Assembly (NCBI GenBank): GCA_963779755.1
Contig: CAVZZO010000003.1
Coordinates: 704,939 to 768,938 of the forward strand
Length of the DNA stretch: 64,000 nucleotides
Source of the DNA: an uncultured Gemmatimonadales bacterium
GTDB lineage: Bacteria; Gemmatimonadota; Gemmatimonadetes; Gemmatimonadales; GWC2-71-9
Direction: 5' to 3'
In this document: in pieces, positions 1-64,000 of the stretch
Position numbering within the stretch: position 1 is the stretch's first letter
How the letters are laid out: each line of letters starts with the position of its first letter
Program-made: the position numbers and the translations under genes
Notes under the pieces: generated by a model
What the model was told of the DNA's origin: nothing
The model's input: only the letters and a program-made list of their open reading frames with translations
Database searches by the model: none

Positions 1-399
1 ACGGGCGGTGCCCGCCACCATGCGCATGGCGCTTTCCATATTGGCCGCGTTGAGATCGGCCATCTTGAGCTGGGCGATCTTGCGCAACGCCTCGCGGTTC
101 ACCTGCCCCACCTTGGTGCGGTTGGGCTGGGGGCTGCCCTTCTCCACGCCCGCTTCCTTGAGCAGGAGATTGGCCGCCGGCGGCGTCTTGGTAATGAATG
201 TGAACGTCCGGTCGGCGTAGATGGTCACTACGACCGGGATGATCATGCCCGCCTGGCTCTGCGTCCGGGCGTTGAACTGTTTGCAGAAATCCATGATGTT
301 CACGCCGTGCGGCCCCAGCGCCGTTCCCACAGGCGGCGCCGGATTGGCGGCGCCCGCCGGGCACTGCAACTTGACCACGGCGTTGATCTTCTTCGCCAT
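1..399 (-). CDS. rplK: 50S ribosomal protein L11; the C-terminal end is cut by the window edge
   Basis: Reverse translation from the ATG at 397-399 gives [44 protein letters not shown]..., a canonical L11 N-terminus. A GAGGGGAG RBS lies upstream. nusG-rplK synteny supports the call. Confidence 0.93.
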
Positions 400-464
400 G
401 CTGCTCCCCTCAGTGCGTGGGCCGGCTTCTCCGGCCTACTGCCGCAAATCCGTGCGGTCGCGGA

Positions 465-519
465 ACCTCACCCCCGTTCCCCCTCTCCACGTTGTGGAGA
501 GGGGGCCAGGGGGTGAGGT
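465..519 (-). terminator. Long hairpin in the nusG-rplK spacer
   Basis: A perfect 12-bp stem (479-490 CCCCCTCTCCAC, 494-505 GTGGAGAGGGGG) is extended by 465-475 ACCTCACCCCC pairing with 509-519 GGGGGTGAGGT. It starts immediately 3' of the nusG stop. There is no U-tract, so a terminator or attenuator role is inferred only. Confidence 0.4.
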
Positions 520-1062
520 CTAGTGCCCCCTCAACTGCAAATAATCCATCTCCACCGTCGTGGGGCGCCCGAACAGGCTCACCGCCACCCGGACCTTGCC
601 CTTGTCGGCCAGGACCTCTTCCACCGTGCCGCTGAAATCGGTGAACGGGCCCTCGGTGATCTCGACCACCTGCCCCACCATGAACGGGATCTCTTCCTTG
701 GGCGCCTCTTCGGCCACTTCCTCGGCGATGCCCAGCAGGCGGTTGACCTCGTCCTGCCGCAGCGGCTGGGGCGCCTTGCCCGATCCCACGAATTTGATCA
801 CGCCCTGGATGCTGTTGACCACATGGAGCGCTTCCTGCCCCATCTGCATTTCGACCAGGACGTAGCCCGGGTAGAGCTTCCGCTCCACCTGGACCTTCTT
901 GCCGTTCTTGATCTCGACCACTTCCTGCACCGGCACCAGCGCCTGGCGGATCAGCTTGTCCTCCGCCGGCCGGGGATCGTCTTCGATCCGCTTGGCGATC
1001 AGGTTGCGGACCTTGTTCTCATGGCCGGCCGTGGTCTGGATCGCGTACCACCGGTAGTCCAT
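520..1062 (-). CDS. nusG: Transcription termination/antitermination factor NusG
   Basis: MDYRWYAIQTTAGHENKV... NGN domain plus a C-terminal KOW (GQVVEITEGPFTDFSGTVEEV). Start taken at the internal ATG at 1062. secE-nusG-rplK synteny. Confidence 0.94.
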   Translation of the reverse strand: MDYRWYAIQTTAGHENKVRNLIAKRIEDDPRPAEDKLIRQALVPVQEVVEIKNGKKVQVERKLYPGYVLVEMQMGQEALHVVNSIQGVIKFVGSGKAPQPLRQDEVNRLLGIAEEVAEEAPKEEIPFMVGQVVEITEGPFTDFSGTVEEVLADKGKVRVAVSLFGRPTTVEMDYLQLRGH

Positions 1063-1066
1063 GCCG

Positions 1067-1318
1067 TTACCGCGCCAGCAGGGCCACACCGTCGACCAGG
1101 ATCTTCTGCAGCAGCAGATCCATCCAGCCGATCAGGAGGCCCAGAATGATCGAGAGCACCAGGATCATCCGGGTGGCCTTGTACAGTTCCTCCCGGGTGG
1201 GCCAGGTGACTTTGTCCATCTCGGCCCGGGTCGCCCGGAAGAACTCGATCGTCCTCCGGAACCAGGGACCGACGCCGGTGTCGGCGGCCTTGTCCTCGCC
1301 GCGCTGCGCCACGGCCAT
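1067..1318 (-). CDS. secE: Preprotein translocase subunit SecE
   Basis: 83 aa with EFFRATRAEMDKVTWPTREEL followed by one TM helix (MILVLSIILGLLIGWMDLLL). It sits between rpmG and nusG. Confidence 0.88.
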   Translation of the reverse strand: MAVAQRGEDKAADTGVGPWFRRTIEFFRATRAEMDKVTWPTREELYKATRMILVLSIILGLLIGWMDLLLQKILVDGVALLAR

Positions 1319-1319
1319 C

Positions 1320-1472
1320 CTACTTCGATTCCTTGTGCAGCTGATGCTTGTTGCACCGGGGACAGTACTTCTTCCACTCCACCCGCTCCGGATGCTTCCG
1401 CTTGTTCTTGTCCTGGAAATAGTTCCGACTATGGCAGTCGGTGCATTCCATGATGATTTTATCTCGAGGCAT
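1320..1472 (-). CDS. rpmG: 50S ribosomal protein L33 (zinc-ribbon form)
   Basis: [50 protein letters not shown]. It has two CxxC pairs. The ATG at 1472 lies inside a longer track ORF. Confidence 0.93.
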
Positions 1473-1513
1473 CGTCAGTAACCTGTGTGAGCCATGCGTC
1501 TCTGCCCTGCTCA

Positions 1514-1586
<73 letters not shown>

Positions 1587-1733
1587 GATCTCAGACGGCA
1601 AGACGGCAAGACAGCCAGTACAGTCCATCCCAGCATGTCCGCCGCGCGCAGCCCTGCCATCCACGGCTCGGGCCTCCCCTGACGGACAGAATTCACCGGC
1701 CGTCCTGCCGTCTTGCCCTCCTGCCGTCTTCAG

Positions 1734-1806
1734 AGCGGGCGACGGGGCTCGAACCCGCGACCCTCAGCTTGGAAGGCTGATGCTCTACCAACTGAGCTAC
1801 ACCCGC
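1734..1806 (-). tRNA. tRNA-Gly (anticodon TCC)
   Basis: Acceptor GCGGGTG/CGCCCGC, anticodon arm TCAGC-CTTCCAA-GCTGA, T loop TTCGAGC. Confidence 0.9.
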
Positions 1807-1930
1807 GAGCAACGGACGACAGGACGGCCAGACGGCAGGTTCAATACAACCTCCAACCTGTTTCCCGCCGCCAGCCACCGAGGACGCCTCCCACCTGCCG
1901 TCTTGCCGTCTTGCCACCCTGCCGCCCTCA

Positions 1931-2014
1931 TGGTGGGGGTAGGATTCGAACCTACGTAGGGCGAAGCCCGGCAGATTTACAGTCTGCTACCATTAGCCAC
2001 TCGGTCACCCCACC
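1931..2014 (-). tRNA. tRNA-Tyr (anticodon GTA), long variable arm
   Basis: Acceptor GGTGGGG/CCCCACC, anticodon arm GCAGA-CTGTAAA-TCTGC, long variable arm, T arm GTAGG-TTCGAAT-CCTAC. Confidence 0.9.
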
Positions 2015-2091
2015 GACAACCCTCCCGGAGAAACAGAACCCCGCCGCCTCGCGGGGTCGTCCGGTTTGCTCGCTCCGGCACTGCATCGCGG

Positions 2092-2164
2092 AGCTGACGG
2101 AGGGAATCGAACCCTCAACCTGCTGATTACAAATCAGCCGCTCTGCCAATTGAGCTACGTCAGC
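2092..2164 (-). tRNA. tRNA-Thr (anticodon TGT)
   Basis: Acceptor GCTGACG/CGTCAGC, anticodon arm GCTGA-TTTGTAA-TCAGC, T arm GAGGG-TTCGATT-CCCTC. Confidence 0.9.
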
Positions 2165-2190
2165 AGGCCAGCCAAAAATGACAGACCCAT

Positions 2191-2219
2191 ATAATAGACA
2201 GGGGGTTAGGGCGCGTCAA
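2191..2219 (-). promoter_or_regulatory. Sigma-70-type promoter of the tRNA operon
   Basis: The minus strand reads TTGACG (2219-2214), a 17-nt spacer, then TATTAT (2196-2191), about 27 nt upstream of the first tRNA. It is an AT-rich island in GC-rich DNA. Confidence 0.7.
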
Positions 2220-2240
2220 CGGGCTCAGGGCGGGAAGCTT

Positions 2241-2299
2241 GACGGGCGGCAGGACGGGAAGCGGTTCAGCCTCCCGCCTTGCCGCCTTCCCACCCTGCC
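2241..2299 (-). terminator. Imperfect hairpin built from octamer-tract arms, spanning the cysS stop codon
   Basis: Left arm 2241-2264 GACGGGCGGCAGGACGGGAAGCGG, loop TTCAG (holds the cysS stop), right arm 2270-2299 CCTCCCGCCTTGCCGCCTTCCCACCCTGCC. Confidence 0.45.
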
Positions 2300-3753
2300 A
2301 CTTTCCATTTCGTCCCTCCCGGCGTGTCCTCCACCACCACCCCCCGCGCCTCCACCTCCGCCCGGAGCGCGTCGGCCCGGGCAAAATCCCGGTCTCGCCG
2401 GGCCTGCTGCCGCTGATCCAGCCGGTCCTCCACCCACCGGGCCAGCTCCGGGTCCACCGCCCGCTCGGTGGGCAGGATGTCCAGGACCTCGACCGCCAGC
2501 CAGTCGAAGCTCTCCAGCACCCCGGGCGACACCCGCGCTCCCTCATCCAGCGCCCGGTGGCCCGCGTTCACGAAGTCGAACAGGGCCGCCACCGCCCGGG
2601 GGGCGTTCAGGTCGTCGTCCAGCGCCGCCCCCGCTGCCAGGCGGAGGGTCCGGGCGGCATCCTCCAGCTCGCCCGTCGCCGCCCCGGAGCGGGCCTGCAG
2701 GTCGGCGGTGGGCGCCGGGAAGGGCTGCCCCAGCCGCTGGCGGAACTCACCCAGCCGCGCCACCGCGCGGCCGGCCGCGGGGAGGGCCTCGTCGGTCAGG
2801 TCGAGTTTCTGACGGTAATGCGTCTGGCACATGAGCAGCCGGACCGCGGCGGCGTCGACACCGTCTTCCCGCAGGTCGCGGGCGGTGGTGATGTTGCCGA
2901 ACCGCTTGGACATCTTCTGGCCACGGATGTTCAGGAACTCGCCGTGCATCCAGATCCGGGCGAATTCCGGCTGGCCGGTATAGGCGCAGCTCTGGGCGAT
3001 TTCGTCTTCGTGATGGGGAAAGATCAGGTCCACCCCGCCGGCGTGGATATCGAGCACATCGGTGCCCCACTCCTTCCCCAGGAGTTCCAGTGCCATGGCC
3101 GAGCACTCCAGGTGCCAGCCGGGGCGCCCCCGGCCGAACGGGGTGTCCCACGCGGCGCCCACGGCTTCATCTACCGGAGTGGCGGCCTTCCACAGCACGA
3201 AGTCGCGGGCGTCCTCCTTGGCGTACTCGTCGCTGCTCACCCGGCCGCTGGCCCCGGTCCGCAGCTCCCGCCGGTCGAGATGCGACAGTTTTCCGTAGGC
3301 GGGAAACCGCCCGATGGCGAAATAGACCGAGCCGTCCTCCCCCCGGTACGCGGTCCCGTTGGCCAGCAGGCCCTCTACCAGCCGCGCCATGGGCTCGATG
3401 AACCGGGTGGCGCGGGGATAGGCATGCGCCGGGCGGATCCGCAGATAGTCGCGGTCTTCCAGAAAGGCCTGGATGAAGGGCGCCACGTGCTGCTCCAGCG
3501 ACACCCCGCGCTCGGCGGCGGTCTTGATGGTCCGGTCGTCCACGTCGGTCAGGTTCATGATGTGAAAGACCCGATACCCGCTGGCTTCCAGCCAGCGCCG
3601 GAGCAGGTCCTCGAAGAGAAACGTCCGGAAATTTCCGATGTGGGCGTAATTCCACACCGTGGGCCCGCAAGTGTACATCGACACCCGGCCCGGCTGCAGC
3701 GGTTCCAGCGGCACCACCGACCGCGACATGGTATTGAACAGGCGAAGCGTCAT
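2266..3753 (-). CDS. cysS: Cysteine--tRNA ligase
   Basis: 495 aa. HIGH-type motif (YTCGPTVWNYAHIGNFRT), HLECSAMA and KMSKRFGN (KMSKS). The last ~11 codons are encoded by the repeat arm. Confidence 0.95.
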   Translation of the reverse strand: MTLRLFNTMSRSVVPLEPLQPGRVSMYTCGPTVWNYAHIGNFRTFLFEDLLRRWLEASGYRVFHIMNLTDVDDRTIKTAAERGVSLEQHVAPFIQAFLEDRDYLRIRPAHAYPRATRFIEPMARLVEGLLANGTAYRGEDGSVYFAIGRFPAYGKLSHLDRRELRTGASGRVSSDEYAKEDARDFVLWKAATPVDEAVGAAWDTPFGRGRPGWHLECSAMALELLGKEWGTDVLDIHAGGVDLIFPHHEDEIAQSCAYTGQPEFARIWMHGEFLNIRGQKMSKRFGNITTARDLREDGVDAAAVRLLMCQTHYRQKLDLTDEALPAAGRAVARLGEFRQRLGQPFPAPTADLQARSGAATGELEDAARTLRLAAGAALDDDLNAPRAVAALFDFVNAGHRALDEGARVSPGVLESFDWLAVEVLDILPTERAVDPELARWVEDRLDQRQQARRDRDFARADALRAEVEARGVVVEDTPGGTKWKVAGWEGGKAGG

Positions 3754-4691
3754 GCCGAGCCTCCCAGGGCCCGCGACGCGGCGCCGGTCAGGCCGCCCAG
3801 GCGCTCGTCATCCAGTCGCAGGTGCATGGTGCGTTGCGGGAAGGGGATCTCGATGCCCTCGGCGTCGAGCCGGTTCTTGATCCGGCGGCGGAACTCGCGC
3901 GCGGTTTCCCACTGGGCGCCCGGAACCGTCTGGATCATGGTCCGGATGACGACACCGCTGTCGGCCAGCGACTCCACCCCGGCGACCACCGGCTCTCCTT
4001 CGAGCCGCGGCCGCCATGCCGGATCGGCGGCCAGCCGGGCCGCCTCGTCGGCGAAGACGGTGAGTGTGCGGTCGATATCCGCCCCGTACGCCACCGCGAT
4101 TTCCAGGACGGCGCGTGACCAGCCGCGGGTCTTGTTGCTGACCACGGTGATCTGGCCGTTGGGAATGGTGTGCAGCACCCCCTGCAGGTCGCGCAGCTGC
4201 ACCACCCGCAGGGTCATGCGTTCCACCGACCCGCTCTTGCCGCCCGCTTCGATCACATCGCCCACCGCGAACTGGTTCTCCAGCAGGATGAAGAACCCGC
4301 TCAGCACGTCTTTCACCAGGCTCTGGGCCCCGAAGGAGATGGCCAGGCCGAGGATGCCCGCCCCGGCCAGAATGGGGGTGATCTGGATGAAGGTGTTGAG
4401 GGTAAGCAGCATCGCGAGCAGCACCACAACCACGCCGCCCACGCTGCGCAGCAGCTGGGCGATGGTCTGGCCCCGCTTCTCCCGCAATGTGAGGGTCCCC
4501 TCGCCGGCGTGGACCGAAGCCACGATGCGCCGGGCCATCGCGCGGATGACCCACATGGCCAGCCAGGCGCTGATCCAGATCACCACCACCTGCAGTGCCC
4601 GGCCGACCAGCTGCGCGGTGTCTATCCGGAAAAAGCGGGCGAGGTTGTCGATGACATCACGGAGCGTGGGCAGGTGCGTCACGGCGGTCAT
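3750..4691 (-). CDS. Mechanosensitive ion channel, MscS family
   Basis: TM helices followed by GAQSLVKDVLSGFFILLENQFAVGDVIE...VERMTLRVVQLRDLQGVLHTIPNG (MscS beta domain). ATGA overlap with cysS. The start could also be 4748. Confidence 0.85.
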   Translation of the reverse strand: MTAVTHLPTLRDVIDNLARFFRIDTAQLVGRALQVVVIWISAWLAMWVIRAMARRIVASVHAGEGTLTLREKRGQTIAQLLRSVGGVVVVLLAMLLTLNTFIQITPILAGAGILGLAISFGAQSLVKDVLSGFFILLENQFAVGDVIEAGGKSGSVERMTLRVVQLRDLQGVLHTIPNGQITVVSNKTRGWSRAVLEIAVAYGADIDRTLTVFADEAARLAADPAWRPRLEGEPVVAGVESLADSGVVIRTMIQTVPGAQWETAREFRRRIKNRLDAEGIEIPFPQRTMHLRLDDERLGGLTGAASRALGGSA

Positions 4692-5325
4692 ACCTGTATC
4701 GGTCGGGGAGGCCCGCGAGAGCGCGAAAACTATCCTCCGGCCCGGCACCCTCCAAGGCCGCCTCGAGCCCGGGGTAGACGACGGCGCTGGCCTCCACCCG
4801 CCAACCCGCCGCGAGCCAGGTGGAGAGGATCTCCTCCGGTCTCAGCGCCGCCAGGGGCAGTTCCGCCTCGACCCGCCCTGCCCCGAGCGGGCGCACCAGG
4901 CCGGAGCGGCCAAAGGGGGGATGCCCGGGGCCGCTCCCCACGATCCGCAGCCGGGCCGCCCGGCGCCAGGGCCGGCAGCTGGAGCGGACCAGGCCGGTGC
5001 GGCCGGGGAGGAGCAACGAGTCGCACCAGGCGACCAACGCGCGCGCCGGCCAGCCCAGCACCCCGGCTCCCGCGCCCGCCGCCAGCGCCCGCGCCCGGCA
5101 GAGCCATTCCTCGCCGGGGGGCCGGAGGACGCCGGTGAGCAGATAGCGCCGGCGGGCCCGCGGCCGCCGCAGGCGCAGCAGGTCCGGCGGGCTCAGAATG
5201 GTGAGGTCGCCGCGCGGTTCCCCGACCTGCGGAAGGACCCGAGCGGGAATCCCCAGCAGTTCCCCGGCGTGCAGGTGGGGCAGGATCGCGCGCAGCGGCA
5301 GCGGCGGAAGGAGCACAACGGCCAT
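4657..5325 (-). CDS. Hypothetical protein
   Basis: This ORF frame has plausible composition from the ATG at 5325 (MAVVLLPPLPLRAILPHLHAGELLG...). No motif was recognised. It is co-directional with its neighbours. Confidence 0.45.
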   Translation of the reverse strand: MAVVLLPPLPLRAILPHLHAGELLGIPARVLPQVGEPRGDLTILSPPDLLRLRRPRARRRYLLTGVLRPPGEEWLCRARALAAGAGAGVLGWPARALVAWCDSLLLPGRTGLVRSSCRPWRRAARLRIVGSGPGHPPFGRSGLVRPLGAGRVEAELPLAALRPEEILSTWLAAGWRVEASAVVYPGLEAALEGAGPEDSFRALAGLPDRYRYDRRDAPAHAP

Positions 5326-5398
5326 CCGGGCGAAGATGGCCCCGCGGCACGAAACCGCGGCACCACCATCGCCCGGCACACGGCAAAAGAGTGCGGTA

Positions 5399-5902
5399 CT
5401 ACCAGCGCACCCGGCCTCCCGCGAGCAGGGCCATGAATGCCGGCTGCCCCGCACCGCCGCTGTTCTGCAGGCTGGCGTGCCAGCGTCCCTCCAGGATCAG
5501 GGCCCAGCCCTCTCCCGCCGGGCTCCAGGCGGCCCCCAGGCCGGCGCTGCCGCTGAAGAGGTTGATCCCCACCGGGCCGCGAAACTCGCCCTGGGCCAGG
5601 CCGCCCACGGCGTAGAGCGACGGCGCGGTGCGAAGCAGCCGCACCCGTACCACCCCGCCCAGCATGGTGGCGCGGCCGTCGCCCCCGAAGTGGTAGTAAC
5701 CCACTTCCGGGCCGAGAGTGAGCGGTCCGAGGACAAAGGCAAAGCTCGCCGCCCCGCCCAGGGCGCCGCCCTGAATCGGCCCTCCGGCCGCCCCGGCGTA
5801 GCCGCCGGCAACCGACAACTCGCCGATATGCCGCTGCGCGGCCACCGAAGCCGGCAGGAGGCCGAGCAGCAGCAGGAGCGCAATCCGGCGGATGGCACTC
5901 AT
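5399..5902 (-). CDS. Small outer-membrane beta-barrel protein (predicted)
   Basis: Signal peptide MSAIRRIALLLLLGLLPASVAAQ. Gly/aromatic-rich alternating strands ending ...LLAGGRVRW. Confidence 0.65.
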   Translation of the reverse strand: MSAIRRIALLLLLGLLPASVAAQRHIGELSVAGGYAGAAGGPIQGGALGGAASFAFVLGPLTLGPEVGYYHFGGDGRATMLGGVVRVRLLRTAPSLYAVGGLAQGEFRGPVGINLFSGSAGLGAAWSPAGEGWALILEGRWHASLQNSGGAGQPAFMALLAGGRVRW

Positions 5903-6366
5903 GGGAACCGCAACCGCCAATGCGGAATGGCGGCGCCAATGACCGCGCCCACCAGGCCGCCGCCCAGCGCCCCGACCCCGACTCCCACCAGGGTCGCCCC
6001 GGCAATCTGGCAATCGGACGATTCACAGGCCACGCGGGCGACGATATTGAAGAGGACTCCGCCGCTGACGGCGCCGGCGATCCCGCCGACGATCGCGCCG
6101 GTTCTGGTGCTGCGCTCCCGGACCCACACCCGGCCGAGTTCCGCGGAGGCGACCCTGCGCTGGGCATGGTCCTGGCGAAGGGTGAGTGCCACTTGGTCCT
6201 GAGAGACCAGCAGCCCCTGAACCCGTTCCCCACCCGACAACTCCGCCCGGAGTACCGCGCCCGGGCGGAAGATGGGAACGGAATCGGCCCGCTGGGCGGA
6301 CAGCGCCGCCGGAACCAGCAGCAGCAGGAGCGCCGTGGCCGGGACAGAGTGAAATGGTCGTCGCAT
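5899..6366 (-). CDS. Secreted protein with a C-terminal glycine-zipper hydrophobic segment
   Basis: Signal peptide MRRPFHSVPATALLLLLVPAALSAQ and C-terminal GAIVGGIAGAVSGGV...GVGVGALGGGLVGAVIGAAI. ATGA overlap with the downstream beta-barrel gene. Confidence 0.6.
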   Translation of the reverse strand: MRRPFHSVPATALLLLLVPAALSAQRADSVPIFRPGAVLRAELSGGERVQGLLVSQDQVALTLRQDHAQRRVASAELGRVWVRERSTRTGAIVGGIAGAVSGGVLFNIVARVACESSDCQIAGATLVGVGVGALGGGLVGAVIGAAIPHWRLRFP

Positions 6367-6420
6367 GGCATCTCCAGCCAGGGTTGGGTCGGTTTCCTGG
6401 CCCACAGTACCCGGCTGCCG

Positions 6421-7368
6421 TTACTCCGGCGTGACCTGGCGGGCCGCGGCGGGCTCCTCCCCATGGCCGCCCATGACCAGAACGGGGACGCTGGCCCCGC
6501 GCACGACCTTGTCTGTCACACTCCCCAGCACCAGCCGGCGCATCCCCCCGGCCCCATGCGTGGCGATGGCAATGAGGTCGCACCCCGCGCGTTGGGCCTC
6601 CTGGTCGATCCGGCGCGCCACCCGGTTGTCCACCACGCACCTGGTGGTGACCACCTGTCCGTCGCAGCGGAGGGTGCCGGCCAGCCGCTCGAGATATTCC
6701 TGGCTGCATTGCTCCATGGAATCGAGCGCCTCCCGCACCAGGTCCGCCGGATAGCTGATGCCCGGGTCGCCGATGGGAACGATCGGCTCCACCACACTCA
6801 GCAGCACCAGCTCGGCCCCGGCGAGCTTCCCCAGCGCCACGGCCGGACCGATGGCCGATTCGGCCAGCGGCGAGCGATCCAGCGGCACCAGGATCCGGCG
6901 TGGCAGCGCCGTCGGGGGAAGGTGCCCGTTCCCGGAGCTGTGGATCAGCAGACGGGGAACCGTCAGATGGCGCAGGAGATAGTCGGCCACACTGCCCAGC
7001 CACATGCGGCTCAGCGGATCGCGACCGTGGGTGGTGAGCACGACCAGGTCGATGCCCAGCTGCCCGGCATGCTCGGCCAGCCGCGGCCCCGCCGGGCCGT
7101 CCAGAAGCGTGATCTGCACTCGCAGACCGTCCGACTCCAGCTCGACCGCCTTGCGCCGGAGATAGCGCCGCTCCTCTGCGCGTTCCTGCTCTTCCAGGGC
7201 CGGATCCAGCAGCGGCACCCCCGGTACCGGCGCATACTGCAGCAGCGTCGGATGCACCCGGGCCAGATGCAGCATGGCACCGGAGCACTGCGCGATACGG
7301 CTCGCCAGCGGCAGGGCGCGCTCGGCGAACTCTGAGCCATCCAGGGGCACCAGGATATCGTGGAACAT
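6421..7368 (-). CDS. Universal stress protein, tandem USP domains
   Basis: MFHDILVPLDGSEFAERAL...TTHGRDPLSRMWLGSVADYLLRH, and a second domain ...IATHGAGGMRRLVLGSVTDKVVRGASVPVLV. The longer track ORF 6421-8754 is an artefactual extension. Confidence 0.88.
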   Translation of the reverse strand: MFHDILVPLDGSEFAERALPLASRIAQCSGAMLHLARVHPTLLQYAPVPGVPLLDPALEEQERAEERRYLRRKAVELESDGLRVQITLLDGPAGPRLAEHAGQLGIDLVVLTTHGRDPLSRMWLGSVADYLLRHLTVPRLLIHSSGNGHLPPTALPRRILVPLDRSPLAESAIGPAVALGKLAGAELVLLSVVEPIVPIGDPGISYPADLVREALDSMEQCSQEYLERLAGTLRCDGQVVTTRCVVDNRVARRIDQEAQRAGCDLIAIATHGAGGMRRLVLGSVTDKVVRGASVPVLVMGGHGEEPAAARQVTPE

Positions 7369-7379
7369 GAGACCTCCTT

Positions 7380-8642
7380 CTACCATCCCCACCAGAGCCC
7401 CAGGCCGCTGGCGGCGATCAGCGCGATCAGGCCCACGGACGCTACCCGGCGGAATGTCGGGGCCCCGAAGACCAGGGTCAGAATCAGTTTGAGCACACCG
7501 TTCGCCAGCACGGCAACCGCGATGGCGCGAGCGGCCAGAGCCAGCATGTTGGGTACGGCCGCCAGCCGGATCATCGACAGGGTCAGCGCGTCCGTGTCGG
7601 TAAGGCCAAGCAGGGCGGCGGACGTCAGCACCCCGGAGGAACCGAAGTGCAGGCGGACCCAGGCGACGGCGATGAGCACCAGCTGGAACGCCAGCGCCAT
7701 CCGGATGGCCGACCAGAACTGCAGCGGGTTGTCCAGCTCGGCGTCCTCCTGCCGGTCGCCGCCCGGCGCGCGGCGCAGCGCGAGGACCACCAGGAGCGAT
7801 CCCAGCAGGAGCGGGGGCAGGAGGAACGGGATCAGGGCCGCGGCCAGCCGGGCATGGAGCAGCAGGGTCACCACCCCGATCCGGGGCAGCAGCATGGTGG
7901 AAGCCGCCAGCACCCCGAGTCCCAGGGCCGGCGCCAGGCCGGCCTGCTGGCGGCTCTGCCGGCTGAAGCTGAAGGTCACCGCGGTGGAGGAGATGAGTCC
8001 TCCCAGCAGCCCGGTGAGCCCGTACCCGCGGCCGGGACCAACCGCCCGTCGCGCCAGGTATCCGGCGAAGTTGATGCCGGTGAACAGCAGCACCACGGTC
8101 CAGAGGGCGCGGGGCCGGATGGTCCCGAAGGGGCCGAAGGGGCCGCTCGGCAGGAGGGGAAGAATGACCAGTGCCAGCACGGCGAACTGGAAGGCTGCCC
8201 GCAGTTCCATTTCGTCGATGCGCTGCAGCAGCCGGCCGACCAGGTCCTTTTCGGAGAGAGCGAAGACCATCACCGCCGCTGCGCCCCCGGCCACGCCCAG
8301 GTGTCCGAGCCCGGCCGTCGCCGCCAGGGCGATCACCGCCAGGGCCGCGGCCTCGGTAGTGCCGTCCACCCCCGCGCCGGAGCGGACCGCGACGGCATAG
8401 GCCGCGATGGCGAGGGCGGCGCCGCTCGCCAGGAGCACCGCCGCGGCTGCGGTCCAGCCCAGCGAGAGCAGCCAGCCGGCCACTCCGCCTTGCAGACCCA
8501 GAATGAAAAAAGTTCGAACGCCGGCGAAGCGGGCTAGCGGGCCGCTGGCGTGTCCCGAGCGTTCGCGCTCGACCCCGACGGCGAGCCCCACCAGTCCGGC
8601 GACCGCCAAGCGGCCGGCGGCCTCCAGCTCGATCGAGGCCAT
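7380..8642 (-). CDS. MgtC/SapB-family membrane protein with a DUF4010-like extension
   Basis: 420 aa, polytopic. N-terminal LVGLAVGVERERSG...FAGVRTF is typical of the MgtC family. Confidence 0.75.
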   Translation of the reverse strand: MASIELEAAGRLAVAGLVGLAVGVERERSGHASGPLARFAGVRTFFILGLQGGVAGWLLSLGWTAAAAVLLASGAALAIAAYAVAVRSGAGVDGTTEAAALAVIALAATAGLGHLGVAGGAAAVMVFALSEKDLVGRLLQRIDEMELRAAFQFAVLALVILPLLPSGPFGPFGTIRPRALWTVVLLFTGINFAGYLARRAVGPGRGYGLTGLLGGLISSTAVTFSFSRQSRQQAGLAPALGLGVLAASTMLLPRIGVVTLLLHARLAAALIPFLLPPLLLGSLLVVLALRRAPGGDRQEDAELDNPLQFWSAIRMALAFQLVLIAVAWVRLHFGSSGVLTSAALLGLTDTDALTLSMIRLAAVPNMLALAARAIAVAVLANGVLKLILTLVFGAPTFRRVASVGLIALIAASGLGLWWGW

Positions 8643-8696
8643 GATCTCGCTCCCGGGGAGCGCCGGCCGGGGATGCCGGCGCTCCCTCTTGCGGGG

Positions 8697-9155
8697 TCAG
8701 TCCCCCGGCTTGGCGCCGGCACTGTCCGGTGGCGCCTGCTTCATCATGGGGCATTCCCCCATGCCCTTCCCCCCGTCACCCATGCCCATCCCGCCGTGCA
8801 TCCCCTGACCCTGCATGCCTCCCATCCCCATCCCGCCATTGCCCCCCATCCCACCCTGCCTGTGCTGCATCATCATGGCGCGCATGGCGGCCCGCTGGCT
8901 CACCAGCTCGTTGATGACCGCCGCCATGGCTTCCACCTTCTGGTTCCCGCGGGCCGCGTTCATGGCCGCCATCTTCCCCGCCAGCACCCGATCCAGCGAG
9001 TCATGCCGCGCCATCATGCCCGCCATACCCCCACCCTGGGCCCCCGTGCCGCTCGCGGCGCAGCAACCGGCCGCCTGCGCCTGCGCCTGTCCAGCCGTTG
9101 CCGAAGCCACCAGCAGCGCCGCGGCCAGCAGCAGCCCCCGCCATTCGATTCGCAT
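8697..9155 (-). CDS. Periplasmic Met/Gly-rich protein (possible metal-binding)
   Basis: Signal peptide MRIEWRGLLLAAALLVASATAGQA. Helical Met-rich core, then GGMGGNGGMGMGGMQGQGMHGGMGMGDGGKGMGECPMM. Confidence 0.6.
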   Translation of the reverse strand: MRIEWRGLLLAAALLVASATAGQAQAQAAGCCAASGTGAQGGGMAGMMARHDSLDRVLAGKMAAMNAARGNQKVEAMAAVINELVSQRAAMRAMMMQHRQGGMGGNGGMGMGGMQGQGMHGGMGMGDGGKGMGECPMMKQAPPDSAGAKPGD

Positions 9156-9174
9156 CGTGTTCCTCACCGTTGGT

Positions 9175-10215
9175 TCAGGTTGCCTGAAAAGCCAGCACGT
9201 CTTCCACCGGACGGCGGGGCGTGCCTCGCGCCTGGACTGGCGGATACCCCAGCCGCAGCACCATCTGCGGAAAGCCACTATGTCCCAGGAGCTGCATCAG
9301 GCGCTGCCGCAGCCCGGGAACTTCCACCGGCTGGTTCAGGAAGGACGCAGCGACGCCTTCTGCCTCGGCCCGCAGCAGCACCAGCGACAGGGCGCGGCCG
9401 GTCTCCAGCCAACTCCGAGGGTCGTCGGCCGCGGTGCCCAGCACCAGCAACAGCGGGGAGTGCAGCGCGAGTTCACGGCTCTGTGCCGCGCGGCCGTCGC
9501 CCAGATCGAACGTGCGCACCACCAGCGGCGCCGCGAACGAGGCCAGGGTACCCAGGCCGACGGCGTAGCCCGGCATGCCGTCCCGGCTGCGGGTGCGGTT
9601 GGGATGCAGCCACGCCGCCAGTTCGCGGCGGAAGGCCGGGTTATCCATCTGCAGGTGATCGCCTTCCGTCACCAGGTCCGCCAGCGCCAGCCGGGCCGAT
9701 TCCCGGTGCACTACATCCAGCCAGGCGCCCCGGCCGGCCGCCAGTCCGGACAGCTCCTGAACCAGCCGCTCCGGCACCGAGCGATGCTCAAAGCTGAACC
9801 GCGCGGTATGGCGCGTCTGCATTGCGGCAAAGAGCCGGTGATCCTCCTCGTCGGGCTGCCGGAGGGAGCCCAGTTCGAAGCTGGCCACCAGATCGGGCCA
9901 TGCACGATCCGGCAGGAGGGACACCTGCCCGGCGTAGCTGAAGTGGCGCGCGGCCACCTCGAGATGATGCAGCGCGCAGCCGCAGCTGATCAGCAACTCG
10001 CGGTCCTCGGGGTCGGTCACCGGCAACGCCCGGGTCCGGTCCGCGTAGAGGTCCAGCCGGTGGTTGAGAATGCGGAACAGCCAGGGTTGGCTGTTATGGC
10101 TGGAGGGCGCCAGCACCGCGGATCGCACCAGGGCCCGCAATTGCTCGGCCGGCGTGCCGGCCAGGGGAAACTCGCCAAGGGCGATGGTCCAGGGCTCAAG
10201 CATTTTCTCGGCCAT
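9175..10215 (-). CDS. Acg-family (tandem nitroreductase-fold) FMN-binding protein
   Basis: ~346 aa with AVLAPSSHNSQPWLFRI... and a second nitroreductase-like half. GGAGG RBS before the ATG at 10215. Confidence 0.75.
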   Translation of the reverse strand: MAEKMLEPWTIALGEFPLAGTPAEQLRALVRSAVLAPSSHNSQPWLFRILNHRLDLYADRTRALPVTDPEDRELLISCGCALHHLEVAARHFSYAGQVSLLPDRAWPDLVASFELGSLRQPDEEDHRLFAAMQTRHTARFSFEHRSVPERLVQELSGLAAGRGAWLDVVHRESARLALADLVTEGDHLQMDNPAFRRELAAWLHPNRTRSRDGMPGYAVGLGTLASFAAPLVVRTFDLGDGRAAQSRELALHSPLLLVLGTAADDPRSWLETGRALSLVLLRAEAEGVAASFLNQPVEVPGLRQRLMQLLGHSGFPQMVLRLGYPPVQARGTPRRPVEDVLAFQAT

Positions 10216-10293
10216 AGAAACCTCCAACCCGCGAACGGCCCGTGCGGGGCTCAGGTTCGCACCACGTTACCCGACGGGGATTGAGCCGAGTGT

Positions 10294-10328
10294 GAGCGGA
10301 CTGTGAAGATCCGCTCAGTTCAGAGCGG
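10294..10328 (-). terminator. Alternative hairpins overlapping the USP stop codon
   Basis: GAGCGGA (10294-10300), TCCGCTC (10310-10316) and GAGCGG (10323-10328). The central arm can pair with either flank. Confidence 0.3.
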
Positions 10329-11180
10329 AACCGTGAGGACGCAGCAGGGAGCGGTATGGACCAGGCGGCGCGCGACGCTGGTGCCGTCCAGCACGCCGGG
10401 AGGACCGCCGCGGTGATAGCCGATCACCAGCACATCCGCGTGGCTCTCCGACAACTCGGAGGCGATCTCGACCACCGGGTCGCCCCGGCGCACGTGCAGG
10501 CTGGTGAGCGGGTGTTCCGCGATCCCTACCGCGGCGCTATCCTGGTCCGGCGCCTGCCCGCGCTGCAGCAACTGGTGCAGCCGCACGGTGCGGCCGCTCG
10601 GGACCTGCCCGCCCGTGGCCGACGACTCGCCCGCCGACCGGGGCTCCACCGTAACCAGCCGGACGTTGCGGCGCAGCATCCGCGCCAGCTCCGCGGCCCG
10701 GCGGTACACCTGGAATCCCCGGTCGGTACCGTCCAGCGCCGCGACCAGATACTCGATGGACTCGCAGTCGAGGGGCACGAAGAGACAGGGAATCCGGCTG
10801 CGCCGCGCGGCGGAGTCGGCGGTATCCCCCAGGAAGAACCGGGCCCGCTGGCTCCGCCGCTTCCGGCCCAGGATCAGCAGGTCGGCGCCGATTTCATCGG
10901 CGCACCGGGGGATTTCCACGTGTGGAAGGCCGCTGCGCACGACATATTCCACGGGGATGCCCGGCGCCTGTGCGGCAATGGCAGCGCCGAGCCACTGTTC
11001 CAGGGCGCGCCGGGCCTCCAGGAGCTCGCCCTCACTGGCGACCGGCCCCTCGAGCCCCGCTACGACCCGGAGCACGACCAACTCGGCGCCAATCCGCGAA
11101 GCCAGCTGGGCTGCGATGCTCGCGGCATGGCGGCCCTCGTCGGATCGGTCGGCGGCGATTAGGATGGTATGTAAGGACAT
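10320..11180 (-). CDS. Universal stress protein, tandem USP domains
   Basis: MSLHTILIAADRSDEGRHAA... with two USP-like halves (…LILGRKRRSQRARFFLGDTADSAARRSRIPCLFVP; …VIGYHRGGPPGVLDGTSVARRLVHTAPCCVLTVP). Confidence 0.85.
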   Translation of the reverse strand: MSLHTILIAADRSDEGRHAASIAAQLASRIGAELVVLRVVAGLEGPVASEGELLEARRALEQWLGAAIAAQAPGIPVEYVVRSGLPHVEIPRCADEIGADLLILGRKRRSQRARFFLGDTADSAARRSRIPCLFVPLDCESIEYLVAALDGTDRGFQVYRRAAELARMLRRNVRLVTVEPRSAGESSATGGQVPSGRTVRLHQLLQRGQAPDQDSAAVGIAEHPLTSLHVRRGDPVVEIASELSESHADVLVIGYHRGGPPGVLDGTSVARRLVHTAPCCVLTVPL

Positions 11181-11200
11181 CCGCCTACATTCCTGGGGAA

Positions 11201-11230
11201 GAACACGGGGAAATCTTAGGTCCCGTGTTC
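11201..11230. promoter_or_regulatory. Perfect 9-bp inverted repeat (candidate operator) in the USP / histidine-kinase divergent spacer
   Basis: GAACACGGG (11201-11209), a 12-nt AT-richer spacer GAAATCTTAGGT, then CCCGTGTTC (11222-11230). Confidence 0.45.
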
Positions 11231-11240
11231 TGAGCAAATC

Positions 11241-12515
11241 GTGAAGGCATCAGGAAGCCCCCTTCTTGCACCTGACTCGACCAGACCGATGACGACCTCC
11301 GAGCCACCCTTCCCTGTCCCTCAGGAACGTCTCGAGCGGCTCCTCGACGTCAGCCGGTCGCTGACGGCGGAGATGTCGCTGGAAGGGGTGCTGCAGCACA
11401 TTGTCGATGCCGCCCTCAGCGTGATCGGGGCGCGTTATGCCGCGCTGGGCGTGCTTACGCCTGACGGAAACAGCCTGGAGAATTTCGTGACCGCGGGCAT
11501 CAGCCCGGAGGTCCGCCTCAAGATCGGCGCCCTTCCACGGGGCAAGGGCATCCTGGGCCTGCTCATCCGGGAACCCCGCGTCCTCCGGCTGAAGGACCTG
11601 GGCGAGCATCCCGCCTCTGCCGGGTTCCCGCCCAATCATCCGCACATGCAGGCCTTTCTCGGCGTTCCCATCCAGGGCCGCCGGGGGACGTTCGGCAATC
11701 TCTACCTGACCGAGAAGGTGGGCGCGCCGGAGTTCTCGGACGAGGATGCCCACCTGGCCCTCCTGTTCGCCCACCAGGCGGCGGCCGCGGTGGACAACGC
11801 CCGGCTCCATGAGGAGAGCGCCCGGCTGCTGGAGGAGGTGCAGCTGCTGCACCGTTCGCGGGAGCGCTTCTTCGCCATGGTAAACCACGAGCTGCGGAAT
11901 GCGCTGGCCGCGACCTATGGCTGGGCCGAGATGCTGGTGCGCCGCAAGGACCCGGAAACGGTGCCGGTGGCGGCGTATGAGGTGCTGGATTCGGCGGGTC
12001 AGGCGGTGTCGCTCATCAACGACCTGCTGGACTTGAGCCGTCTGGATGAAGACCGGCTCAAGCCGGTCCTGCGGGAGGTCGATTGTACCGCGGTGATCAA
12101 CCGGGCGGTGAGCCGCGCCACGCCGGGGGCCCAGGCCAAGAACGTCCGGATCGAAACCATCTTTCCCGCCGGAACCGGCAGCTGCCAGACCGACCAGCAC
12201 CGCATCGAACAGATCCTGGGGAACGTGCTCAATAATGCGGTGCGGCACGCGCCCCCGGATTCCCGGGTCCAGATCGCACTGGAGCACGACAACGGCAAGG
12301 TCCGCATGGTAATCGACGACGAAGGGCCGGGGGTGAAGCTGGACGAGGTCGAACAGATCTTCGACATTTACGTTACCCGGCCGGGCGAGGAGGGCCACGG
12401 GACCGGGCTGGGCCTGCCCCTGTCCCGCCGGCTGGCCCGGCTGCTGGGGGGCGACCTGCGGGCGGTGGCCCGGCCCGGGGAGGGCGGCCGTTTCATTCTG
12501 GAGTTACCGGGGTAG
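11241..12515 (+). CDS. GAF-domain sensor histidine kinase
   Basis: N-terminal GAF-like region (…GILGLLIREPRVLRLKDL…FLGVPI…GNLYLTEK). H-box FFAMVNHELRNAL. HATPase N/G boxes (NNAVRHAP; DEGPGV; GTGLGLPLSRRLA). The start is GTG 11241 or ATG 11289. Confidence 0.88.
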   Translation: MKASGSPLLAPDSTRPMTTSEPPFPVPQERLERLLDVSRSLTAEMSLEGVLQHIVDAALSVIGARYAALGVLTPDGNSLENFVTAGISPEVRLKIGALPRGKGILGLLIREPRVLRLKDLGEHPASAGFPPNHPHMQAFLGVPIQGRRGTFGNLYLTEKVGAPEFSDEDAHLALLFAHQAAAAVDNARLHEESARLLEEVQLLHRSRERFFAMVNHELRNALAATYGWAEMLVRRKDPETVPVAAYEVLDSAGQAVSLINDLLDLSRLDEDRLKPVLREVDCTAVINRAVSRATPGAQAKNVRIETIFPAGTGSCQTDQHRIEQILGNVLNNAVRHAPPDSRVQIALEHDNGKVRMVIDDEGPGVKLDEVEQIFDIYVTRPGEEGHGTGLGLPLSRRLARLLGGDLRAVARPGEGGRFILELPG

Positions 12516-12583
12516 CTCCGGCCTGAAGGAATCTTCATGAAAGGTTCCTCCCCGATTCACCGCGCTTTCCTAGGTTGACGATC

Positions 12584-13315
12584 ATGAAGATTCTCGTCGT
12601 GGAGGACGACCGGAAGGTCGCCGGGTTCATTGAGCAGGGGTTGAAAGAGGAGGGCTACGTGGTCGATGTCGCCCCCGACGGCGATGAGGCGACCATGCTG
12701 GCCCACGTCTACGACTACGATGTCATCCTGCTCGATGTCGTGCTGCCCAAGAAGAACGGGTTTCAGGTGGCGGCGGAGCTGCGGCGGGAAGGCCGCAATA
12801 CCCCCGTCCTGATGCTCACCTCGCGAGACAGCACCGAAGACGTGGTGCGGGGGCTGGATGCGGGGGCCGACGATTACCTGGCCAAGCCGTTCAAGTTCGA
12901 CGAGCTGCTGGCGCGCATCCGCGCCCTGCACCGTCGCGGCGGCGCGGCGCGGGTGGAGGTGCTGCAGTTCGGGCCCATTGCCATGGACCGCCTGCGGCAT
13001 ATCTGCACCGTGAACGGCCAGCAACTCGACCTGACCCCCAAGGAATTCCAGTTGATGGAGTTCTTCCTGCTCCATCCGGAGCAGGTGGTCCGCCGGACGA
13101 CCTTGCTGGAGAAGGTCTGGGACATGCACTTCGATCCCGAAAGCAACGTGGTGGATGTGCATGTCGGAAATCTGCGCCGCAAGCTGGCCCAGCTGGCCGG
13201 CCGGAATCTGATAGTGACGGTGCGTGGTGTCGGCTTCTCGCTGCGCATCGGCGCGCAATCGGGCAACGGCAGGGACGCCGCCGCAGAGGAGAGAGCGGCC
13301 GCCGCACGCAAGTGA
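12584..13315 (+). CDS. OmpR/PhoB-family response regulator (CusR/CopR-like)
   Basis: MKILVVEDDRKVAGFIEQGLKEEGYVVDVAPDGDEA…LLDVVLPKKNGF… receiver domain plus a winged-helix domain (LTPKEFQLMEFFLLHPEQVVRRTTLLEKVW…VDVHVGNLRRKL). Confidence 0.9.
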   Translation: MKILVVEDDRKVAGFIEQGLKEEGYVVDVAPDGDEATMLAHVYDYDVILLDVVLPKKNGFQVAAELRREGRNTPVLMLTSRDSTEDVVRGLDAGADDYLAKPFKFDELLARIRALHRRGGAARVEVLQFGPIAMDRLRHICTVNGQQLDLTPKEFQLMEFFLLHPEQVVRRTTLLEKVWDMHFDPESNVVDVHVGNLRRKLAQLAGRNLIVTVRGVGFSLRIGAQSGNGRDAAAEERAAAARK

Positions 13316-15144
13316 TCCGCCTGCCGCGCGCGGCGCTCTGGCCCGCCGCGGCAATCCTCTTCCTGGCCGTGGGCGCTTCCGCCTACGGCCTGTTTGCTGC
13401 CCCCGCCGCCGCGCAGCGCATCTGGCTTGCCGGGCTCATCCTGACCGGGGCCCCCGTGGTATGGCGCACCGCCCGGGGCGTGCTGGCCGGCCGGTGGGCG
13501 GCCGACCTGGTGGCCGCCCTCGCGATCGTCGCCGCGGCCGCCATCAATCATCCCTTCCCCGGGCTGATCATCGTCCTGATGCAGACCGGCGGCGAGGCCC
13601 TGGAACGCTTTGCCGAGGGCCGCGCCTCCCGCGCCGTGCGGGAGCTGGAATCCATGGCTCCCCGTACCGCCCACCGGATGGACAGCGGCGGGGTTACCGA
13701 TGTGGCGGTCGAGACGGTACAGGCCGGCGACCGGCTGCTGCTCCGGCCCGGCGAGATGATCCCCTGCGACGGCGTGGTGGTGGACGGCCGTTCCCATGTC
13801 GATGTCAGCCGCATCACCGGCGAACCGGTGCCGCTCACGGCCGTGCCGGGCGTCCGGCTGCTGAGCGGCAGCCTCAACCAGGAAGGCGCGCTCACCTTTC
13901 AGGCCACCGCCCGCGCCGGCGAGAGCCAGTACGCCCGGATTGTCGAGCTGGTGCGGACCGCGCAGGCCAGCAAGTCGCCCTTCCAGCGCATGGCGGACCG
14001 TTACGCGGTGTGGTTCACGCCGTTCACCCTGCTGGTCTGTGGCGTCGCCTACGCGCTCTCGGGCGACTGGACCCGGGTGCTGGCGGTGCTGGTGGTGGCC
14101 ACGCCGTGTCCCCTGATTCTGGCGGCGCCGGTGGCCGTGATCGGGGGCATCAACCGCGCGGCCCGGCAGATGATAGTCTTTCGCACCGGCGGCGCGCTGG
14201 AGCAGCTGGGCCGGGTAACCCTGGCGGTCTTTGACAAGACCGGCACCCTGACGGTCGGCCATCCCAGCGTCGCCAGCATCGAGCCGGCCAACGGGTTCGC
14301 CCGGGACGAGGTCCTGCGCTACGCCGCGGCCCTGGAACAGCAGTCTTCGCACGTGCTGGCCACCCCGGTGGTCCGGGCGGCCGTGGGGATGGGCCCTCTG
14401 CCGCCGGTCCGCGAGGTACGCGAGTCTCCCGGCGAAGGCATCAGCGGCGAGGTCGAAGGCCGCCCGGTACGGGTCGGCGGCTGGGCCTTCCTGGAGCATC
14501 ACGACCCGGCGGCCACCCATGCCCTGGCGGGAATGAAGGACGGGGACGGGCTCCGGGCCTACGTCGCGATCGGCGGGCGGGCGGCCGGGGTGATCACCTA
14601 CGCCGACGCCCTGCGACCGGGTCTCCCCGGGTTCTTCGCCGAGCTCCACCGGCTGGGAGTGCGCCGGACCATCCTCCTCTCGGGCGACCGGCAGGAGAAC
14701 GCCGACGCCGTGGCGCGCAGCCTCGGGCTGGATGAGGCGCGGGGCAACCTGCTGCCGGCGGAAAAGGCACAGCTGGTGGGCGACCTGCAGGCAGCCGGTG
14801 ACCGGGTGGTGATGCTGGGAGACGGCACCAACGACGCTCCCGCGCTCAGCACGGCCCGGGTAGGGGTGGCGCTGGCCTCCGGCGGCGGCGGCATCACCGC
14901 CGAAGCCGCCGATGTGGTCATCCTGGCGGACGATCCCACCCGCCTCGCGGCGGCGATCGCCATCAGCCGCCGCACCCTGGGGATTGCCAGGCAGAGCCTC
15001 TGGGCCGGCATGGGACTCAGCATGGTGGCGATGCTGTTCGCCGGCGCCGGTCACATTCCGCCCACCGCGGGCGCCCTGCTGCAGGAGGCCATCGACGTGG
15101 CGGTGATCGTCAATGCGTTGCGGGCGGCGGGGTCGGGCCGGTAG
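13312..15144 (+). CDS. P1B-type heavy-metal P-type ATPase with a TPCP transmembrane motif and no N-terminal metal-binding domain
   Basis: TGEPVPL, ATPCPLILAAP, DKTGTLT, GDGTNDAPAL. 610 aa. GTGA overlap with the regulator gene. Confidence 0.88.
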   Translation: MIRLPRAALWPAAAILFLAVGASAYGLFAAPAAAQRIWLAGLILTGAPVVWRTARGVLAGRWAADLVAALAIVAAAAINHPFPGLIIVLMQTGGEALERFAEGRASRAVRELESMAPRTAHRMDSGGVTDVAVETVQAGDRLLLRPGEMIPCDGVVVDGRSHVDVSRITGEPVPLTAVPGVRLLSGSLNQEGALTFQATARAGESQYARIVELVRTAQASKSPFQRMADRYAVWFTPFTLLVCGVAYALSGDWTRVLAVLVVATPCPLILAAPVAVIGGINRAARQMIVFRTGGALEQLGRVTLAVFDKTGTLTVGHPSVASIEPANGFARDEVLRYAAALEQQSSHVLATPVVRAAVGMGPLPPVREVRESPGEGISGEVEGRPVRVGGWAFLEHHDPAATHALAGMKDGDGLRAYVAIGGRAAGVITYADALRPGLPGFFAELHRLGVRRTILLSGDRQENADAVARSLGLDEARGNLLPAEKAQLVGDLQAAGDRVVMLGDGTNDAPALSTARVGVALASGGGGITAEAADVVILADDPTRLAAAIAISRRTLGIARQSLWAGMGLSMVAMLFAGAGHIPPTAGALLQEAIDVAVIVNALRAAGSGR

Positions 15145-15285
15145 CAACGTCTACCCATGCGTCCCTCGGCGGGCGCGGCGATCATCGCGGCTATTGCCTG
15201 CTCCGGCCCGCGGTGGGAGATTTGCCCGCTGATACGCTGCGGAAGCCCCGGTTCACACCTTTACTCCTTCATTCCTGAGTCTTCC

Positions 15286-15777
15286 ATGAATCTCTCCCCC
15301 GCGCATCTCCACATCATGATTAACCACCTGCCCATCATCGGGATGCCCATCGTGGTACTGATCCTGCTGATCGGGCTGCTGCGCCAGTCGGCCGAGGTCA
15401 CGAAGCTGGCGCTGGGGCTCACGGTGCTGCTCGCTCTGGGAACGATTCCCGTCTATCTGACGGGCGACCCGGCACACGAGCAGGTGGAAAATGAAGCCTG
15501 GTATCCCCGGCAGATCGTGGAGGAGCACGAAGAGAAGGCGGAAACGGCCTTCATCGCCGTCCTGGTCACCGGCGGTATCGCGGTGGTGGCGTTGTGGCTC
15601 ATGTGGCGCAGCGCGCGGCTCCGGAACGGCGCCGCGCTGCTGGTCCTGGTGGCGCTCTTGGCCAGCTGCGTGCTGCTGGCCCTGGCCGCGCTGGAGGGCG
15701 GCGAGATCCGGCATACGGAGGTGAGGCCGGGAGCGGAGGCGCCGCAGGGATTGCCGCCGGCGGAACCGGCAAGCTGA
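15286..15777 (+). CDS. Integral membrane protein of unknown function (about 4 TM)
   Basis: MNLSPAHLHIMINHLPIIGMPIVVLILLIGLL... Hydrophobic helices separated by a charged loop (EEHEEKAE). Confidence 0.6.
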   Translation: MNLSPAHLHIMINHLPIIGMPIVVLILLIGLLRQSAEVTKLALGLTVLLALGTIPVYLTGDPAHEQVENEAWYPRQIVEEHEEKAETAFIAVLVTGGIAVVALWLMWRSARLRNGAALLVLVALLASCVLLALAALEGGEIRHTEVRPGAEAPQGLPPAEPAS

Positions 15778-15782
15778 GGGGT

Positions 15783-15840
15783 GAAGCGTCAGGGGTGAGG
15801 CGTGAGGCGTGCCACGCCTGATCCCTCACCCTTTACCCTG
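15783..15840. terminator. Imperfect oligomer-built hairpin between convergent genes
   Basis: AGGGGTGAGGCGTGAGGCGTG (15791-15811) pairs with CACGCCTGATCCCTCACCCT (15813-15832). It lies between the stops at 15777 (+) and 15826 (-). Confidence 0.45.
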
Positions 15841-16899
15841 TTGTGCCCTCCCCACCAGCATCCCGAACAGCTCCTTCCAGCGCGTGGGCGCGTAGTGGCC
15901 TCGGAGCCAGTCCCGTGCGTCGGGCGCGGCGCCCAGCCGGCGCAGGAACGCGCGGTAGCCCGTTTCGCCCAGGTGGCCGAAGACGAAGCGATTGGCGAAG
16001 GACGCGCGCAGCAGGCCGCCACAGCGGGTCTCCCACCACTCCCGGTAACGCGCGGGCTCTCCCTCCAGCAACGCGCGCGCGGCAAAATGCCCCGTGAGCA
16101 TTGCCATCCGGAGCCCGAACCCCCAGAGCGCGTCCTGGAATCCGGCGGCCTCGCCCACCACCAGGCGGCCGTCCTCCCGCCAGCGGGGGGCAGACCGCAC
16201 ATGCCCGGTGCCGCCGAAGCGGCGCGCGCCGTCCAGGCTCACGTCCGTTCGCTCCTGGAAGAAGCGGACGGTACGATCGAGATAGACGGCGTAGCGGGCG
16301 CAGTCCTGGAAGAGGCAGGTGGCCAGCGTGGCCCGGCCGCGGCACACGACCAGATAGGCGTACCCCTTGGGCGCCAGGCGGTCGGAGAGCACGCCCAGGA
16401 CCATATCGGGCAGCGAGGTGGGAAAGAGGTACCCCACTACGATGGCGAATGAGCCCCGCGGCCCGGTGGCGAGAATGCCGGGCTGATCCGGCGGCATGGC
16501 CTCGCCGAAGCGCACCTCGACTCCGGCATCGAGCGCCTGGCGCAGCAGGCCGGCATCGAGCCGCCCCGGCTCCGCCCCGCGGCGGATCATGTAGAACAGC
16601 GGTGACGATGACCGGTAGGCCCATGCCCGTCCGCGCCCGTCATAGATGCAGGCCTCGCGGAACGGGGTCACGTCGAAGGCGGCGGTGATCCCGATCCGTT
16701 CCAGCTCCTCCAGCGCGTCGTCGCGGGTGGAGTAGTTCTCGATGCCCTGGAAGTCGCCGTGGAAGCGGGCGGCCAGCCGGGGCCGCCGCTCGTGGATCAG
16801 CGCGGGGACGCCCGCGCGGGCGGCGGTCAGGGCCGCCGAGATGCCGGCGGGGCCGGCGCCGCCGATATGCAGCAGATCGGGCGCCGGCGCCCGCGCCAT
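15826..16899 (-). CDS. FAD-dependent oxidoreductase (geranylgeranyl-reductase-like family)
   Basis: N-terminal Rossmann motif IGGAGPAGISAALTAARAGVPALIHERRP. 357 aa. Confidence 0.75.
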   Translation of the reverse strand: MARAPAPDLLHIGGAGPAGISAALTAARAGVPALIHERRPRLAARFHGDFQGIENYSTRDDALEELERIGITAAFDVTPFREACIYDGRGRAWAYRSSSPLFYMIRRGAEPGRLDAGLLRQALDAGVEVRFGEAMPPDQPGILATGPRGSFAIVVGYLFPTSLPDMVLGVLSDRLAPKGYAYLVVCRGRATLATCLFQDCARYAVYLDRTVRFFQERTDVSLDGARRFGGTGHVRSAPRWREDGRLVVGEAAGFQDALWGFGLRMAMLTGHFAARALLEGEPARYREWWETRCGGLLRASFANRFVFGHLGETGYRAFLRRLGAAPDARDWLRGHYAPTRWKELFGMLVGRAQQGKG

Positions 16900-16901
16900 G
16901 G

Positions 16902-18008
16902 TCAGGTGGTCCGGCTGAGCGAGGCCCGGCGCTCCTGGTAGGTGTCACGCGCGGCCACGATGGCATCTACCAGCGGCTCGTTGCCGAACCGGACCGGGTC
17001 GGTGGCGGGGAGTCCGGTGAGCCGGGTGGCGTCCTCGCAGGCGCGCCGCGCCTGGGCCTCGGAGAGGTCATACGTATTGAGGCTGATGCCCAGCACCCGG
17101 GATGGGTGGACCATGCCGGCCGCCTGCTCGTACCACTCGACGTAACGGTCCAGCGGCGGGATGGCCAGCCAGGCCGCGGCACGGTAGTCGCCGATATGCT
17201 GGCGGCTGGGCTGATGGCAGAGAATCATCCCGTCGGGGCAGCTGCCGTGCAGCAGCCCCAGGGTCACACCCGAGTAGCCGGGGTGGTTGATGCTGCCTTG
17301 CCCCTCGACCAGGACGATGTCGGCGTCGCGGCTGCCTTCCAGGACCAGGCGTTCCGCCGCGCCGGCGATGAAATCGGCCACAACCGCGTCCACCGCGATG
17401 CCCCAGCCTTCGATCATGATGCCGGTCTGCCCGGTGGCCACGAACCGGGTCCTCACCTGCCGCCGGTTGAGCTCGCGGGTCAGTTGGAGCTGGGCCGTCA
17501 TCTTCCCCACGTTGCAGTCGGTTCCGACGGTCAGGATCACGTAGGGGTCCACCGCCTTGGCCTTCCCCGAGGCCACCGCCAGGTCGGCCGGCGGGCGCCG
17601 CAGGTCGTGCAGGGTGACGCTCCGTTCCCTGGCGCGGCGGGCGATCTCCGCATCGTCGGCCAGGAAGGTGTGCAGCCCGCTCCACAGCTCGCAGCCGGCA
17701 TCGACCGCTTCCAGCAGCCAGGCGCGCCACTGTTCCGGCAGCCGCCCGCCCACCGGCGCGATCCCGATGAGCACCGCGGTCGGCCCCAGGGCCAGGGCTT
17801 CCTTCATGGTGGCCACCACCGGGATGGGACCGCCGAAGCCCAGCACGTCCTGCGCCGTGCGGCCCGCCTTGCCGTGATCCACCACGGCCACGACCCGGTC
17901 GGGGAGATAGCGGATGACGGAGTTGGCCGTCTTGGAGAGGAGCGGATCGAAATCGCCGTCGGCGAGGATGACGTAGCGTGGGGGCATGAGGGATGAGGAA
18001 CCAGGCAT
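16902..18008 (-). CDS. DUF1611-family protein (DgcN-like)
   Basis: …ILADGDFDPLLSKTANSVIRY…VGTDCNVGKMT…LVEGQGSINHPGYSGVTLGLLHG. The start could be 18008 or 17987. Confidence 0.75.
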   Translation of the reverse strand: MPGSSSLMPPRYVILADGDFDPLLSKTANSVIRYLPDRVVAVVDHGKAGRTAQDVLGFGGPIPVVATMKEALALGPTAVLIGIAPVGGRLPEQWRAWLLEAVDAGCELWSGLHTFLADDAEIARRARERSVTLHDLRRPPADLAVASGKAKAVDPYVILTVGTDCNVGKMTAQLQLTRELNRRQVRTRFVATGQTGIMIEGWGIAVDAVVADFIAGAAERLVLEGSRDADIVLVEGQGSINHPGYSGVTLGLLHGSCPDGMILCHQPSRQHIGDYRAAAWLAIPPLDRYVEWYEQAAGMVHPSRVLGISLNTYDLSEAQARRACEDATRLTGLPATDPVRFGNEPLVDAIVAARDTYQERRASLSRTT

Positions 18009-18028
18009 CAGGAATCAGGGATTCACTT

Positions 18029-18105
18029 CGAAGCCGCAACGGGCGCAGCGGATACCGCTACCAAGATACCCCTGGCGGCAGTCCCTCGCGTCCTTCGCGG
18101 CTTCG
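18029..18105 (-). terminator. Structured region 3' of pspA (9-bp outer stem)
   Basis: CGAAGCCGC (18029-18037) pairs with GCGGCTTCG (18097-18105), with inner GCGG/CCGC pairing. No U-tract. Confidence 0.3.
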
Positions 18106-18122
18106 TGGTTGGCCGTTACCCA

Positions 18123-18881
18123 CTACTTCTCTTCGTGCTCTTCTTCCACCTCGGCGTCGTGCACGTCCTCCGCGCCCTTGCCGAGCTGCTTGGCTTTCTC
18201 GCCGCTGCTCAGCATGCCCATCTTCTGCTTGAGCTCGAGCAGTTGCTGGTCGGCGCTGCCGTGATATTCCAGCGCCTCGAATTGGCGGCTCAGCGAATCG
18301 CCGGAGAACTCTTCCTGCAGCTCCGCGGCGGCCAGCGCCTTGCGCTCGGTGGCTTCGATCTTCTCCGCCATGCGTTCGAACGATTCGAAGGCGCTCTTGT
18401 CGGAGAGGCCGGACATGGTCTCCTGGATGCGCTGCTGGGCCTCGGCTCGTCGCGCCCGCGCCACCAGGATGTTCTTCTTGCGCTTGGCTTCCTCGATCTT
18501 GTCGTTGAGCTGGCGTAGAGAGCCCTTGAGCGCTTCGGTTTCCGCCTTGTGGCGCATCCAGGTCTCGTGCAGCTGCTGGGCGCCCTGCATGGCTTCGTTG
18601 TAGCGCAGCAGCGCCTGCTTGGCCAGATCGTCGCGGTTTTCCTGCACCGCCAGCATGGCGCGGCGCTCCCAATCGTCCGCCTGTTTCTTCATGGTGGCGG
18701 CGTCGGCCTGAAGTTTCTTTTCATCGGCGATGGCGGAGGCCACCTGTTGCTTGGCCTTGGCCAGCTGGCCCTTCATATCCACGATCAGCTGGTTCAGCAT
18801 CTTCTCGGGGTTCTCGGCCCGGGAGATGAGATCGTTGAGATTCGACCGGACCATTGTCGAGAGACGGTCAAAGATCCCCAT
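18123..18881 (-). CDS. pspA: PspA/IM30 (phage-shock protein A family)
   Basis: MGIFDRLSTMVRSNLNDLISRAENPEKMLNQLIVDMKGQLAKAKQQVASAIADEKKL… The long coiled coil is typical of PspA/Vipp1/LiaH. Confidence 0.92.
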   Translation of the reverse strand: MGIFDRLSTMVRSNLNDLISRAENPEKMLNQLIVDMKGQLAKAKQQVASAIADEKKLQADAATMKKQADDWERRAMLAVQENRDDLAKQALLRYNEAMQGAQQLHETWMRHKAETEALKGSLRQLNDKIEEAKRKKNILVARARRAEAQQRIQETMSGLSDKSAFESFERMAEKIEATERKALAAAELQEEFSGDSLSRQFEALEYHGSADQQLLELKQKMGMLSSGEKAKQLGKGAEDVHDAEVEEEHEEK

Positions 18882-18884
18882 GGC

Positions 18885-19280
18885 TTACTTCTCCCGGTAG
18901 GGCGCCAAGGCGCTCAGGTGCGATCCGAGGGCGAGGGTCATGGAATCGAAGCTCGCCTCGAATTCGTTGAAGTCCAGATTTTCCAGCTCGAGGGTGTCGG
19001 TCAGCACGACCTTGTTTCCCTCCAGGCCGTAACTGCCGTGGACCAGGTCGCGGACGTTGAACTCCAGCAGCTGGCGGTAGAGTTCGCCCCGGCGCGGCTC
19101 GCCGGCGGGGAGCTCCATGACCTGTACCCGCAGGAGCACTACCGGCGGGGCATAGTTCACTACCACCTCGGCACCGCTCTGGGTCTTCAGCAGCCAGAGG
19201 TTGGGCTCCAGCTCCTGCACCTCCACGGTTCCGCTGTCCAGGCGGCCGAGGTAGGACTCGAGATCATCTTTGGTGATCAT
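18885..19280 (-). CDS. YbjN-like (type III secretion chaperone-like fold) protein
   Basis: MITKDDLESYLGRLDSGTVEVQELEPNLWLLKT…LNFNEFEASFDSM… Only 3 nt separate it from the pspA start. Confidence 0.6.
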   Translation of the reverse strand: MITKDDLESYLGRLDSGTVEVQELEPNLWLLKTQSGAEVVVNYAPPVVLLRVQVMELPAGEPRRGELYRQLLEFNVRDLVHGSYGLEGNKVVLTDTLELENLDFNEFEASFDSMTLALGSHLSALAPYREK

Positions 19281-19380
19281 CGTTCGCGCTCCTCTACAGG
19301 ATGCTGCGTATGGGCTCCGTCGGTCAGGAGAATCTAATAGGAGCCATCGGCTCCCAGCTATCAGCATCGAACGGGCGGCC

Positions 19381-19650
19381 TCAGTCCTCGGGCCTCTTCC
19401 CCGTGGTTAGCATTCGCTCGGCGAAATCCACCCGCTCCTCCAGCTCCAGCAGCCGGGCGCGCTCCGCCTCCAGCTCGGCCACCTGGCCTTCCAGGGCTGC
19501 GAGCCGCTGCTGCACCTCCGGCCCGATCTTGCCCGGCTCCCCCTTGATCCAGATGGCCCGGGTAGCGGCGATCGCCGCGTACGCGCCCACGGGAATGAAC
19601 ACGACCGCGACGGCGATGATCAGCAGCTTGACCAGGGTCTCGAACTCCAT
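19381..19650 (-). CDS. Array member 7: small single-pass membrane coiled-coil protein, LxFAERLL family
   Basis: 89 aa. TM helix LVKLLIIAVAVVFIPVGAYAAIAA and C-terminal LLELEERVDFAERMLTTGKRPED. GAAGGA RBS. Confidence 0.8.
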   Translation of the reverse strand: MEFETLVKLLIIAVAVVFIPVGAYAAIAATRAIWIKGEPGKIGPEVQQRLAALEGQVAELEAERARLLELEERVDFAERMLTTGKRPED

Positions 19651-19654
19651 GCGT

Positions 19655-19738
19655 TCAGTCCTTCTTGCCGGCGGCGAGCAGTCGTTCGGCGAAATCGATC
19701 AGCGTGGTGGTAGCCACATCGGCCATGATGGGATCCAT
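19655..19738 (-). pseudogene. Decayed eighth array member (27-codon remnant retaining the motif)
   Basis: MDPIMADVATTTLIDFAERLLAAGKKD. It has no TM segment or coiled coil and is wedged between members 6 and 7. Confidence 0.55.
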
Positions 19739-19741
19739 GGC

Positions 19742-20095
19742 TCACCCCTCTCCCCGGGGGACGGCGGCGCTGTCCCGACCCCGCGCCAACAACCGCTCCG
19801 CGAAATCCACCCGCTCCTCCAGCTCGACCAGCCGGGCCCGCATGTCCTCGATTTCCGCCGCGTTCTCTTCCGGAAGCTGGCCGGCGCCTCCCCGCGCCGA
19901 GCCGTCGATCCACCGCGCCAGCGCCTTGCCTACCGGGCCGCGCAGCGTGATGGTGGCGGCAATGGCGGCGGCGATCATGGCCGGGACCGCAAAGTCCTCG
20001 CCGATCACCACTGAAAGGGCGATGAAGGCGCCGATCAGCCCCAGCCCGATGGCACCGACGGCGAAGCCGAGTCCCGAGGGCAGTTGGCGGTCCAT
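19742..20095 (-). CDS. Array member 6: two hydrophobic segments plus coiled coil, LxFAERLL family
   Basis: 117 aa. …LRGPVGKALARWIDG…IEDMRARLVELEERVDFAERLLARG. Confidence 0.8.
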   Translation of the reverse strand: MDRQLPSGLGFAVGAIGLGLIGAFIALSVVIGEDFAVPAMIAAAIAATITLRGPVGKALARWIDGSARGGAGQLPEENAAEIEDMRARLVELEERVDFAERLLARGRDSAAVPRGEG

Positions 20096-20111
20096 ATGCA
20101 GTCTCCGGTCC

Positions 20112-20396
20112 TCAGTCCCCGGCCTTCACGGCATTACGCGGCTGCGCCAGAAGGCGCTCGGCGAACTCCAGCCGCTCTTCCAGCTCGTAGACCCGCTGCT
20201 CCAGCCCCTGCATCGCCTCCACCCGGCCGTGCAGTTCCTCCAGCTCGGTGCTGACGGCCGGATCGCCTCCGCCCCGCTTACCCCGCACCCAGGCCTCGAC
20301 CGCCCGCCCCAGGGGGCCGCGGAGGATCAGCACCGCGGAGGCGCACACCGCAAGCATGGTGGTGACGAAGACAGGCGCGATATCTCCAGGCGGCAT
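20112..20396 (-). CDS. Array member 5, LxFAERLL family
   Basis: 94 aa. TM, LRGPLGRAVEAWVRGKRGG, LEQRVYELEERLEFAERLLAQP. Confidence 0.82.
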   Translation of the reverse strand: MPPGDIAPVFVTTMLAVCASAVLILRGPLGRAVEAWVRGKRGGGDPAVSTELEELHGRVEAMQGLEQRVYELEERLEFAERLLAQPRNAVKAGD

Positions 20397-20407
20397 GGGG
20401 GTTCTTC

Positions 20408-20674
20408 TCAGTCTTCGGGTTTCGTGGCCTTCGGCGGCTGTGCCAGCAGACGTTCGGCAAATTCCAGCCGCTCTTCCAGTTCATAGACCCGCTGTTCCAG
20501 CTCCTGCACCGATTCCAGCCGGGCCCGCATGTCCTCCAGCTCCGGTTCGCTCAGGCCGGCGCCACGCTTCCGCCCGCCCAGGAGGTTCTCCAGCGCTCGG
20601 CCCAGCGGGCCCCGCAGGACCAGCACCCCCGCGGTGCACACCGCGATCAGGGCGATCACATCTCCCGGTTGCAT
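20408..20674 (-). CDS. Array member 4, LxFAERLL family
   Basis: 88 aa from the ATG at 20674, with an AGGAGGGGG RBS. LRGPLGRALENLLGGRKRG…LEQRVYELEERLEFAERLLAQP. The track shows it inside a longer ORF, 20408-20917. Confidence 0.82.
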   Translation of the reverse strand: MQPGDVIALIAVCTAGVLVLRGPLGRALENLLGGRKRGAGLSEPELEDMRARLESVQELEQRVYELEERLEFAERLLAQPPKATKPED

Positions 20675-20690
20675 CGTTGCCCCCTCCTGA

Positions 20691-21005
20691 TCAGGGCTCG
20701 AGCTGCCTGGGCCGCGGCTCCCGGGCGAGTATCCGTTCGGCGAACTCCAGCCGCTCCTCCAGCTCGGCCACCCGCGTCTGCCCTGCTTCCAGCTGCGCCA
20801 GACGGGCCCGGAGATCTTCCAGCTCTTCCCGCACATCCTGATCGCCGGGATGCCGGCCTTCCAGCCGGCGGCCGATGGCCCGGGCGATGGGCCAGAGGAT
20901 GAGCAGCCCGGCCACAATGGCCACCACGATGAGCAGGGCCGTGGTTCGCGGATCCATGGGCAGGGAGGGGACCGGCGGCACCTGAACCGTTTGCAGCGTC
21001 AGCAT
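20691..21005 (-). CDS. Array member 3, LxFAERLL family
   Basis: 104 aa (or 88 aa from the ATG at 20957). TM ALLIVVAIVAGLLILWPIA, LEDLRARLAQLE…VAELEERLEFAERILA. Confidence 0.8.
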   Translation of the reverse strand: MLTLQTVQVPPVPSLPMDPRTTALLIVVAIVAGLLILWPIARAIGRRLEGRHPGDQDVREELEDLRARLAQLEAGQTRVAELEERLEFAERILAREPRPRQLEP

Positions 21006-21020
21006 GTGAATCCCCCGGCC

Positions 21021-21272
21021 TCAGTCCTGCACCCCGGGGAGCTGTTCCGGCTCCCGGCGCTGGGTCAGCAGCCGCTCGGCGAAATCCATTCGTTCATGCA
21101 GTTCGTTCATCTCGCCACGCAACCGGTCCAGCTCTTCAATCACGGCGGGATCCTCCGCCGGGGTTGTCCCATGGCGAAGCCGCTCCGCCAGGGCCTTGCC
21201 CACGGGGCTGTACGCCAGAAGCAACGTGGTCCCCCCGCCGAAGATGAAGATGATCGCGAGTATTCCTTCCAT
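21021..21272 (-). CDS. Array member 2, LxFAERLL family
   Basis: 83 aa. TM ILAIIFIFGGGTTLLLAY, SPVGKALAERL, LHERMDFAERLLTQ. Its start shares one nucleotide with the member 1 stop. Confidence 0.8.
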   Translation of the reverse strand: MEGILAIIFIFGGGTTLLLAYSPVGKALAERLRHGTTPAEDPAVIEELDRLRGEMNELHERMDFAERLLTQRREPEQLPGVQD

Positions 21273-21562
21273 CAGTGCGGTCCCGGAAGGCGCTCGGGCT
21301 GGGCGCGCTGCGCCAGCATCCGCTCGGTGAAATCCAGCCGTTCCTGCGTGTCGGCCAACTGTCCCTGCACGTCCTCCAGCTGTTCCCGCATCCAGGCCAT
21401 TTCCTGCCGCAGCTCGTCGTCGTCCGCCGTCTTGCCCTGAAGCCTGCGGGCCAGCGCCTGACCCACCGGGCCGGTGGCGATCTTCACCACGCCAAAGGTC
21501 AGACCGGCCATCATGAGGAGCCCGGTGATCATGCCAAAAATGGGGACCATCGCATCAGGCAT
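21272..21562 (-). CDS. Array member 1, LxFAERLL family (motif variant LDFTERML)
   Basis: 96 aa. Strong GGAGGAG RBS. TM VPIFGMITGLLMMAGLTFGVV, TGPVGQALARRL, TQERLDFTERMLAQ. Confidence 0.8.
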   Translation of the reverse strand: MPDAMVPIFGMITGLLMMAGLTFGVVKIATGPVGQALARRLQGKTADDDELRQEMAWMREQLEDVQGQLADTQERLDFTERMLAQRAQPERLPGPH

Positions 21563-21687
21563 CGCTCTCCTCCAGTTCCAGGACCCGCAGGAGCCCTCGG
21601 GAGGGCGGCACTCCTCCTCCCAGGGACCCCGGAACGAGGGACCATACGGAAGGGTTGGTATAATGTTTCATGGAGAAACGGCCGGCG

Positions 21688-22572
21688 CTATTTCTGCCTG
21701 GAGCCCTTGAGCTGGATCAGCCGGTCTCTGGCCAGTTTCCGGCCGGTTGGGGTGGCAGCGAGCCCCCCTCCGGCCGTTTCCCGGTAGCGGACATCCATGT
21801 TCCGGCCGATTTCGCCCATGGTGTCGATCACCTCGTCCACCGGAATGGGAAATCCGATGCCCGCGAGCGCCATCTCTATGCCAGCCATGGCGATGGCTGA
21901 TCCGGTCGCGTTCCGGTAGACGCAGGGGACCTCGACCAGACCACCCAGCGGATCGCAGATCAGGCCCAGGGTGCCCTGCATGGTGAGCGCGACGGCGTGG
22001 CCCGCCTGCTCCGCACTGCCGCCCAGCAGTTCGACACCGGCGGCGGCGGCCATGGCCGCCGCCGCACCCGTCTCCGCCTGGCAGCCGCCCTCGGCGCCCG
22101 AGAGGGAGGCCCGCACGGCCACCACCGCGCCCACCAGTCCGGCCGCCGCCAGGGCGAGCACCAGAGCCGTGTCGTCTGACTTCCGCTCATCCCCCAGGGC
22201 AATCAGGACCCCCGGCAGGACCCCGGCCCCGCCGGCGGTCGGGGCGGCGACGATCACCCCCATGGCGGCATTCACCTCCTGCACCGCGAGCGCATTGGCA
22301 ATCGCCCGGGTGAAGACCGTCCCGGCAAGCGGGCCACCAGGACCGCTCATCCGGGCGGCGTCGCCCCCCACCAGCCCGCTCACGCTGTAGAGATCGCCGG
22401 CCAGCCCCCGGCGAATCGCACCACGCATAACGTCCAGCGCGCGCGCCAGCCCCGCTTCCACCTCCTGGCGGGTGCGGAGGCCTTCGGCCGCCTCGGTCCG
22501 GAGGGCCAGTTCCCCGAGCGAGATCGCCTGAGCCGAGGCCTGCCCGATGGCTTCGCCCAGAGAGTCGAACAT
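21688..22572 (-). CDS. sdaAA: L-serine dehydratase (iron-sulfur dependent), alpha subunit
   Basis: 294 aa. …SGAEGGCQAETGAAAAMAAAAG…GTLGLICDPLGGLVEVPCVYRNA. Confidence 0.9.
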   Translation of the reverse strand: MFDSLGEAIGQASAQAISLGELALRTEAAEGLRTRQEVEAGLARALDVMRGAIRRGLAGDLYSVSGLVGGDAARMSGPGGPLAGTVFTRAIANALAVQEVNAAMGVIVAAPTAGGAGVLPGVLIALGDERKSDDTALVLALAAAGLVGAVVAVRASLSGAEGGCQAETGAAAAMAAAAGVELLGGSAEQAGHAVALTMQGTLGLICDPLGGLVEVPCVYRNATGSAIAMAGIEMALAGIGFPIPVDEVIDTMGEIGRNMDVRYRETAGGGLAATPTGRKLARDRLIQLKGSRQK

Positions 22573-23237
22573 CAGGCCACCCGGTCGATGGCGCGGACCA
22601 CCCGGACGGCGGGAAGGTCGGCGATCGACTGCAGGGCCGCGGGAGTAAGGGGCGTGTCCATTTCGTATACGTGGATGGCTTCGCCGCCCTTCTGGCGGCG
22701 GGAAACCCGCATGGTGGCAATGTTCTCCCGTTCGCGGGACATGATCCCGCTGACGGCCGCGACGATTCCCGGCTCGTCTTTGGCGACAAAGACCACGGTG
22801 GGAAGGGCGCCGGTGACCTCGACCGGGTAGCCATCGATACCGGTGATGACGATGCGGCCCGCCCCCACCGAGGAGCCCACCAGGGTCGAGTGGCGGCCCT
22901 CGCGGCTCACGGTCAGCCGGGCGGTGTTGGGATGATGGCTGCCCCGCAGCTTGGTGTTCGAAAAGGCCAGGTCCATCCCCGCCTCTTCCGCCAGCCGGAT
23001 GCTCTCGCGCAGCCGTTCATCGTCCGGAGGGAAGCCCAGCAGGCCGCCGGCGATGGCCCGGTCGGTGCCGTGCCCCTGGCCGGTGCGGGCAAAGGAGCCG
23101 TGCAGCTCTACCCGGGCCTTCTCCGGCTGGCCGCCGGCCAGCCCCCGGGCAAAGAGGCCGATCCGGCAGGCTCCCGCCGTATGGGACGAGGAGGGGCCGA
23201 CCATGACCGGGCCAATGATGTCGAGGAGTGAGACCAT
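22572..23237 (-). CDS. sdaAB: L-serine dehydratase, beta subunit (with ACT-like C-terminal domain)
   Basis: MVSLLDIIGPVMVGPSSSHTAGACRIG… One-nucleotide overlap with sdaAA. Confidence 0.9.
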   Translation of the reverse strand: MVSLLDIIGPVMVGPSSSHTAGACRIGLFARGLAGGQPEKARVELHGSFARTGQGHGTDRAIAGGLLGFPPDDERLRESIRLAEEAGMDLAFSNTKLRGSHHPNTARLTVSREGRHSTLVGSSVGAGRIVITGIDGYPVEVTGALPTVVFVAKDEPGIVAAVSGIMSRERENIATMRVSRRQKGGEAIHVYEMDTPLTPAALQSIADLPAVRVVRAIDRVA

Positions 23238-23258
23238 GCCCGGAATCTAGTGCTGAAC

Positions 23259-23335
23259 GGGGAGCGGTCGAGAGTCTCGAGAGGGTCGAGTAGATCGGAC
23301 CTCGACCCTCTCGACCCCTTCGACCCCCTCGACCC
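23259..23335. repeat. Oligomer-built hairpin (GGTCGAG-type arms)
   Basis: Perfect 14-bp core: TCGAGAGGGTCGAG (23277-23290) with CTCGACCCTCTCGA (23301-23314). It is flanked by further CTCGACCC-like units. Confidence 0.7.
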
Positions 23336-23338
23336 AGA

Positions 23339-23554
23339 CTAGATCACCTCGACCGCCCGGACCGCGGCCAGCGACACCACGATCTCGGTCTCCTCGTCGC
23401 CCGCCGGCTTGAGATAGACCTCATGGGCGGCGACCTCAGGATCGACATTGGTGGGAACGCCGCTCACCGACTGACCGTCGGCGGTCTCAATGCGGACGGG
23501 CTGATCATTGTCACAGGCGTAGGTAAGGACGCGGATGATGTCGTCGTAGGTCAT
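23339..23554 (-). CDS. Small hypothetical protein (71 aa)
   Basis: GGGAGG RBS and clean composition (MTYDDIIRVLTYACDNDQPVRIETADGQSV…). No motif recognised. Confidence 0.6.
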   Translation of the reverse strand: MTYDDIIRVLTYACDNDQPVRIETADGQSVSGVPTNVDPEVAAHEVYLKPAGDEETEIVVSLAAVRAVEVI

Positions 23555-23575
23555 GGCGTCAAACCTCCCGGGTTA

Positions 23576-23645
23576 GCGGGAACGGGGAAAGGGGAAAGGG
23601 GAAAGGGGAAAGGACGCTTCCCGCTTCCCCATTCCCTTTTCCCGC
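23576..23645. repeat. Oligomer-built hairpin, (GGGGAAA)x4 arm against a TTCCC-rich arm
   Basis: GCGGGAACGGGGAAAGGGGAAAGGGGAAAGGGGAAAGG acgc TTCCCGCTTCCCCATTCCCTTTTCCCGC, directly 3' of the DPP-IV stop. Confidence 0.7.
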
Positions 23646-23648
23646 CGT

Positions 23649-25883
23649 CTACTCCCCGCCCAGATGCTCCTCGATATATCCCGTAATCAGCTGGAAGAGG
23701 TGCACCCGGGTGTTCCCCCCGCTGATGCTGTGGGTGCGGTTGGGGTATTCCATCATCTGGAAGGGTTTGCCCGCCGCGACCAGGCTGTCTACCAGGGTCT
23801 GGGTATTCTGGTAGTGCACGTTGTCGTCGCCCGAGCCGTGGATGACCAGCAGGTCGCCCTTCAGTTGCCGCGCCAGGCCCAGCGGCGAGCCCTCCCGGTA
23901 GCCCTTGAGGTTGGTTTGCGGGAGCCCGTTGTAGCGCTCGGTGTAGACGTCGTCGTAGAAGCGCCAGTAGGTGACCGGCGCCACCGCTACCGCCATGCGG
24001 TAGACGTCGGGATGGCGGAAGATTGCGTTGAGCGTCATGAACCCGCCGTAGCTCCAGCCCCAGATGCCCACCCGGCTGGAATCCACGAAGGACCAGCGGC
24101 TGATGGCCCGCGCGGCCGCGCCCTGATCATGCGATTCGACCACGCCCATGTGGCCGTGGATGATCTTGCGCCAGTCGCGGCCCCTGGCGCCGGTGCCGCG
24201 ATTGTCCACACTGGCAACGAGATAGCCCTTCTGCGTCAGCATCAGGTGCCAGAGATATTGCTGGCCGCCCCAGGAATCCACCACCGTCTGGGAGCCGGGG
24301 CCACCGTAGACCTGGAAGAGGATGGGATACTGCTTCGTGGAATCGAAGTCCGCCGGCTTCATGAGGTAGCCGTTGAGCCGGATGCCGCTGTCGATCGCCA
24401 CCTGGAAAAACTCGGTGCTGCCCCGTTGCAGCCGGTCCAGCCGGGCGCGCAGGGTGTCGTTGGCTACCAGGGTGCGCGCCACACGGTGTTGCGGCAGCCG
24501 CACCAGCGTCAGCACCGGCGGATGTCCGAAGCTGGACCAGGTATGGAAGGCCCAGCGGCCATCCGGCGAGATGTCATAGCCGTTGACGCCCGTCTGGTCC
24601 CGGGGAGTGACCCGTTCCGGCTTGCCCTTCCCATTGAGCCGGACCCGGTAGAGATAGCGCTGCGCCTGATTGTCCGGCGAGGCGAGGTAGTAGAGCCAGC
24701 CGGCCGTGGTATCGACGGCCTCTACCCCGAGGAGGTCTGAGGAGCCGGGAGTCAGGAGCTGCAGGGCTCCACTCTCCCTGGTCCCGAGATAGGCGTGATT
24801 CCACCCGTCGCGCTCGCTGAGCCAGAGGAAGCGTTTGCCACCCTCCAGCCAGACCATGGGATCCACCAGCTCGACCCAGGTGGAATCGCCCTCGGTGAGG
24901 ATCGGCCGGACCGGTCCGCTGGCGGCATCGGCCAGGAAGAGCACCAGGGTATCCTGCAGCCGGTTCAGCTGCTGCACGTACAGCTCGCTGGAGTTCGCGG
25001 CCCAGTCCATCCGGGCGGGATAGTGGTTGCGGGGATCGCCGGGCAGATCGAGCCAGCGGGTCTCGCCCGCCCCGTCGGCATTCACGACCCCGATACGTGC
25101 CGCCGAGTTGCTCTCGCCCGCCTTGGGGTACTGGACGGGGACGATGTAGGAATAGAGTGAATCGGTGTTATCGATCAGGTCGAAATTGCGGACGCTGTCG
25201 GCGTTGAGCTGCCAGAAGGCGATGTGCCGCCCGTCGGGGCTCCAGCGCCAGCCGTCGCGCAGGTCCAGCTCCTCCTCATAGACCCAGTCGAAGGTGCCGT
25301 TGATGATGGTGCGCGAGCCGTCGCGGGTGAGCCGGGTGATGGCGCCGCCGGCCAGATCCTCCACGTACAGATCGTGCGCCCGCACGTAGCCCACCCGGTT
25401 CCCGTCGGGCGAGAACTTGGCGAACATGAGGGTCGAAGGCTCGGCGTCGGGGCCGCCCAGCCGGCGCAATTTCCAGCTGCCGAGGTCCAGCACCCAGTAG
25501 TCGCCCCGGGTGTTCTGCCGCCAGACCCGCTTGGAGTTGGTGTAGACCAGAAGCCGGCTCCGGTCGGGCGACCACTGATAGCCCTGCACCTCCAGCGGGA
25601 CGGAATCGCCGGCGGGAACGAGCCGGGCGGCCGGGACCAGCACCGTTCTGGCGCCCGTGGCGCTCTCGTACCGGACCAGGTCCTTGCCCTTCCCGCTGTC
25701 CGGCTTCTCCAGCGTGGTGTACGCCTTTCCCCCTTCCAGCCAGCGCGCGGGCCCGAACGACTGCGGGTTGAACTCGCTGGAGCCGTAGATGCGGGAGACG
25801 GTGAGGCGACTGGAGTCGGTCTGCTGGGCGAGTGCCGGAGCGGCGAGCAGGCAGAGAAGCGCGACGATGGTGGAGGTGCGCAT
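23649..25883 (-). CDS. Dipeptidyl-peptidase IV family serine peptidase (S9B)
   Basis: 744 aa. Signal peptide, DPPIV N-terminal propeller-type region, and catalytic GIWGWSYGG…GSGDDNVH. Confidence 0.9.
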   Translation of the reverse strand: MRTSTIVALLCLLAAPALAQQTDSSRLTVSRIYGSSEFNPQSFGPARWLEGGKAYTTLEKPDSGKGKDLVRYESATGARTVLVPAARLVPAGDSVPLEVQGYQWSPDRSRLLVYTNSKRVWRQNTRGDYWVLDLGSWKLRRLGGPDAEPSTLMFAKFSPDGNRVGYVRAHDLYVEDLAGGAITRLTRDGSRTIINGTFDWVYEEELDLRDGWRWSPDGRHIAFWQLNADSVRNFDLIDNTDSLYSYIVPVQYPKAGESNSAARIGVVNADGAGETRWLDLPGDPRNHYPARMDWAANSSELYVQQLNRLQDTLVLFLADAASGPVRPILTEGDSTWVELVDPMVWLEGGKRFLWLSERDGWNHAYLGTRESGALQLLTPGSSDLLGVEAVDTTAGWLYYLASPDNQAQRYLYRVRLNGKGKPERVTPRDQTGVNGYDISPDGRWAFHTWSSFGHPPVLTLVRLPQHRVARTLVANDTLRARLDRLQRGSTEFFQVAIDSGIRLNGYLMKPADFDSTKQYPILFQVYGGPGSQTVVDSWGGQQYLWHLMLTQKGYLVASVDNRGTGARGRDWRKIIHGHMGVVESHDQGAAARAISRWSFVDSSRVGIWGWSYGGFMTLNAIFRHPDVYRMAVAVAPVTYWRFYDDVYTERYNGLPQTNLKGYREGSPLGLARQLKGDLLVIHGSGDDNVHYQNTQTLVDSLVAAGKPFQMMEYPNRTHSISGGNTRVHLFQLITGYIEEHLGGE

Positions 25884-25885
25884 GG

Positions 25886-25985
25886 TCAGGAAGGTCGAAG
25901 GTCGAAGGTCGAAGGTCCGAGGTCAGAGGTCTGCGCCGATCCCAGGCCGTGCTCGACTTCGACCCTGGACCTTTGACCTTGAACC
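25886..25985. repeat. Oligomer-built hairpin, (GGTCGAA)n arm
   Basis: GGTCGAAGGTCGAAGGTCGAAGGTCCGAGGTCAGAGGTC … CTCGACTTCGACCCTGGACCTTTGACCTTGAACC, between the uvrA stop and the DPP-IV start. Confidence 0.65.
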
Positions 25986-25990
25986 GTTTC

Positions 25991-28942
<2,952 letters not shown>

Positions 28943-28990
28943 AAGAAGGGAAACGTAGCGGTGGGATGCGATGGGATTCAAGACAGGCGG

Positions 28991-29050
28991 GGCGGCGGCG
29001 CAGGGGCGCAGCGGCGAGGCATGCCGCCCCTGCGCCCCTGCGCCGCCGCC
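28991..29050. repeat. Perfect 21-bp inverted repeat in the uvrA / TPR divergent spacer
   Basis: GGCGGCGGCGCAGGGGCGCAG (28991-29011) with CTGCGCCCCTGCGCCGCCGCC (29030-29050). The loop contains the palindrome GGCATGCC. Confidence 0.9.
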
Positions 29051-29087
29051 CTCCCACCTTCCCACCCCCCCGCCCTATCTTGCACCC

Positions 29088-29888
29088 ATGCGACGTACCC
29101 GACATTCCCGCGCCGGCGGACGCGAGCAGGCGCTGCACGAACTCTTCTCTACCAGTGGTCTCGAGGCCGAGCCGGCCTCCCGCCAGGTGGATTCCCAGTT
29201 TTCGCTCCGGCCCTTCGCCGCCGCCACGGCGGGCGACGGGACCATGGCCCCGGAACCGGTACCCGAAGGCAGTCCCGCCGACCAGCTCTACCAGCGCGCC
29301 CGGGATGCCGCGGCGCGGGGCCGCCGGGCCGACGCCGTCCAGCTCTATCGCGACCTGCTGTCGCTCGATCCCCGGCATCTGGGCGCCCGGAACAACCTGG
29401 CGCTCCTGTACGAGGAATCGGGCGATGCCGACCTTGCACTGGATGAGCTCAATGCGGCGGTACGGTTCCATCCGGACCAGGTCGACCTGCTGGTCAACCG
29501 GGGGGCGATCCAGGGCGCGATGAAGCGTTACAACGAGGCCGAAGCCGATCTCCGCCGGGCGCTGCGGCTGGTGCCGGGGCACCCCGGGGCGCAGTTCAAC
29601 CTGGGGCTGGTCCTCTGGCGGAAGGGCCTGGCCGAGGAAGCGGCGCTGGCGTTTCGGCGGGCGGTGGAGCTCGATGCGGGCAACCCCGCCGCCTGGTACT
29701 ATCTGGGCGATGCGCTCAACCAGACCGGCGAGTTGGCCGATGCGGTGCAGGCGCTGGAACGCGCCAGCCAGCTCGATCCGCGTTCCGCCCGCCCCTACAA
29801 CCTCATGGGCCGGGTACTGGATCGGATGAACCGGCCGGGAGACGCCATCGAGATGTACCGCCGCGCCCGGCAGGCCGACCACCCATGA
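29088..29888 (+). CDS. TPR-repeat protein
   Basis: Several 34-aa TPR units (…ADQLYQRARDAAARGRRADAVQLYRDLLSLDP…, …AWYYLGDALNQTGELADAVQALERASQLDP…). Start taken at ATG 29088. Confidence 0.8.
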   Translation: MRRTRHSRAGGREQALHELFSTSGLEAEPASRQVDSQFSLRPFAAATAGDGTMAPEPVPEGSPADQLYQRARDAAARGRRADAVQLYRDLLSLDPRHLGARNNLALLYEESGDADLALDELNAAVRFHPDQVDLLVNRGAIQGAMKRYNEAEADLRRALRLVPGHPGAQFNLGLVLWRKGLAEEAALAFRRAVELDAGNPAAWYYLGDALNQTGELADAVQALERASQLDPRSARPYNLMGRVLDRMNRPGDAIEMYRRARQADHP

Positions 29889-30388
29889 TCGAGGTGACGG
29901 TGGATGACCTCGCATTCCTGGATGTGGAGGCCATCCTCCGTCCGGCGGGAGACCGGTTGCAGGCGGTCACCCCGGCGATCGCGCGGCTGGACGAACGGGG
30001 CGGCGAGGCGTTCGCGGGGCAGCGCCGGCTGAACACGCCGCTGGAACCGGGCGCGGCCGTGGTCACCGGCGGCGGCGACCTGACCGCCCGGCTGGTGGTA
30101 CACGCCGTGGTCCAGTCCGCCGACCGTAATCCGGACCGCGACACCATCCGGCGCGCGCTGACCTCGGCCTGGCAGCGCTGCGGCGACTGGGGCATCAGCG
30201 CCCTCGCGGTTCCCCTGGTCGGTACCGGCGCCGGCCAGCTGTCGGAAGAAGAGGCGCTGTCGCTCCTGGTCGAGACCTTCCAGAGCCACCGGCAGCGGAG
30301 CGATCACCCCGAGTCGCTCACCATCGTGGTGGAACGGGCGGACGAACGCGCCCGGCTGCTGGCTCTCCTCGAGAGGCTTCCCCTCTGA
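29885..30388 (+). CDS. Macro-domain protein (ADP-ribose binding or hydrolase fold)
   Basis: MIEVTVDDLAFLDVEAILRPA…GAAVVTGGGDLTARLVVHAVV…ALAVPLVGTGAGQL. ATGA overlap with the TPR gene. Confidence 0.75.
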   Translation: MIEVTVDDLAFLDVEAILRPAGDRLQAVTPAIARLDERGGEAFAGQRRLNTPLEPGAAVVTGGGDLTARLVVHAVVQSADRNPDRDTIRRALTSAWQRCGDWGISALAVPLVGTGAGQLSEEEALSLLVETFQSHRQRSDHPESLTIVVERADERARLLALLERLPL

Positions 30389-30420
30389 CCCGTCGCGCGG
30401 TCGCCCTGGTCATCCTGCTG

Positions 30421-31926
30421 GTGTGGGCGGCCACGCTGAGCTGGCTCACCTGGCGCACCTACGGTCCCAACCCGATCGGGTTTGCGGCGACGCGGGGGCC
30501 CCTGCTGTCTCCCGACGCCTTCTTCTACAGCGTGCACGCGGGGCCCCGGCAGGTCGGCATCGCGTCGCTCACGGTCGACACCGTATCCGACGGCTACCGG
30601 CTGGTGGAGCGGATCGGTCTCGATCTGCCCATCCAGCCCACCAGCCCGCGCAGCCAGTATCTGCGGGAATTCACCCTCGATTCTGCCCTGGGCCTGGTTT
30701 CCTTTCGCATCGCGCGCGACCTGACGGGCGGCACCGAGACGTTGACGGGCATCCGGGTGGGCGACTCCCTGCTGGTGGTCACCTCGGAATCCTCACACGG
30801 CCGCTATACCTGGCGCGTCCCGGTGCATAACCCCATGCCCGCCATTGCCGGGCCGATGCGGCTGGCGCGGGAATCCCGGCTGCGCCGGGGCACCCACCTG
30901 CGCTACACCTATTTCGACCCGCTCGCGGTCCGGCTCCGGAGCCGGGATCTGGCGGTGACCGCCGAGTCGTCGTTCGTGGTCTCCGACAGCGCCGTGTACG
31001 ACTCCGCGGCGGCCCGCTGGTTCGCCGTGCACGCCGACACTCTCCGGGCCTGGCGGGTGGACCAGGTGGACGGGGGCGCCAACGCCTTCGTCTGGGTGGA
31101 CGGCCGCGGCCTTCCCTTGCGCGGTGGCGCGCCCGGCGGGCTGACGCTCGATCGTGCCGCCTTCGAGATCGTCAATCTGAACTATCAGCGCCGGCTGCGG
31201 GGCCGCCAGGCGCCGGACCCGCTCTGGATCGTCCCCCGAACCGCGCCGGCCAGCGGCGTTCCGTTCACCGGCTCCGGCCCCGATTCAATGCTCGTCCGGC
31301 TCATCGGCGCGGCTCCGGTGGCGCGCATCGGCCCGGTGATCGCCGGGCCTTTCCAGGAACTGCGGGGCGACACGCTGGCCCTGCATGTCGCACGGCTGGA
31401 CAGCCTGACTCCCGGTTTCACCCTGCCCGCCCGCGATTCGAGCCGGCGCCAGTGGCTGGAGGACGAGCCGCTGCTGGGCCTCGGCAGCCCGGAGGTGGAC
31501 AGCCTCTCCCGCGCCATCCTGGCGGGCGAAACCGATCCGGTGCGTGCCACCGTGCTCCTGACCCGCTGGGTCGCGCGGTCGATTCAGCCGGCGGCCGTGG
31601 CGGGAGTCGTGGCCGCCCCCCGGGTGCTGGCGCAGCGCCGCGGCGGGGTGAACGAGCATACCCTGGCCTTCGTGGCCCTGGCGCGGGCCGCCGGGCTTCC
31701 CGCCCGGGAGGTCAGCGGCGCGCTCTTTGCACGGGGACGGTTCTATCTTCATTCCTGGGCCGAGGTCTATCTGGGGGAATGGGTTCCGGTGGATCCGTCG
31801 GCCGGGCAGGCGCCGGCGGACGCCGGGCATCTGCGATTTGCCACGGCGGAACCGGCCGATCCCCTGGAGCTGTTGACCCTGATCGGCGGCCTGCGTTTCG
31901 AGCCGCTCCACCCGACGAGCCGATGA
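30421..31926 (+). CDS. Transglutaminase-like domain protein lacking the nucleophile Cys
   Basis: The C-terminal core GGVNEHTLAFVALARAAGLPAREVSG…YLHSWAEVYLGEWVPVDPS keeps the His and Asp but has no Cys at the expected position. The N-terminal TM-like segment continues upstream of GTG 30421, so the start is uncertain. Confidence 0.7.
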   Translation: MWAATLSWLTWRTYGPNPIGFAATRGPLLSPDAFFYSVHAGPRQVGIASLTVDTVSDGYRLVERIGLDLPIQPTSPRSQYLREFTLDSALGLVSFRIARDLTGGTETLTGIRVGDSLLVVTSESSHGRYTWRVPVHNPMPAIAGPMRLARESRLRRGTHLRYTYFDPLAVRLRSRDLAVTAESSFVVSDSAVYDSAAARWFAVHADTLRAWRVDQVDGGANAFVWVDGRGLPLRGGAPGGLTLDRAAFEIVNLNYQRRLRGRQAPDPLWIVPRTAPASGVPFTGSGPDSMLVRLIGAAPVARIGPVIAGPFQELRGDTLALHVARLDSLTPGFTLPARDSSRRQWLEDEPLLGLGSPEVDSLSRAILAGETDPVRATVLLTRWVARSIQPAAVAGVVAAPRVLAQRRGGVNEHTLAFVALARAAGLPAREVSGALFARGRFYLHSWAEVYLGEWVPVDPSAGQAPADAGHLRFATAEPADPLELLTLIGGLRFEPLHPTSR

Positions 31927-32681
31927 TTCGCCTGAATCACCTCACCAAGAAATACGGCCGGTTCACCGCGGTGGACGACCTCACCCTGGTCATCCCCGAA
32001 GGGCAGCTCTTCGGCTTCCTCGGCCCCAACGGCGCCGGGAAGACGACGACCATGCGGATGATCGCCGGAATCCTGAAGCCTACCGCCGGCACGGTGGAGA
32101 TCTCGGGCGACGACATCCAGGCGCGGCCGCTCGCGGCCAAGTCCCGCCTGGGCTACATCCCCGACCGGCCCTTCGTGTACGAGAAGCTCACCGGCTCGGA
32201 GTTTCTCCGCTTCGTGGCCGCCATCTTCGGGCAAGACGGGCCGGCGGTGGAGCAGCGGGCGGACGAGCTGCTGGAACTGTTCGAGCTCACCCCGTGGAAG
32301 AACGAGCTGGTGGAATCCTACAGCCACGGCATGCGGCAGAAGCTCATCATCGCGAGCGCCCTGGTACACCGGCCGTCGGTGATCGTAGTGGACGAGCCCA
32401 TGGTGGGCCTCGACCCGCGCAGCGCACGGCTGCTGAAGGACCTGCTGCGCGGTTTCGTGGGCCGGGGCGGCACGGTGCTGATGAGCACCCACACGCTGGA
32501 AGTGGCCGAGAGCATGTGCGACCGGATCGCGATCATCATGAAGGGCAGGATCGTGGTGGAAGGGACGCTGGATGAGCTGCGGGCCCAGACCGCCTCCGAG
32601 GGCCTGGGCCTGGAGGAGCTGTTCCTGAAGGTCACCGGCACCGCCCCTTCCGCCGACCTGGACCCGGTGCTGGATTCCTGA
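31923..32681 (+). CDS. ABC transporter ATP-binding protein
   Basis: MIRLNHLTKKYGRFTAVDDLTLVIPEGQLFGFLGPNGAGKTTT…YSHGMRQKL…VIVVDEP. ATGA overlap with the upstream gene. Confidence 0.93.
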   Translation: MIRLNHLTKKYGRFTAVDDLTLVIPEGQLFGFLGPNGAGKTTTMRMIAGILKPTAGTVEISGDDIQARPLAAKSRLGYIPDRPFVYEKLTGSEFLRFVAAIFGQDGPAVEQRADELLELFELTPWKNELVESYSHGMRQKLIIASALVHRPSVIVVDEPMVGLDPRSARLLKDLLRGFVGRGGTVLMSTHTLEVAESMCDRIAIIMKGRIVVEGTLDELRAQTASEGLGLEELFLKVTGTAPSADLDPVLDS

Positions 32682-34390
32682 TGCCGGCCGACCTCCGCGC
32701 CGGCGCCCCGCCGCAGCCGGCGCTCTGGACCATCATGCTGCCCAAGTGGCGCAGCGCGCTCACCCGCGCCGCCCAGGGCCGCAGCGCCACCCGGCTGGGT
32801 CTCCTGCTCCTGGTCGCCGGCTTCTTCTGGGCCGCCGCCTTCGGCATTCTCTACCGGATTCTCCGCTACTTCCGCGGCGTGGAGGATATCGGCACGCCGG
32901 TGGCAGCCAAGCTGCTGGGGCTGGTGCTGCTTGCCTTTCTCTCCATCCTGCTGCTGTCGAACCTGATCACCTCGCTCTCCACCTTCTTCCTGGCCAAGGA
33001 TCTGGACCTGCTGGTCTCGGCGCCGCTCGACTGGCTCCGGGTCTATCTGGCCAAGCTGGGCGAGACGATCGTCCACAGCTCGTGGATGGTGCTGCTCATG
33101 GCCATCCCGATCTTCAGCGCCTACGGCGTGGTCTACGGCGGCGGCCTGCTGTTTCCCATGGTCGCCGCCGCCGCGTTCATACCCTTCCTCATCCTGCCGG
33201 CGGTGGTGGGAATCGCGCTTACGCTGCTCCTGGTGAACATCTTTCCTGCCCGGCGCACCCGCGACCTGCTGGGGCTCATCGCCATCGGGGCAGCGGGCGG
33301 GCTGGTGCTGTTGCTGCGCGTCGCGCGGCCGGAGCGGCTGGCGCGGCCGGAGGGGTTCCAGAACCTGATCGAGTTCATCGGGGTGCTGCGGACGCCCACC
33401 AATCCGTACCTGCCGAGCGAGTGGACCAGCAACATGGTGATGAACTGGCTGCTGCGGATCTCCGATCCGCTGCCTATCGCCCTGCTCTGGACCACCGCGG
33501 CGGCGTTCGTGGTGCTGGGCGCCTGGTTGCACCGGCGGCTCTATGCCCGCGGCTACAGCAAGGCCCAGGAGGGTGCCGAGCGATTCGTGCGTGGGGCCAC
33601 CCTGCACCGGCTGGGGCAGCGCCTGTTCGCGGGCCTGGGCCCCAGCCGGCGCGAGTTCCTGCTCAAGGACATCAAGCTCTTCTTCCGCGATACCACCCAG
33701 TGGAGCCAGCTCATCCTGCTGGCGGTGCTGGTGATCGTCTATCTCTTCAACATCACCGCCCTGCCGCTCTTTACCGGGGAGCGGGTCCCGTTCTTTCTGG
33801 TGACGCTGATCGCGTTCCTCAACATGGGGCTGGCGGGGTTCGTGCTGGCGGCCATCGCCGGGCGGTTCATCTTTCCGTCGTTTTCGCTGGAGGGAAAGCA
33901 GATGTGGCTTCTGCGCTCGAGCCCGCTCGACCTGCGGGCGCTGCTCTGGAGCAAGTACTGGATCGGCACGGCGCCGCTGCTGGTGCTGGCGATCGCCATC
34001 ACCATCGCCACCAATACCCTGCTGCACGCTTCCGCCTTCATGATGGGCGTCAGCCTGGCGACCATCCTGCTCCTCACCTTCGCCATCAGCGCGCTGGCGC
34101 TCGGGTTCGGGGTGCTCTACCCCCAATTCGAGACGGAGAACGCCGCCCAGATCCCCACCAGCTTCGGGGGCCTGGTGTTCATGATGACGGCCGTCAGCCT
34201 GCTGGGTATCGTGATCATGATCGAGGCGCGGCCGGTCATGGCCTACCTGCGCGCGGTACAGAACGGCCGCCCGGCCAACCTCACGGCCGAGCTGCTCCTG
34301 GCTGGAGGGATTGTCGTGGTCATCTGCGCCCTGGCGACGATCCTGCCGCTGCGCATCGGGCTGCGACGGATGGAGGAGATGGAGTTCTGA
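32681..34390 (+). CDS. Polytopic membrane protein, putative ABC-exporter permease
   Basis: 569 aa with about 10-12 hydrophobic helices. Its start shares one nucleotide with the ATPase stop. Confidence 0.7.
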   Translation: MPADLRAGAPPQPALWTIMLPKWRSALTRAAQGRSATRLGLLLLVAGFFWAAAFGILYRILRYFRGVEDIGTPVAAKLLGLVLLAFLSILLLSNLITSLSTFFLAKDLDLLVSAPLDWLRVYLAKLGETIVHSSWMVLLMAIPIFSAYGVVYGGGLLFPMVAAAAFIPFLILPAVVGIALTLLLVNIFPARRTRDLLGLIAIGAAGGLVLLLRVARPERLARPEGFQNLIEFIGVLRTPTNPYLPSEWTSNMVMNWLLRISDPLPIALLWTTAAAFVVLGAWLHRRLYARGYSKAQEGAERFVRGATLHRLGQRLFAGLGPSRREFLLKDIKLFFRDTTQWSQLILLAVLVIVYLFNITALPLFTGERVPFFLVTLIAFLNMGLAGFVLAAIAGRFIFPSFSLEGKQMWLLRSSPLDLRALLWSKYWIGTAPLLVLAIAITIATNTLLHASAFMMGVSLATILLLTFAISALALGFGVLYPQFETENAAQIPTSFGGLVFMMTAVSLLGIVIMIEARPVMAYLRAVQNGRPANLTAELLLAGGIVVVICALATILPLRIGLRRMEEMEF

Positions 34391-34411
34391 CCCTTCCCCG
34401 CCCCGGCTCCT

Positions 34412-34539
34412 GGAATCAGGAATCAGGCACCGGGGACCGGGGACCGGGCGTACGACAGGGCACTACCTGGTTCCTGGTCCCTGGTCCCAGATTCCTGGTT
34501 CCCGATTCCGATTCCCCATTCCCGTTTCCCAATTCCCCT
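34412..34539. repeat. Composite oligomer-built hairpin (GGAATCA / GGGGACC units) plus a CCCCATTCCCGTTTCCC tail
   Basis: GGAATCAGGAATCAGGCACCGGGGACCGGGGACCGGG (34412-34448) against CCTGGTTCCTGGTCCCTGGTCCCAGATTCCTGGTTCCCGATTCCGATTCC (34466-34515). The tail at 34514-34530 matches 23627-23643 with one mismatch. Confidence 0.7.
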
Positions 34540-34546
34540 GACCACG

Positions 34547-35596
34547 ATGACCTCTCCCCGACTCGTCGACCTCTTCTCCGACACCGTCACCCGCCCTCCC
34601 CGCGAGATGCGCGCCTTCATGGCCGCAGCCGAGGTGGGGGATGAGCAACGCGGACTCGATCCCACCGTCAATCTGCTGCAGGAGATGGTCGCCGACTTGC
34701 TGGGCAAGGAGGCCGCTCTGTTCCTGCCCAGCGGGACCATGTGCAACCAGATCTCCTTCGCCGTGCACTGCCGCGCGGGCGACGAGATCATCATGGATGT
34801 TCTGGCCCACCCGTACAACTTCGAGGCGGGAGGGCCCACGGCCCTGGTGGGCGCCGGCGTCCGGACGGTCGCGGGAGACCGCGGCCGCTACACTGCCGCG
34901 CAGGTCGAGGCCGCCATCCGCCGCGACCATAATCATGATCCGCGTACCCGGGCGATCTCGGTGGAACAGACCACCAATATTCACGGCGGGGCTATCTGGC
35001 CGCTGGCCCAGGTGCGCGAGGTCTGTGCCGCCGCCGAACGGCGGGGGCTGCGGCGGCATCTGGACGGTGCCCGGCTGCTGAATGCGGTGGTGGCCACCGG
35101 CATTCCGGCGCGGGAATGGGCCGCTACCTTCGAGTCGGCCTGGGTGGATCTCAGCAAGGGGCTGGGTGCACCGGTAGGCGCGGTGCTAGCCGGGAGCCGC
35201 GACTTCATCGAGGCGGCCTGGCCCTGGAAGCACCGGCTGGGCGGGGCCATGCGGCAGGCGGGGATCATCGCGGCGGCGGGGGTGTACGCCCTGCGGCACA
35301 ACGTGGAGCGGCTGGCGGACGATCACGCCAACGCGAAGACGCTGGCGAAAGGGCTGGCGGAGATCCCGGGGATACGGCTCGACCCGGCGACCGTCGAGAC
35401 CAATATCGTGGTGTTCGACATTCGCGGGACGGGTCTCCGCGCCGAGGACGCCGCCCGGCGGCTGGAGCAGGCCGGCGTGAGCTTCAGCGTCGTGGGACCC
35501 ACCATGCTCCGGGCGGTGACCCACCTGGATGTGAGCGCAGAGGATGTGCAGTACGCGGTCGAAGCAACCGCACGAGGACTAGGGAGTGAGGCGTGA
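34547..35596 (+). CDS. ltaE: Low-specificity L-threonine aldolase (PLP)
   Basis: MTSPRLVDLFSDTVTRPPREMRAFMAAAEVGDEQRGLDPTVNLLQEMVADLLGKEAALFLPSGTMCNQI… with the PLP-lysine context DLSKGLGAPVG. Confidence 0.88.
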   Translation: MTSPRLVDLFSDTVTRPPREMRAFMAAAEVGDEQRGLDPTVNLLQEMVADLLGKEAALFLPSGTMCNQISFAVHCRAGDEIIMDVLAHPYNFEAGGPTALVGAGVRTVAGDRGRYTAAQVEAAIRRDHNHDPRTRAISVEQTTNIHGGAIWPLAQVREVCAAAERRGLRRHLDGARLLNAVVATGIPAREWAATFESAWVDLSKGLGAPVGAVLAGSRDFIEAAWPWKHRLGGAMRQAGIIAAAGVYALRHNVERLADDHANAKTLAKGLAEIPGIRLDPATVETNIVVFDIRGTGLRAEDAARRLEQAGVSFSVVGPTMLRAVTHLDVSAEDVQYAVEATARGLGSEA

Positions 35597-36155
35597 GTGG
35601 GACGGACAGGCGGCAGGACGGCAGGACGGCAAGGCGGCAAGGACGGCAGGACGGCAGGACGGCAGGACGGCAAGGCGGCAGGACGGCAAGAGCGAGCCCG
35701 AAGCCGATGCCTCCCGGAGCGCATGTCAGGAGCGCCCGCCGGTGGATGGTGGATCTGATCGCCGCGAAGCGATCCGTCGGCGCGCGAAGGGAGGCTCGGC
35801 GAGGGCGAGCGAGAGCGAACGGGCTGAGACGTGAGTGGGACGGCAAGGCGGCAAGACGGCAAGAGCGAGCCCGAAGCCGATGCCTCCCGGAGCGCGCGTC
35901 AGGAGCGCCCACCGGTGGATGGGGATCTGATCGCCGCGAAGCGATCCGTCGGCGCGCGGAGAGAGGCTCGGCGAGGGCGAGCGAGAGCGAACGGGCTGAG
36001 GCGTGAGTGGGACGGCAGGACGGCAAGACGGCAAGAGCGAGCCCGAAGCCGATGCCTCCCGGAGCGCGCGTCAGGAGCGCCCACCGGTGGATGGGGATCT
36101 GATCGCCGCGAAGCGATCCCTCGGCGCGCGGAGGGAGGCTCGGCGAGGGCGAGCG
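35586..36155 (+). repeat. Three tandem copies of a structured element. Each copy is a GACGGCA(A/G) octamer tract followed by a ~115-bp core with imperfect inverted termini.
   Basis: Copy boundaries at GTGAGGCGTGAGTGGGACGG (35586), CTGAGACGTGAGTGGGACGG (35824) and CTGAGGCGTGAGTGGGACGG (35996). The cores are near-identical. The octamer tract has ~11 units in copy 1 and 3 units in copies 2 and 3. Confidence 0.9.
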
Positions 36156-36209
36156 GTAGAAGGAAAGGACTGAGAGAAATGACTGGGAGAAAGGACCGAG
36201 CGGACGCGC

Positions 36210-36590
36210 TTAATCCGGGCCGTACCCGATCGCCATGGCAATGGCAATGGCAAACATCGCGATGAACGGGGTGAGCCCGAGGAAGATCCCGCCTGCCTCG
36301 CGGTTGGAGGGAGTGAGGGAATCCACCTGGGATAGCGGGAACTCGACCCGACAAGTGTCGCATGCCGAAGGTTGCCAGTACGGCACGCCGCTCACGGTAT
36401 CGGCGCTGATCCGCAGGGCATGAAGGGTCATGTGCCCGTTGCGAGACCAGACCTCCACCTGGTCATGATCGGGCAGGGTATCCGGTGCCAACGGAACCGG
36501 CTGAGCCCGGCCCGCGCACCCGGATGCCAGCGCCCAGCCCAGAATGGCAAGACCCCGCCTAATAGAGCGTGATACCCAGCGACAGTACAT
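36210..36590 (-). CDS. Lipoprotein with a C-terminal hydrophobic segment
   Basis: Lipobox LASGC after MYCRWVSRSIRRGLAILGWA. C-terminal GGIFLGLTPFIAMFAIAIAMAIGYG. It overlaps the upstream beta-barrel gene by 32 nt. Confidence 0.6.
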   Translation of the reverse strand: MYCRWVSRSIRRGLAILGWALASGCAGRAQPVPLAPDTLPDHDQVEVWSRNGHMTLHALRISADTVSGVPYWQPSACDTCRVEFPLSQVDSLTPSNREAGGIFLGLTPFIAMFAIAIAMAIGYGPD

Positions 36591-37122
36591 AGGATGTTTC
36601 CTCCACCCCCCTTCCCGTCAGCAGGTGATGGAATCCAATCTCACCCACACGGCTGTGGCGGACGGTGAATGTCGGCGTAACTCCCACGCTGGAACTCAGC
36701 CGCAATCCATAGCCCGCGCCCGCTAACACCGCCCATCCATCGCCCTCCTCATTCGGCCCGTCGGGAGTCTGGCTGTCGTAGCGTGAACCGCCGACGCCGG
36801 CCTTCAGGAAGAATCCTTCCCGGCCGAACGGGGCATAGACGGCAACAGCTGTCAGGCTCGCAAACTGGTCGCCCACCGTTTCGCGGGTATCCGTATCCAC
36901 CTCCATCCCGACGCGCCAGGAAGGGGACAGCACCAGGCCCGCGGCCAGCAGATAGCCCGCAGCGGGACCACCGCCCGCCCGGGAGCAATGGTCGCAGCGA
37001 AGGTGGAGGCCGCCATAGCCGAAGCCGGCGCCGAACCAGGCGTGGCCGGGCTGATTCTTCTGCGCGGCGATGGGGGAGGATGTCGCCACCGCGAGGACCG
37101 GGAGGACGAAAAATGCGCGCAT
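36559..37122 (-). CDS. Small outer-membrane beta-barrel protein (predicted)
   Basis: Signal peptide MRAFFVLPVLAVATSSPIAAQ. Alternating Gly/aromatic strands ending …SYVLSLGITLY. Confidence 0.65.
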   Translation of the reverse strand: MRAFFVLPVLAVATSSPIAAQKNQPGHAWFGAGFGYGGLHLRCDHCSRAGGGPAAGYLLAAGLVLSPSWRVGMEVDTDTRETVGDQFASLTAVAVYAPFGREGFFLKAGVGGSRYDSQTPDGPNEEGDGWAVLAGAGYGLRLSSSVGVTPTFTVRHSRVGEIGFHHLLTGRGVEETSYVLSLGITLY

Positions 37123-37204
37123 CCGCGAACCGATCCGTTCGAAGACGCACCCATACTCGCAGGCCGGCGTGACCCGCACGTGACCTCAGTTCTCGTCCCG
37201 GTGT

Positions 37205-37317
37205 CGCTCGCCCTCGCCGAGCCTCCCTCTGCGCGCTGACGTGCGCCACTGGGAGAGCTCCCATCATCTTCCGATGGCACATACGCGCGCTGCGGGAGGC
37301 ATCGGCTTCGGGCTCGC
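37205..37317 (-). repeat. Inverted fourth copy of the ~115-bp core (conserved termini, different centre)
   Basis: Its reverse complement shares GCGAGCCCGAAGCCGATGCCTCCCG(G/C)AGCGCGCGT and GCGCGC(G/A)GAGGGAGGCTCGGCGAGGGCGAGCG with the tandem copies. The central ~46 nt differ but are also hairpin-rich (CCATC/GATGG, GGGAG/CTCCC). Confidence 0.85.
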
Positions 37318-37327
37318 GTCAGCTTCG

Positions 37328-37355
37328 CCTCAGTCCTCAGTCCTCAGTCCTCAGT
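37328..37355. repeat. (CCTCAGT)x4 heptanucleotide tandem repeat
   Basis: Four exact units. It overlaps the last codons and the stop of the dehydratase gene and abuts the inverted core copy. Confidence 0.95.
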
Positions 37356-38312
37356 CTCCTTCTCCAAGGATGCCCGCATACACGCCCCGGTCAATATTCC
37401 CCCCGCTCAGCACCACCCCCACCCGGCGGTCCCTCATATCCTCCTTCTCCTTCACCAGCGCGGCCAGCGCGGCGGCGCCCGCCCCTTCGGCCGCATTGTG
37501 CGTGGCGGCGAAGTAGAGCCGGACGGCAGCCCGCATCCGTTCCTCCGAAACCGTTACCACGCGGTCCAGCCCGTGGAACATCACCGCCAACGCCTGAGGG
37601 TCAGGCACGCGGCAGGCCAGCCCGTCGGCGAAGGTATCGGCCGTGCTGGTGGTGAGCAGCTCCCGGTTGCGAAAGGAAAGGGCGTAGGCCGGCGCATTCG
37701 CGGCTACCACCCCGACGATTCTGGTGGAAAGGCCGAGCGCGTTCCTGGCCCCGATCACGCCGCAGGCCCCCGAGCCCATTCCGATGGGGACATACACCGT
37801 GTCCAGGTCACTCACCGCACGGAGCAGTTCGAGCGCATAGGTGGCGACGCCGCGCACCAGGAGGGGATGAAAGGAAGGAATCCGGTGCAGACCACGCTCC
37901 TCCGCCAGTTTCGGCCGGCGAACTCCGCCGCCGCCTGGAAGTCGTGCCCTTCCTCGATCAGCTCGGCCCCCAACGCCCGCATGGACGCGTTCTTCTCCCG
38001 GCTGTTGCCGTGCGGCACCACGATCACGGCCGGCAGCCGAGTGCCGCCTGCGGCGAAGGCGACACTCTGCCCGTGGTTGCCGCGGGTGGCGGTGAGTACG
38101 CCCGATGGCCGCTGCTTTCCCGCAGCCAGGGCCTCCAGGTACACCAGCCCGCCCCGCACCTTGAAGGCGCCGACGGGGGTGTGATTCTCGTGCTTGACCC
38201 ACACCTCGCATCCGCAGGCTTCCGCCAGGAGGGGCCAGGCGATCTGCGGCGTGGGAGCCATGGCGCCGTAGACGAGTTCCGCGGCGGCTTCGAGTTCGGG
38301 GAGCGAGAGCAT
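37351..38312 (-). pseudogene. PLP-dependent threonine/serine dehydratase split by a -1/+2 frame change near 37909-37925
   Basis: The N-terminal frame (38312 down) reads …HENHTPVGAFKVRGG…GAELIEEGHDFQAAAEFAGR. The C-terminal frame reads KLAEERGLHRIPSFHPLLVRGVATYALELL…GMGSGACG… through to the stop at 37351. The two frames join in GCCGGCCGAAAC. Confidence 0.8.
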
Positions 38313-38320
38313 ATTGAAAG

Positions 38321-38375
38321 GTAAGAGGTAAGGCGTGTGACGTGGTTTCGCCGCCGTTCGCGCCTTACCTCTTAC
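38321..38375. repeat. Perfect 15-bp inverted repeat (GGTAAGA/GGTAAGG units) in a divergent spacer
   Basis: GTAAGAGGTAAGGCG (38321-38335) with CGCCTTACCTCTTAC (38361-38375), 25-nt loop. Confidence 0.9.
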
Positions 38376-38496
38376 GCCTCACCTCTGGAGTTCCCCTCTG
38401 CCGCTCGCGAATTCGCTCGCCGTTCCGCGTATTCCCGGTGCCGGCCGGAATCCGCCCCCCTCCTAGCTTGGCCTCCCCTCATCACTGGGAGGCCCC

Positions 38497-39741
38497 ATGC
38501 CTCGCTGGAAATCACTCATCCTGCTCGCCGCCGCGAGCGTCCTCGCCGCCTGTGCTGGCCGAGACGCCCCCACAGGCGCCTCCGGGGAACGCGGCCTCAA
38601 CGCCGCGGCGCCCGCCTCCGCCGCCGATGCGGCCCGGGAGCGACTGACCCGCCGGTTCGCCCTGGCTCTGGCGGACCCGGTATTCCGGCGTTACTTGAAA
38701 GACAGCCTGGACCGGTCGGGATACCGTGAGCACAAGCTCTACCTGCAGCGGCTGCTTCTGAGAGACGGCAATCACGTGCGGCGTGCGCTGGCGCGGGCAG
38801 CCGGCGATGCCGACAGCGCGGTGGAGGCCGACGCCACCCTGGCGGGTCCGCTGGAAGTGTACCTCCCGGTGCCGGAACAGCGGCGTGCATGGCAGGGAGA
38901 CGCCAACCTGCTGGTCGCGACCGCCCTGCGGGATCACGACGCGCCGGTGGCGTTCGACCTCGCGGGCCGCCGGCGGCGGCTCAGTGCCGACGCGCCACCG
39001 GCCATCCCGGTCCTGGCGGTCGTGCCGGCAGAGACCAATTTCTCCCGGGCGCCGGCTCCCGCTACCTGCACTCCGGAAACCTGCGACAGCGGGGGCGGAG
39101 GCACCGGCGGGGGCGGGGGCGGCTCGGGCGGCGGCCCCAGTGGCGGGTCGCCCGCGCCCGGGCTGTACATGACGTATTCGCATTTCGTGCAAGACTTTGA
39201 AGGCTGGTTGAAGGGCAGCCCCGAATTTGAAATCCACATTCTGGGCCAGGCCGGGGCCAGCGACTCCCTGACCGATTACCAGTGCGCCGGAGAGCACGCC
39301 GGCGGCCCCTACACCTTCGACCAGAACAACCTGGACTGGAACGGGTCGGTGCTGCTGTTCAGCCAGGCGCAGCTGGACAGCTACAAGGCCCAGCACCCCA
39401 ACCAGAGCATCCGGGTCTTTGCCCTGGAGGACGACGACACGCCCTGCGTGATCAAGACCGGCCAGAAGGCGCTGGAGAATATCTTCGCGGTGGTGGATGG
39501 CATCTATAACCTGGCGACCGGCGGCAAGGACACTACCACCGGCATCACCAGGATCTACCACCAGGCCACCATCCTCCAGAAGCTGTGGGCGGCGGCGGCC
39601 GGCCTGATCAAGACCAACGACGACCTGATCGGCAACGCCGTGGAGGATGTGGTGGTGGGACAGTATTACCCGGGAGCCAACTGGATCGTGAAGGGCAGCA
39701 ACAACGTGACCAACGGCTGGCTGAAGCTCGTGATGTACTGA
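38497..39741 (+). CDS. Lipoprotein of unknown function with an internal poly-Gly linker
   Basis: Lipobox LAAC after MPRWKSLILLAAASV. Linker CDSGGGGTGGGGGGSGGGPSGGSPAPG. The C-terminal domain has conserved-looking Cys, Trp and Tyr residues. No motif recognised. Confidence 0.7.
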   Translation: MPRWKSLILLAAASVLAACAGRDAPTGASGERGLNAAAPASAADAARERLTRRFALALADPVFRRYLKDSLDRSGYREHKLYLQRLLLRDGNHVRRALARAAGDADSAVEADATLAGPLEVYLPVPEQRRAWQGDANLLVATALRDHDAPVAFDLAGRRRRLSADAPPAIPVLAVVPAETNFSRAPAPATCTPETCDSGGGGTGGGGGGSGGGPSGGSPAPGLYMTYSHFVQDFEGWLKGSPEFEIHILGQAGASDSLTDYQCAGEHAGGPYTFDQNNLDWNGSVLLFSQAQLDSYKAQHPNQSIRVFALEDDDTPCVIKTGQKALENIFAVVDGIYNLATGGKDTTTGITRIYHQATILQKLWAAAAGLIKTNDDLIGNAVEDVVVGQYYPGANWIVKGSNNVTNGWLKLVMY

Positions 39742-39774
39742 GCGGGGCCGTCCACCCTCAACATCGGAGGCATC

Positions 39775-40383
39775 GTGCAATCGAGGCTGCTGATCCTGCT
39801 GGCGCTGGCGCTCGCGACCCCTGCCGGCGTGTCATCCGCCCAGAGCCGGTGGGTGCTGACTCCCGAGATCGGACTGGCCAGCTTCTCGGGAGCATCAAAA
39901 GGGACGTCCGGCGGGATCGAGGTCGGGGGGCATCCCTCCGGGATGACAAGCGCCGGCGTACGCCTCGAGAAGGAAACCGGCGGCACCCACCTGGCCCTGG
40001 GCCTGCTCTTCGGGAAGCCGGGCTTCCAGGCGGGCACCACCGAAGGGCTGACCGTAACGCTGAACGACCAGTTCACCATGATCGAGCTGCGCCCGGAACT
40101 GACGCTGCCGCTAGCCCGGGTCGGGGGCGAAGGCACCCTGCGGGCGGCCGTAGGCCCCCTCGCGATGGTCTCGCGCATTACCCAGGGCCCCACGCACCTG
40201 CTCTTCGGTGGGCTGGCGGCCCTCTCGCTCGTCATTCCCTTGAGCCCCCGCGTAGCCACTGATGTGCGCTACGAGGTGGCGCTTACTCAATCACCGCTCC
40301 GCGCGGACGACCTGCCGCCCGAGCTGAGCAGCAAGCCCATGTGGCGGCGGCGCCTGGCGCTGGGGGTGCGGTTGGGGCTCTAA
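39775..40383 (+). CDS. Small outer-membrane beta-barrel protein (predicted)
   Basis: GTG start. Signal peptide MQSRLLILLALALATPAGVSSAQ. Ends …RRLALGVRLGL. Confidence 0.6.
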   Translation: MQSRLLILLALALATPAGVSSAQSRWVLTPEIGLASFSGASKGTSGGIEVGGHPSGMTSAGVRLEKETGGTHLALGLLFGKPGFQAGTTEGLTVTLNDQFTMIELRPELTLPLARVGGEGTLRAAVGPLAMVSRITQGPTHLLFGGLAALSLVIPLSPRVATDVRYEVALTQSPLRADDLPPELSSKPMWRRRLALGVRLGL

Positions 40384-40650
40384 GACAAGAGAAATGAGGA
40401 AAGAGGAAGGAGAAAAGAGAGAGGCCCTGAGCCCGCCGGTGCCGATCCCCTGAGCGAAGCGGACTGCTCAGCAGCACCGAGCGAACGTCGCAGCGGTGCC
40501 GACGGGCATGGGGAGCCCTGCCTGAACCGGAGACCTCCTGAAGAGGTCAAAGGTCGAAGGTCGAGGGTCGAAGCGAAACAGGGGACCGGGCTCCGCACCC
40601 GATCCCCCGAGTTCGATCCCCCTGAATCCTGACTCCTGAATCCTGACTCC
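40384..40650. repeat. Composite low-complexity and repeat region between convergent genes
   Basis: Purine tract at 40384-40423. GGTCAAAGGTCGAAGGTCGAGGGTCGAAG at 40545-40573 (same unit as 25893-25915). CCTGAATCCTGACTCCTGAATCCTGACTCC at 40621-40650. Confidence 0.75.
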
Positions 40651-40651
40651 T

Positions 40652-41176
40652 CTACGCTGCCACCGCGTGCCCGCAGACCTCACAGAACTTCACCCCCGGC
40701 TGGAGCGGCGAGCCGCATCCCAGGCAGGCGGCGCCGGTGGGCAGGCGGCCGCCGCAGGAGGAGCAGAACACCGCGTTGGCTTCGGGCCGCGGCCCGCAGG
40801 CATGGCAGATCCGTCCGGCCTTGCCGCCGGCTCCGGTCCGCAGTGCCTGCACCTTGGCGGCCACGATGGCCTCGACGTCCGACCCCGCCGGGGCGTCCTG
40901 GCCGGCCTCCTCCGCCCGCAGGGCCTCGACCGCGCGAGACTGGTAGCGGGCGTAGAGCTCCTGGAAATCCGCATCGGTGAGCTTGCCCGTCTCCCGGTCG
41001 AACTCGATCTCCCGCAGGGCGGCGAGCGCCCGGTTCTTGGGACTGTCGTCGTCCAGATCGTCCAGCGCCGAGGGCGCATTCCAGGCCAGGGCGGGCCGGG
41101 CTCGCAGCAGCGGCTGGAAGATCAGGGCCAGCACCCCCAGCCCCACAATCACGGCCAGCAGAATCTCGAGCAACAT
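40652..41176 (-). CDS. CcmI-like N-terminal module fused to a C-terminal double zinc ribbon
   Basis: MLLEILLAVIVGLGVLALIFQPLLR…ALAALREIEFDRETGKLTDADFQELYARYQ… then CHACG…CSSCG…CLGCG…CEVCG. Its start shares one nucleotide with the ccmH stop. Confidence 0.65.
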   Translation of the reverse strand: MLLEILLAVIVGLGVLALIFQPLLRARPALAWNAPSALDDLDDDSPKNRALAALREIEFDRETGKLTDADFQELYARYQSRAVEALRAEEAGQDAPAGSDVEAIVAAKVQALRTGAGGKAGRICHACGPRPEANAVFCSSCGGRLPTGAACLGCGSPLQPGVKFCEVCGHAVAA

Positions 41177-41798
41177 CAGTCGTCGAGCTCCCGCAGCGCC
41201 TCCTTCAGGCGCCGCATCTCGTCGTCGGTCGGTTGCGCCGGGGCGGGGGATTCCGGCACGTCCGGTGATACCGCCCAGCCCGACCCCCCGGCCGCTTCGG
41301 CCGTCCGCAGCCGGCGCCGGTTGAGCCAGACGGTAAGGAAGACCCCGAAGGCGAGGATGACCGCGCCCGGGACCAGGTAGCCGGCCAGGTTGAACCCCTC
41401 GGCCGGGGGAGCCATGAGGGCCTGCTCCCCGTACTGCTTGACGAACTCCTGCACGATCTGCGCTTCGTTCATCCCCGAGTTGCTCAAGGCGAGGATCTCC
41501 TGGTGCAGCCGGGGCGAGGTGGTGCAGCTGAAATCGGTGGTGCGGCAGGTAAAGATGTCGAGATTGCAGCCGCACTGGCACTTCAGCTTGTGCTCCAGGA
41601 GCTTGATATCTTCGCGGTTGTCTTCCGCCGTGGCGGGGGCGCGGGGACGCCCCGCCGCCTGCGGGTCGAACAGGGTCCCGTTGGCGCCCCGGCCGGCCAG
41701 CGAGTCGGGGACGCCCTGCGCCGCGGCCCGACCGGGCCCCGCGACCAGCAGGGCCAGGCCCAGCGCGGCGGCGGCCAGCTGGATGCGTCCGGCGTGGG

Positions 41799-41802
<4 letters not shown>
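41176..41802 (-). CDS. ccmH: CcmH/NrfF-like cytochrome c maturation protein with an atypical Cys cluster
   Basis: Signal peptide. …LEHKLKCQCGCNLDIFTCRTTDFSC…MNEAQIVQEFVKQYGEQALMAPP… followed by a TM helix. ATGA overlap with ccmF. Confidence 0.72.
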
Positions 41803-43832
<2,030 letters not shown>

Positions 43833-43834
43833 CG

Positions 43835-44254
43835 CTAGGCTTTCTTGCTGTCGTACTTGGCCGTATAGCGGGAGCCGCACTTGGCCAGAAGGGTCGTCGC
43901 GTGGAAGATCCCGTCGGTGCCCAGCCGGCCTTCCACCACCACCTCGATGTCCTGCGTGTCGGTGAAGGTATCCGGCGCCAGGCCGTGGTAGGTCACGGGA
44001 TATATCTGCTTGCCGTCGGTGACCTGGAAATCGATGGTCTGGCTCGCGGCGTCGCGCCGGATGGAACCCGGCACCACCTTGGCCCCCATCTTCACCCCCA
44101 CGTTATGGAACGTAGGGTCGGTCGAGATCTTCTGCGCCAGCTCCGTCGGGGTATAGAAGTAAGTCCCCGTCTGCTTGACTCCCTCGAACATGAGGTAGCC
44201 CACGCTGGCGACGATGATCGTGGCTCCGAGCAGAAACTTGGTTCCAGCCTTCAT
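43835..44254 (-). CDS. ccmE: Heme chaperone CcmE, CxxxY variant
   Basis: MKAGTKFLLGATIIVASVGYLMFEG… OB-fold region, and a C-terminal LLAKCGSRY where canonical CcmE has LAKHDENY. Confidence 0.88.
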   Translation of the reverse strand: MKAGTKFLLGATIIVASVGYLMFEGVKQTGTYFYTPTELAQKISTDPTFHNVGVKMGAKVVPGSIRRDAASQTIDFQVTDGKQIYPVTYHGLAPDTFTDTQDIEVVVEGRLGTDGIFHATTLLAKCGSRYTAKYDSKKA

Positions 44255-44375
44255 GATGCACTCCCCACGGTTGCCGGATCCTCCAGCCGCCGGGCTTGCC
44301 GGCGACAATCAAGATATCCGCGGTCCCCTTTGCCGACCTGAAGAAAGTCTGAAGACTTCTTGAATCTCCCGGCCC

Positions 44376-45161
44376 TCAGCTCGCCTTGGTGGCCTGGAGG
44401 GCCTGCTGACGGAACTCCTCGACCGACCGCTCGTGCTCGGCGTACTCCTGCCGGCCCGCCTTCATTTCGCTGTCATAATGGGCCAGGAAGTCCTTGTAGG
44501 CCTGCTGCAGGTTCTGGTCGTTCTTCTCCCACCGCGCCACCGTCCCCCGGATCATGTAGCCGAACAGATGCCCCGGTTGCTGGGCCAGAATGGTATCGGC
44601 CAGCGCCGTCGGGCCCGCCATGTCTCCCGTATGCGCCTTGAGCAGCGCCAAATGATAGCGGGCGTCGGCATCCACGGTATCGAGCATGCTGTAGGCCGTA
44701 ATGGCCATCGGCGTGAAGGTCGTCACCGTGTTCTGGTCTCCCGACTCCGCCGCCTGCATGACCCGATTATACAGTCGGTCAAAACGCTCCCGGGGGGACA
44801 TGCTGCTGATGTCTGGCGCCGCGCCGGAGGCGGCGTTGGCGAAGGGCGCCGAGGCCACCGGACCAGCCCCCGCCTGGTCGGCGGCCGTGGCCGGCCTGCG
44901 CGTCATCAGAGCTACCAGCGCAATCACCAGGCCAACCCCCGCCACCCCGGCAACGATCCAGGGGAGCCGGTCGCGCCCCGAGCGGCCGCCCCCCGCCGGA
45001 AGGGAGAAACCGCAGCTGGCACAGAACTTTGCAGCGGAACGAACCGAAGCACCGCATTTCGGGCACGAAGCCTGGCCCAGACCGGCGCCGCAGGAGCTGC
45101 AGAACTTGCCACTCGCTGGCGCCCCACAGGAGGGACAGGTGGCCGCGTTCGGGGTACTCAT
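44376..45161 (-). CDS. Membrane protein with an N-terminal double or triple zinc ribbon and a periplasmic helical domain
   Basis: CPSCG…CSSCG…CPKCG…CASCG, TM WIVAGVAGVGLVIALVALM, then a helical TPR-like C-terminal domain. Confidence 0.7.
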   Translation of the reverse strand: MSTPNAATCPSCGAPASGKFCSSCGAGLGQASCPKCGASVRSAAKFCASCGFSLPAGGGRSGRDRLPWIVAGVAGVGLVIALVALMTRRPATAADQAGAGPVASAPFANAASGAAPDISSMSPRERFDRLYNRVMQAAESGDQNTVTTFTPMAITAYSMLDTVDADARYHLALLKAHTGDMAGPTALADTILAQQPGHLFGYMIRGTVARWEKNDQNLQQAYKDFLAHYDSEMKAGRQEYAEHERSVEEFRQQALQATKAS

Positions 45162-45267
45162 GGGACGAAAGTGCCTCTTGGGATATAAGGAGGCGCGGAA
45201 CCCTTTTCCGCACGTGGGGAGGATATAGCCACTGCCGCGCTTTTGGGAGGGGGATGCAGAACTTCAC

Positions 45268-45321
45268 CGCAGAGGCGCAGAGGCGCAGAGGCGCGGAGAA
45301 ACGGCCTCTGCGCCTCTGTGG
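45268..45321 (-). terminator. (GCAGAGGC)x3 hairpin 3' of hypE
   Basis: Units at 45269-45292. Perfect 15-bp stem CAGAGGCGCAGAGGC (45278-45292) with GCCTCTGCGCCTCTG (45304-45318). Confidence 0.6.
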
Positions 45322-45339
45322 TAATATCTCACTACTCTC

Positions 45340-46398
45340 CTAGCAGATGCGGGGCAGCTGATCGCCGGGGAGCATGTCCACGATGCGCGAGCCGCCAACG
45401 GCGGTGCGCATGGTGACCAGCCCGGGGTGCGCCGGAACCACCCGGCCGATGGCCACCGCGCCCGCCCCCAGCCGGTGCCGCCGCAGCGCCCCCAGGGCAT
45501 CGTCGGCCAGCACGGCGGGGACGAAGGCCACCAGCACCCCCTCATTGGCCACGTAGAGCGGATCGAGCCCCAGCATTTCGCAGGCGGCGAGCACCGGCGC
45601 CGGCACCGGAATCGCCTCCTCGTCCAGCTCGATCCCCACCCCGCTCGCGGCGGCGATCTCGTTGAGCGCGCTGGCCACCCCCCCACGCGTCGGGTCGCGC
45701 AGTACGTGCACGGCCCCACCCAGGTGCTCCCGCAGCAACTCCACCAGGGGATACAGCGTGGCGCTGTCGCTCTCGATCTGGGCCTCGAACTCCAGCCCTT
45801 CGCGCGCGGCCATGATGGCCATGCCGTGGCGGCCCACCGGCCCGCTCACCAGCACCACGTCGCCCGCGCCGGCCCGGTCGGGGGCGGGCAGGAAATCGGG
45901 CCGCAGCAGGCCGATGCCGGTGGTGTTGATGAACATGCCGTCGGCCTTGCCCCGCTCCACCACCTTGGTATCGCCGGTCACCAGCGGAACGCCGGCCGCC
46001 CGGGCGGCCCCGGCCATGGCGGCGATGACGCGGTCCAGCACGTCGAAGGCAAGTCCTTCCTCCAGCACGAACCCGGCCGACAGGCTGTGCGGCGCCGCGC
46101 CCATCATGGCGATGTCGTTGAGCGTCCCGTGCACCGCCAGCGAGCCGATATTGCCTCCGGGAAACTCCAGCGGATGAACCACGAAGGTATCGGTGGAGAG
46201 CGCCACGCGCTCGCCTCCCAGCTCCAGCACCGCCGCATCTCCCAGGCGGGCCAGGGTGGGATTCTCGAAGTGCGGCAGAAAGCGATTCTTGAGCAGCGCG
46301 GCGCTCATCTTGCCACCCGAGCCGTGCCCCAGCTGGACCCGGTCGGTGGCGACGTGCGGCAGGGCGCACGTGATATTGGCGAGTCCGGACGAGGCCAT
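45340..46398 (-). CDS. hypE: Hydrogenase maturation protein HypE
   Basis: MASSGLANITCALP…HGSGG… with AIR-synthase-like domains and the characteristic C-terminal PRIC. Confidence 0.93.
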   Translation of the reverse strand: MASSGLANITCALPHVATDRVQLGHGSGGKMSAALLKNRFLPHFENPTLARLGDAAVLELGGERVALSTDTFVVHPLEFPGGNIGSLAVHGTLNDIAMMGAAPHSLSAGFVLEEGLAFDVLDRVIAAMAGAARAAGVPLVTGDTKVVERGKADGMFINTTGIGLLRPDFLPAPDRAGAGDVVLVSGPVGRHGMAIMAAREGLEFEAQIESDSATLYPLVELLREHLGGAVHVLRDPTRGGVASALNEIAAASGVGIELDEEAIPVPAPVLAACEMLGLDPLYVANEGVLVAFVPAVLADDALGALRRHRLGAGAVAIGRVVPAHPGLVTMRTAVGGSRIVDMLPGDQLPRIC

Positions 46399-46400
46399 GG

Positions 46401-47510
46401 TCACACCTCCCGCGGCGCCGCGTGGCGGAACCGGCCGTAGTTGTAGTAGGCGGCACAGGCGCCCTCCGAGCTTACCATCGGCGCGCCCAGGGGACGTTCC
46501 GGAGTGCAGACCGTCCCGAAGGCGGCGCACTGGAAGGGCTTGAGTTGCCCCCGCAGCACCTCGCCCGCCCGGCACGCCTCGGGCTCGGCCACCCGGATAT
46601 CGTCCAGCCTGAAGCGCATCTCGGCATCGAAATCGGCATACTCCTCGCGCAGGCCCAGGCCGCTCCGGGGGATCTCGCCGATGCCCCGCCACTTGCGGTC
46701 CACCAGCCGGAACACCTTCCTGACCAGATCGCGGGCCGGTTCGGTCCCGTTGCGGCGCACCGCGCGGACGTACTGGTTCTCGACCTCGTAGCGTCCCTCC
46801 TCCAGCTGCCGCACGGCCAGGTAGATGCCTTCCAGCAGATCCACGGGCTCGAAGCCGGTGACGACGATGGGCACCCGGTAGTGGGCCGCGATCGGCTCGT
46901 ACTCGGTCCAGCCCATTACGGTGCAGACGTGCCCCGCGGCGAGGAATCCCTGCACCCGGTTGTCGGGCGCGTCGAGGATGGCGGTCATGGCCGGTGGGAC
47001 GGTCACGTGGGAGACCAGCACGCTGAAGTTGCCGATGCCCAGCTCGCGGGCGCGCCAGACGGCCATGGCATTGGCCGGCGCGGTGGTCTCGAAGCCGACG
47101 GCGAAGAAGACGACCTGCTTCTCCGGGTTGCGGCGCGCCAGCTCCAGCGCATCCAGCGGAGAATAGACCACGCGCACCTGGCCGCCGAGAGCGCGGATCT
47201 GCTGCAGGTCGCACTCGCTGCCCGGCACCCGGAGCATGTCGCCGAAGGAGGTGAAGATCACGTCGGGCCGCTGGGCCAGCCGCAGCGCCTTGTCGATCTG
47301 CTCCAGCGGGGTGACGCAGACCGGGCAGCCGGGGCCATGAATCATCTCGACCGCGCCCTCCAGCAGCTCGTCCAGCCCCTGCCGCACAATCGTATGCGTC
47401 TGTCCCCCGCAGACCTCCATCAGCACCCAGGGCCGCGTCGCGGTCGCGCGGATCCGGCCGATGAGCCCCCGGGCGATGTCGCCGTCGCGATACTCGCTGA
47501 GATATTTCAT
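46401..47510 (-). CDS. hypD: Hydrogenase maturation protein HypD
   Basis: [20 protein letters not shown]…MEVCGGQTH…[11 protein letters not shown]…. Confidence 0.93.
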
Positions 47511-47800
47511 GGCTCGACCTCCGCCGCGCCCAGGCTCTGTTCCGCCACCTCTTTCATCCACTCCAATTCGTCGAGCTGGCTCATCTCCCGCAGCGCCTGG
47601 AAGGTCTTGCGTGCTTCTTCCTTGTCCACCAGGCTGATGGCGAAGCCGACATGGACGATGGCATAATCGCCCACCTTTGCCTCATCGGCCACATAGGCCA
47701 GACAGACCTCGCGGCGCACGCCGCCGAAGTCCACCATCCCCATGGGGAGGCCCCGATCCTCACGGATCTCTAGAATGCGGCCGGGGATGCCAAGACACAT
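47507..47800 (-). CDS. hypC: Hydrogenase maturation chaperone HypC
   Basis: N-terminal [12 protein letters not shown]…. ATGA overlap with hypD. Confidence 0.92.
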
Positions 47801-50160
47801 GGGTCCTCCTCACTGTGGGGAACGAGGCCGGCGCCGGCCCGGAGCCGGGCCGCCGCAATGGCTGCCTGGCCGTAACTGATGGCGCCGTCATTGGGGCTGA
47901 GCCGCCGGGGGAGCAGCACTTCCAGGCCCTGGTCACTGAGGCGCCGCCGGACCGAGGCAAGCAGCCGGGCGTTCTGGAACACGCCGCCCGCGAGCGCCAC
48001 GGTCCCGAGCCCGCTGATTTCGCAGGCACGCTCGACCATCCGGGCGGTGGCCCAGGCGACGGTCGCATGAAAATCGGCCGCGAGATCGGCGGGGTCGGCG
48101 CCGCTCTGCCGCCGCGTGCCGAGCCGGGCCAGGAGCGGCACCGGATCGAGCAGCAGCATGCCGTCCTGCTCCTCCAGGCGCAGCGGCAGCTCGGACGCGA
48201 TCCGCCGGCCCGCCAGGCTCTCCAGCTCCATCGCCGCCTGGCCTTCGTACTGGCCGGCGCGGCGGACACCGATCACGGCGGCGGCCGCGTCGAACAGCCG
48301 GCCCAGCGACGAGGCCAGGGGCGCGTTGATGCCGTGGCGCCCCTGGTATTCGGCCAGGGCCCGTTCGCGCGGGTCCACGCCCTCGAACGCCACCTGGAAG
48401 GCGGAGGCTACGTGCGGTTCCAGCAGCAGATACCCCAGCGCCGAGCGCCAGGGGTTCCGCGCGGCCAGGTCGCCGCCGGGCAGCGGCGCATAGCGCAGGT
48501 GGCCAACCCGCCGGTAGGTCAGCAGCCCGGCAATGAGGATCTCGCCGCCCCAGATATTGCCGTCGTCACCGTAGCCGGTCCCGTCGAAGGCGACTCCCAC
48601 CACCGGCCCTTCCCGCCCGTGCTCCGCCAGCACCGCGGCGATGTGGGCGTGGTGGTGCTGCACCGCGAGCACCTGACTCAGTCCGAGCTCGTCCGCGATG
48701 CGGGTCGAGAGATAGCCGGGGTGCAGGTCGCGCACCGCCACGACAGGATCGATGCGGAAAAGCGTGCGGTACCGCTCCAGGGTCGCCCGGAACTGCTCCA
48801 GCGTCTCCAGATTTTCCAGGTCGCCGATGTGCTGGCTCACCCAGGCGCGGCCGTCCTGCGCCAGCGTGAGCGTGTTCTTCAGGTGGGGGCCCACCGCGAC
48901 CAGCGGCACGGGGGCGGGCACCGGCAGGGGCAGCGGCAGCGGGGCGTAGCCCCGCGCGCGGCGCAGCATGATCGGCAGTCCGTCGGCCACCCGCAGAACC
49001 GAATCGTCGTAGCGGGAGATGATCTCCCGATCGTGCAGGAGGAAGGCGTCGGCGACCATTCCCAGCCGTTCGCGCGCCTCCGCGTTGCCCATGGCAATGG
49101 GCTCTTCGCTCAGGTTGCCGCTGGTCATGACCAGGGGGCGGCCGGCCAGATCCAGCAGCAGGTGGTGCAGCGGCGTATACGCCAGCATCACCCCTACCCA
49201 GCCCAGGCCGGGCGCCACCGACGGCGCCAGCCCGGCATCGGGCCGCCGCCGCAACAGCACGATGGGCCGCTCGGGGCCGGTGAGCAGCCCGGCCTCGAGC
49301 TCTCCAACCTCTCCCAGTTGCCGCGCCTGCTCCAGCGTGGCCACCATCACCGCCAGCGGTTTCGCCTCGCGGAGCTTGCGGCGTCGCAGCCGGCCGACCG
49401 CCGCCTCATCGGTGGCGTCGGCCGCCAGATGGAACCCGCCCAGCCCCCGCACCGCGACCACCCCGCCGCAGGCCAGGAGATCGGCCGCTGCACTGAGGGC
49501 CGCGTCGCCCCGCTCAGCCACCCCGTCCCGGCCGGGGTATTCCAGCCAGAGCCGGGGGCCGCACACGGGACAGCTATTCGTTTCCGAGTGATAGCGGCGA
49601 TCGCCGGAGGCGTGGTACTCCGCCAGGCAGGCGGGGCACTGCTGGAAGGCCCGCATGCTGGTCCGCTCCCGGTCGTACGGCATGGCCTCGATCACGGTGA
49701 AGCGGGGGCCGCAGTCGGTGCAGGTAATGAAAGGATAGCGGTAGCGCCGGTTGGCGGGGTTGCGCAACTCGCCCCGGCAGGCGCCGCAGAGCGCCACGTC
49801 GGGCGAGACCGGCTGCCGGCGCCCGGGCTCGTCCACGCTTCCCAGGATTTGGAAGCTGCCCCGACCCTCCGGCTGGCATGCCTGGGCGGCGATCTGCTCG
49901 ATCTGCGCCAGGGGCGGCGCCCTGCCCCGCAGGTCGCGCACGAAGCGCTCCAGCGCGCCGGCCTCGCCCTCGATCAGGATCTCCACGTCGCCGGCGGCGT
50001 TGCGCACAAAACCGGCCAGCCCATGCTCCAGCGCCAGCCGGTGCACGAAGGGGCGGAAGCCCACCCCCTGCACTACGCCTTCGACGTGGAGGCAGAGCGC
50101 GCGGGCGGCGTTCAGACTGTCGCCGGCGTCCGGACGGACCGCTTCAGGAAGTGGTACCAC
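47770..50160 (-). CDS. hypF: Carbamoyltransferase HypF
   Basis: Acylphosphatase domain (VEGVVQGVGFRPFVHRLA). Two CxxC zinc-finger pairs (CGACRGEL…CTDCGPRF; CPACLAEY…CPVCGP). YrdC and Kae1-like domains. GTG start. Confidence 0.93.
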   Translation of the reverse strand: MVPLPEAVRPDAGDSLNAARALCLHVEGVVQGVGFRPFVHRLALEHGLAGFVRNAAGDVEILIEGEAGALERFVRDLRGRAPPLAQIEQIAAQACQPEGRGSFQILGSVDEPGRRQPVSPDVALCGACRGELRNPANRRYRYPFITCTDCGPRFTVIEAMPYDRERTSMRAFQQCPACLAEYHASGDRRYHSETNSCPVCGPRLWLEYPGRDGVAERGDAALSAAADLLACGGVVAVRGLGGFHLAADATDEAAVGRLRRRKLREAKPLAVMVATLEQARQLGEVGELEAGLLTGPERPIVLLRRRPDAGLAPSVAPGLGWVGVMLAYTPLHHLLLDLAGRPLVMTSGNLSEEPIAMGNAEARERLGMVADAFLLHDREIISRYDDSVLRVADGLPIMLRRARGYAPLPLPLPVPAPVPLVAVGPHLKNTLTLAQDGRAWVSQHIGDLENLETLEQFRATLERYRTLFRIDPVVAVRDLHPGYLSTRIADELGLSQVLAVQHHHAHIAAVLAEHGREGPVVGVAFDGTGYGDDGNIWGGEILIAGLLTYRRVGHLRYAPLPGGDLAARNPWRSALGYLLLEPHVASAFQVAFEGVDPRERALAEYQGRHGINAPLASSLGRLFDAAAAVIGVRRAGQYEGQAAMELESLAGRRIASELPLRLEEQDGMLLLDPVPLLARLGTRRQSGADPADLAADFHATVAWATARMVERACEISGLGTVALAGGVFQNARLLASVRRRLSDQGLEVLLPRRLSPNDGAISYGQAAIAAARLRAGAGLVPHSEEDPCVLASPAAF

Positions 50161-50783
50161 TGATCCAGCCCTTCGCCGCTGACCGCGGAGGTGAAGAAGA
50201 ACACCAGATCGGGATTGATCTGGCGGGCATAGGCCACGGCGCGCTCTACGTCGAACGGCACGTAAGGCAGCAGGTCGATCTTGGTGAGCACCGCGTGCGA
50301 CGCCTCGCGGAACATCTTGGGGTATTTGAGCGGCTTGTCCTCGCCCTCGGTGACCGACAGGAGAACGATCTTGCCGTCCTCGCCCAGGTCCCAGCTCGCC
50401 GGACAGACCAGGTTGCCGACGTTCTCGATGAAGAGCAGCCGCGTCTCCTCGAGGTCCATGGCGCTCAGCGCCGTCTCGATCTGCAGGGCGTCCAGGTGGC
50501 AGGCGCCCCCGGTGACCACGGCCTGCACCAGCCGGTCGGTGTGCCGGGCGAGCCGGTCGGCGTCGTTCTGGGTCTGCACATCCCCGGTCACCACTGCGAT
50601 GGCCAGGTCGGGGCCCAGGTCCGCCAGGGTACGCTCCAGCAGGGCGGTCTTTCCCGACCCCGGCGAAGACACCAGGTTGAAGGTGGTGACGCCGGCCGCC
50701 CGGAGCCGCTCGCGCACCCGGGCCGCGTATTCGTCGTTCTTGGCCATCACCCGTTCCCGCACATCGATGGTCTTGACCGCCAT
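50112..50783 (-). CDS. hypB: Hydrogenase nickel-incorporation GTPase HypB
   Basis: …VSSPGSGKTALLERTL…NVGNLVCPA…TKIDLLPY…. No His-rich stretch. Confidence 0.92.
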   Translation of the reverse strand: MAVKTIDVRERVMAKNDEYAARVRERLRAAGVTTFNLVSSPGSGKTALLERTLADLGPDLAIAVVTGDVQTQNDADRLARHTDRLVQAVVTGGACHLDALQIETALSAMDLEETRLLFIENVGNLVCPASWDLGEDGKIVLLSVTEGEDKPLKYPKMFREASHAVLTKIDLLPYVPFDVERAVAYARQINPDLVFFFTSAVSGEGLDQWYHFLKRSVRTPATV

Positions 50784-50801
50784 GCCTGCCTCCTCAAGAC
50801 A

Positions 50802-50829
50802 GCGGCCGGCCCTGGTACGGGCCGGCCGC
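50802..50829 (-). terminator. GC hairpin between the cytochrome gene and hypB
   Basis: GCGGCCGGCC (50802-50811) with GGCCGGCCGC (50820-50829), 8-nt loop. Confidence 0.4.
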
Positions 50830-50841
50830 GGGTATACCCGG

Positions 50842-51309
50842 TTACCGGCTCTGGTCCTTCACCACCAGCCGGTAGGTCGTATGACAGGCCACACACCGGT
50901 AGGTGATAGTCGCCAGCCGTGCGATCACGCTGTCCTGCGTCAGGCCGCGCTGGGCATCCGCCGCCAGCGCGTCGAACGCCTGGTGCGTACCGACGCCCAG
51001 CTCCAGAAATTCGCGCGGCAGCGTGCGCCGCACGCCGGGGTCTCCTTCCATGGCGGCGCTGCGGCCGGCCGAGGCGGCGGCCTCACTCACCTGGGTCTGG
51101 TTCCCCGCGGTCAGCCCCTCCAGCACCCCGTGGGTGGCGGCCAGAAGCCCGCGCATCTCCGCCAGCACCGCGTTGCGCTGCGCCTCGCTCAGTTCCACCG
51201 GCGTCCGATAGTCCGCGGTGTCGGCCGGCACGGCGCTGGCCCGTCCCGGCTTGCTCCCGGCCAGCGCCAGCGCGCCGGTGGCGATTCCCAGCAGGAGCAT
51301 TCCCTTCAT
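50842..51309 (-). CDS. Class II (cytochrome c'-like four-helix-bundle type) c-type cytochrome
   Basis: Signal peptide. The mature part is about 125 aa with a single CVACH heme motif close to the C-terminus. Confidence 0.65.
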   Translation of the reverse strand: MKGMLLLGIATGALALAGSKPGRASAVPADTADYRTPVELSEAQRNAVLAEMRGLLAATHGVLEGLTAGNQTQVSEAAASAGRSAAMEGDPGVRRTLPREFLELGVGTHQAFDALAADAQRGLTQDSVIARLATITYRCVACHTTYRLVVKDQSR

Positions 51310-51310
51310 T

Positions 51311-51604
51311 TCAGGCCGCAACATGGGACTCCTCACTTTCTGAGGCGGTTTCCGGCCGCCCGTCGTCCAGTTCGAGCCAGGCGAGCCGGAGCACGTCCCC
51401 GGGCAGACGCTGGATCAGGGGGCGGGCTCCCCGGAACGGGGGCTGGTGCAGCAAAGCCTCCAGGCAGAACTCGAAGTTCGCCGGCTCCAGGCCGGTGTCG
51501 TCCCCGATCTCGACGGCCACAGTGACCAACTGGGCCAGCTGGTCCGGCGTGAGCCGCTCCTCCGCCATGCGGCAGACCTCGAGCGCCAGGCTCATCTCAT
51601 GCAC
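51311..51604 (-). CDS. hypA: HypA-like protein lacking the zinc-ribbon module
   Basis: GTG start gives MHEMSLALEVCRMAEERL… (the MHE nickel-site N-terminus). There is no CxxC…CxxC motif. About 97 aa. Confidence 0.6.
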   Translation of the reverse strand: MHEMSLALEVCRMAEERLTPDQLAQLVTVAVEIGDDTGLEPANFEFCLEALLHQPPFRGARPLIQRLPGDVLRLAWLELDDGRPETASESEESHVAA

Positions 51605-52109
51605 GGACCGCCGCCTCCCGCGGCCGGCAGGGATGGCCCCAGGCGTCGAGGCGCGCGACGGCCCGTTCCACCAGGGCATCGATCCTCGACTCCAGGAGCG
51701 GACTGAGACTGGTAGACATCTCGATCAGGTCGGGTTGGAGGCCGAGAGCCACGATGCGCTGCGGCAGCGTGCCCCGCAGCTCCATGAGCGCCAGGACCTC
51801 GCGCAGGTCGATCTGGTGGGGCGACAGTTTCAGCGAGAAGTACCTCGGCAGGTCGGCCCGTTCCAGCGTGATCTCCGTCCCCGGCGCCTGCCTGGCGTTG
51901 ATGGCGTCGAGGAACAGCACCGCCTCCGCCTCCTCCAGCTGGTGGAGGAGATTCATGCCCCAGGTGCCGCCGTCCACCAGCTCCACCTCCGGCGGGACGA
52001 CCCAGGTCTCCTCCAGGCGCGCCAGCGCCCGGAGTCCCACGCCGTCATCGGCCATGAGCGGATTGCCCAGGCCGATGACGAGCGTGCGGCGTCCGCCATC
52101 CTCACTCAT
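51597..52109 (-). CDS. Hydrogenase maturation endopeptidase (HyaD/HupD/HoxM family)
   Basis: …TLVIGLGNPLMADDGVGLRALARLEE…. Confidence 0.9.
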   Translation of the reverse strand: MSEDGGRRTLVIGLGNPLMADDGVGLRALARLEETWVVPPEVELVDGGTWGMNLLHQLEEAEAVLFLDAINARQAPGTEITLERADLPRYFSLKLSPHQIDLREVLALMELRGTLPQRIVALGLQPDLIEMSTSLSPLLESRIDALVERAVARLDAWGHPCRPREAAVRA

Positions 52110-52863
52110 CGATGAACTCCTCGTCGCTCGGAATCCAGCGGCCGCCGCTGATGATCGACGAGACGGCGCCGGTACGTTCCATGAGGTCGGCCCGGAGCGC
52201 GAGATAGACGTGAATCGGAATGAAGATGAGGAACGCCCAGGTCAGCACGTGATGCAGGAAGCGAACGTTCTGCATGCCGCCCATGAACGGCCCCAGCCAG
52301 CCGAATACCTGGAAGAAGAACCCGCCGGGATTCGACTGGCCGTACAGGGCAAAGCCGGTGACGGCCATGACCAGCGCCAGCAGATACACGCCGGTGTAGC
52401 TGAGCTGCTGCAGCGGATTGTGCCCCAGATAATGGGGCGCCTTCTCCGGCCTGATCATCAGGTAGAACTTTACCTGCCGCCACATGTTGGCCCAGTCGCG
52501 GCCGCGGAGCGGGAACAGGGCGCGGAGCCGTTCGAAGCGGTTCCCCGCGAACAGCCAGTAGACCCGGACGATGCCGGTCGCCACCAGCACGGCCGCCGCG
52601 GAGAAGTGAATGAACCGCATCCACCCCATGAGGTAGTGGCTGCTGGCTTCGCCCGTGGTCAGGAAATAGGGCTTGCCGATATACAGGCCGGTCACCACCA
52701 GCGCCACGATCGACGCCACCGCGGCCCAGTGCATGGCGCGGATGGGCCAGCCCCAGAGATACACCCATTCGTACCTCCCCTGGCGATGCGCCAGGGGACG
52801 CCCCAGATGCAGATGCTCCGGCGGCGGCGTGGCCTGCCGGGGCTCCTGGCTCATGGTGGTCAT
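52102..52863 (-). CDS. [NiFe] hydrogenase b-type cytochrome subunit (HyaC/HupC family)
   Basis: …IRAMHWAAVASIVALVVTGLYIG…HFSAAAVL…. Four TM helices with conserved His residues. Confidence 0.88.
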   Translation of the reverse strand: MTTMSQEPRQATPPPEHLHLGRPLAHRQGRYEWVYLWGWPIRAMHWAAVASIVALVVTGLYIGKPYFLTTGEASSHYLMGWMRFIHFSAAAVLVATGIVRVYWLFAGNRFERLRALFPLRGRDWANMWRQVKFYLMIRPEKAPHYLGHNPLQQLSYTGVYLLALVMAVTGFALYGQSNPGGFFFQVFGWLGPFMGGMQNVRFLHHVLTWAFLIFIPIHVYLALRADLMERTGAVSSIISGGRWIPSDEEFIDE

Positions 52864-54575
52864 TGGATCTTGACCTCCGTGACCGGATTGCCCGATGCGT
52901 CCAGCACGTGCACCCCGCAGGCGATGCAGGGATCGAACGAGTGGATGGTCCGGAGGATCTCCAGCGGCTGATCCGGCTTCACCAGCGGATGGTTATCCAT
53001 CAGCGCCGCCTCGTACGGGCCGGGCTGGCCCTGAGCATCGCGCGGCGACGCGTTCCAGGTGCTGGGCACCACACACTGGTAGCGGGAGATCTTGCCGTCA
53101 TCGATCTGGACCCAGTGGCCCAGCGCGCCCCGCGGAGCATCGAGGTAGCCGTATCCCTGGGCCGTCTTGGGCCAGGTGGACGGATCCCACTTGCTGGCGG
53201 TAAAGGTCTGGGTGTCGCCGCTCCGGATCCGGGTCACCAGCGCGTCGTACCAGTCGTTCATCTTCCGGGCGAGGAGCACCGTTTCGATCCCGCGGGCGGC
53301 GGTACGGCCCAGGGTGGAAAAGAGCGCCGCCGGCCCGACCTGCAACCGCCCCAGCGCTTCGCCCACCAGCGCCTTGGCGCCCTCATGGCCCGAGGCGTAG
53401 GCCACCAGCATGCGGGACAGCGGCCCCACCTGCATGGGCTTGCCCTCGTAGCGCGGCGACTTCATCCAGGTGTACTTGTCCAGGTCCTGCAGGTACTGCC
53501 AGGGCGGCGGCGGCCCGGTGTACTTGGCCTTGGTCTCGCCCTCATAGGGGTGCAGCCCCGCCTCGGCGCCCTTGGAGTACTCGTACCAGGAACTGTGGAT
53601 GTACTCCTTGACCTTGTTCTGGTCGTAGGGCACGACCTTGCTGAGGTCGTTGTTCAGGATGATGCCGCGGGGGAAGTACAGGCTGTCGAGGTCCCGTACG
53701 TCGGTTTCGGGGAACTCGCCCACCGCCAGATGGTTCGGCACCCCGCCCCCGATCGCCCCCCAGTCCTTGTAGAAGCCGGCGATGGCCAGCAGGTCGGGCC
53801 AGTACACCTGTTCCACGAAAGTCTGCGCCCGGGTGATCATGTCCCGGATGTCGGTGAGCCGCTCGGTGTTGATGGTCTCGGTGTCGTTCAGGTTGATGGC
53901 CGAGGCCATGCCGCCCACCAGAAAGTTGGGGTGCGGATTCTTGCCCCCGAAGACGGTGTGCAGCCGGATGACGTCCCGCTGCCAGTCCAGCGCCTCCAAG
54001 TAGTGTCCCACCGCCATCAGGTTGGCTTCCGGCGGCAGCTTGTAGGCCGGGTGGCCCCAGTAGCCGTTGCTGAAGATCCCCAGCTGGCCGCCGCTCACGA
54101 ACTTCTTGAGCTTGTCCTGCAGCGCCTGATAGTAGGTCTCGGAGTTATTGGGCCAGGGCGAGACGGACCGCGCCAGGCGGGAGGTGGCGGCGGGATCGGC
54201 GCTCAGCGCGCTCACCACATCCACCCAGTCCAGCGCGTGCAGGTGATAGAAGTGAATGACGTGATCCTGGATAAACTGCATCCCGTGGATCAGGTTGCGG
54301 ATGGTATTGGCGTTGGGTGGAATGCGGATATCGAGCGCATCCTCCACCGCGCGGCAGGAGGCGACGGCGTGGACCACGGTACACACGCCGCAGATGCGCT
54401 GGGTGAAGGCCCAGGCATCGCGCGGGTCGCGGTCCTGCATGATGATCTCGATACCCCGGAACTGAGTGGCGGAGGCCCAGGCTTTGCCGATCATGCCGTT
54501 CTCGGCCTGCGCTTCGATCCGAAGATGCCCTTCGATCCGGGTGATCGGATCCACGACGACTTTGGTCTTGGCCAT
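52860..54575 (-). CDS. [NiFe] hydrogenase large subunit (group 1, membrane-bound uptake type)
   Basis: DPITRIEGHLRIE, RICGVCTVVH, and C-terminal DPCIACGVH followed by a 15-aa cleavable extension. Confidence 0.95.
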   Translation of the reverse strand: MAKTKVVVDPITRIEGHLRIEAQAENGMIGKAWASATQFRGIEIIMQDRDPRDAWAFTQRICGVCTVVHAVASCRAVEDALDIRIPPNANTIRNLIHGMQFIQDHVIHFYHLHALDWVDVVSALSADPAATSRLARSVSPWPNNSETYYQALQDKLKKFVSGGQLGIFSNGYWGHPAYKLPPEANLMAVGHYLEALDWQRDVIRLHTVFGGKNPHPNFLVGGMASAINLNDTETINTERLTDIRDMITRAQTFVEQVYWPDLLAIAGFYKDWGAIGGGVPNHLAVGEFPETDVRDLDSLYFPRGIILNNDLSKVVPYDQNKVKEYIHSSWYEYSKGAEAGLHPYEGETKAKYTGPPPPWQYLQDLDKYTWMKSPRYEGKPMQVGPLSRMLVAYASGHEGAKALVGEALGRLQVGPAALFSTLGRTAARGIETVLLARKMNDWYDALVTRIRSGDTQTFTASKWDPSTWPKTAQGYGYLDAPRGALGHWVQIDDGKISRYQCVVPSTWNASPRDAQGQPGPYEAALMDNHPLVKPDQPLEILRTIHSFDPCIACGVHVLDASGNPVTEVKIQ

Positions 54576-54590
54576 GGCTTCGGATCTCCC

Positions 54591-55751
54591 TTACTTGTCG
54601 CTGACGTTGCCCGACGGACCGGCCGGCGGGCGGGGGGTACTATCCACCACGGGAAGCTGGCGCCGCTGGCGTACCTGGTGCACGCCGGTGGCGATCGCGT
54701 GAGCGGCCACGCCGCCCGCCGCGCCCAGCGCCAGCGCCGCGCCCAGGAAGTCCACCCGGCTCTCGACGCCGAACCCGCCCACGTTGGGCAGGCGGCCGTA
54801 GAACGGGGTCATCGAGTCCCAGAACCCGACCTCGGTACACCCGATGCAGGGGTGGCCCGCGCCGATGGGCCAGTTGGTCCGCGTATTCCACAGGAAGATG
54901 GGACAGGGCGAGAAGGTGGCGGGCCCCTTGCACCCCACCTTGTAGAGGCACCAGCCCTTCCGGGCCGCCTCGTCGTCGAAGGTTTCCACGAACTGGCCCG
55001 CGTCGAAGTTCGCGCGCCGCGTGCACTGGTCGTGGATCCGCGAGCCGTAGGCGAACTCGGGCCGGCCCTGCGCGTCGAGCGCCGGGAGGCTGCCGAAGGT
55101 GAGATAGTGCACCAGGGTCGCGGTGATGGTATCGGCAATCGGCGGGCACCCGGCGATGTTGACCACCGGCTTGTCCTTGACGACACTGCTGACGCCCACC
55201 GCCCCGGTGGGATTGGGCCGCGCCGCCTGCACGTTGCCCCAGTGCGCGCATGCCCCCACCGCCACCACGGCGGCCGCCCCCTTGGCCCCTTCCTCCAGAA
55301 TCTCCTTCGCCGTCCGCCCCGCGATGGTGGTGTAGATCCCGCCTTCGTTGAGGGGCACCGAGCCGGTGACCACCAGCACGTACTTCCCGTAGTTGTCCTT
55401 CATGGCGGCCTGCAGCGCCGCTTCGGCATGATCCCCCGCCGCCGCCATGAGATTCTCCTGGAAGTCCAGGGAGATCAGATCCAGCACCAGATCACCGATC
55501 GTCGGATCGGCGGTGCGGAGGACCGACTCGGTGCAGCCGGTACACTCCTGCAGGGAAAGCCAGACCACGCTGGGGCGCTTCACGGCCTGCAGCGCCATCG
55601 CCATCCGGGGCGCGGCGGCACTGCTCAGTCCGAGAATGACGCACATCTCCCCGCAGAAGGAGAGAAAGTCACGACGGGAGACGCCGCGCTTCTCCAGATG
55701 TTCGCCGAGGGTCTCCCCCTCGGTCCAGGGATCGCTGCTGATCGAAAACAT
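54591..55751 (-). CDS. [NiFe] hydrogenase small subunit with a Tat signal and a C-terminal membrane anchor
   Basis: SRRDFLSF twin-arginine signal. WLSLQECTGCTES proximal-cluster motif. C-terminal hydrophobic helix. GGAGG RBS before the ATG at 55751. Confidence 0.93.
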   Translation of the reverse strand: MFSISSDPWTEGETLGEHLEKRGVSRRDFLSFCGEMCVILGLSSAAAPRMAMALQAVKRPSVVWLSLQECTGCTESVLRTADPTIGDLVLDLISLDFQENLMAAAGDHAEAALQAAMKDNYGKYVLVVTGSVPLNEGGIYTTIAGRTAKEILEEGAKGAAAVVAVGACAHWGNVQAARPNPTGAVGVSSVVKDKPVVNIAGCPPIADTITATLVHYLTFGSLPALDAQGRPEFAYGSRIHDQCTRRANFDAGQFVETFDDEAARKGWCLYKVGCKGPATFSPCPIFLWNTRTNWPIGAGHPCIGCTEVGFWDSMTPFYGRLPNVGGFGVESRVDFLGAALALGAAGGVAAHAIATGVHQVRQRRQLPVVDSTPRPPAGPSGNVSDK

Positions 55752-55871
55752 CGCGTGTCCTCCGGTCCAGAAGCCTGATGGTTGGACCGGCGGCGGGAGG
55801 GGGCCGCCGTCGGGGCCCGATACGCCAGCAAGGCGGATGATCGGCGAGCGCAAACATGACCGCCGCTTCAT

Positions 55872-55900
55872 GAAGAACTTCTTAATTCGGGGTTAATTAA
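55872..55900. promoter_or_regulatory. AT-rich palindromic island between the hydrogenase and V-ATPase operons
   Basis: GAAGAACTTCTT (palindrome AAGAA-C-TTCTT) overlapping TTAATTCGGGGTTAATTAA (TTAATT direct repeat). This is the only AT-rich patch in the 218-bp divergent spacer. Confidence 0.5.
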
Positions 55901-55969
55901 TCGTTCCCGTGCTCCGGCGAATATTCCCCAGGCCCGTGGGCTCCACGGTCCGCGGCGCGGGAAGGGAAC

Positions 55970-56344
55970 ATGACGAACCACCGGAGGCGCGGCGCAGCAG
56001 GCCCGGTCGCACCACAGGACCTGGACCGGCTGATCGAGGCGGAACGGTCCCTGGCGTCCCGGTTGCAGCAGGCCCGGGACGAGGCTGCTGCCTTGGTGGC
56101 CGCGGCGCGGGAGGAGGCCCTGGCCCGCCGCCGGGCCGTCGCCGACGCGGCCGCCGCCCGGCGGCGCGAGGCGGAGCGGGAGGTTGCCAGGACTCGTGAG
56201 CAACGGCTGCGCGAGATCGCCGGGGAGTGGCAACGCCGCGCCGCCTGCCTGGAGCAGGTGTCGAAACCCCGGCAGGCGGAGCTCGCCGACCGGCTCATCC
56301 GGCAGGTGCTGGCCGGATCCGCCGGACGGGAGGCTCCGCCATGA
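55970..56344 (+). CDS. V/A-type ATPase peripheral-stalk subunit (G/H-like)
   Basis: 124 aa, Ala/Arg/Glu-rich single long helix. It is the first gene of the operon and has an ATGA overlap with subunit I. Confidence 0.6.
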   Translation: MTNHRRRGAAGPVAPQDLDRLIEAERSLASRLQQARDEAAALVAAAREEALARRRAVADAAAARRREAEREVARTREQRLREIAGEWQRRAACLEQVSKPRQAELADRLIRQVLAGSAGREAPP

Positions 56345-58254
56345 TCCTCCCCATGGCGCGGGTACGCATCATGGGCCGGCGCGGCGCGCTGCCCGGGATC
56401 CTGCGGACGATCCAGGACGCAGGCGTGGTGCACCTCTCCCCCGCACCGGAGCTCCCGTCGGTGCCGCCGCGCGAGCCGGCCCCGGCGGAGGCGCGCTGCC
56501 GCCGGAACCTGCTCCGCCTCCTCGATGATGTCGACGCCGCCCTCGCCCTCATGGGAAGCCCGCCGCCCGCCGGAACCGTGCCGGGCGAAGCGGACCAGCC
56601 GCTGGGCGCCTGGGCCCGGCTGGCCCGGCGCACCCGGCGCCAGGCCGCTACGCTGCAACAGACCCGCAGCACCCTGGAGGAGGAGCAGGCCCTCATTCTC
56701 AAGTACCGCGGGTTGTTCGCGGCCTTCGAGCCCGCCCTGCGGGCCGACCACCGCTGGGAGCTGGGCCGGGCCTACATCGTGGTGCTTCGCCCGGGCCAGT
56801 CCGGCAGCATCCCCCGCCTCCAGGAAGGCCTCGCCCGCGCCGTAGGCGATGGGTTCGAGCTGCGCTCCCATACCCTGGCCGGCGGGGAGACCGCCGTGCT
56901 GCTGCTGGTTCCCGCCTCGGCTGCCGAACATGTCGAGAAGATCCTGGCCGAGGCCGGCGCTCAGGACATTCCCGTCCCCGCCGCATACGGCGGCCGGTCG
57001 CTGGCCGAGTCGGTGCCCCGGATGCTGGAGCGGCTGGAGGTCATTCCGGGGGAGCTGGCGCGCGTCGAGTCCGAGCGGGACCGGCTGCGCGCCCGCGATG
57101 GACGGACCCTGGCCACCGTCAGGCAGGCGTTGCACGACCGGCTGGCCCGCCTCGAGGCCCTCGACTATTCCCGGGTCACCGACCACGCCTGCGTGCTGGA
57201 GGGCTGGGTGCCTGCTCAGCTTCTCTCCCGGCTGGAGGGCCGGCTGGAACGCGACCTGGACCAGACCGTCACGCTCGAGGTGGTAGGCGAGGACCACTGG
57301 TCGGGCACCGAGCCCCCGGTGGTGCTCTCCAACCCGCGGCTCTTTCAGCCCTTCGAGCTGCTCATCCGGCTGATGCCGCTGCCCCGTTACGGCAGCATCG
57401 ATCCCACGCCGTTCGTGGCCGTCTTCTTCCCCATGTTCTTCGGCCTCATCGTGGGCGACGCGGGCTACGGCGTGGTGCTGGCCGGCCTGGGACTGCTCCT
57501 GCACCGGCGCAGCCGGCCCGGGACCGTGCTCCGCTCGGCGGCCCGGATCGCCGGCGCCTGCGCCGCCTTCTCCATCATTTTCGGCCTGCTGTACGGCGAA
57601 ATCTTCGGCGATCTGGGCCGCCGGCTCCTGGGACTCCGTCCGCTCTGGTTCGACCGGGAAGAGGCCGTGGTGCCCTTCCTGGGACTGGCGGTAGCGCTCG
57701 GGCTGGTGCATGTGCTGCTGGGACTGGGCCTGGGAGTGGTGAGCGCCTTCCGCGGCCACCGGCGGCAGGCGCTCGGGCGCGGCATCTCCATGCTCATGGT
57801 GGTGCTGCTCCTGCTGGCCCTGCTGGCGGCCCTCGAGGTGCTGCCGGGCGCGCTCCTCACCCCGGCGGTGATCGCCCTGCTCGCCGCATTCCCGGTGCTG
57901 GTGATCGCGGAAGGCATTGTCGCCCCGGTCGAGCTGCTGTCCACGGTCGGCAATATCCTGTCCTACGCCCGTATCATGGCGCTGGGCACGGCGTCGGTCA
58001 TGCTCGCCGTGGTGGCGAACCGCATGGTGGGCGCCATGGGGAGCGTCGTGGTGGGGGTCATCTTCGCCCTGCTCTTTCACGTGGTGAACTTCGCCCTCGC
58101 CCTCTTCAGCCCCACCATCCACGCACTGCGTCTCCACTACGTGGAGTTCTTCGGCAAGTTCTACAGCCCCGGCGGCGTGGAGTATCACCCGCTCACTCAC
58201 TGGAAACCCGAGACGGCCGCGCACCTCGCACCGGCCGAAAGGAGCCATGCATGA
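56341..58254 (+). CDS. atpI: V/A-type ATPase subunit I (a)
   Basis: 637 aa. Soluble N-terminal half (MILPMARVRIMGRR…) and a polytopic C-terminal half with …LSYARIMALG…HALRLHYVEFF. Confidence 0.9.
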   Translation: MILPMARVRIMGRRGALPGILRTIQDAGVVHLSPAPELPSVPPREPAPAEARCRRNLLRLLDDVDAALALMGSPPPAGTVPGEADQPLGAWARLARRTRRQAATLQQTRSTLEEEQALILKYRGLFAAFEPALRADHRWELGRAYIVVLRPGQSGSIPRLQEGLARAVGDGFELRSHTLAGGETAVLLLVPASAAEHVEKILAEAGAQDIPVPAAYGGRSLAESVPRMLERLEVIPGELARVESERDRLRARDGRTLATVRQALHDRLARLEALDYSRVTDHACVLEGWVPAQLLSRLEGRLERDLDQTVTLEVVGEDHWSGTEPPVVLSNPRLFQPFELLIRLMPLPRYGSIDPTPFVAVFFPMFFGLIVGDAGYGVVLAGLGLLLHRRSRPGTVLRSAARIAGACAAFSIIFGLLYGEIFGDLGRRLLGLRPLWFDREEAVVPFLGLAVALGLVHVLLGLGLGVVSAFRGHRRQALGRGISMLMVVLLLLALLAALEVLPGALLTPAVIALLAAFPVLVIAEGIVAPVELLSTVGNILSYARIMALGTASVMLAVVANRMVGAMGSVVVGVIFALLFHVVNFALALFSPTIHALRLHYVEFFGKFYSPGGVEYHPLTHWKPETAAHLAPAERSHA

Positions 58255-58472
58255 ACGTCGTATGGATCACCCTGAGCGCCGCCCTGGCCATCGGCATTCC
58301 CGCGATCGCCACCGCCTGGGCGCAGTCGCGCATCGGGCCCGCGGCGGCGGCCAGCCTGGCGGAGAAACCCGAGCTGAGCACCACGGCGATCATCATGCTC
58401 GCCATCCCCGAAACCATGGTGATCCTGGGCTTCGTGGTTGCCGTGCTCATCATGCTGCGCGCGGGAGGCTGA
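58251..58472 (+). CDS. atpK: V/A-type ATPase proteolipid subunit K (c), two-helix form
   Basis: 73 aa. Helix 1 …IATAWAQSRIGPAAA… and helix 2 …IIMLAIPETMVILGFVVAVLIML with the carboxylate Glu. Confidence 0.88.
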   Translation: MNVVWITLSAALAIGIPAIATAWAQSRIGPAAAASLAEKPELSTTAIIMLAIPETMVILGFVVAVLIMLRAGG

Positions 58473-58474
58473 GC

Positions 58475-59071
58475 GTGCCGCTGGAGCAGCTGCTGCGGTC
58501 GCTGGCAACGGAAACCGAGGACGCCGCCCGGCGCCTGCTGGACGAGGCCCGGGCATCGGCGCGCGCCCTGGTCGACGCCGCCGAGACGGCGGCCGGCCGG
58601 CAGGCCGCCGGGGCGCAGGAACAGGAGGAAGCCGCGCAGCGCGAGGCGTTGGAGCGGGATCTGGCCGCCTGTCGCCGGGAAGGACGCCTGCACTGGCTGC
58701 GCGCCCGCGCGGAGCTGCTCGACCGGATCTTCGCCCTGGCGCACGCCCGGCTGCCCGAAATTGCCGCCGGCGCCGACTATGGCGCGAGCATACCCGCCGA
58801 GCTGGATCTGGCGCTGCCCTTCCTGGAAGACACCGCCTGCGTGGTGCACTGCCCGCCGGCGCACGCCGCGGTGGCGCGCCGGCACCTGGCCGGCCGCCCG
58901 GAGATCCGGGTCGAGGCCGACCTCCCCGACGGCCTGCGGATCGTGGCGTGCGACGGCAGCGTCGAGGTGGATCGTACGCTGTCGCGGCGGGTGGACAGTC
59001 TTCGCGTCCCGCTGAGTGTGAACCTGCTTCAGGAGCTGTACGCCGAATGCGACCAGTCTGGGACGACGTAA
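58475..59071 (+). CDS. atpE: V/A-type ATPase subunit E
   Basis: GTG start after a GGGAGG RBS. N-terminal long helix and C-terminal globular domain ending …RLSVNLLQELY-like. Assigned mainly by position in the operon. Confidence 0.7.
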   Translation: MPLEQLLRSLATETEDAARRLLDEARASARALVDAAETAAGRQAAGAQEQEEAAQREALERDLAACRREGRLHWLRARAELLDRIFALAHARLPEIAAGADYGASIPAELDLALPFLEDTACVVHCPPAHAAVARRHLAGRPEIRVEADLPDGLRIVACDGSVEVDRTLSRRVDSLRVPLSVNLLQELYAECDQSGTT

Positions 59072-60057
59072 TCGCGCGGGTCAGGGGTCTGCGAACCCAC
59101 CTGCTCACCCGGGAGACGCTGCGCGATCTGGCGCGGGAGTCCCGGCCGGCGGGCGTGGCGCACCGCCTGGCCCAGGCCGGCTATCAGCTGGACCCCGGCG
59201 CAGCCTCCGCCGGAAGCCTGGAGCTGGCCATCCGGCGGACGGCGGCCGGCCGGATGGGCACCCTGGCGCGCTGGTGCCGGGCGCGGACCGCGGTGCTTCG
59301 CGTGGTATTCGAGGACGAGGATCGCCGCTCCCTGCGGCAGATTCTGCGCGGCATGGTGGACGGGTCGGCGCCGGACCTGCGGCTGGCCGGACTGATCCCG
59401 ACACCAGCCCTCCCGGAACGGGCCCTGGAGGAGCTGGCGCGGTGTGACACCGTGGCGTCCGCCGCCGCGCTGCTGACCGCCTGGGGACATCCCGCCGCGC
59501 CGGTGCTCCTCGCCGCCGGGGCCGCCCGCCGGCCGGCGCTGCTGCCACTCGAGGTGGCGCTCACCCGCCGCTTCGCCGGACGCGCACTCGCGGCCGCGCG
59601 GAAGGACGGCACGCTGCGCGGATTTGTGCGCGAGGGCATCGACCTGGAAAATGTCTGGACCGCCGCGGTGCTGGCGGGCAATGCCCCCGACCTCGATCCA
59701 GCCAGCTGCTTCGTCCCGGGCGGGGCGCGCATCACCCCCCAGCTGGTGTGCGAGGCCGCCGCCCTGCCCGACGCCGGATCGGCGCTCCGCCGGCTGGCGG
59801 CGGAGTTGGGACGTACCCGCCTGGCGCAGGCGCTGCTCCAGGCGGCGGACCGGCCCTGGGATATCGAACAGCTTGTGCTGGCCGCACGCGAACAGGACCA
59901 GATCGACCGTATGCGGCTCATGCCGCTCAGCCTGGCGCCGGTGCTGAGCTACGTCCTGGGAGTCCGGCTGGAGGTGATGGCCCTCCAGCGCATCATCTGG
60001 GGCGCAGAGCTGGGCGCGCCCGGCGCGGCCCGCCTGCTGGAAGAAGCCCTCGTATGA
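59047..60057 (+). CDS. atpC: V/A-type ATPase subunit C (d)
   Basis: 336 aa, helical. Sits between E and F. MRPVWDDVIARVRGLRTHLL…. Confidence 0.72.
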   Translation: MRPVWDDVIARVRGLRTHLLTRETLRDLARESRPAGVAHRLAQAGYQLDPGAASAGSLELAIRRTAAGRMGTLARWCRARTAVLRVVFEDEDRRSLRQILRGMVDGSAPDLRLAGLIPTPALPERALEELARCDTVASAAALLTAWGHPAAPVLLAAGAARRPALLPLEVALTRRFAGRALAAARKDGTLRGFVREGIDLENVWTAAVLAGNAPDLDPASCFVPGGARITPQLVCEAAALPDAGSALRRLAAELGRTRLAQALLQAADRPWDIEQLVLAAREQDQIDRMRLMPLSLAPVLSYVLGVRLEVMALQRIIWGAELGAPGAARLLEEALV

Positions 60058-60383
60058 AGGCGCAGGTGCGAGTGCTCTGCCGCCCCGGTACCGCTGCGGG
60101 CTTCGCGCTGGCGGGTCTCCGCCCGGTCGAGGCGGACGATCCCGCCAGCGGCGCGCTGCGGCTGCTGGAACTGCTGCGGCAGAAAGACGTCGGCGTGGTG
60201 CTGGTGGAAGACACCATCCACGACGCGCTCTCGCCCGACATCCGCCGCCAGCTCAGCCGCCGACCGGTGCCCATGGTGGTTCCCTTCCCCTCGGCCCGCT
60301 GGGCCCCGCCGGCAGAGGAAGCCGACACCTACATCGCGGAGCTGCTGCGCCAGGCGATCGGCTATCGCGTGAGGTTGCTGTGA
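60054..60383 (+). CDS. atpF: V/A-type ATPase subunit F
   Basis: 109 aa. …GTAAGFALAGLRPVEADD…VGVVLVEDTI… ATGA overlap upstream and GTGA overlap downstream. Confidence 0.78.
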   Translation: MKAQVRVLCRPGTAAGFALAGLRPVEADDPASGALRLLELLRQKDVGVVLVEDTIHDALSPDIRRQLSRRPVPMVVPFPSARWAPPAEEADTYIAELLRQAIGYRVRLL

Positions 60384-62131
60384 ACCGGGTCGCGCACATC
60401 TCGCGGATCACCGGCACGCTGGTGGAGGCGCGCCCCCTGCTGGGGGCCGGGCTCTACGAGCTCGCCCGCGTCGGCGCCGGCGGCCTGCTGGCCGAAGTGA
60501 TCCGGGTGGAAGGCGAGATGGCGACATTGCAGGTGTACGAGGAAACCACCGGGCTGCAGATCGGCGAGCCGGTCACCTTGTCGGGCCATGCGCTCACGGT
60601 GCAGCTGGGGCCGGGGCTGCTGGGCGCGGTGGTGGACGGATTGGGCCGCCCGCTGGCCCATCTGGCCCGCGCAGCCGGCAGCTTCATCCAGCCGGGCATG
60701 GACGCGCCCACGCTCGACAGCGCGGCTCTGTGGGAGTTCCGGCCGGCGGTCCAGCGGGGCGACCGGGTGGCCGAGGGCGACATGCTGGGAGACCTGGAAG
60801 AACGCCCCGGCTTCATGCACCGCGTCCTGGTGCCGCCCGGGATGGCCGGCACGGTCCGGACCATCCACGCCGGTCCCTGCTCCATCGCCGACGTGATCGC
60901 CGCGCTGGATGAGGGCGGCGAGATCGGCCTGGCGCAGCACTGGCCGGTACGCCGCCCCCGCCCGGTCGCGCAGCGCCTGGCCGACGACCGCCCCTTTGTG
61001 ACCGGGCAACGGGTCTTCGACTTTCTGTTCCCCGCGGCGGAGGGCGGGAGCGTCGCGGTGCCCGGCGGCTTCGGGACGGGAAAGACGGTGATCGAGCAGT
61101 CGCTGGCGCGCTATGGCGCGGCCGATGTCATGGTCTACATCGGGTGCGGCGAGCGCGGCAACGAGATGGCCGAAGTCCTGAATGAATTTCCCCGGCTCAC
61201 CGATCCCCGCACGGGCCGGTCCATCATGGACCGCACCGTCATGGTGGTGAACACCTCCAACATGCCGGTGGCGGCACGCGAGGCCTCGGTGTACCTGGGG
61301 GTGACCATCGCCGAGTACTACCGCGATATGGGCTACCGCGTGGCGGTCATGGCCGACAGCCTCTCCCGCTGGGCGGAAGCGTTGCGGGAGATCAGCGCCA
61401 GGCTGCAGGAAATGCCGGGCGAGGAAGGATACCCCACCTACCTCGCCAACCGGATGGGACAGTTCTTCGAGCGCGCCGCGCGGGTGCGGACGCTGGGATC
61501 GCCCCCGCGCGAGGGCGCGCTCACGCTCATCAGCGCCATCTCCCCGCCGGGCGGAGATTTCTCCGAGCCGGTAACCCAGGCAGCGCTGCGGGTGGTGGGA
61601 GCGGTCTGGGCGCTGGATCCCGACATGGCGCACCAGCGCCAGTTTCCGGCGGTGGACTGGGAGACCAGCTACAGTCTCTATGCCGAGGGGGTCGCGCCCT
61701 GGCTCGAGCGCGAAGGCGGCCCCGGCTGGTCCGGCCTGCGGACCGACCTTCTGGCCCTGCTGCAGCGGGGCCGCGAGCTGCGGGAGATCGCCGCACTGGT
61801 GGGAGCGGAAGCCCTGCAGGACCAGGATCGCGTCACCCTGGAGACGGTGCGGGCCATCCGGGAAGCCGTGCTGGGCCAGAGCGCCTTCGACCCGAATGAC
61901 GCCAGTTCCCCGTTGCGGAAGACCTGGTTGCTGGCCCATCTGGCCCTGCGGTTCCACTCGGCGGCGCTGCGGGCCCTGGAGGCCGGGGCCACCTTTGCCG
62001 CGCTCGATCTCAATCCCTCCCGCCACGCGCTGTATGCCGTGCGCGACGCGGGGCCCGAGGACCTGGAGCGCGCCGCGCAGCAGGCGGAGACCGTGCTGGA
62101 CCGGCTGGCGCCCGCGGAGAGCGGCGTATGA
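60380..62131 (+). CDS. atpA: V/A-type ATPase catalytic subunit A
   Basis: 583 aa. Walker A PGGFGTGKTV, the non-homologous insert region, …GERGNEM…. Confidence 0.95.
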   Translation: MNRVAHISRITGTLVEARPLLGAGLYELARVGAGGLLAEVIRVEGEMATLQVYEETTGLQIGEPVTLSGHALTVQLGPGLLGAVVDGLGRPLAHLARAAGSFIQPGMDAPTLDSAALWEFRPAVQRGDRVAEGDMLGDLEERPGFMHRVLVPPGMAGTVRTIHAGPCSIADVIAALDEGGEIGLAQHWPVRRPRPVAQRLADDRPFVTGQRVFDFLFPAAEGGSVAVPGGFGTGKTVIEQSLARYGAADVMVYIGCGERGNEMAEVLNEFPRLTDPRTGRSIMDRTVMVVNTSNMPVAAREASVYLGVTIAEYYRDMGYRVAVMADSLSRWAEALREISARLQEMPGEEGYPTYLANRMGQFFERAARVRTLGSPPREGALTLISAISPPGGDFSEPVTQAALRVVGAVWALDPDMAHQRQFPAVDWETSYSLYAEGVAPWLEREGGPGWSGLRTDLLALLQRGRELREIAALVGAEALQDQDRVTLETVRAIREAVLGQSAFDPNDASSPLRKTWLLAHLALRFHSAALRALEAGATFAALDLNPSRHALYAVRDAGPEDLERAAQQAETVLDRLAPAESGV

Positions 62132-63516
62132 GCCCCGTTGCCGGGGTCGCCCGGGTGTATCACGGCGCCGATCGCGCCGCGGGGCCGCTGCTGTACGTCC
62201 CGCGGACCGGCCATGTGGCCATGGGCGAGTGGGTGACGCTCCGGATGCCGGGGCAACCCTCCCGCCGGGGCCAGGTGATCGACGCGGGAGAGACCGTCAC
62301 CGTCATTCAGGTGCTGGAGGAAACGATGGGGCTGGCACCGGCCAGCGCCGAGATCACCCTGACCGGGGACGTCGCCCGCGTGGTCGTGGGCCGCGAGCTG
62401 CTGGGCCGGGCCTTCAACGGCGTGGGGGAACCCCTCGATGGCCTGCCCCCGCCCCTGGGGGAGGACCAGCGCCCCGCCTGGGGCGCCCCGATGAATCCCT
62501 CCGAGCGGGTGCCACCCGCCGAGTTCATCGAAACCGGCGTCTCGGCCATCGACGGGATGAACACCCTGGTGCGGGGACAGAAGCTCCCGATGTTCTCCGG
62601 GCCGGGGCTGCCCGCGCTGGAACTGGCGGCGCAGATCGTGGAAGGCGCGCGGGCTCCCCGGGGAGAACCATTCGCGGTGGTGTTCGTCGGGGTGGGCATT
62701 ACCGCCCGGGAGTCGCGCACCTTCCTCGACCGATTCGAGCGCAGCGGTGCCCTGGAGCGAAGCGTGCTCTATATCAATGAAGCGCGCGACCCGACCATCG
62801 AGCGGCTGCTGGCGCCACGCGTGGCGCTGGCCCAGGCGGAGTACCTGGCGTTCGAGGCCGGGATGCACGTCCTGGTGGTGATGGCCGACATGACCCCCTA
62901 CTGCGAGGCGCTGCGCGAGATCGCCACCGCCCGCGAGGAAATCCCCGGCCGGCGGGGTTTCCCCGGCTACATGTACACCGACCTGGCCACCATCTACGAG
63001 CGGGCCGGCATCCTCCGCGACCGCCCCGGCTCGCTCACGCAGTTGCCGATCGTGACCATGCCGGACGATGACATCACCCACCCCATCCCCGATCTGACCG
63101 GCTACATCACCGAAGGGCAGATCGTGCTGAGCCGGGACCTGCACCGGCGCGGGATCTACCCGCCTATCGATGTCATGCCCTCACTCTCCCGCCTGATGAA
63201 CGCCGGGACCGGCGCGGGGCGCACGGTGGCGGAGCACCGGAAATGGGCCGACCAGCTCTATGCCAGCTACGCCCAGGGGCGCGAAGCGCGCCTCATGTCG
63301 GCCATCGTGGGCGAGGCGGGGCTGGGGCCGGCCGACCGGCGCGCCCTGGCCTTCGCCGATCGATTCGAAGCCGAATTCGTGGGCCAGGGACCGAAGCGGC
63401 GCACCCTGGAGGAAACGCTGGCCATGGGATGGGCGCTGCTGGAAACCCTGCCCCGGGAGGATCTCAGCCGGATTCCGGACGACGTCTGGGCAGCCCGGCA
63501 GGCAGGGGCGCCATGA
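62128..63516 (+). CDS. atpB: V/A-type ATPase subunit B
   Basis: 462 aa. …RGQKLPMFSGPGLP…PGRRGFPGYMYTDLATIYERAG…. Confidence 0.95.
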   Translation: MSPVAGVARVYHGADRAAGPLLYVPRTGHVAMGEWVTLRMPGQPSRRGQVIDAGETVTVIQVLEETMGLAPASAEITLTGDVARVVVGRELLGRAFNGVGEPLDGLPPPLGEDQRPAWGAPMNPSERVPPAEFIETGVSAIDGMNTLVRGQKLPMFSGPGLPALELAAQIVEGARAPRGEPFAVVFVGVGITARESRTFLDRFERSGALERSVLYINEARDPTIERLLAPRVALAQAEYLAFEAGMHVLVVMADMTPYCEALREIATAREEIPGRRGFPGYMYTDLATIYERAGILRDRPGSLTQLPIVTMPDDDITHPIPDLTGYITEGQIVLSRDLHRRGIYPPIDVMPSLSRLMNAGTGAGRTVAEHRKWADQLYASYAQGREARLMSAIVGEAGLGPADRRALAFADRFEAEFVGQGPKRRTLEETLAMGWALLETLPREDLSRIPDDVWAARQAGAP

Positions 63517-64000
63517 GCAGCGCCCTGGGACCCTTGGCGCCTACCCGGCAGAACCTGCTGCGGGGCGAACGGTGGCGCGCCCGCCTGTCCAAAGGGACGG
63601 ACCTGCTGCGGCACAAGCGGGAGACCCTGGTAACGGAGCTGTTCCAGCTGGCCCGGCCGGCCACCGATGCGCGAGCCGGCATCGCCACTGTCGCGGCGGA
63701 GGCCTATCCGGCGCTGCTGGGCGCCATGAGCGCCGGGAGCCGCGCCGGACTTCGTGGCGTGAGCTGGCCATTTCGAGACATCGAGGTGGACCTGCGGGTG
63801 GGACAGGTCTGGGGGGTGCCGGTGACGGACATCGTCCAACGCCCCCGCATGCGGCGTACGCCGGCCGCCCGGGATGCGGCGCCCGGCCTGGTCGGCCCCG
63901 CTGCAGCGGTGGCGGCGAGCGCCTTCGAGAGGCTGGCTGACCTGCTGCTGGAGGCAGCCCCGCGGGAGATGCTGCTCCAGCGGCTGGGGCAGGCGCTGGC
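63513..64000 (+). CDS. atpD: V/A-type ATPase subunit D (3' end beyond the window)
   Basis: The ATG at 63513 overlaps the subunit B stop (ATGA). MSSALGPLAPTRQNLLRGERWRARLSKGTDLLRHKRETLV… is typical of a subunit D N-terminus. The frame stays open to the window end. Confidence 0.85.
   Translation, partial: MSSALGPLAPTRQNLLRGERWRARLSKGTDLLRHKRETLVTELFQLARPATDARAGIATVAAEAYPALLGAMSAGSRAGLRGVSWPFRDIEVDLRVGQVWGVPVTDIVQRPRMRRTPAARDAAPGLVGPAAAVAASAFERLADLLLEAAPREMLLQRLGQAL

Follow-up and report, generated by a model that had tools for sequence, protein, structure and literature searches.

Seven small genes that precede pspA in an uncultured member of the Gemmatimonadales belong to an undescribed protein family, confined in the loci examined to Gemmatimonadota. 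It is a new family in a known functional niche, and our analysis leads us to regard its members as, most likely, lineage-specific membrane partners of PspA. The PspA/IM30/Vipp1 proteins are the bacterial ESCRT-III, and the recruitment of PspA to the membrane, which depends on the lineage, has been worked out for only a small number of model organisms.

Results

Seven genes and a remnant upstream of pspA

The pertinent features are given below in upstream-to-downstream order. Coordinates are those of the window, by which we mean the whole stretch of 64,000 nucleotides that was analyzed.

21665..21679, minus strand: inverted repeat GTTTC-N5-GAAAC, read from the sequence, overlapping the -35 element
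21645..21670, minus strand: ECF-sigma-type promoter motif TGAAAC-N16-CGTA (-35 at 21670-21665, -10 at 21648-21645)
21272..21562, minus strand: M1 (member 1), 96 aa, ORF and public gene call, SD-like GGAGGAG upstream
21021..21272, minus strand: M2 (member 2), 83 aa, start overlapping the M1 stop codon (TGATG)
20691..21005, minus strand: M3 (member 3), 104 aa, longer N-terminus, degenerate juxtamembrane motif
20408..20674, minus strand: M4 (member 4), 88 aa counted from the ATG at 20674
20112..20396, minus strand: M5 (member 5), 94 aa, 59% identity with M4
19742..20095, minus strand: M6 (member 6), 117 aa, two hydrophobic segments
19655..19738, minus strand: remnant ORF, 27 aa, lacking a TM helix and retaining the DFAERLL motif
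19381..19650, minus strand: M7 (member 7), 89 aa, without the GPxG motif
18885..19280, minus strand: CesT/Tir-like chaperone-fold gene, 131 aa, PF22550 at E 1.6e-26
18123..18881, minus strand: pspA (PspA/IM30 family), 252 aa, PF04012 at E 2.5e-46

Seven same-strand ORFs of 83 to 117 aa had been predicted in this region, and all are present, on the minus strand, where they were placed; an independent public gene call (Logan assembly) yields the same seven products. In the ORF listing, M4 was extended to an upstream TTG. The spacers, predicted to run from -1 to 16 nt, do so through most of the array (-1, 15, 16, 11, and 16 nt) but not between M6 and M7, which lie 91 nt apart. That gap houses the 27-aa ORF, MDPIMADVATTTLIDFAERLLAAGKKD, which at the DNA level is an eighth copy of a motif-coding repeat (family D3) and, judging from its sequence, is a decayed eighth copy of the array gene. 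TM-less remnants like it are also found in other loci. Another DNA repeat, D2, relates M4 to M5 (79% identical).

The identity of pspA, called in the original prediction, is borne out by the match to PF04012 and by full-length similarity to E. coli PspA (30% identity, E 1e-20). The gene between the array and pspA had been called YbjN-like, but it is better described as CesT_Tir_1 (PF22550), YbjN being matched at just E 0.0046. Its start is most likely at 19280, as in the public gene call, giving a protein of 131 aa. A kinship of the pair with YjfI/YjfJ was considered and rejected: the PspA of the window is PspA-like and not YjfJ-like, and the CesT-like protein has no similarity to YjfI.

Anatomy of the members

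The members are predicted to be small proteins that cross the inner membrane once, N-terminus out and C-terminus in the cytoplasm, with hardly any part of them exposed to the periplasm. The N-terminal TM helix is followed by a juxtamembrane helix (GPxG[RK]AxAxR), then by a flexible linker and, in the cytoplasm, by an acidic helix some 35 residues long; the AF2 model of M4 (mean pLDDT 82.5) reproduces this layout, with helices at residues 3-21 (TM), 23-33, and 43-78 and block-mean pLDDT of 87-98 for residues 41-80. Among 515 members, hydropathy gives a single TM segment in 451, the stretch before it has a median length of 3 aa, and lysines plus arginines average 0.11 before the TM segment vs 2.9 in the 15 residues after it. 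The mean net charge of the cytoplasmic part is -3.2. One N-terminal TM helix had been predicted throughout, which is generally the case but not in M6, with its two hydrophobic segments. Likewise, the juxtamembrane GP motif was claimed for members 1, 2, 4, 5, and 6; M2 has to be struck from that list, as it reads SPVGKAL, while the motif is indeed degenerate in M3 and absent from M7.

The cytoplasmic helix terminates in a nearly invariant E-L-E-E-R-L-D-F-A-E-R-L-L (E-x-x-ER-x-DF-x-ER-x-L). The near-invariance, also predicted, is seen within the array at E74, R75, F78, E80, R81, and L83 (M1 numbering), common to all seven, and extends to the 515 paralogs, where conservation is 99% for R74, 99% for F77, 99% for E79, 100% for R80, and 97% for L82. 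Outside this block of 13 residues, the paralogs are 25-45% identical. By eye, the block recalls a PspA helix (DFAERL vs ESFERM), but the notion of mimicry was dropped when hhalign against 64 Gemmatimonadota PspA sequences returned a probability of 0.1%, showing no similarity of the family to PspA itself. Natural "fusion" proteins, considered as a proxy for a complex, were discarded as well: their sequences resemble frameshift artefacts.

Size and range of the family

At E<=1e-3, a sequence profile built from the seven members matches proteins numbering more than 5,796. The family comprises 2,955 clusters at 50% identity, of which 837 match at E<=1e-10. None of the 120 matches listed carries a Pfam domain, and in their sources they go by "hypothetical protein" or by miscellaneous labels that JGI assigns automatically, PilO for one. 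As originally supposed, the family is unnamed, with no family match in Pfam, NCBIfam, PADLOC, PHROG, or PDB; sequence searches of the PDB return only generic coiled coils, at E values of at least 0.06. An origin in a defense system or phage was rejected, the matches to PADLOC and PHROGs being at chance level only.

An array of the same kind recurs in 79 other genomes, so the conservation expected of it in related genomes is found. All 79 loci are from Gemmatimonadota; they come from a genome scan that retains the best 80 loci and are the best matches to M1, hence largely orthologous loci that sample the family as a whole with a bias. The exhaustive protein library carries no taxonomy. In nearly all of them the genes stand in tandem arrays of 2-14 copies, with the M1 type mostly first, the M2 type usually second, and the M6 type usually last or near last. 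A copy number this variable argues against a fixed stoichiometric complex. The array evolves by birth and death, with decaying remnants.

The predicted linkage to pspA is equally plain: in all 60 loci with at least 1.4 kb of downstream sequence, pspA lies 3' of the array on the same strand. The CesT/Tir-like gene sits between the two in 54 of these. In the other six, the tails of the members show no visible change, and a correlation between tail and CesT was accordingly rejected, REPERLP-like C-terminal tails being equally frequent with and without the gene. Three solo members were found away from pspA (in loci L071, L056, and L074), which shows that membership is not limited entirely to genes of the operon.

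A promoter motif shared by the arrays

TGAAAC-N16-CGTA has a single match in the window, and 0 of 100 shuffles yield one. The match lies 18 nt past the stop codon of sdaAA and 83 nt ahead of the ATG of M1. In 69-70 of 76 loci, GAAAC-N16/17-CGTA stands no more than about 400 nt ahead of the first member; the pattern occurs 83 times in 2.44 Mb, and almost every occurrence is one of these sites. The two elements are 17 nt apart in 64-65 loci, with a spacer of 16 nt in another 5. Positions that the pattern does not force are conserved too (T-26 in 62 of 65, A-20 in 65 of 65), and most loci also keep an upstream GTTnCG (G 45, T 41, C 45, and G 40 of 65). The motif agrees with the B. subtilis sigma-W consensus, -35 TGAAAC and -10 CGTA, a consensus from a different phylum (PMC5758882). 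The inverted repeat may be an operator.

A promoter scan of the array found no sigma-70-like promoter between genes, its one weak promoter-like match (21537-21510) being inside M1. There is one terminator-like match (19617-19604), inside M7, fewer than in shuffles. From this layout we infer that the array, the CesT/Tir-like gene, and pspA form one operon with the array promoter-proximal, that its expression would depend on an ECF sigma factor, and that array and pspA would be co-induced. The functional linkage to PspA that was proposed at the outset is thus supported by synteny with pspA (60/60), by short spacers, and by the one ECF-type promoter motif before M1.

The sigma factor itself was sought crudely. 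A single E. coli RpoE probe, used directly and with one iteration, found no RpoE-like ORF in the window and, over the loci, two unrelated matches (L058 and L025); neither in the window nor in the loci did this search turn up a cognate gene for an ECF sigma or an anti-sigma factor. A structured 5' UTR or riboswitch was considered and rejected (fold z-score -0.39, no Rfam match at E<=1).

Discussion

Possible role of the array proteins

It seems to us probable, though only modestly so, that the array proteins are induced along with PspA and serve to anchor it at the membrane or as its adaptors. Envelope stress would release an ECF sigma factor, the entire unit would then be transcribed, and the small proteins would be made along with PspA. 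They would insert in the inner membrane with the invariant helix on the cytoplasmic face, where PspA oligomers, perhaps delivered by the CesT-like chaperone, could dock on it or nucleate. The diverged TM and linker parts might place the members in different membrane environments or hetero-oligomers. In this reading the members would bind PspA or the CesT-like protein. The original prediction spoke of adaptors or sensors, and it is the sensor half that is weakened, by the median exterior of three residues and by the putative promoter shared with pspA: were the array and pspA under one stress-type promoter, the proteins would be co-induced effectors and not upstream sensors.

Other explanations need to be weighed. 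Since high-GC DNA contains many long spurious ORFs on both strands, one might ask whether the ORFs are genes at all or chance open frames in DNA of about 68% G+C. That idea is effectively refuted, as the proteins are kept across 79 species, with invariant residues while third positions vary, an independent gene caller arrives at identical models, and SD-like sequences and start/stop coupling are seen. A different question is whether the members are true PspB homologs, highly diverged and duplicated, that act as in the enterobacterial PspBC switch. The likeness to PspB (PF06667/TIGR02976) that first drew attention is real in outline, extending to size (~75-100 aa), a single N-terminal TM helix, a cytoplasmic helical C-domain, and proximity to pspA; sub-threshold matches recur (M2 to TIGR02976 at E 0.0067, M6 to the same model at 0.031, and M4 to PF06667 at 0.11), and PspB duplicates in psp operons are on record (PMC11237479). 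As homology, however, the resemblance does not hold. The best E values, 0.0067-0.11, are far below curated cut-offs, only 8 of the 117 members scanned touch Pfam PspB (at E values of at least 0.097), and generic coiled-coil families are matched by more members than that. An hhalign comparison with 18 enterobacterial PspB sequences gives a probability of 4% over 14 columns, against a PspB profile that is narrow, the search having brought in close enterobacterial sequences only. Moreover, the array lies upstream of pspA whereas PspB is downstream, the invariant ERxDFxERxL block is absent from PspB, and the promoter motif is of the ECF type and not the sigma-54 type. The predicted absence of pspB, pspC, and pspF from the window agrees with phmmer searches using E. 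coli-like proteins, a crude test, and E. coli PspC and PspF find nothing in the window or the loci, at the low sensitivity of phmmer. We therefore consider true PspB homologs very unlikely.

More deserving of attention, though still unlikely, is that the proteins are envelope-stress effectors or clients in their own right, co-regulated with PspA but neither binding nor recruiting it. As peptides they might stabilize the membrane or plug leaks, or the CesT-like chaperone might have them as its clients. The putative operon that unites array and pspA, with its ECF-type promoter motif, would suit such a role, as would the solo members away from pspA and the CesT/Tir-fold gene adjoining the array in 54 of 60 loci, CesT/Tir-fold proteins being a class known for binding partner peptides (PMC11237479). 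However, a cytoplasmic block of 13 residues that is invariant among paralogs otherwise 25-45% identical points to one common protein partner and not to a lipid-directed role. The universal neighbor is pspA (60/60) and not CesT (54/60), and the tails are the same where CesT is absent. Perhaps, instead, the members have a regulatory role at the membrane, as anti-sigma factors of an unconventional kind or as signal transducers, controlling an ECF sigma factor or the regulatory activity of PspA. The promoter motif is of the ECF type, the inverted repeat over its -35 element hints at extra regulation, and NepR, a small anti-sigma factor, is matched very weakly (E 0.97). But the NepR match is at chance level, a sigma factor gene was not found adjacent, the topology is the reverse of that of classical anti-sigma factors, with an exterior of three residues, and 2-14 diverged copies would be unusual for a regulator. 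This, too, we judge highly improbable.

A bolder form of the proposal that the proteins anchor PspA can be imagined, one we hold to be distinctly unlikely. The ERLDFAERLL helix would serve specifically for docking to PspA as an ESCRT-III-like polymer, and the variable arrays, with their 2-14 diverged carriers of the helix, would be combinatorial adaptors that target or nucleate PspA at distinct membrane sites. If so, they would do in bacteria what the multiple adaptors recruiting ESCRT-III do in eukaryotes. A budding morphology has been reported for cultured Gemmatimonadota (PMC8779627), and a combinatorial adaptor system could tie to it, beyond damage repair alone.

The family is large, has no database name, and is linked to pspA in every Gemmatimonadota locus with enough downstream DNA. 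Gemmatimonadota are absent from the searched texts of two published comparative surveys of Psp systems, the phylum going unmentioned in the main text and one supplement of PMC11237479. One survey built gene neighborhoods from HMM-detected protein domains, an approach blind to a family without a Pfam model. The phylum is reported among the ten most abundant in soil (PMC8547001). The almost invariant cytoplasmic motif of 13 residues supplies a short peptide (ELEERLDFAERLL, for example) with which binding to PspA or the chaperone could be assayed directly. TGAAAC-N16/17-CGTA offers a starting point for tracing an ECF-sigma regulon of envelope stress in Gemmatimonadota, none having been described in the literature searched. 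The arrays of 2-14 copies with their decaying remnants also make a clean case of birth and death for small membrane proteins.

Comparison with known systems

LiaI of B. subtilis is a small membrane anchor co-induced with the PspA homolog LiaH, and B. subtilis pspA (ydjF) belongs to the sigma-W regulon. The array has parallels in function with LiaI/LiaH, with PspB/C and PspA, and with PspM and mycobacterial PspA, without homology to any of them. As in LiaI-LiaH (overview in PMC11237479), genes for small membrane proteins lie directly upstream of a gene of the PspA family, apparently in one stress-type unit, and the role proposed is that of membrane anchor for a PspA homolog. Even at E<=1, however, no match to the LiaI/LiaF family was obtained from Pfam or NCBIfam. 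The array members have one TM helix and a long cytoplasmic helix, unlike LiaI; there are 2-14 paralogs in place of one gene; and control would be exerted by an ECF sigma factor and not by a two-component system.

A CesT/Tir-fold gene immediately 5' of pspA recalls the CesT/Tir-PspA dyad, a conserved core embedded in larger operons (Ravi et al. 2024, PMC11237479). That work describes lineage-specific membrane partners of PspA, and the dyad partners it reports include band-7/flotillin, AAA+ ATPase, YqiJ/YuaF, spermidine-synthase-like, and similar proteins; an array of small proteins is not among them. The promoter motif of the array also resembles those of sigma-W, with TGAAAC and CGTA separated by 16-17 nt, in another phylum. 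In B. subtilis, ydjGHI follow pspA downstream, whereas here the array and the cesT-like gene precede it.

A tandem array of small membrane proteins upstream of pspA

The original prediction of seven same-strand genes (M1 to M7, on the minus strand) at 19381-21562 is borne out by an independent gene call: the public Logan assembly of run ERR11718636 lists all seven products and, after them, a CesT_Tir_1 gene of 131 aa. The reading of these genes as spurious ORFs is excluded.

Genes of the array in the window
21562-21272, minus strand, M1, 96 aa
21272-21021, minus strand, M2, 83 aa
21005-20691, minus strand, M3, 104 aa
20674-20408, minus strand, M4, 88 aa
20396-20112, minus strand, M5, 94 aa
20095-19742, minus strand, M6, 117 aa
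19738-19655, minus strand, remnant ORF MDPIMADVATTTLIDFAERLLAAGKKD, 27 aa, inside the 91-nt gap between M6 and M7
19650-19381, minus strand, M7, 89 aa

The spacing of -1 to 16 nt claimed for the whole array holds from M1 through M6 (-1, 15, 16, 11, and 16 nt, the stop codon of M1 containing the start of M2), but M6 and M7 are actually 91 nt apart. The 27-aa ORF in this gap retains the C-terminal motif without a TM helix and, compared at the DNA level within the window, is the eighth copy of a 41-nt motif-coding repeat; it is what is left of an eighth array copy. SD-like sequences precede most members. Protein identity to M1 is 25-44%, and six residues of the C-terminal block (E-x-x-ER-x-DF-x-ER-x-L), namely E, R, F, E, R, and L, are invariant in all seven; as DNA, the copies are 62-79% identical. 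The array is old and dynamic, evolving by birth and death, rather than recently amplified.

The next gene downstream, thought at first to be YbjN-like, is better matched by CesT_Tir_1 (PF22550, E 1.6e-26, versus only 0.0046 for YbjN). The gene after it is indeed pspA (PF04012, E 2.5e-46), its product sharing 30% identity with E. coli PspA along the full length (E 1e-20). Kinship with YjfI and YjfJ was considered and rejected: no match links the CesT-like protein to YjfI, and the window's PspA is unrelated to YjfJ at the level where it matches E. coli PspA.

Extent of the family

None of M1 to M7 has a significant match in Pfam, NCBIfam, PADLOC, PHROGs, or PDB sequences, in keeping with the earlier impression that the motif lies outside named families. 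At E≤1e-3, a profile of the seven members recovers upward of 5,796 proteins from a collection of 5.8 billion, all organisms named being Gemmatimonadota. The 120 matches listed carry no Pfam domain; their sources call them "hypothetical protein" or give them one of various automatic JGI labels. When 1.84 billion cluster representatives were searched exhaustively with an HMM, 2,955 clusters matched at E≤1e-3, of which 837 also pass E≤1e-10. In GTDB, scanned at one genome per species, at least 598 stretches matched, 428 of them confirmed relatives; the best 79 loci, all from Gemmatimonadota and for the most part Gemmatimonadales, were taken forward. The literature text searched contains none of the family's motif strings, and the searched portions of two comparative-genomic Psp surveys make no mention of Gemmatimonadota. 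Some database proteins (P0003, P0057, P0027, P0268, and P0356) appear as fusions of two or three family units, but because the linkers between units look out-of-frame, these entries most likely represent stretches of array that were frameshifted or mis-called, not genuine multidomain proteins.

The 79 loci carry same-strand tandem arrays of 2 to 14 copies (median spacing 4 nt), the sole exception being L071, with one solo member. When each member is classed by its best-matching window paralog, the order of types is partly conserved: M1-type first (1-3 copies), M2-type second, M3-, M5-, and M7-types mid-array, and M6-type usually last. TM-less remnants bearing the motif recur in L013, L017, L037, L041, L055, and L072. 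Wherever at least 1.4 kb of downstream sequence is available, pspA lies on the same strand within 1.5 kb of the array (60/60 loci), so the proposed linkage extends to related genomes; the CesT-like gene intervenes in 54 of the 60.

Protein anatomy

Among 515 full-length members from 80 sources, 451 have one hydrophobic segment, preceded by a median of 3 residues. K+R averages 0.11 before the TM segment and 2.9 in the 15 residues following it, and net charge beyond the TM segment averages -3.2. The positive-inside rule predicts an N-out/C-in topology, making the proteins anchors with practically no periplasmic domain. An AlphaFold2 model of M4 (117-sequence alignment, mean pLDDT 82.5) places helices at 3-21 (TM), 23-33 (juxtamembrane), and 43-78, with lower confidence in the linker and the tail, which lacks a helix; block-mean pLDDT over residues 41-80 is 87-98.

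Across the 515 paralogs, conservation is highest in the block (E70 90%, E73 96%, R74 99%, D76 92%, F77 99%, E79 99%, R80 100%, L82 97%) and extends to the juxtamembrane helix, GPxGxAxAxR (P28 73%, A32 84%, A34 71%, R36 81%, G39 70%), while columns of the TM helix and linker vary. The block has a hydrophobic stripe (L71, L75, A78, L82) and a second conserved face (E70, E73, R74, F77, R80). Since the helix is conserved all round in paralogs otherwise 25-45% identical, one would expect it to be buried in a specific protein complex. Profile comparison did not bear out a likeness, seen by eye, of DFAERL to ESFERM in PspA.

A conserved promoter motif

Aligning the DNA upstream of first members revealed a conserved bipartite motif, which the original prediction does not mention.

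Features upstream of the array
21670-21645, minus strand, ECF-sigma-type promoter motif TGAAAC-N16-CGTA
21665-21679, minus strand, inverted repeat GTTTC-N5-GAAAC, overlapping the -35 element
21688-23237, minus strand, sdaAB (ACT domain) and sdaAA, L-serine dehydratase, between the 71-aa gene and the array
23339-23554, minus strand, 71-aa ORF MTYDDIIRVLTYACDNDQPV...

The motif lies 18 nt past the stop codon of sdaAA and 83 nt ahead of the M1 start, occurs once in the 64 kb (0/100 shuffles), and carries both elements recognized by B. subtilis sigma-W, TGAAAC (-35) and CGTA (-10) (PMC5758882). In 69-70 of 76 loci a GAAAC-N16/17-CGTA site precedes the array by no more than about 400 nt, and these sites make up nearly all of its 83 occurrences in 2.44 Mb (both strands). 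Unforced positions are conserved as well (T-26 62/65, A-20 65/65), giving the consensus gTTnCG-n3-TGAAACAtt-n-tgaaacgtc-n3-cCGTA. The inverted repeat, together with a second direct TGAAAC/GAAAC that follows the first by about 10 nt in 31 of 70 sites, hints at what may be operator sites for an additional regulator.

Scans found no sigma-70-like promoter between array genes, one promoter-like match inside M1 (21537-21510), and one terminator-like match inside M7 (fewer than in shuffles). The transcription unit matches nothing in Rfam, and its 5' UTR has no unusual structure. From the conserved motif and these scans, we infer a single ECF-dependent transcript spanning the array, the cesT-like gene, and pspA. 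Solo members distant from pspA (L071:3907-4203, L056:3305-3571, L074:3304-3573) have the motif of the protein intact, but none is among the GAAAC-N15-18-CGTA matches of a whole-locus scan.

In 54 of 63 loci the 71-aa gene, which belongs to no Pfam or PHROG family, is found no more than 3 kb upstream of the array, and in 33 it is the immediate upstream neighbor. The link may be one of synteny only, since the promoter motif is located downstream of this gene. The sdaAB-sdaAA pair separates it from the array in 22 of the 63, window included, and its absence from the remaining loci suggests a lineage-specific insertion into a conserved synteny.

Possible roles

We are highly confident that the family, its operon organization, and the promoter motif are real, and we incline modestly toward the view that the proteins act through PspA. 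The best-supported reading would make them membrane partners of PspA, induced along with it, that are anchored in the inner membrane and present their invariant acidic/basic helix on the cytoplasmic side; on this view the CesT-like protein is a frequent but dispensable accessory (a CesT/Tir-PspA dyad has already been described; PMC11237479). The main rival casts them as stress effectors or chaperone clients making no contact with PspA. Less likely are regulatory, anti-sigma-like proteins; a crude search found no cognate sigma factor gene near the array. Less likely too is that they are true PspB proteins, the resemblance to PspB reflecting homology: individual members give sub-threshold matches (best E 0.0067), 8 of 117 match PF06667 (all at E≥0.097) while 30 match a generic coiled-coil family, and hhalign against a narrow profile of 18 enterobacterial PspB sequences returns 4% probability over 14 columns. 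On these comparisons, homology to PspB is not supported.

The original observation thus stands with small corrections, its interpretation in part. Of "adaptors or sensors," the anchor or adaptor is favored over the sensor, because the exterior portion has a median of only 3 residues and one inferred promoter would serve both array and pspA. The functional niche proposed is that of LiaI, PspB/C, and PspM, though the array family is unrelated to them. The family is new, large, and Pfam-less, and the role it would fill is of a known kind; what is unusual is the tandem arrays of variable size with conserved order of paralog types, and the strikingly conserved ECF-type promoter motif.

A DUF1611 gene usually comes after pspA. 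In the window (16902-18008, minus strand) it has both N- and C-terminal domains and is followed by a 357-aa ORF (15826-16899, minus strand); the two are probably an unrelated housekeeping pair.

Follow-up and report, generated by a model that had tools for sequence, protein, structure and literature searches.

A candidate palindromic miniature element at both ends of a two-gene insertion downstream of ltaE in a soil bacterium

Introduction

What is the structured sequence that is repeated three times at the end of the threonine aldolase gene ltaE in a soil bacterium of Gemmatimonadota type, and is it a mobile element, a set of fixed hairpins or a family of RNA genes? The initial annotation of the locus, made within the 64,000-nt stretch of DNA analysed here (hereafter the window), had described three units, each composed of a leader, a tract of octamers and a ~115-bp core, and had offered two readings of them: a MITE- or REP-like element, or a family of structured non-coding RNAs. 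There are hardly any descriptions of mobile and repeated DNA from Gemmatimonadota-like soil bacteria, and in the literature we found no paper linking Gemmatimonadota to MITE or REP elements.

Results

Three tandem copies of a palindromic core follow ltaE

The array and the gene that it adjoins comprise the following features.

34547..35596, plus strand: ltaE, threonine aldolase (Pfam PF01212 Beta_elim_lyase, E=8e-96)
35570..35605, plus strand: leader, a decayed heptamer tract of GGACTGA/GGCGTGA type
35586-35823, 35824-35995 and 35996-36160: units c1, c2 and c3, pairwise identity 94-97%
35600-35688, plus strand: octamer microsatellite (GGACGGCA), 11.0 units by Tandem Repeats Finder (TRF)
35839-35864 and 36011-36036, plus strand: octamer tracts (GGACGGCA), 3.2 units each (TRF)
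35692..35811, plus strand: core copy c1, covariance model (CM) score 146 bits, the most diverged of c1-c3
35865..35983, plus strand: core copy c2, CM score 150 bits
36037..36155, plus strand: core copy c3, CM score 148 bits
36156..36209, plus strand: purine-rich trailer with 13-mer repeats, GAAAGGACTGAGA x2.9 (TRF)

The presence of three structured copies in tandem was confirmed by TRF, which found 2.8 units with a period of 172 bp and 96% matches at 35665-36155, and the near-identity of the copies is borne out by the pairwise values listed above. The three units resemble the product of a segmental tandem duplication, the ltaE stop region included, rather than three separate insertions. All long open reading frames across the array have a flat codon-position GC of ~0.7, compared with a GC3 of 0.82-0.90 in real genes, and the array is non-coding.

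The core measures 113-120 bp and folds as a long imperfect hairpin. Read 5' to 3' it runs 5'-GCGAGCCCGAAGCCGATGCCTCCC...GGGAGGCTCGGCGAGGGCGAGCG-3'; it opens with GCGAGCC... and closes with ...GGGCGAGCG. The two terminal sequences quoted in the initial annotation were found exactly where it had placed them. Each terminus matches 4 times in the window, where shuffles predict 0.00-0.01 matches, and the termini pair into a long imperfect stem (MFE -65.7 to -71 kcal/mol, z -2.0 to -6.1 versus shuffles). When GCGAGCCCGAAGCCGATGCCTCCC is aligned to reverse-complemented GGGAGGCTCGGCGAGGGCGAGC, ~18 of 24 columns match and there are 2 indels, and as terminal inverted repeats the two arms of the core are ~75% inverted-identical. 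The stem is conserved and imperfect, with a bulged T, internal loops and a variable tip. Of the two interior hairpins reported initially, GATCGC-cgcgaa-GCGATC is present in all of c1-c3, and CCACCGGTGG is found in c2 and c3 and is missing from c1, which has CCGCCGGTGG there; the c1 stem carries CGCATG in place of CGCGCG.

The octamer and heptamer tracts are separate from the core

As first described, an octamer tract of varying length (11 versus 3 units) precedes each core. The octamer is not, however, a component of the repeated unit. Octamer dimers have 25 matches at 5 loci in the window, against 0.32 expected, including one inside the uvrA reading frame (28186-28219, minus strand) and one between tRNA genes (1594-1918). 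The octamer tract is a genome-wide microsatellite, separate from the core.

The 20-nt leader that had been assigned to each unit fared similarly. Its sequence, the C-termini of relatives and the relative L015, which has a clean (GGCGTGA)n at the leader's position, show it to be a heptamer tract, now decayed, that is part of the ltaE end. The array does begin inside the last ltaE codons, as had been noted: these codons and the TGA stop (35594-35596) lie within the first, heptamer-derived leader, which supplies stops in all three frames (TAG 35580, TGA 35587, TGA 35594). At the far end of the intergenic spacer, the flank on the side of the threonine dehydratase (PALP) gene is identical to the leader at 17/20 positions, each in its own gene's sense, and the heptamer tract there likewise has TGA in all three frames.

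Several of the 7-8-nt tracts in this genome are inverted pairs that form hairpins, and some lie within reading frames. Long hairpins built from short tandem repeats were also seen at other intergenic sites, in the window at 45266-45322 and 34408-34537 and in the related locus L022 at 6958-7034, the last of these sitting between ltaE and PALP.

A fourth, inverted core lies beyond two genes absent from relatives' loci

Downstream of the array the spacer holds two genes and a further copy of the core, before the heptamer tract and the PALP gene.

36210..36590, minus strand: cargo gene 1, 126 aa, lipoprotein-like N-terminus and hydrophobic C-terminus
36559..37122, minus strand: cargo gene 2 (OMP), a 187-aa small outer-membrane beta-barrel, weak PF03797, signal peptide MRAFFVLPVLAVA...
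37205-37317, minus strand: core copy c4, CM score 109 bits, MFE -71 kcal/mol, z -6.1, inverted relative to c1-c3
37328..37356, minus strand: heptamer tract (GACTGAG)x4 (TRF), containing the PALP stop codon 37351-37353
37351..38378, minus strand: threonine dehydratase (PALP) gene, with Pfam halves in two frames

The fourth core, which the initial annotation had missed, lies 1.05 kb from the array. Compared with c1-c3, it agrees at 32-34 of 35 nt in the 5' arm and at 31 of 34 in the 3' arm (91-97% identity), whereas the interiors are 59% identical, compared with 50 +/- 4% for shuffled interiors. The covariance model scores the four cores at 109-150 bits and the next unrelated match at 16 bits. 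The core thus occupies two loci in the 64-kb window, one per strand and adjacent to each other, and near-perfect inverted repeats of 32 nt (36124-36155 and 37205-37236) flank the 1.05-kb two-gene segment.

The stops of ltaE and PALP are 1,754 nt apart in the window, with c1-c3 on the plus strand at one end of this spacer and c4 on the minus strand at the other. In four relatives (L021, L022, L024 and L025) the same two genes are convergent neighbours whose stops are separated by -11, 77, 12 and 22 nt, respectively, and the remaining neighbourhood is collinear with L022 and L019. The PALP gene is split by a 1-nt frameshift near 37910, and its read-through product is 75% identical to the homologue P0122. 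Neither cargo gene has a homologue in the relatives' ltaE-PALP loci, and both have a GC3 of 0.74-0.75, compared with 0.82-0.90 for neighbouring genes. The product of cargo gene 1 has no Pfam match; the OMP has ~400 representative homologues, the closest of which (P0241, 63% identical) is annotated as PF13505 OMP_b-brl. These comparisons indicate that the inverted cores bracket a two-gene insertion that is absent from relatives' ltaE-PALP loci.

The edges of c4, of the array and of the composite as a whole show at most a 2-3 bp repeat of GA or GAC, in flanks that consist of short tandem repeats themselves. The outer flanks of the composite (AAGA immediately before it and GTCA immediately after) do not match, no clear duplication surrounds the whole, and we know of no second site. 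Pfam scans of ~46 ORFs, spread over the 64 kb except for a few gaps, identified no transposase or integrase, in agreement with the initial statement that no transposase is nearby. Since the array is non-coding and no transposase was seen in the window, the element would be non-autonomous.

Copies of the element occur in two related soil organisms

In the locus L026, which comes from a more distant relative, the element lies upstream of the OMP gene in the opposite orientation to that in the window, and a homologue of the 126-aa gene adjoins the OMP gene. Reverse-complemented, the 5' arm agrees with the first 36 nt of L026 at 35/36 positions (binomial P about 2e-5), and L026 is 68% identical to the cargo over 945 nt. 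By these measures the core arms are conserved far beyond either the interior or the neighbouring genes. The L026 contig ends within the element and the ltaE contig of the same run ends in the heptamer tract, a kind of break typical of assemblies at repeats.

The second organism, also from soil, is represented by X1, the only public run that holds ~10% of the window's words; two others (X2 and X3) hold chance fragments of the window only. In the OMP region X1 and the window are ~98% identical, and X1 has the c4/OMP junction. A second X1 contig carries both arms with a different 3' interior and a flank absent from the window, so that X1 has at least two differently flanked copies of the core. 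The trailer start, GTAGAAGGA, is also present after the 3' arm of a copy in X1. The initial annotation had made its reading depend on the element not being unique to one locus; with an inverted fourth copy 1.05 kb away and copies in two related soil organisms, it is not.

Wider searches of public genome, metagenome, viral and plasmid collections brought no copies to light. Both arms were sought in GTDB species genomes and gave two matches (Streptomyces and Aeromicrobium), which at 18 bits by the covariance model are chance. An arm 20-mer had 12 matches in JGI metagenomes, none with the remainder of the element. Viral contigs and plasmids held no copy, the sole match being a heptamer tract in Sinorhizobium, and a six-frame chimeric query of c2, c3 and c4 against 5.8 billion proteins had no match. 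In the relatives' loci L015-L025 the covariance model found nothing above ~14 bits.

With moderate confidence we favor the view that the ~113-bp core of this soil bacterium is a palindromic repeat of the MITE, ERIC or Correia kind, non-autonomous and restricted to its lineage. The earlier label of MITE/REP-like is apt insofar as the element is repeated, hairpin-forming and non-coding. REPs are 20-40 nt long, carry a GTAG-type 5' tetranucleotide and depend on a RAYT transposase. The element is 113 nt long and GTAG occurs only once, after c3 and not 5' of the copies; a RAYT-dependent REP or BIME was accordingly rejected.

Fixed hairpins, recombination sites and RNA genes as alternatives

Alternatively, the cores could be immobile: functional intergenic hairpins (terminators without a U-tract, 3'-end stabilizers or insulators) that were locally duplicated around the inserted genes, with selection on the stem keeping the arms constant. 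We consider this unlikely, although several features of the locus suit it. No canonical (U-tract) terminator was found in 35300-37600; the cores come immediately after ltaE and PALP, each in its gene's own sense; their folds of -65 to -71 kcal/mol are ~5 kcal/mol stabler in the sense strand; the two known loci are adjacent; and long repeat-built hairpins occupy other intergenic regions here and in relatives (L022 6958-7034). However, selection on a stem should allow compensatory changes, and instead the arms are 35/36 identical where adjacent coding DNA is 68% identical. The flipped orientation between genomes and the X1 copy with a different flank also argue against fixed hairpins, and triplication brings nothing obvious to a terminator.

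It is very unlikely, in our judgment, that the arms are sites for a site-specific recombinase, serving either attC-like cassette capture or an invertible segment that would place the OMP and 126-aa genes now in the ltaE, now in the PALP transcription unit. The conserved imperfect stem with its bulged T, internal loops and variable tip would fit such sites, as would the 32-nt inverted repeats around the 1.05-kb segment. An X1 contig, moreover, was reported as an 'opposite strands' joint from 36124 to 37256. This joint is accounted for by the similarity of the 3' arms: the onward flank of the contig is not 36165 and beyond and is found nowhere in the window, and an inversion of 36156-37204 was therefore rejected. 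Inversion between the cores would in addition leave the 3' arm beside the OMP gene, unlike the arrangement in L026, and no integrase or invertase was present among the ~46 ORFs scanned. An integron attC site was discarded as a candidate on the grounds that the ends lack GTTRRRY and RYYYAAC core sites, that the orientation relative to the OMP gene varies between genomes and that no integrase was seen in the window.

The chance that every unit encodes a small structured regulatory RNA, as one of a family of tandem sRNAs or as a sponge that binds protein through GGA motifs in the octamer, is slimmer still. Tandem sRNA arrays occur in other bacteria, and the units fold stably. Their sense strand is strongly purine-rich (T = 8%) and is the only strand to offer GNRA-like loops (GGAA, GCGA) and purine-rich internal loops. 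Yet the array has no match in Rfam 15, which returned only spurious microRNA matches (E of at least 0.04) at 34408-34513; no sigma-70-like promoter was found in any unit; evidence of covariation is lacking; and the orientation to the same neighbor gene flips between genomes. For these four reasons we do not retain the structured RNA family suggested initially. The test for compensatory changes proposed at the outset covered 24 outer stem pairs. Of these, 21 are invariant and 3 deviate, in each case through unpaired or wobble cells only; since the pairs almost never vary, the outer stem provides no evidence of covariation. Two inner pairs change on both sides; the interiors aligned there are non-homologous, and 26/500 shuffles do as well. 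The differences among c1-c3 break stem pairs and do not compensate, which also speaks against RNA genes, as do alternative registers of the array in which the 3' arm of one unit can pair with the 5' arm of the next. A CsrA-type sponge was rejected because GGA is conserved neither among the octamer variants (AGGCGGCA, AGACGGCA) nor in the internal loop of c4, and a unit with its own promoter or U-tract terminator because none was found.

Finally, we regard it as a long shot, the most improbable of these readings, that the constant-arm, variable-tip hairpins are folded sites of a novel recombinase inserting small gene cassettes into repeat-built hairpin terminators between convergent genes, which if true would amount to attC-like cassette capture without integron core sites in a phylum with none known.

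Discussion

If the core is a palindromic miniature element, as we favor, its arms would be terminal inverted repeats for a transposase or recombinase whose gene lies elsewhere in the genome; we know of no insertion sequence or transposase related to it. The pair of elements may have brought in, or arrived with, the two-gene cargo in the manner of a composite transposon bounded by two miniature elements, and the target may have been a heptamer-repeat hairpin between convergent genes. Unequal crossing-over or slippage of the 172-bp unit, including the ltaE stop region, could have turned the ltaE-side copy into three, and the octamer tract before each core would be a microsatellite in its own right, gaining and losing units by slippage (11 versus 3 units). 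The hairpins (-65 to -71 kcal/mol) would be transcribed as 3' tails of ltaE and PALP and, whichever way round they lie, could act between the genes as putative terminators lacking a U-tract or as putative barriers to exonucleases. Transposition itself we infer; an empty site was seen in no close relative.

The locus provides a defined small element whose arms are conserved well beyond the neighboring genes, and the uninterrupted ltaE/PALP junction in four relatives allows a before/after comparison. It is also a candidate case of a miniature-element pair importing envelope genes. Gene ends in this genome are unusually rich in 7-8-nt tandem repeats and in hairpins built from repeats, which may replace classical terminators. 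For annotation, the element matters in two ways: short-read assemblies break at it, two metagenome contigs ending there, and flanking genes take stop codons from it.

Among known systems, the closest in form are MITEs. Correia or NEMIS elements are MITE-type repeats of Neisseria. Another MITE, MITEAba12 of Acinetobacter, is a 113-bp low-copy element (PMC6382973). The core resembles these in its size (~110-120 bp, within the 50-500 bp of MITEs in general), absence of an ORF, terminal inverted repeats and more variable interior, as well as in its intergenic position beside gene ends, its occurrence in both orientations, a possibly low copy number and the long hairpin that it would form when transcribed. 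It differs in having no recognizable target-site duplication and no known parent insertion sequence, in arms that are ~75% inverted-identical, in the tandem triplication of one side and in the two adjacent loci seen in 64 kb.

ERIC sequences are imperfect palindromes of ~120 bp that lie in transcribed intergenic regions in either orientation. The core is similar to ERIC/IRU elements in size, in its imperfect palindrome and in occurring in either orientation, but is unrelated to them in sequence and phylum. BIMEs form tandem arrays at gene 3' ends and can stabilize upstream mRNA; the core array resembles such arrays, although no RAYT was seen here. The MIRUs of mycobacteria are 40-100 bp long, are not long palindromes and lie inside operons with translational coupling. 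Like MIRU-VNTR loci, the array is an intergenic tandem minisatellite whose ends overlap the stop codon of a flanking gene and whose copy number is likely variable; MIRUs differ in being shorter, in lacking a long palindrome and in their operonic, translationally coupled setting.

Heptamer repeats in intergenic DNA have been described as GGGAATC in Xanthomonas and Nostoc (PMC4692102) and as TAACTGA in Beggiatoaceae and cyanobacteria (PMC4679880). The tracts described here, (GGACGGCA)n and (GACTGAG)n, are alike in having units of 7-8 nt in 3-11 copies, in their genome-wide spread and in their concentration just after stop codons, and TAACTGA has ACTGA in common with the GGACTGA found here. The units and the phylum differ, however, and in this genome there are inverted-pair hairpins and some tracts in reading frames.

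Composites with a miniature element at each end, the two being in direct or inverted orientation, have been documented as TIME-COMPs (PMC13367494). The present locus is similar in that a short cargo, missing from the relatives' site, lies between two copies of a single small non-autonomous element, which here are inverted. TIMEs are derived from Tn3, with 5-bp duplications, 38-bp Tn3-type inverted repeats and sometimes a res site (PMC13367494), whereas a Tn3 origin and all three of these features are unseen here. Tn6645, considered as a precedent for a MITE-bounded composite, was set aside, being bounded by ISAba3 and not by MITEs. Set beside these systems, the element probably adds another case to a well-known type of genomic parasite and does not amount to a new sort of system.

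A palindromic element in four copies

The tandem array of three octamer-plus-core units between 35586 and 36160 matched its initial annotation in sequence. The quoted core termini were exact in all three units (0.00-0.01 expected from shuffles), as was a third motif quoted from the core interior. Tandem Repeats Finder reported a period of 172 bp with 2.8 copies and 96% matches over 35665-36155, and octamer (GGACGGCA) tracts of 11.0, 3.2 and 3.2 units; identity from unit to unit was 94-97%. As had been proposed, we attribute the difference between 11 and 3 octamers to ordinary microsatellite slippage. A search with both arm patterns, the conserved 5' and 3' ends of the ~113-bp core, yielded a fourth exact match.

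Element copies and the adjoining gene
34547-35596, ltaE (PF01212, E=8e-96); its TGA stop falls inside the first leader, the short stretch ahead of the octamers, so that the array overlaps the gene end as described
35586-36160, plus strand, array with tandem cores c1, c2 and c3
37205-37317, minus strand, fourth core, c4

With filters off, a scan of the whole window with a covariance model of these copies gave scores of 109-150 bits to the four cores and 16 bits to the top unrelated match. Self-BLAST of the window recovered the same copies. Each copy folds into a single long imperfect stem with two small hairpins on top (MFE -65.7 to -71 kcal/mol; z-scores -2.0 to -6.1), in which the stem pairs are GCGAG/CGAGC with tandem G.A, CCC/GGG, GCCGA/UCGGC, a bulged U, GCCUCCC/GGGAGGC and CGCGCG/CGCGCG. 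Compared with c1-c3, c4 agrees at 32-34 of 35 nt of the 5' arm and at 31 of 34 nt of the 3' arm; the interiors are 59% identical, with shuffled interiors barely lower (50 +/- 4%). Its architecture is therefore one of constant arms on either side of a free interior. No compensatory change was found in the 24 outer stem pairs, 21 being invariant and three deviating by unpaired or wobble cells only; these pairs are uninformative about RNA structure. At the few sites where c1-c3 differ from one another, pairs are broken.

We found no coding signal in the array. Its long ORFs are all flat in GC by codon position (~0.7/0.7/0.7), compared to a GC3 of 0.82-0.90 in real genes of the window, and a six-frame query against 5.8 billion proteins returned zero matches. 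The sense strand of the array is 45% G, 20% A, 27% C and 8% T; the element and its flanks (35586-36160; 37190-37360 on the minus strand) are extremely purine-rich and T-poor, with a GC skew of +0.25 and an AT skew of about +0.45-0.55.

The element bounds an insertion between ltaE and PALP

The closest named homologues of ltaE and of PALP, a threonine-dehydratase gene, belong to Gemmatimonadales/Gemmatimonadota MAGs (65-72% identity). The window is collinear with two relatives' loci, L019 and L022, in the order uvrA, TPR, transglutaminase-like, ABC_tran, ABC_tran_2, ltaE, ..., ~410-aa gene, ~200-aa gene, DZR, CcmH, CcmF. PALP and ltaE are convergent neighbours in four relatives, with stop-to-stop distances of -11 (L021), 77 (L022), 12 (L024) and 22 nt (L025). 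The L022 spacer is a hairpin of (CGCAGAGG)-type repeats; in L021, the 11-nt overlap runs across a (CCGGCGT)x2 tract. The corresponding distance in the window is 1,754 nt.

Order of the ltaE-PALP interval, from the ltaE side
leader, octamers and c1-c2-c3, plus strand
purine-rich trailer
126-aa gene, minus strand
187-aa outer-membrane beta-barrel (OMP) gene, minus strand
c4, minus strand
heptamer tract

Homologues of the two cargo genes, whose GC3 is 0.74-0.75, were absent from the relatives' ltaE-PALP loci; the OMP family has about 400 representatives. Given the content of this 1.75-kb interval and the short spacers in relatives, the element's two loci are therefore both ends of an insertion, with the cores inverted and their 5' arms outward. 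These loci are the only ones in 64 kb, and the insertion is the only lineage-specific one in this neighbourhood. Consistent with the initial annotation, no transposase or integrase was present among the ~46 ORFs scanned in the window. PALP itself has a 1-nt shift at CGAAACTGG (~37905-37915, minus strand) that divides it between two frames; read through the shift, it matches the homologous protein P0122 along the full length at 75% identity. Either the gene is a pseudogene or the shift is a sequencing error in a homopolymer.

Copies in related genomes

L026, a contig of 1,087 nt from the run that also gave L015 (the closest relative by ltaE), carries homologues of OMP (63% amino-acid identity) and of the 126-aa gene and is 68% identical to the window over 945 nt. 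When reverse-complemented, its first 36 nt agree with the c4-type 5' arm at 35 positions (binomial P about 2e-5 at 68% background identity); the covariance model scored this arm at 28.6 bits (E=8e-6), the match being cut by the contig end. The element therefore lies at nearly the same site upstream of OMP, flipped: the arm next to OMP is the 3' arm in the window and the 5' arm in L026. Recombination between two inverted cores cannot yield a 5' arm beside OMP, and the arrangement requires insertion or re-insertion in either orientation.

X1, a soil metagenome with a closely related organism, contains ~10% of the window's words. One contig, with ~98% identity to the window, spans the junction of the OMP flank with the 3' arm. 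The second (196 nt) carries a mosaic copy of the element and matches window 36124-36164 and 37256-37351.

Order of the second X1 contig
heptamer tract
5' arm (1 SNP)
5' half of the c4 interior
a different 3' half
3' arm
trailer GTAGAAGGA, as after c3
flank CTGAACCGAATGACCGACACACTGCAATCC, absent from the window

The 9-mer CGAATGACC from this contig also lies beside the element in L026. An apparent inversion joint in X1 dissolved on inspection. Together, the contigs suggest that this organism carries at least two copies with different flanks. Searches of GTDB species genomes, JGI metagenome contigs, viral contigs and plasmids did not recover the element, and neither did scans of loci from more distant relatives.

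These data bear on three other explanations. A purely local hairpin under selection would account for the position, but we consider it unlikely, as it leaves unexplained both the constancy of the arms at the nucleotide level across genomes and the orientation flip. A recombinase site, either attC-like or the repeats of an invertible segment, agrees with a constant stem and variable tip; however, attC core sites and a recombinase gene are absent (~46 ORFs scanned) and the orientation is not fixed, making this reading highly improbable. Finally, a family of sRNA genes is not supported: Rfam gave no match, neither a sigma-70-like promoter nor a U-tract terminator was found in 35300-37600, covariation is lacking, and the strand relative to neighbours is not fixed.

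Short repeats around the element

The octamer tract and the 20-nt leader of unit 1 had been assigned to the repeated unit, and neither assignment was borne out. We counted 25 dimers of the octamer (GACGGCAR), distributed over five loci (0.32 expected), including spacers among tRNA genes (1594-1918) and uvrA (28186-28219, minus strand), where (GGACGGCA)x4 lies in frame and encodes GRQDGRQDGRQ in an extended loop. Octamers are absent from c4, which is preceded instead by (GACTGAG)x4 holding the PALP stop codon. The leader is a decayed heptamer tract: ltaE of L015 (83% amino-acid identity) terminates in a clean (GGCGTGA)n tract and has GAG GCG TGA in common with the window. Aligned in the sense of their respective genes, the flanks on the ltaE and PALP sides are identical at 17 of 20 positions (GAGGACTAGGGAGTGAGGCG vs GAGGACTGAGGACTGAGGCG), and at both gene ends (35580-35596; 37330-37353) heptamer-type repeats supply stops in every frame within ~20 nt. 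Repeat sequence encodes the C-terminal residues GSEA* of ltaE and GEGD* of PALP. At a comparable distance from the start, uvrA of L019 (5390-5419) carries another tract, the heptamer (CTTGACT)x4.3.

Tracts of 7-8-nt repeats occupy most intergenic regions of the window, often as a tract and its inverted complement that form a long hairpin, and the syntenic L019 likewise carries them.

Intergenic 7-8-nt repeat tracts and hairpins
Window: 34408-34537; 23266-23335; 23578-23613; 25890-25931; 40621-40651; 45266-45322
Relatives: L022 6958-7034; L019 2194-2225, 3165-3200

The inverted pair (CGCAGAGG)n/(CCTCTGCG)n occurs at 45266-45322 and in L022 between PALP and ltaE. Genes for tRNAs Thr, Gly, Tyr and Thr (1514-2164) adjoin rpmG-like, secE-like and nusG genes, and the first three spacers among tRNAs Thr, Gly and Tyr carry the same octamer in alternating orientation, giving inter-tRNA hairpins. 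Repeat-built intergenic hairpins may be this lineage's substitute for classical terminators. Comparable short tandem repeats have been described in Xanthomonas and Nostoc (PMC4692102) and in Beggiatoaceae (PMC4679880). The short repeats of 7-8 nt in this genome, with the hairpins that they build at gene ends, may merit separate attention.

Elsewhere in the window, a 102-nt tRNA-Arg(CCG) called by ARAGORN (44937-45038, minus strand; anticodon at position 40) is probably a false positive and lies inside an apparent zinc-ribbon membrane-protein ORF (MSTPNAATCPSCGAP...). At 19409-20825, diverged ~300-430-nt repeats (68-92% identity) span several small minus-strand ORFs that lack Pfam matches; adjoining PspA and a CesT-like chaperone gene, they look like tandem paralogous small genes.

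Origin of the insertion and relation to known elements

The initially annotated array is real, with more structure than was first seen. Of the two classes then proposed, MITE/REP-like element or structured non-coding RNA, the first is the better supported: the element fits among the small, non-autonomous palindromes of the MITE/ERIC/Correia type because its arms keep their nucleotide sequence, both inside a genome and from one genome to another, its interior is free, it occurs in both orientations without coding capacity, assemblies break at it and it is placed at insertion ends. We infer that element and composite moved by transposition; no clear target duplication was seen around c4, the array or the whole composite. 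Two copies bound the small cargo, and this composite may have landed at the apex of a palindromic heptamer hairpin between convergent ltaE and PALP; similarity of the outer flanks, each in its own gene's sense, would then be expected, and such a hairpin is still present between these genes in L022. The last 11-14 nt of ltaE recur in units 2 and 3, and this stretch is host sequence in L015; the triplet is therefore best explained if a segment of 172 bp was duplicated in tandem at a later stage. A role as terminator or 3' barrier is plausible since there is no other terminator there and the hairpin is predicted to be stable in both senses.

Composites bounded by Tn3-derived miniature elements in direct or inverted orientation are known (PMC13367494), as is a low-copy MITE of 113 bp (PMC6382973). 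The element belongs to a familiar class, as a new, lineage-restricted miniature palindromic repeat that is tandem-amplified on one side of a two-gene insertion.
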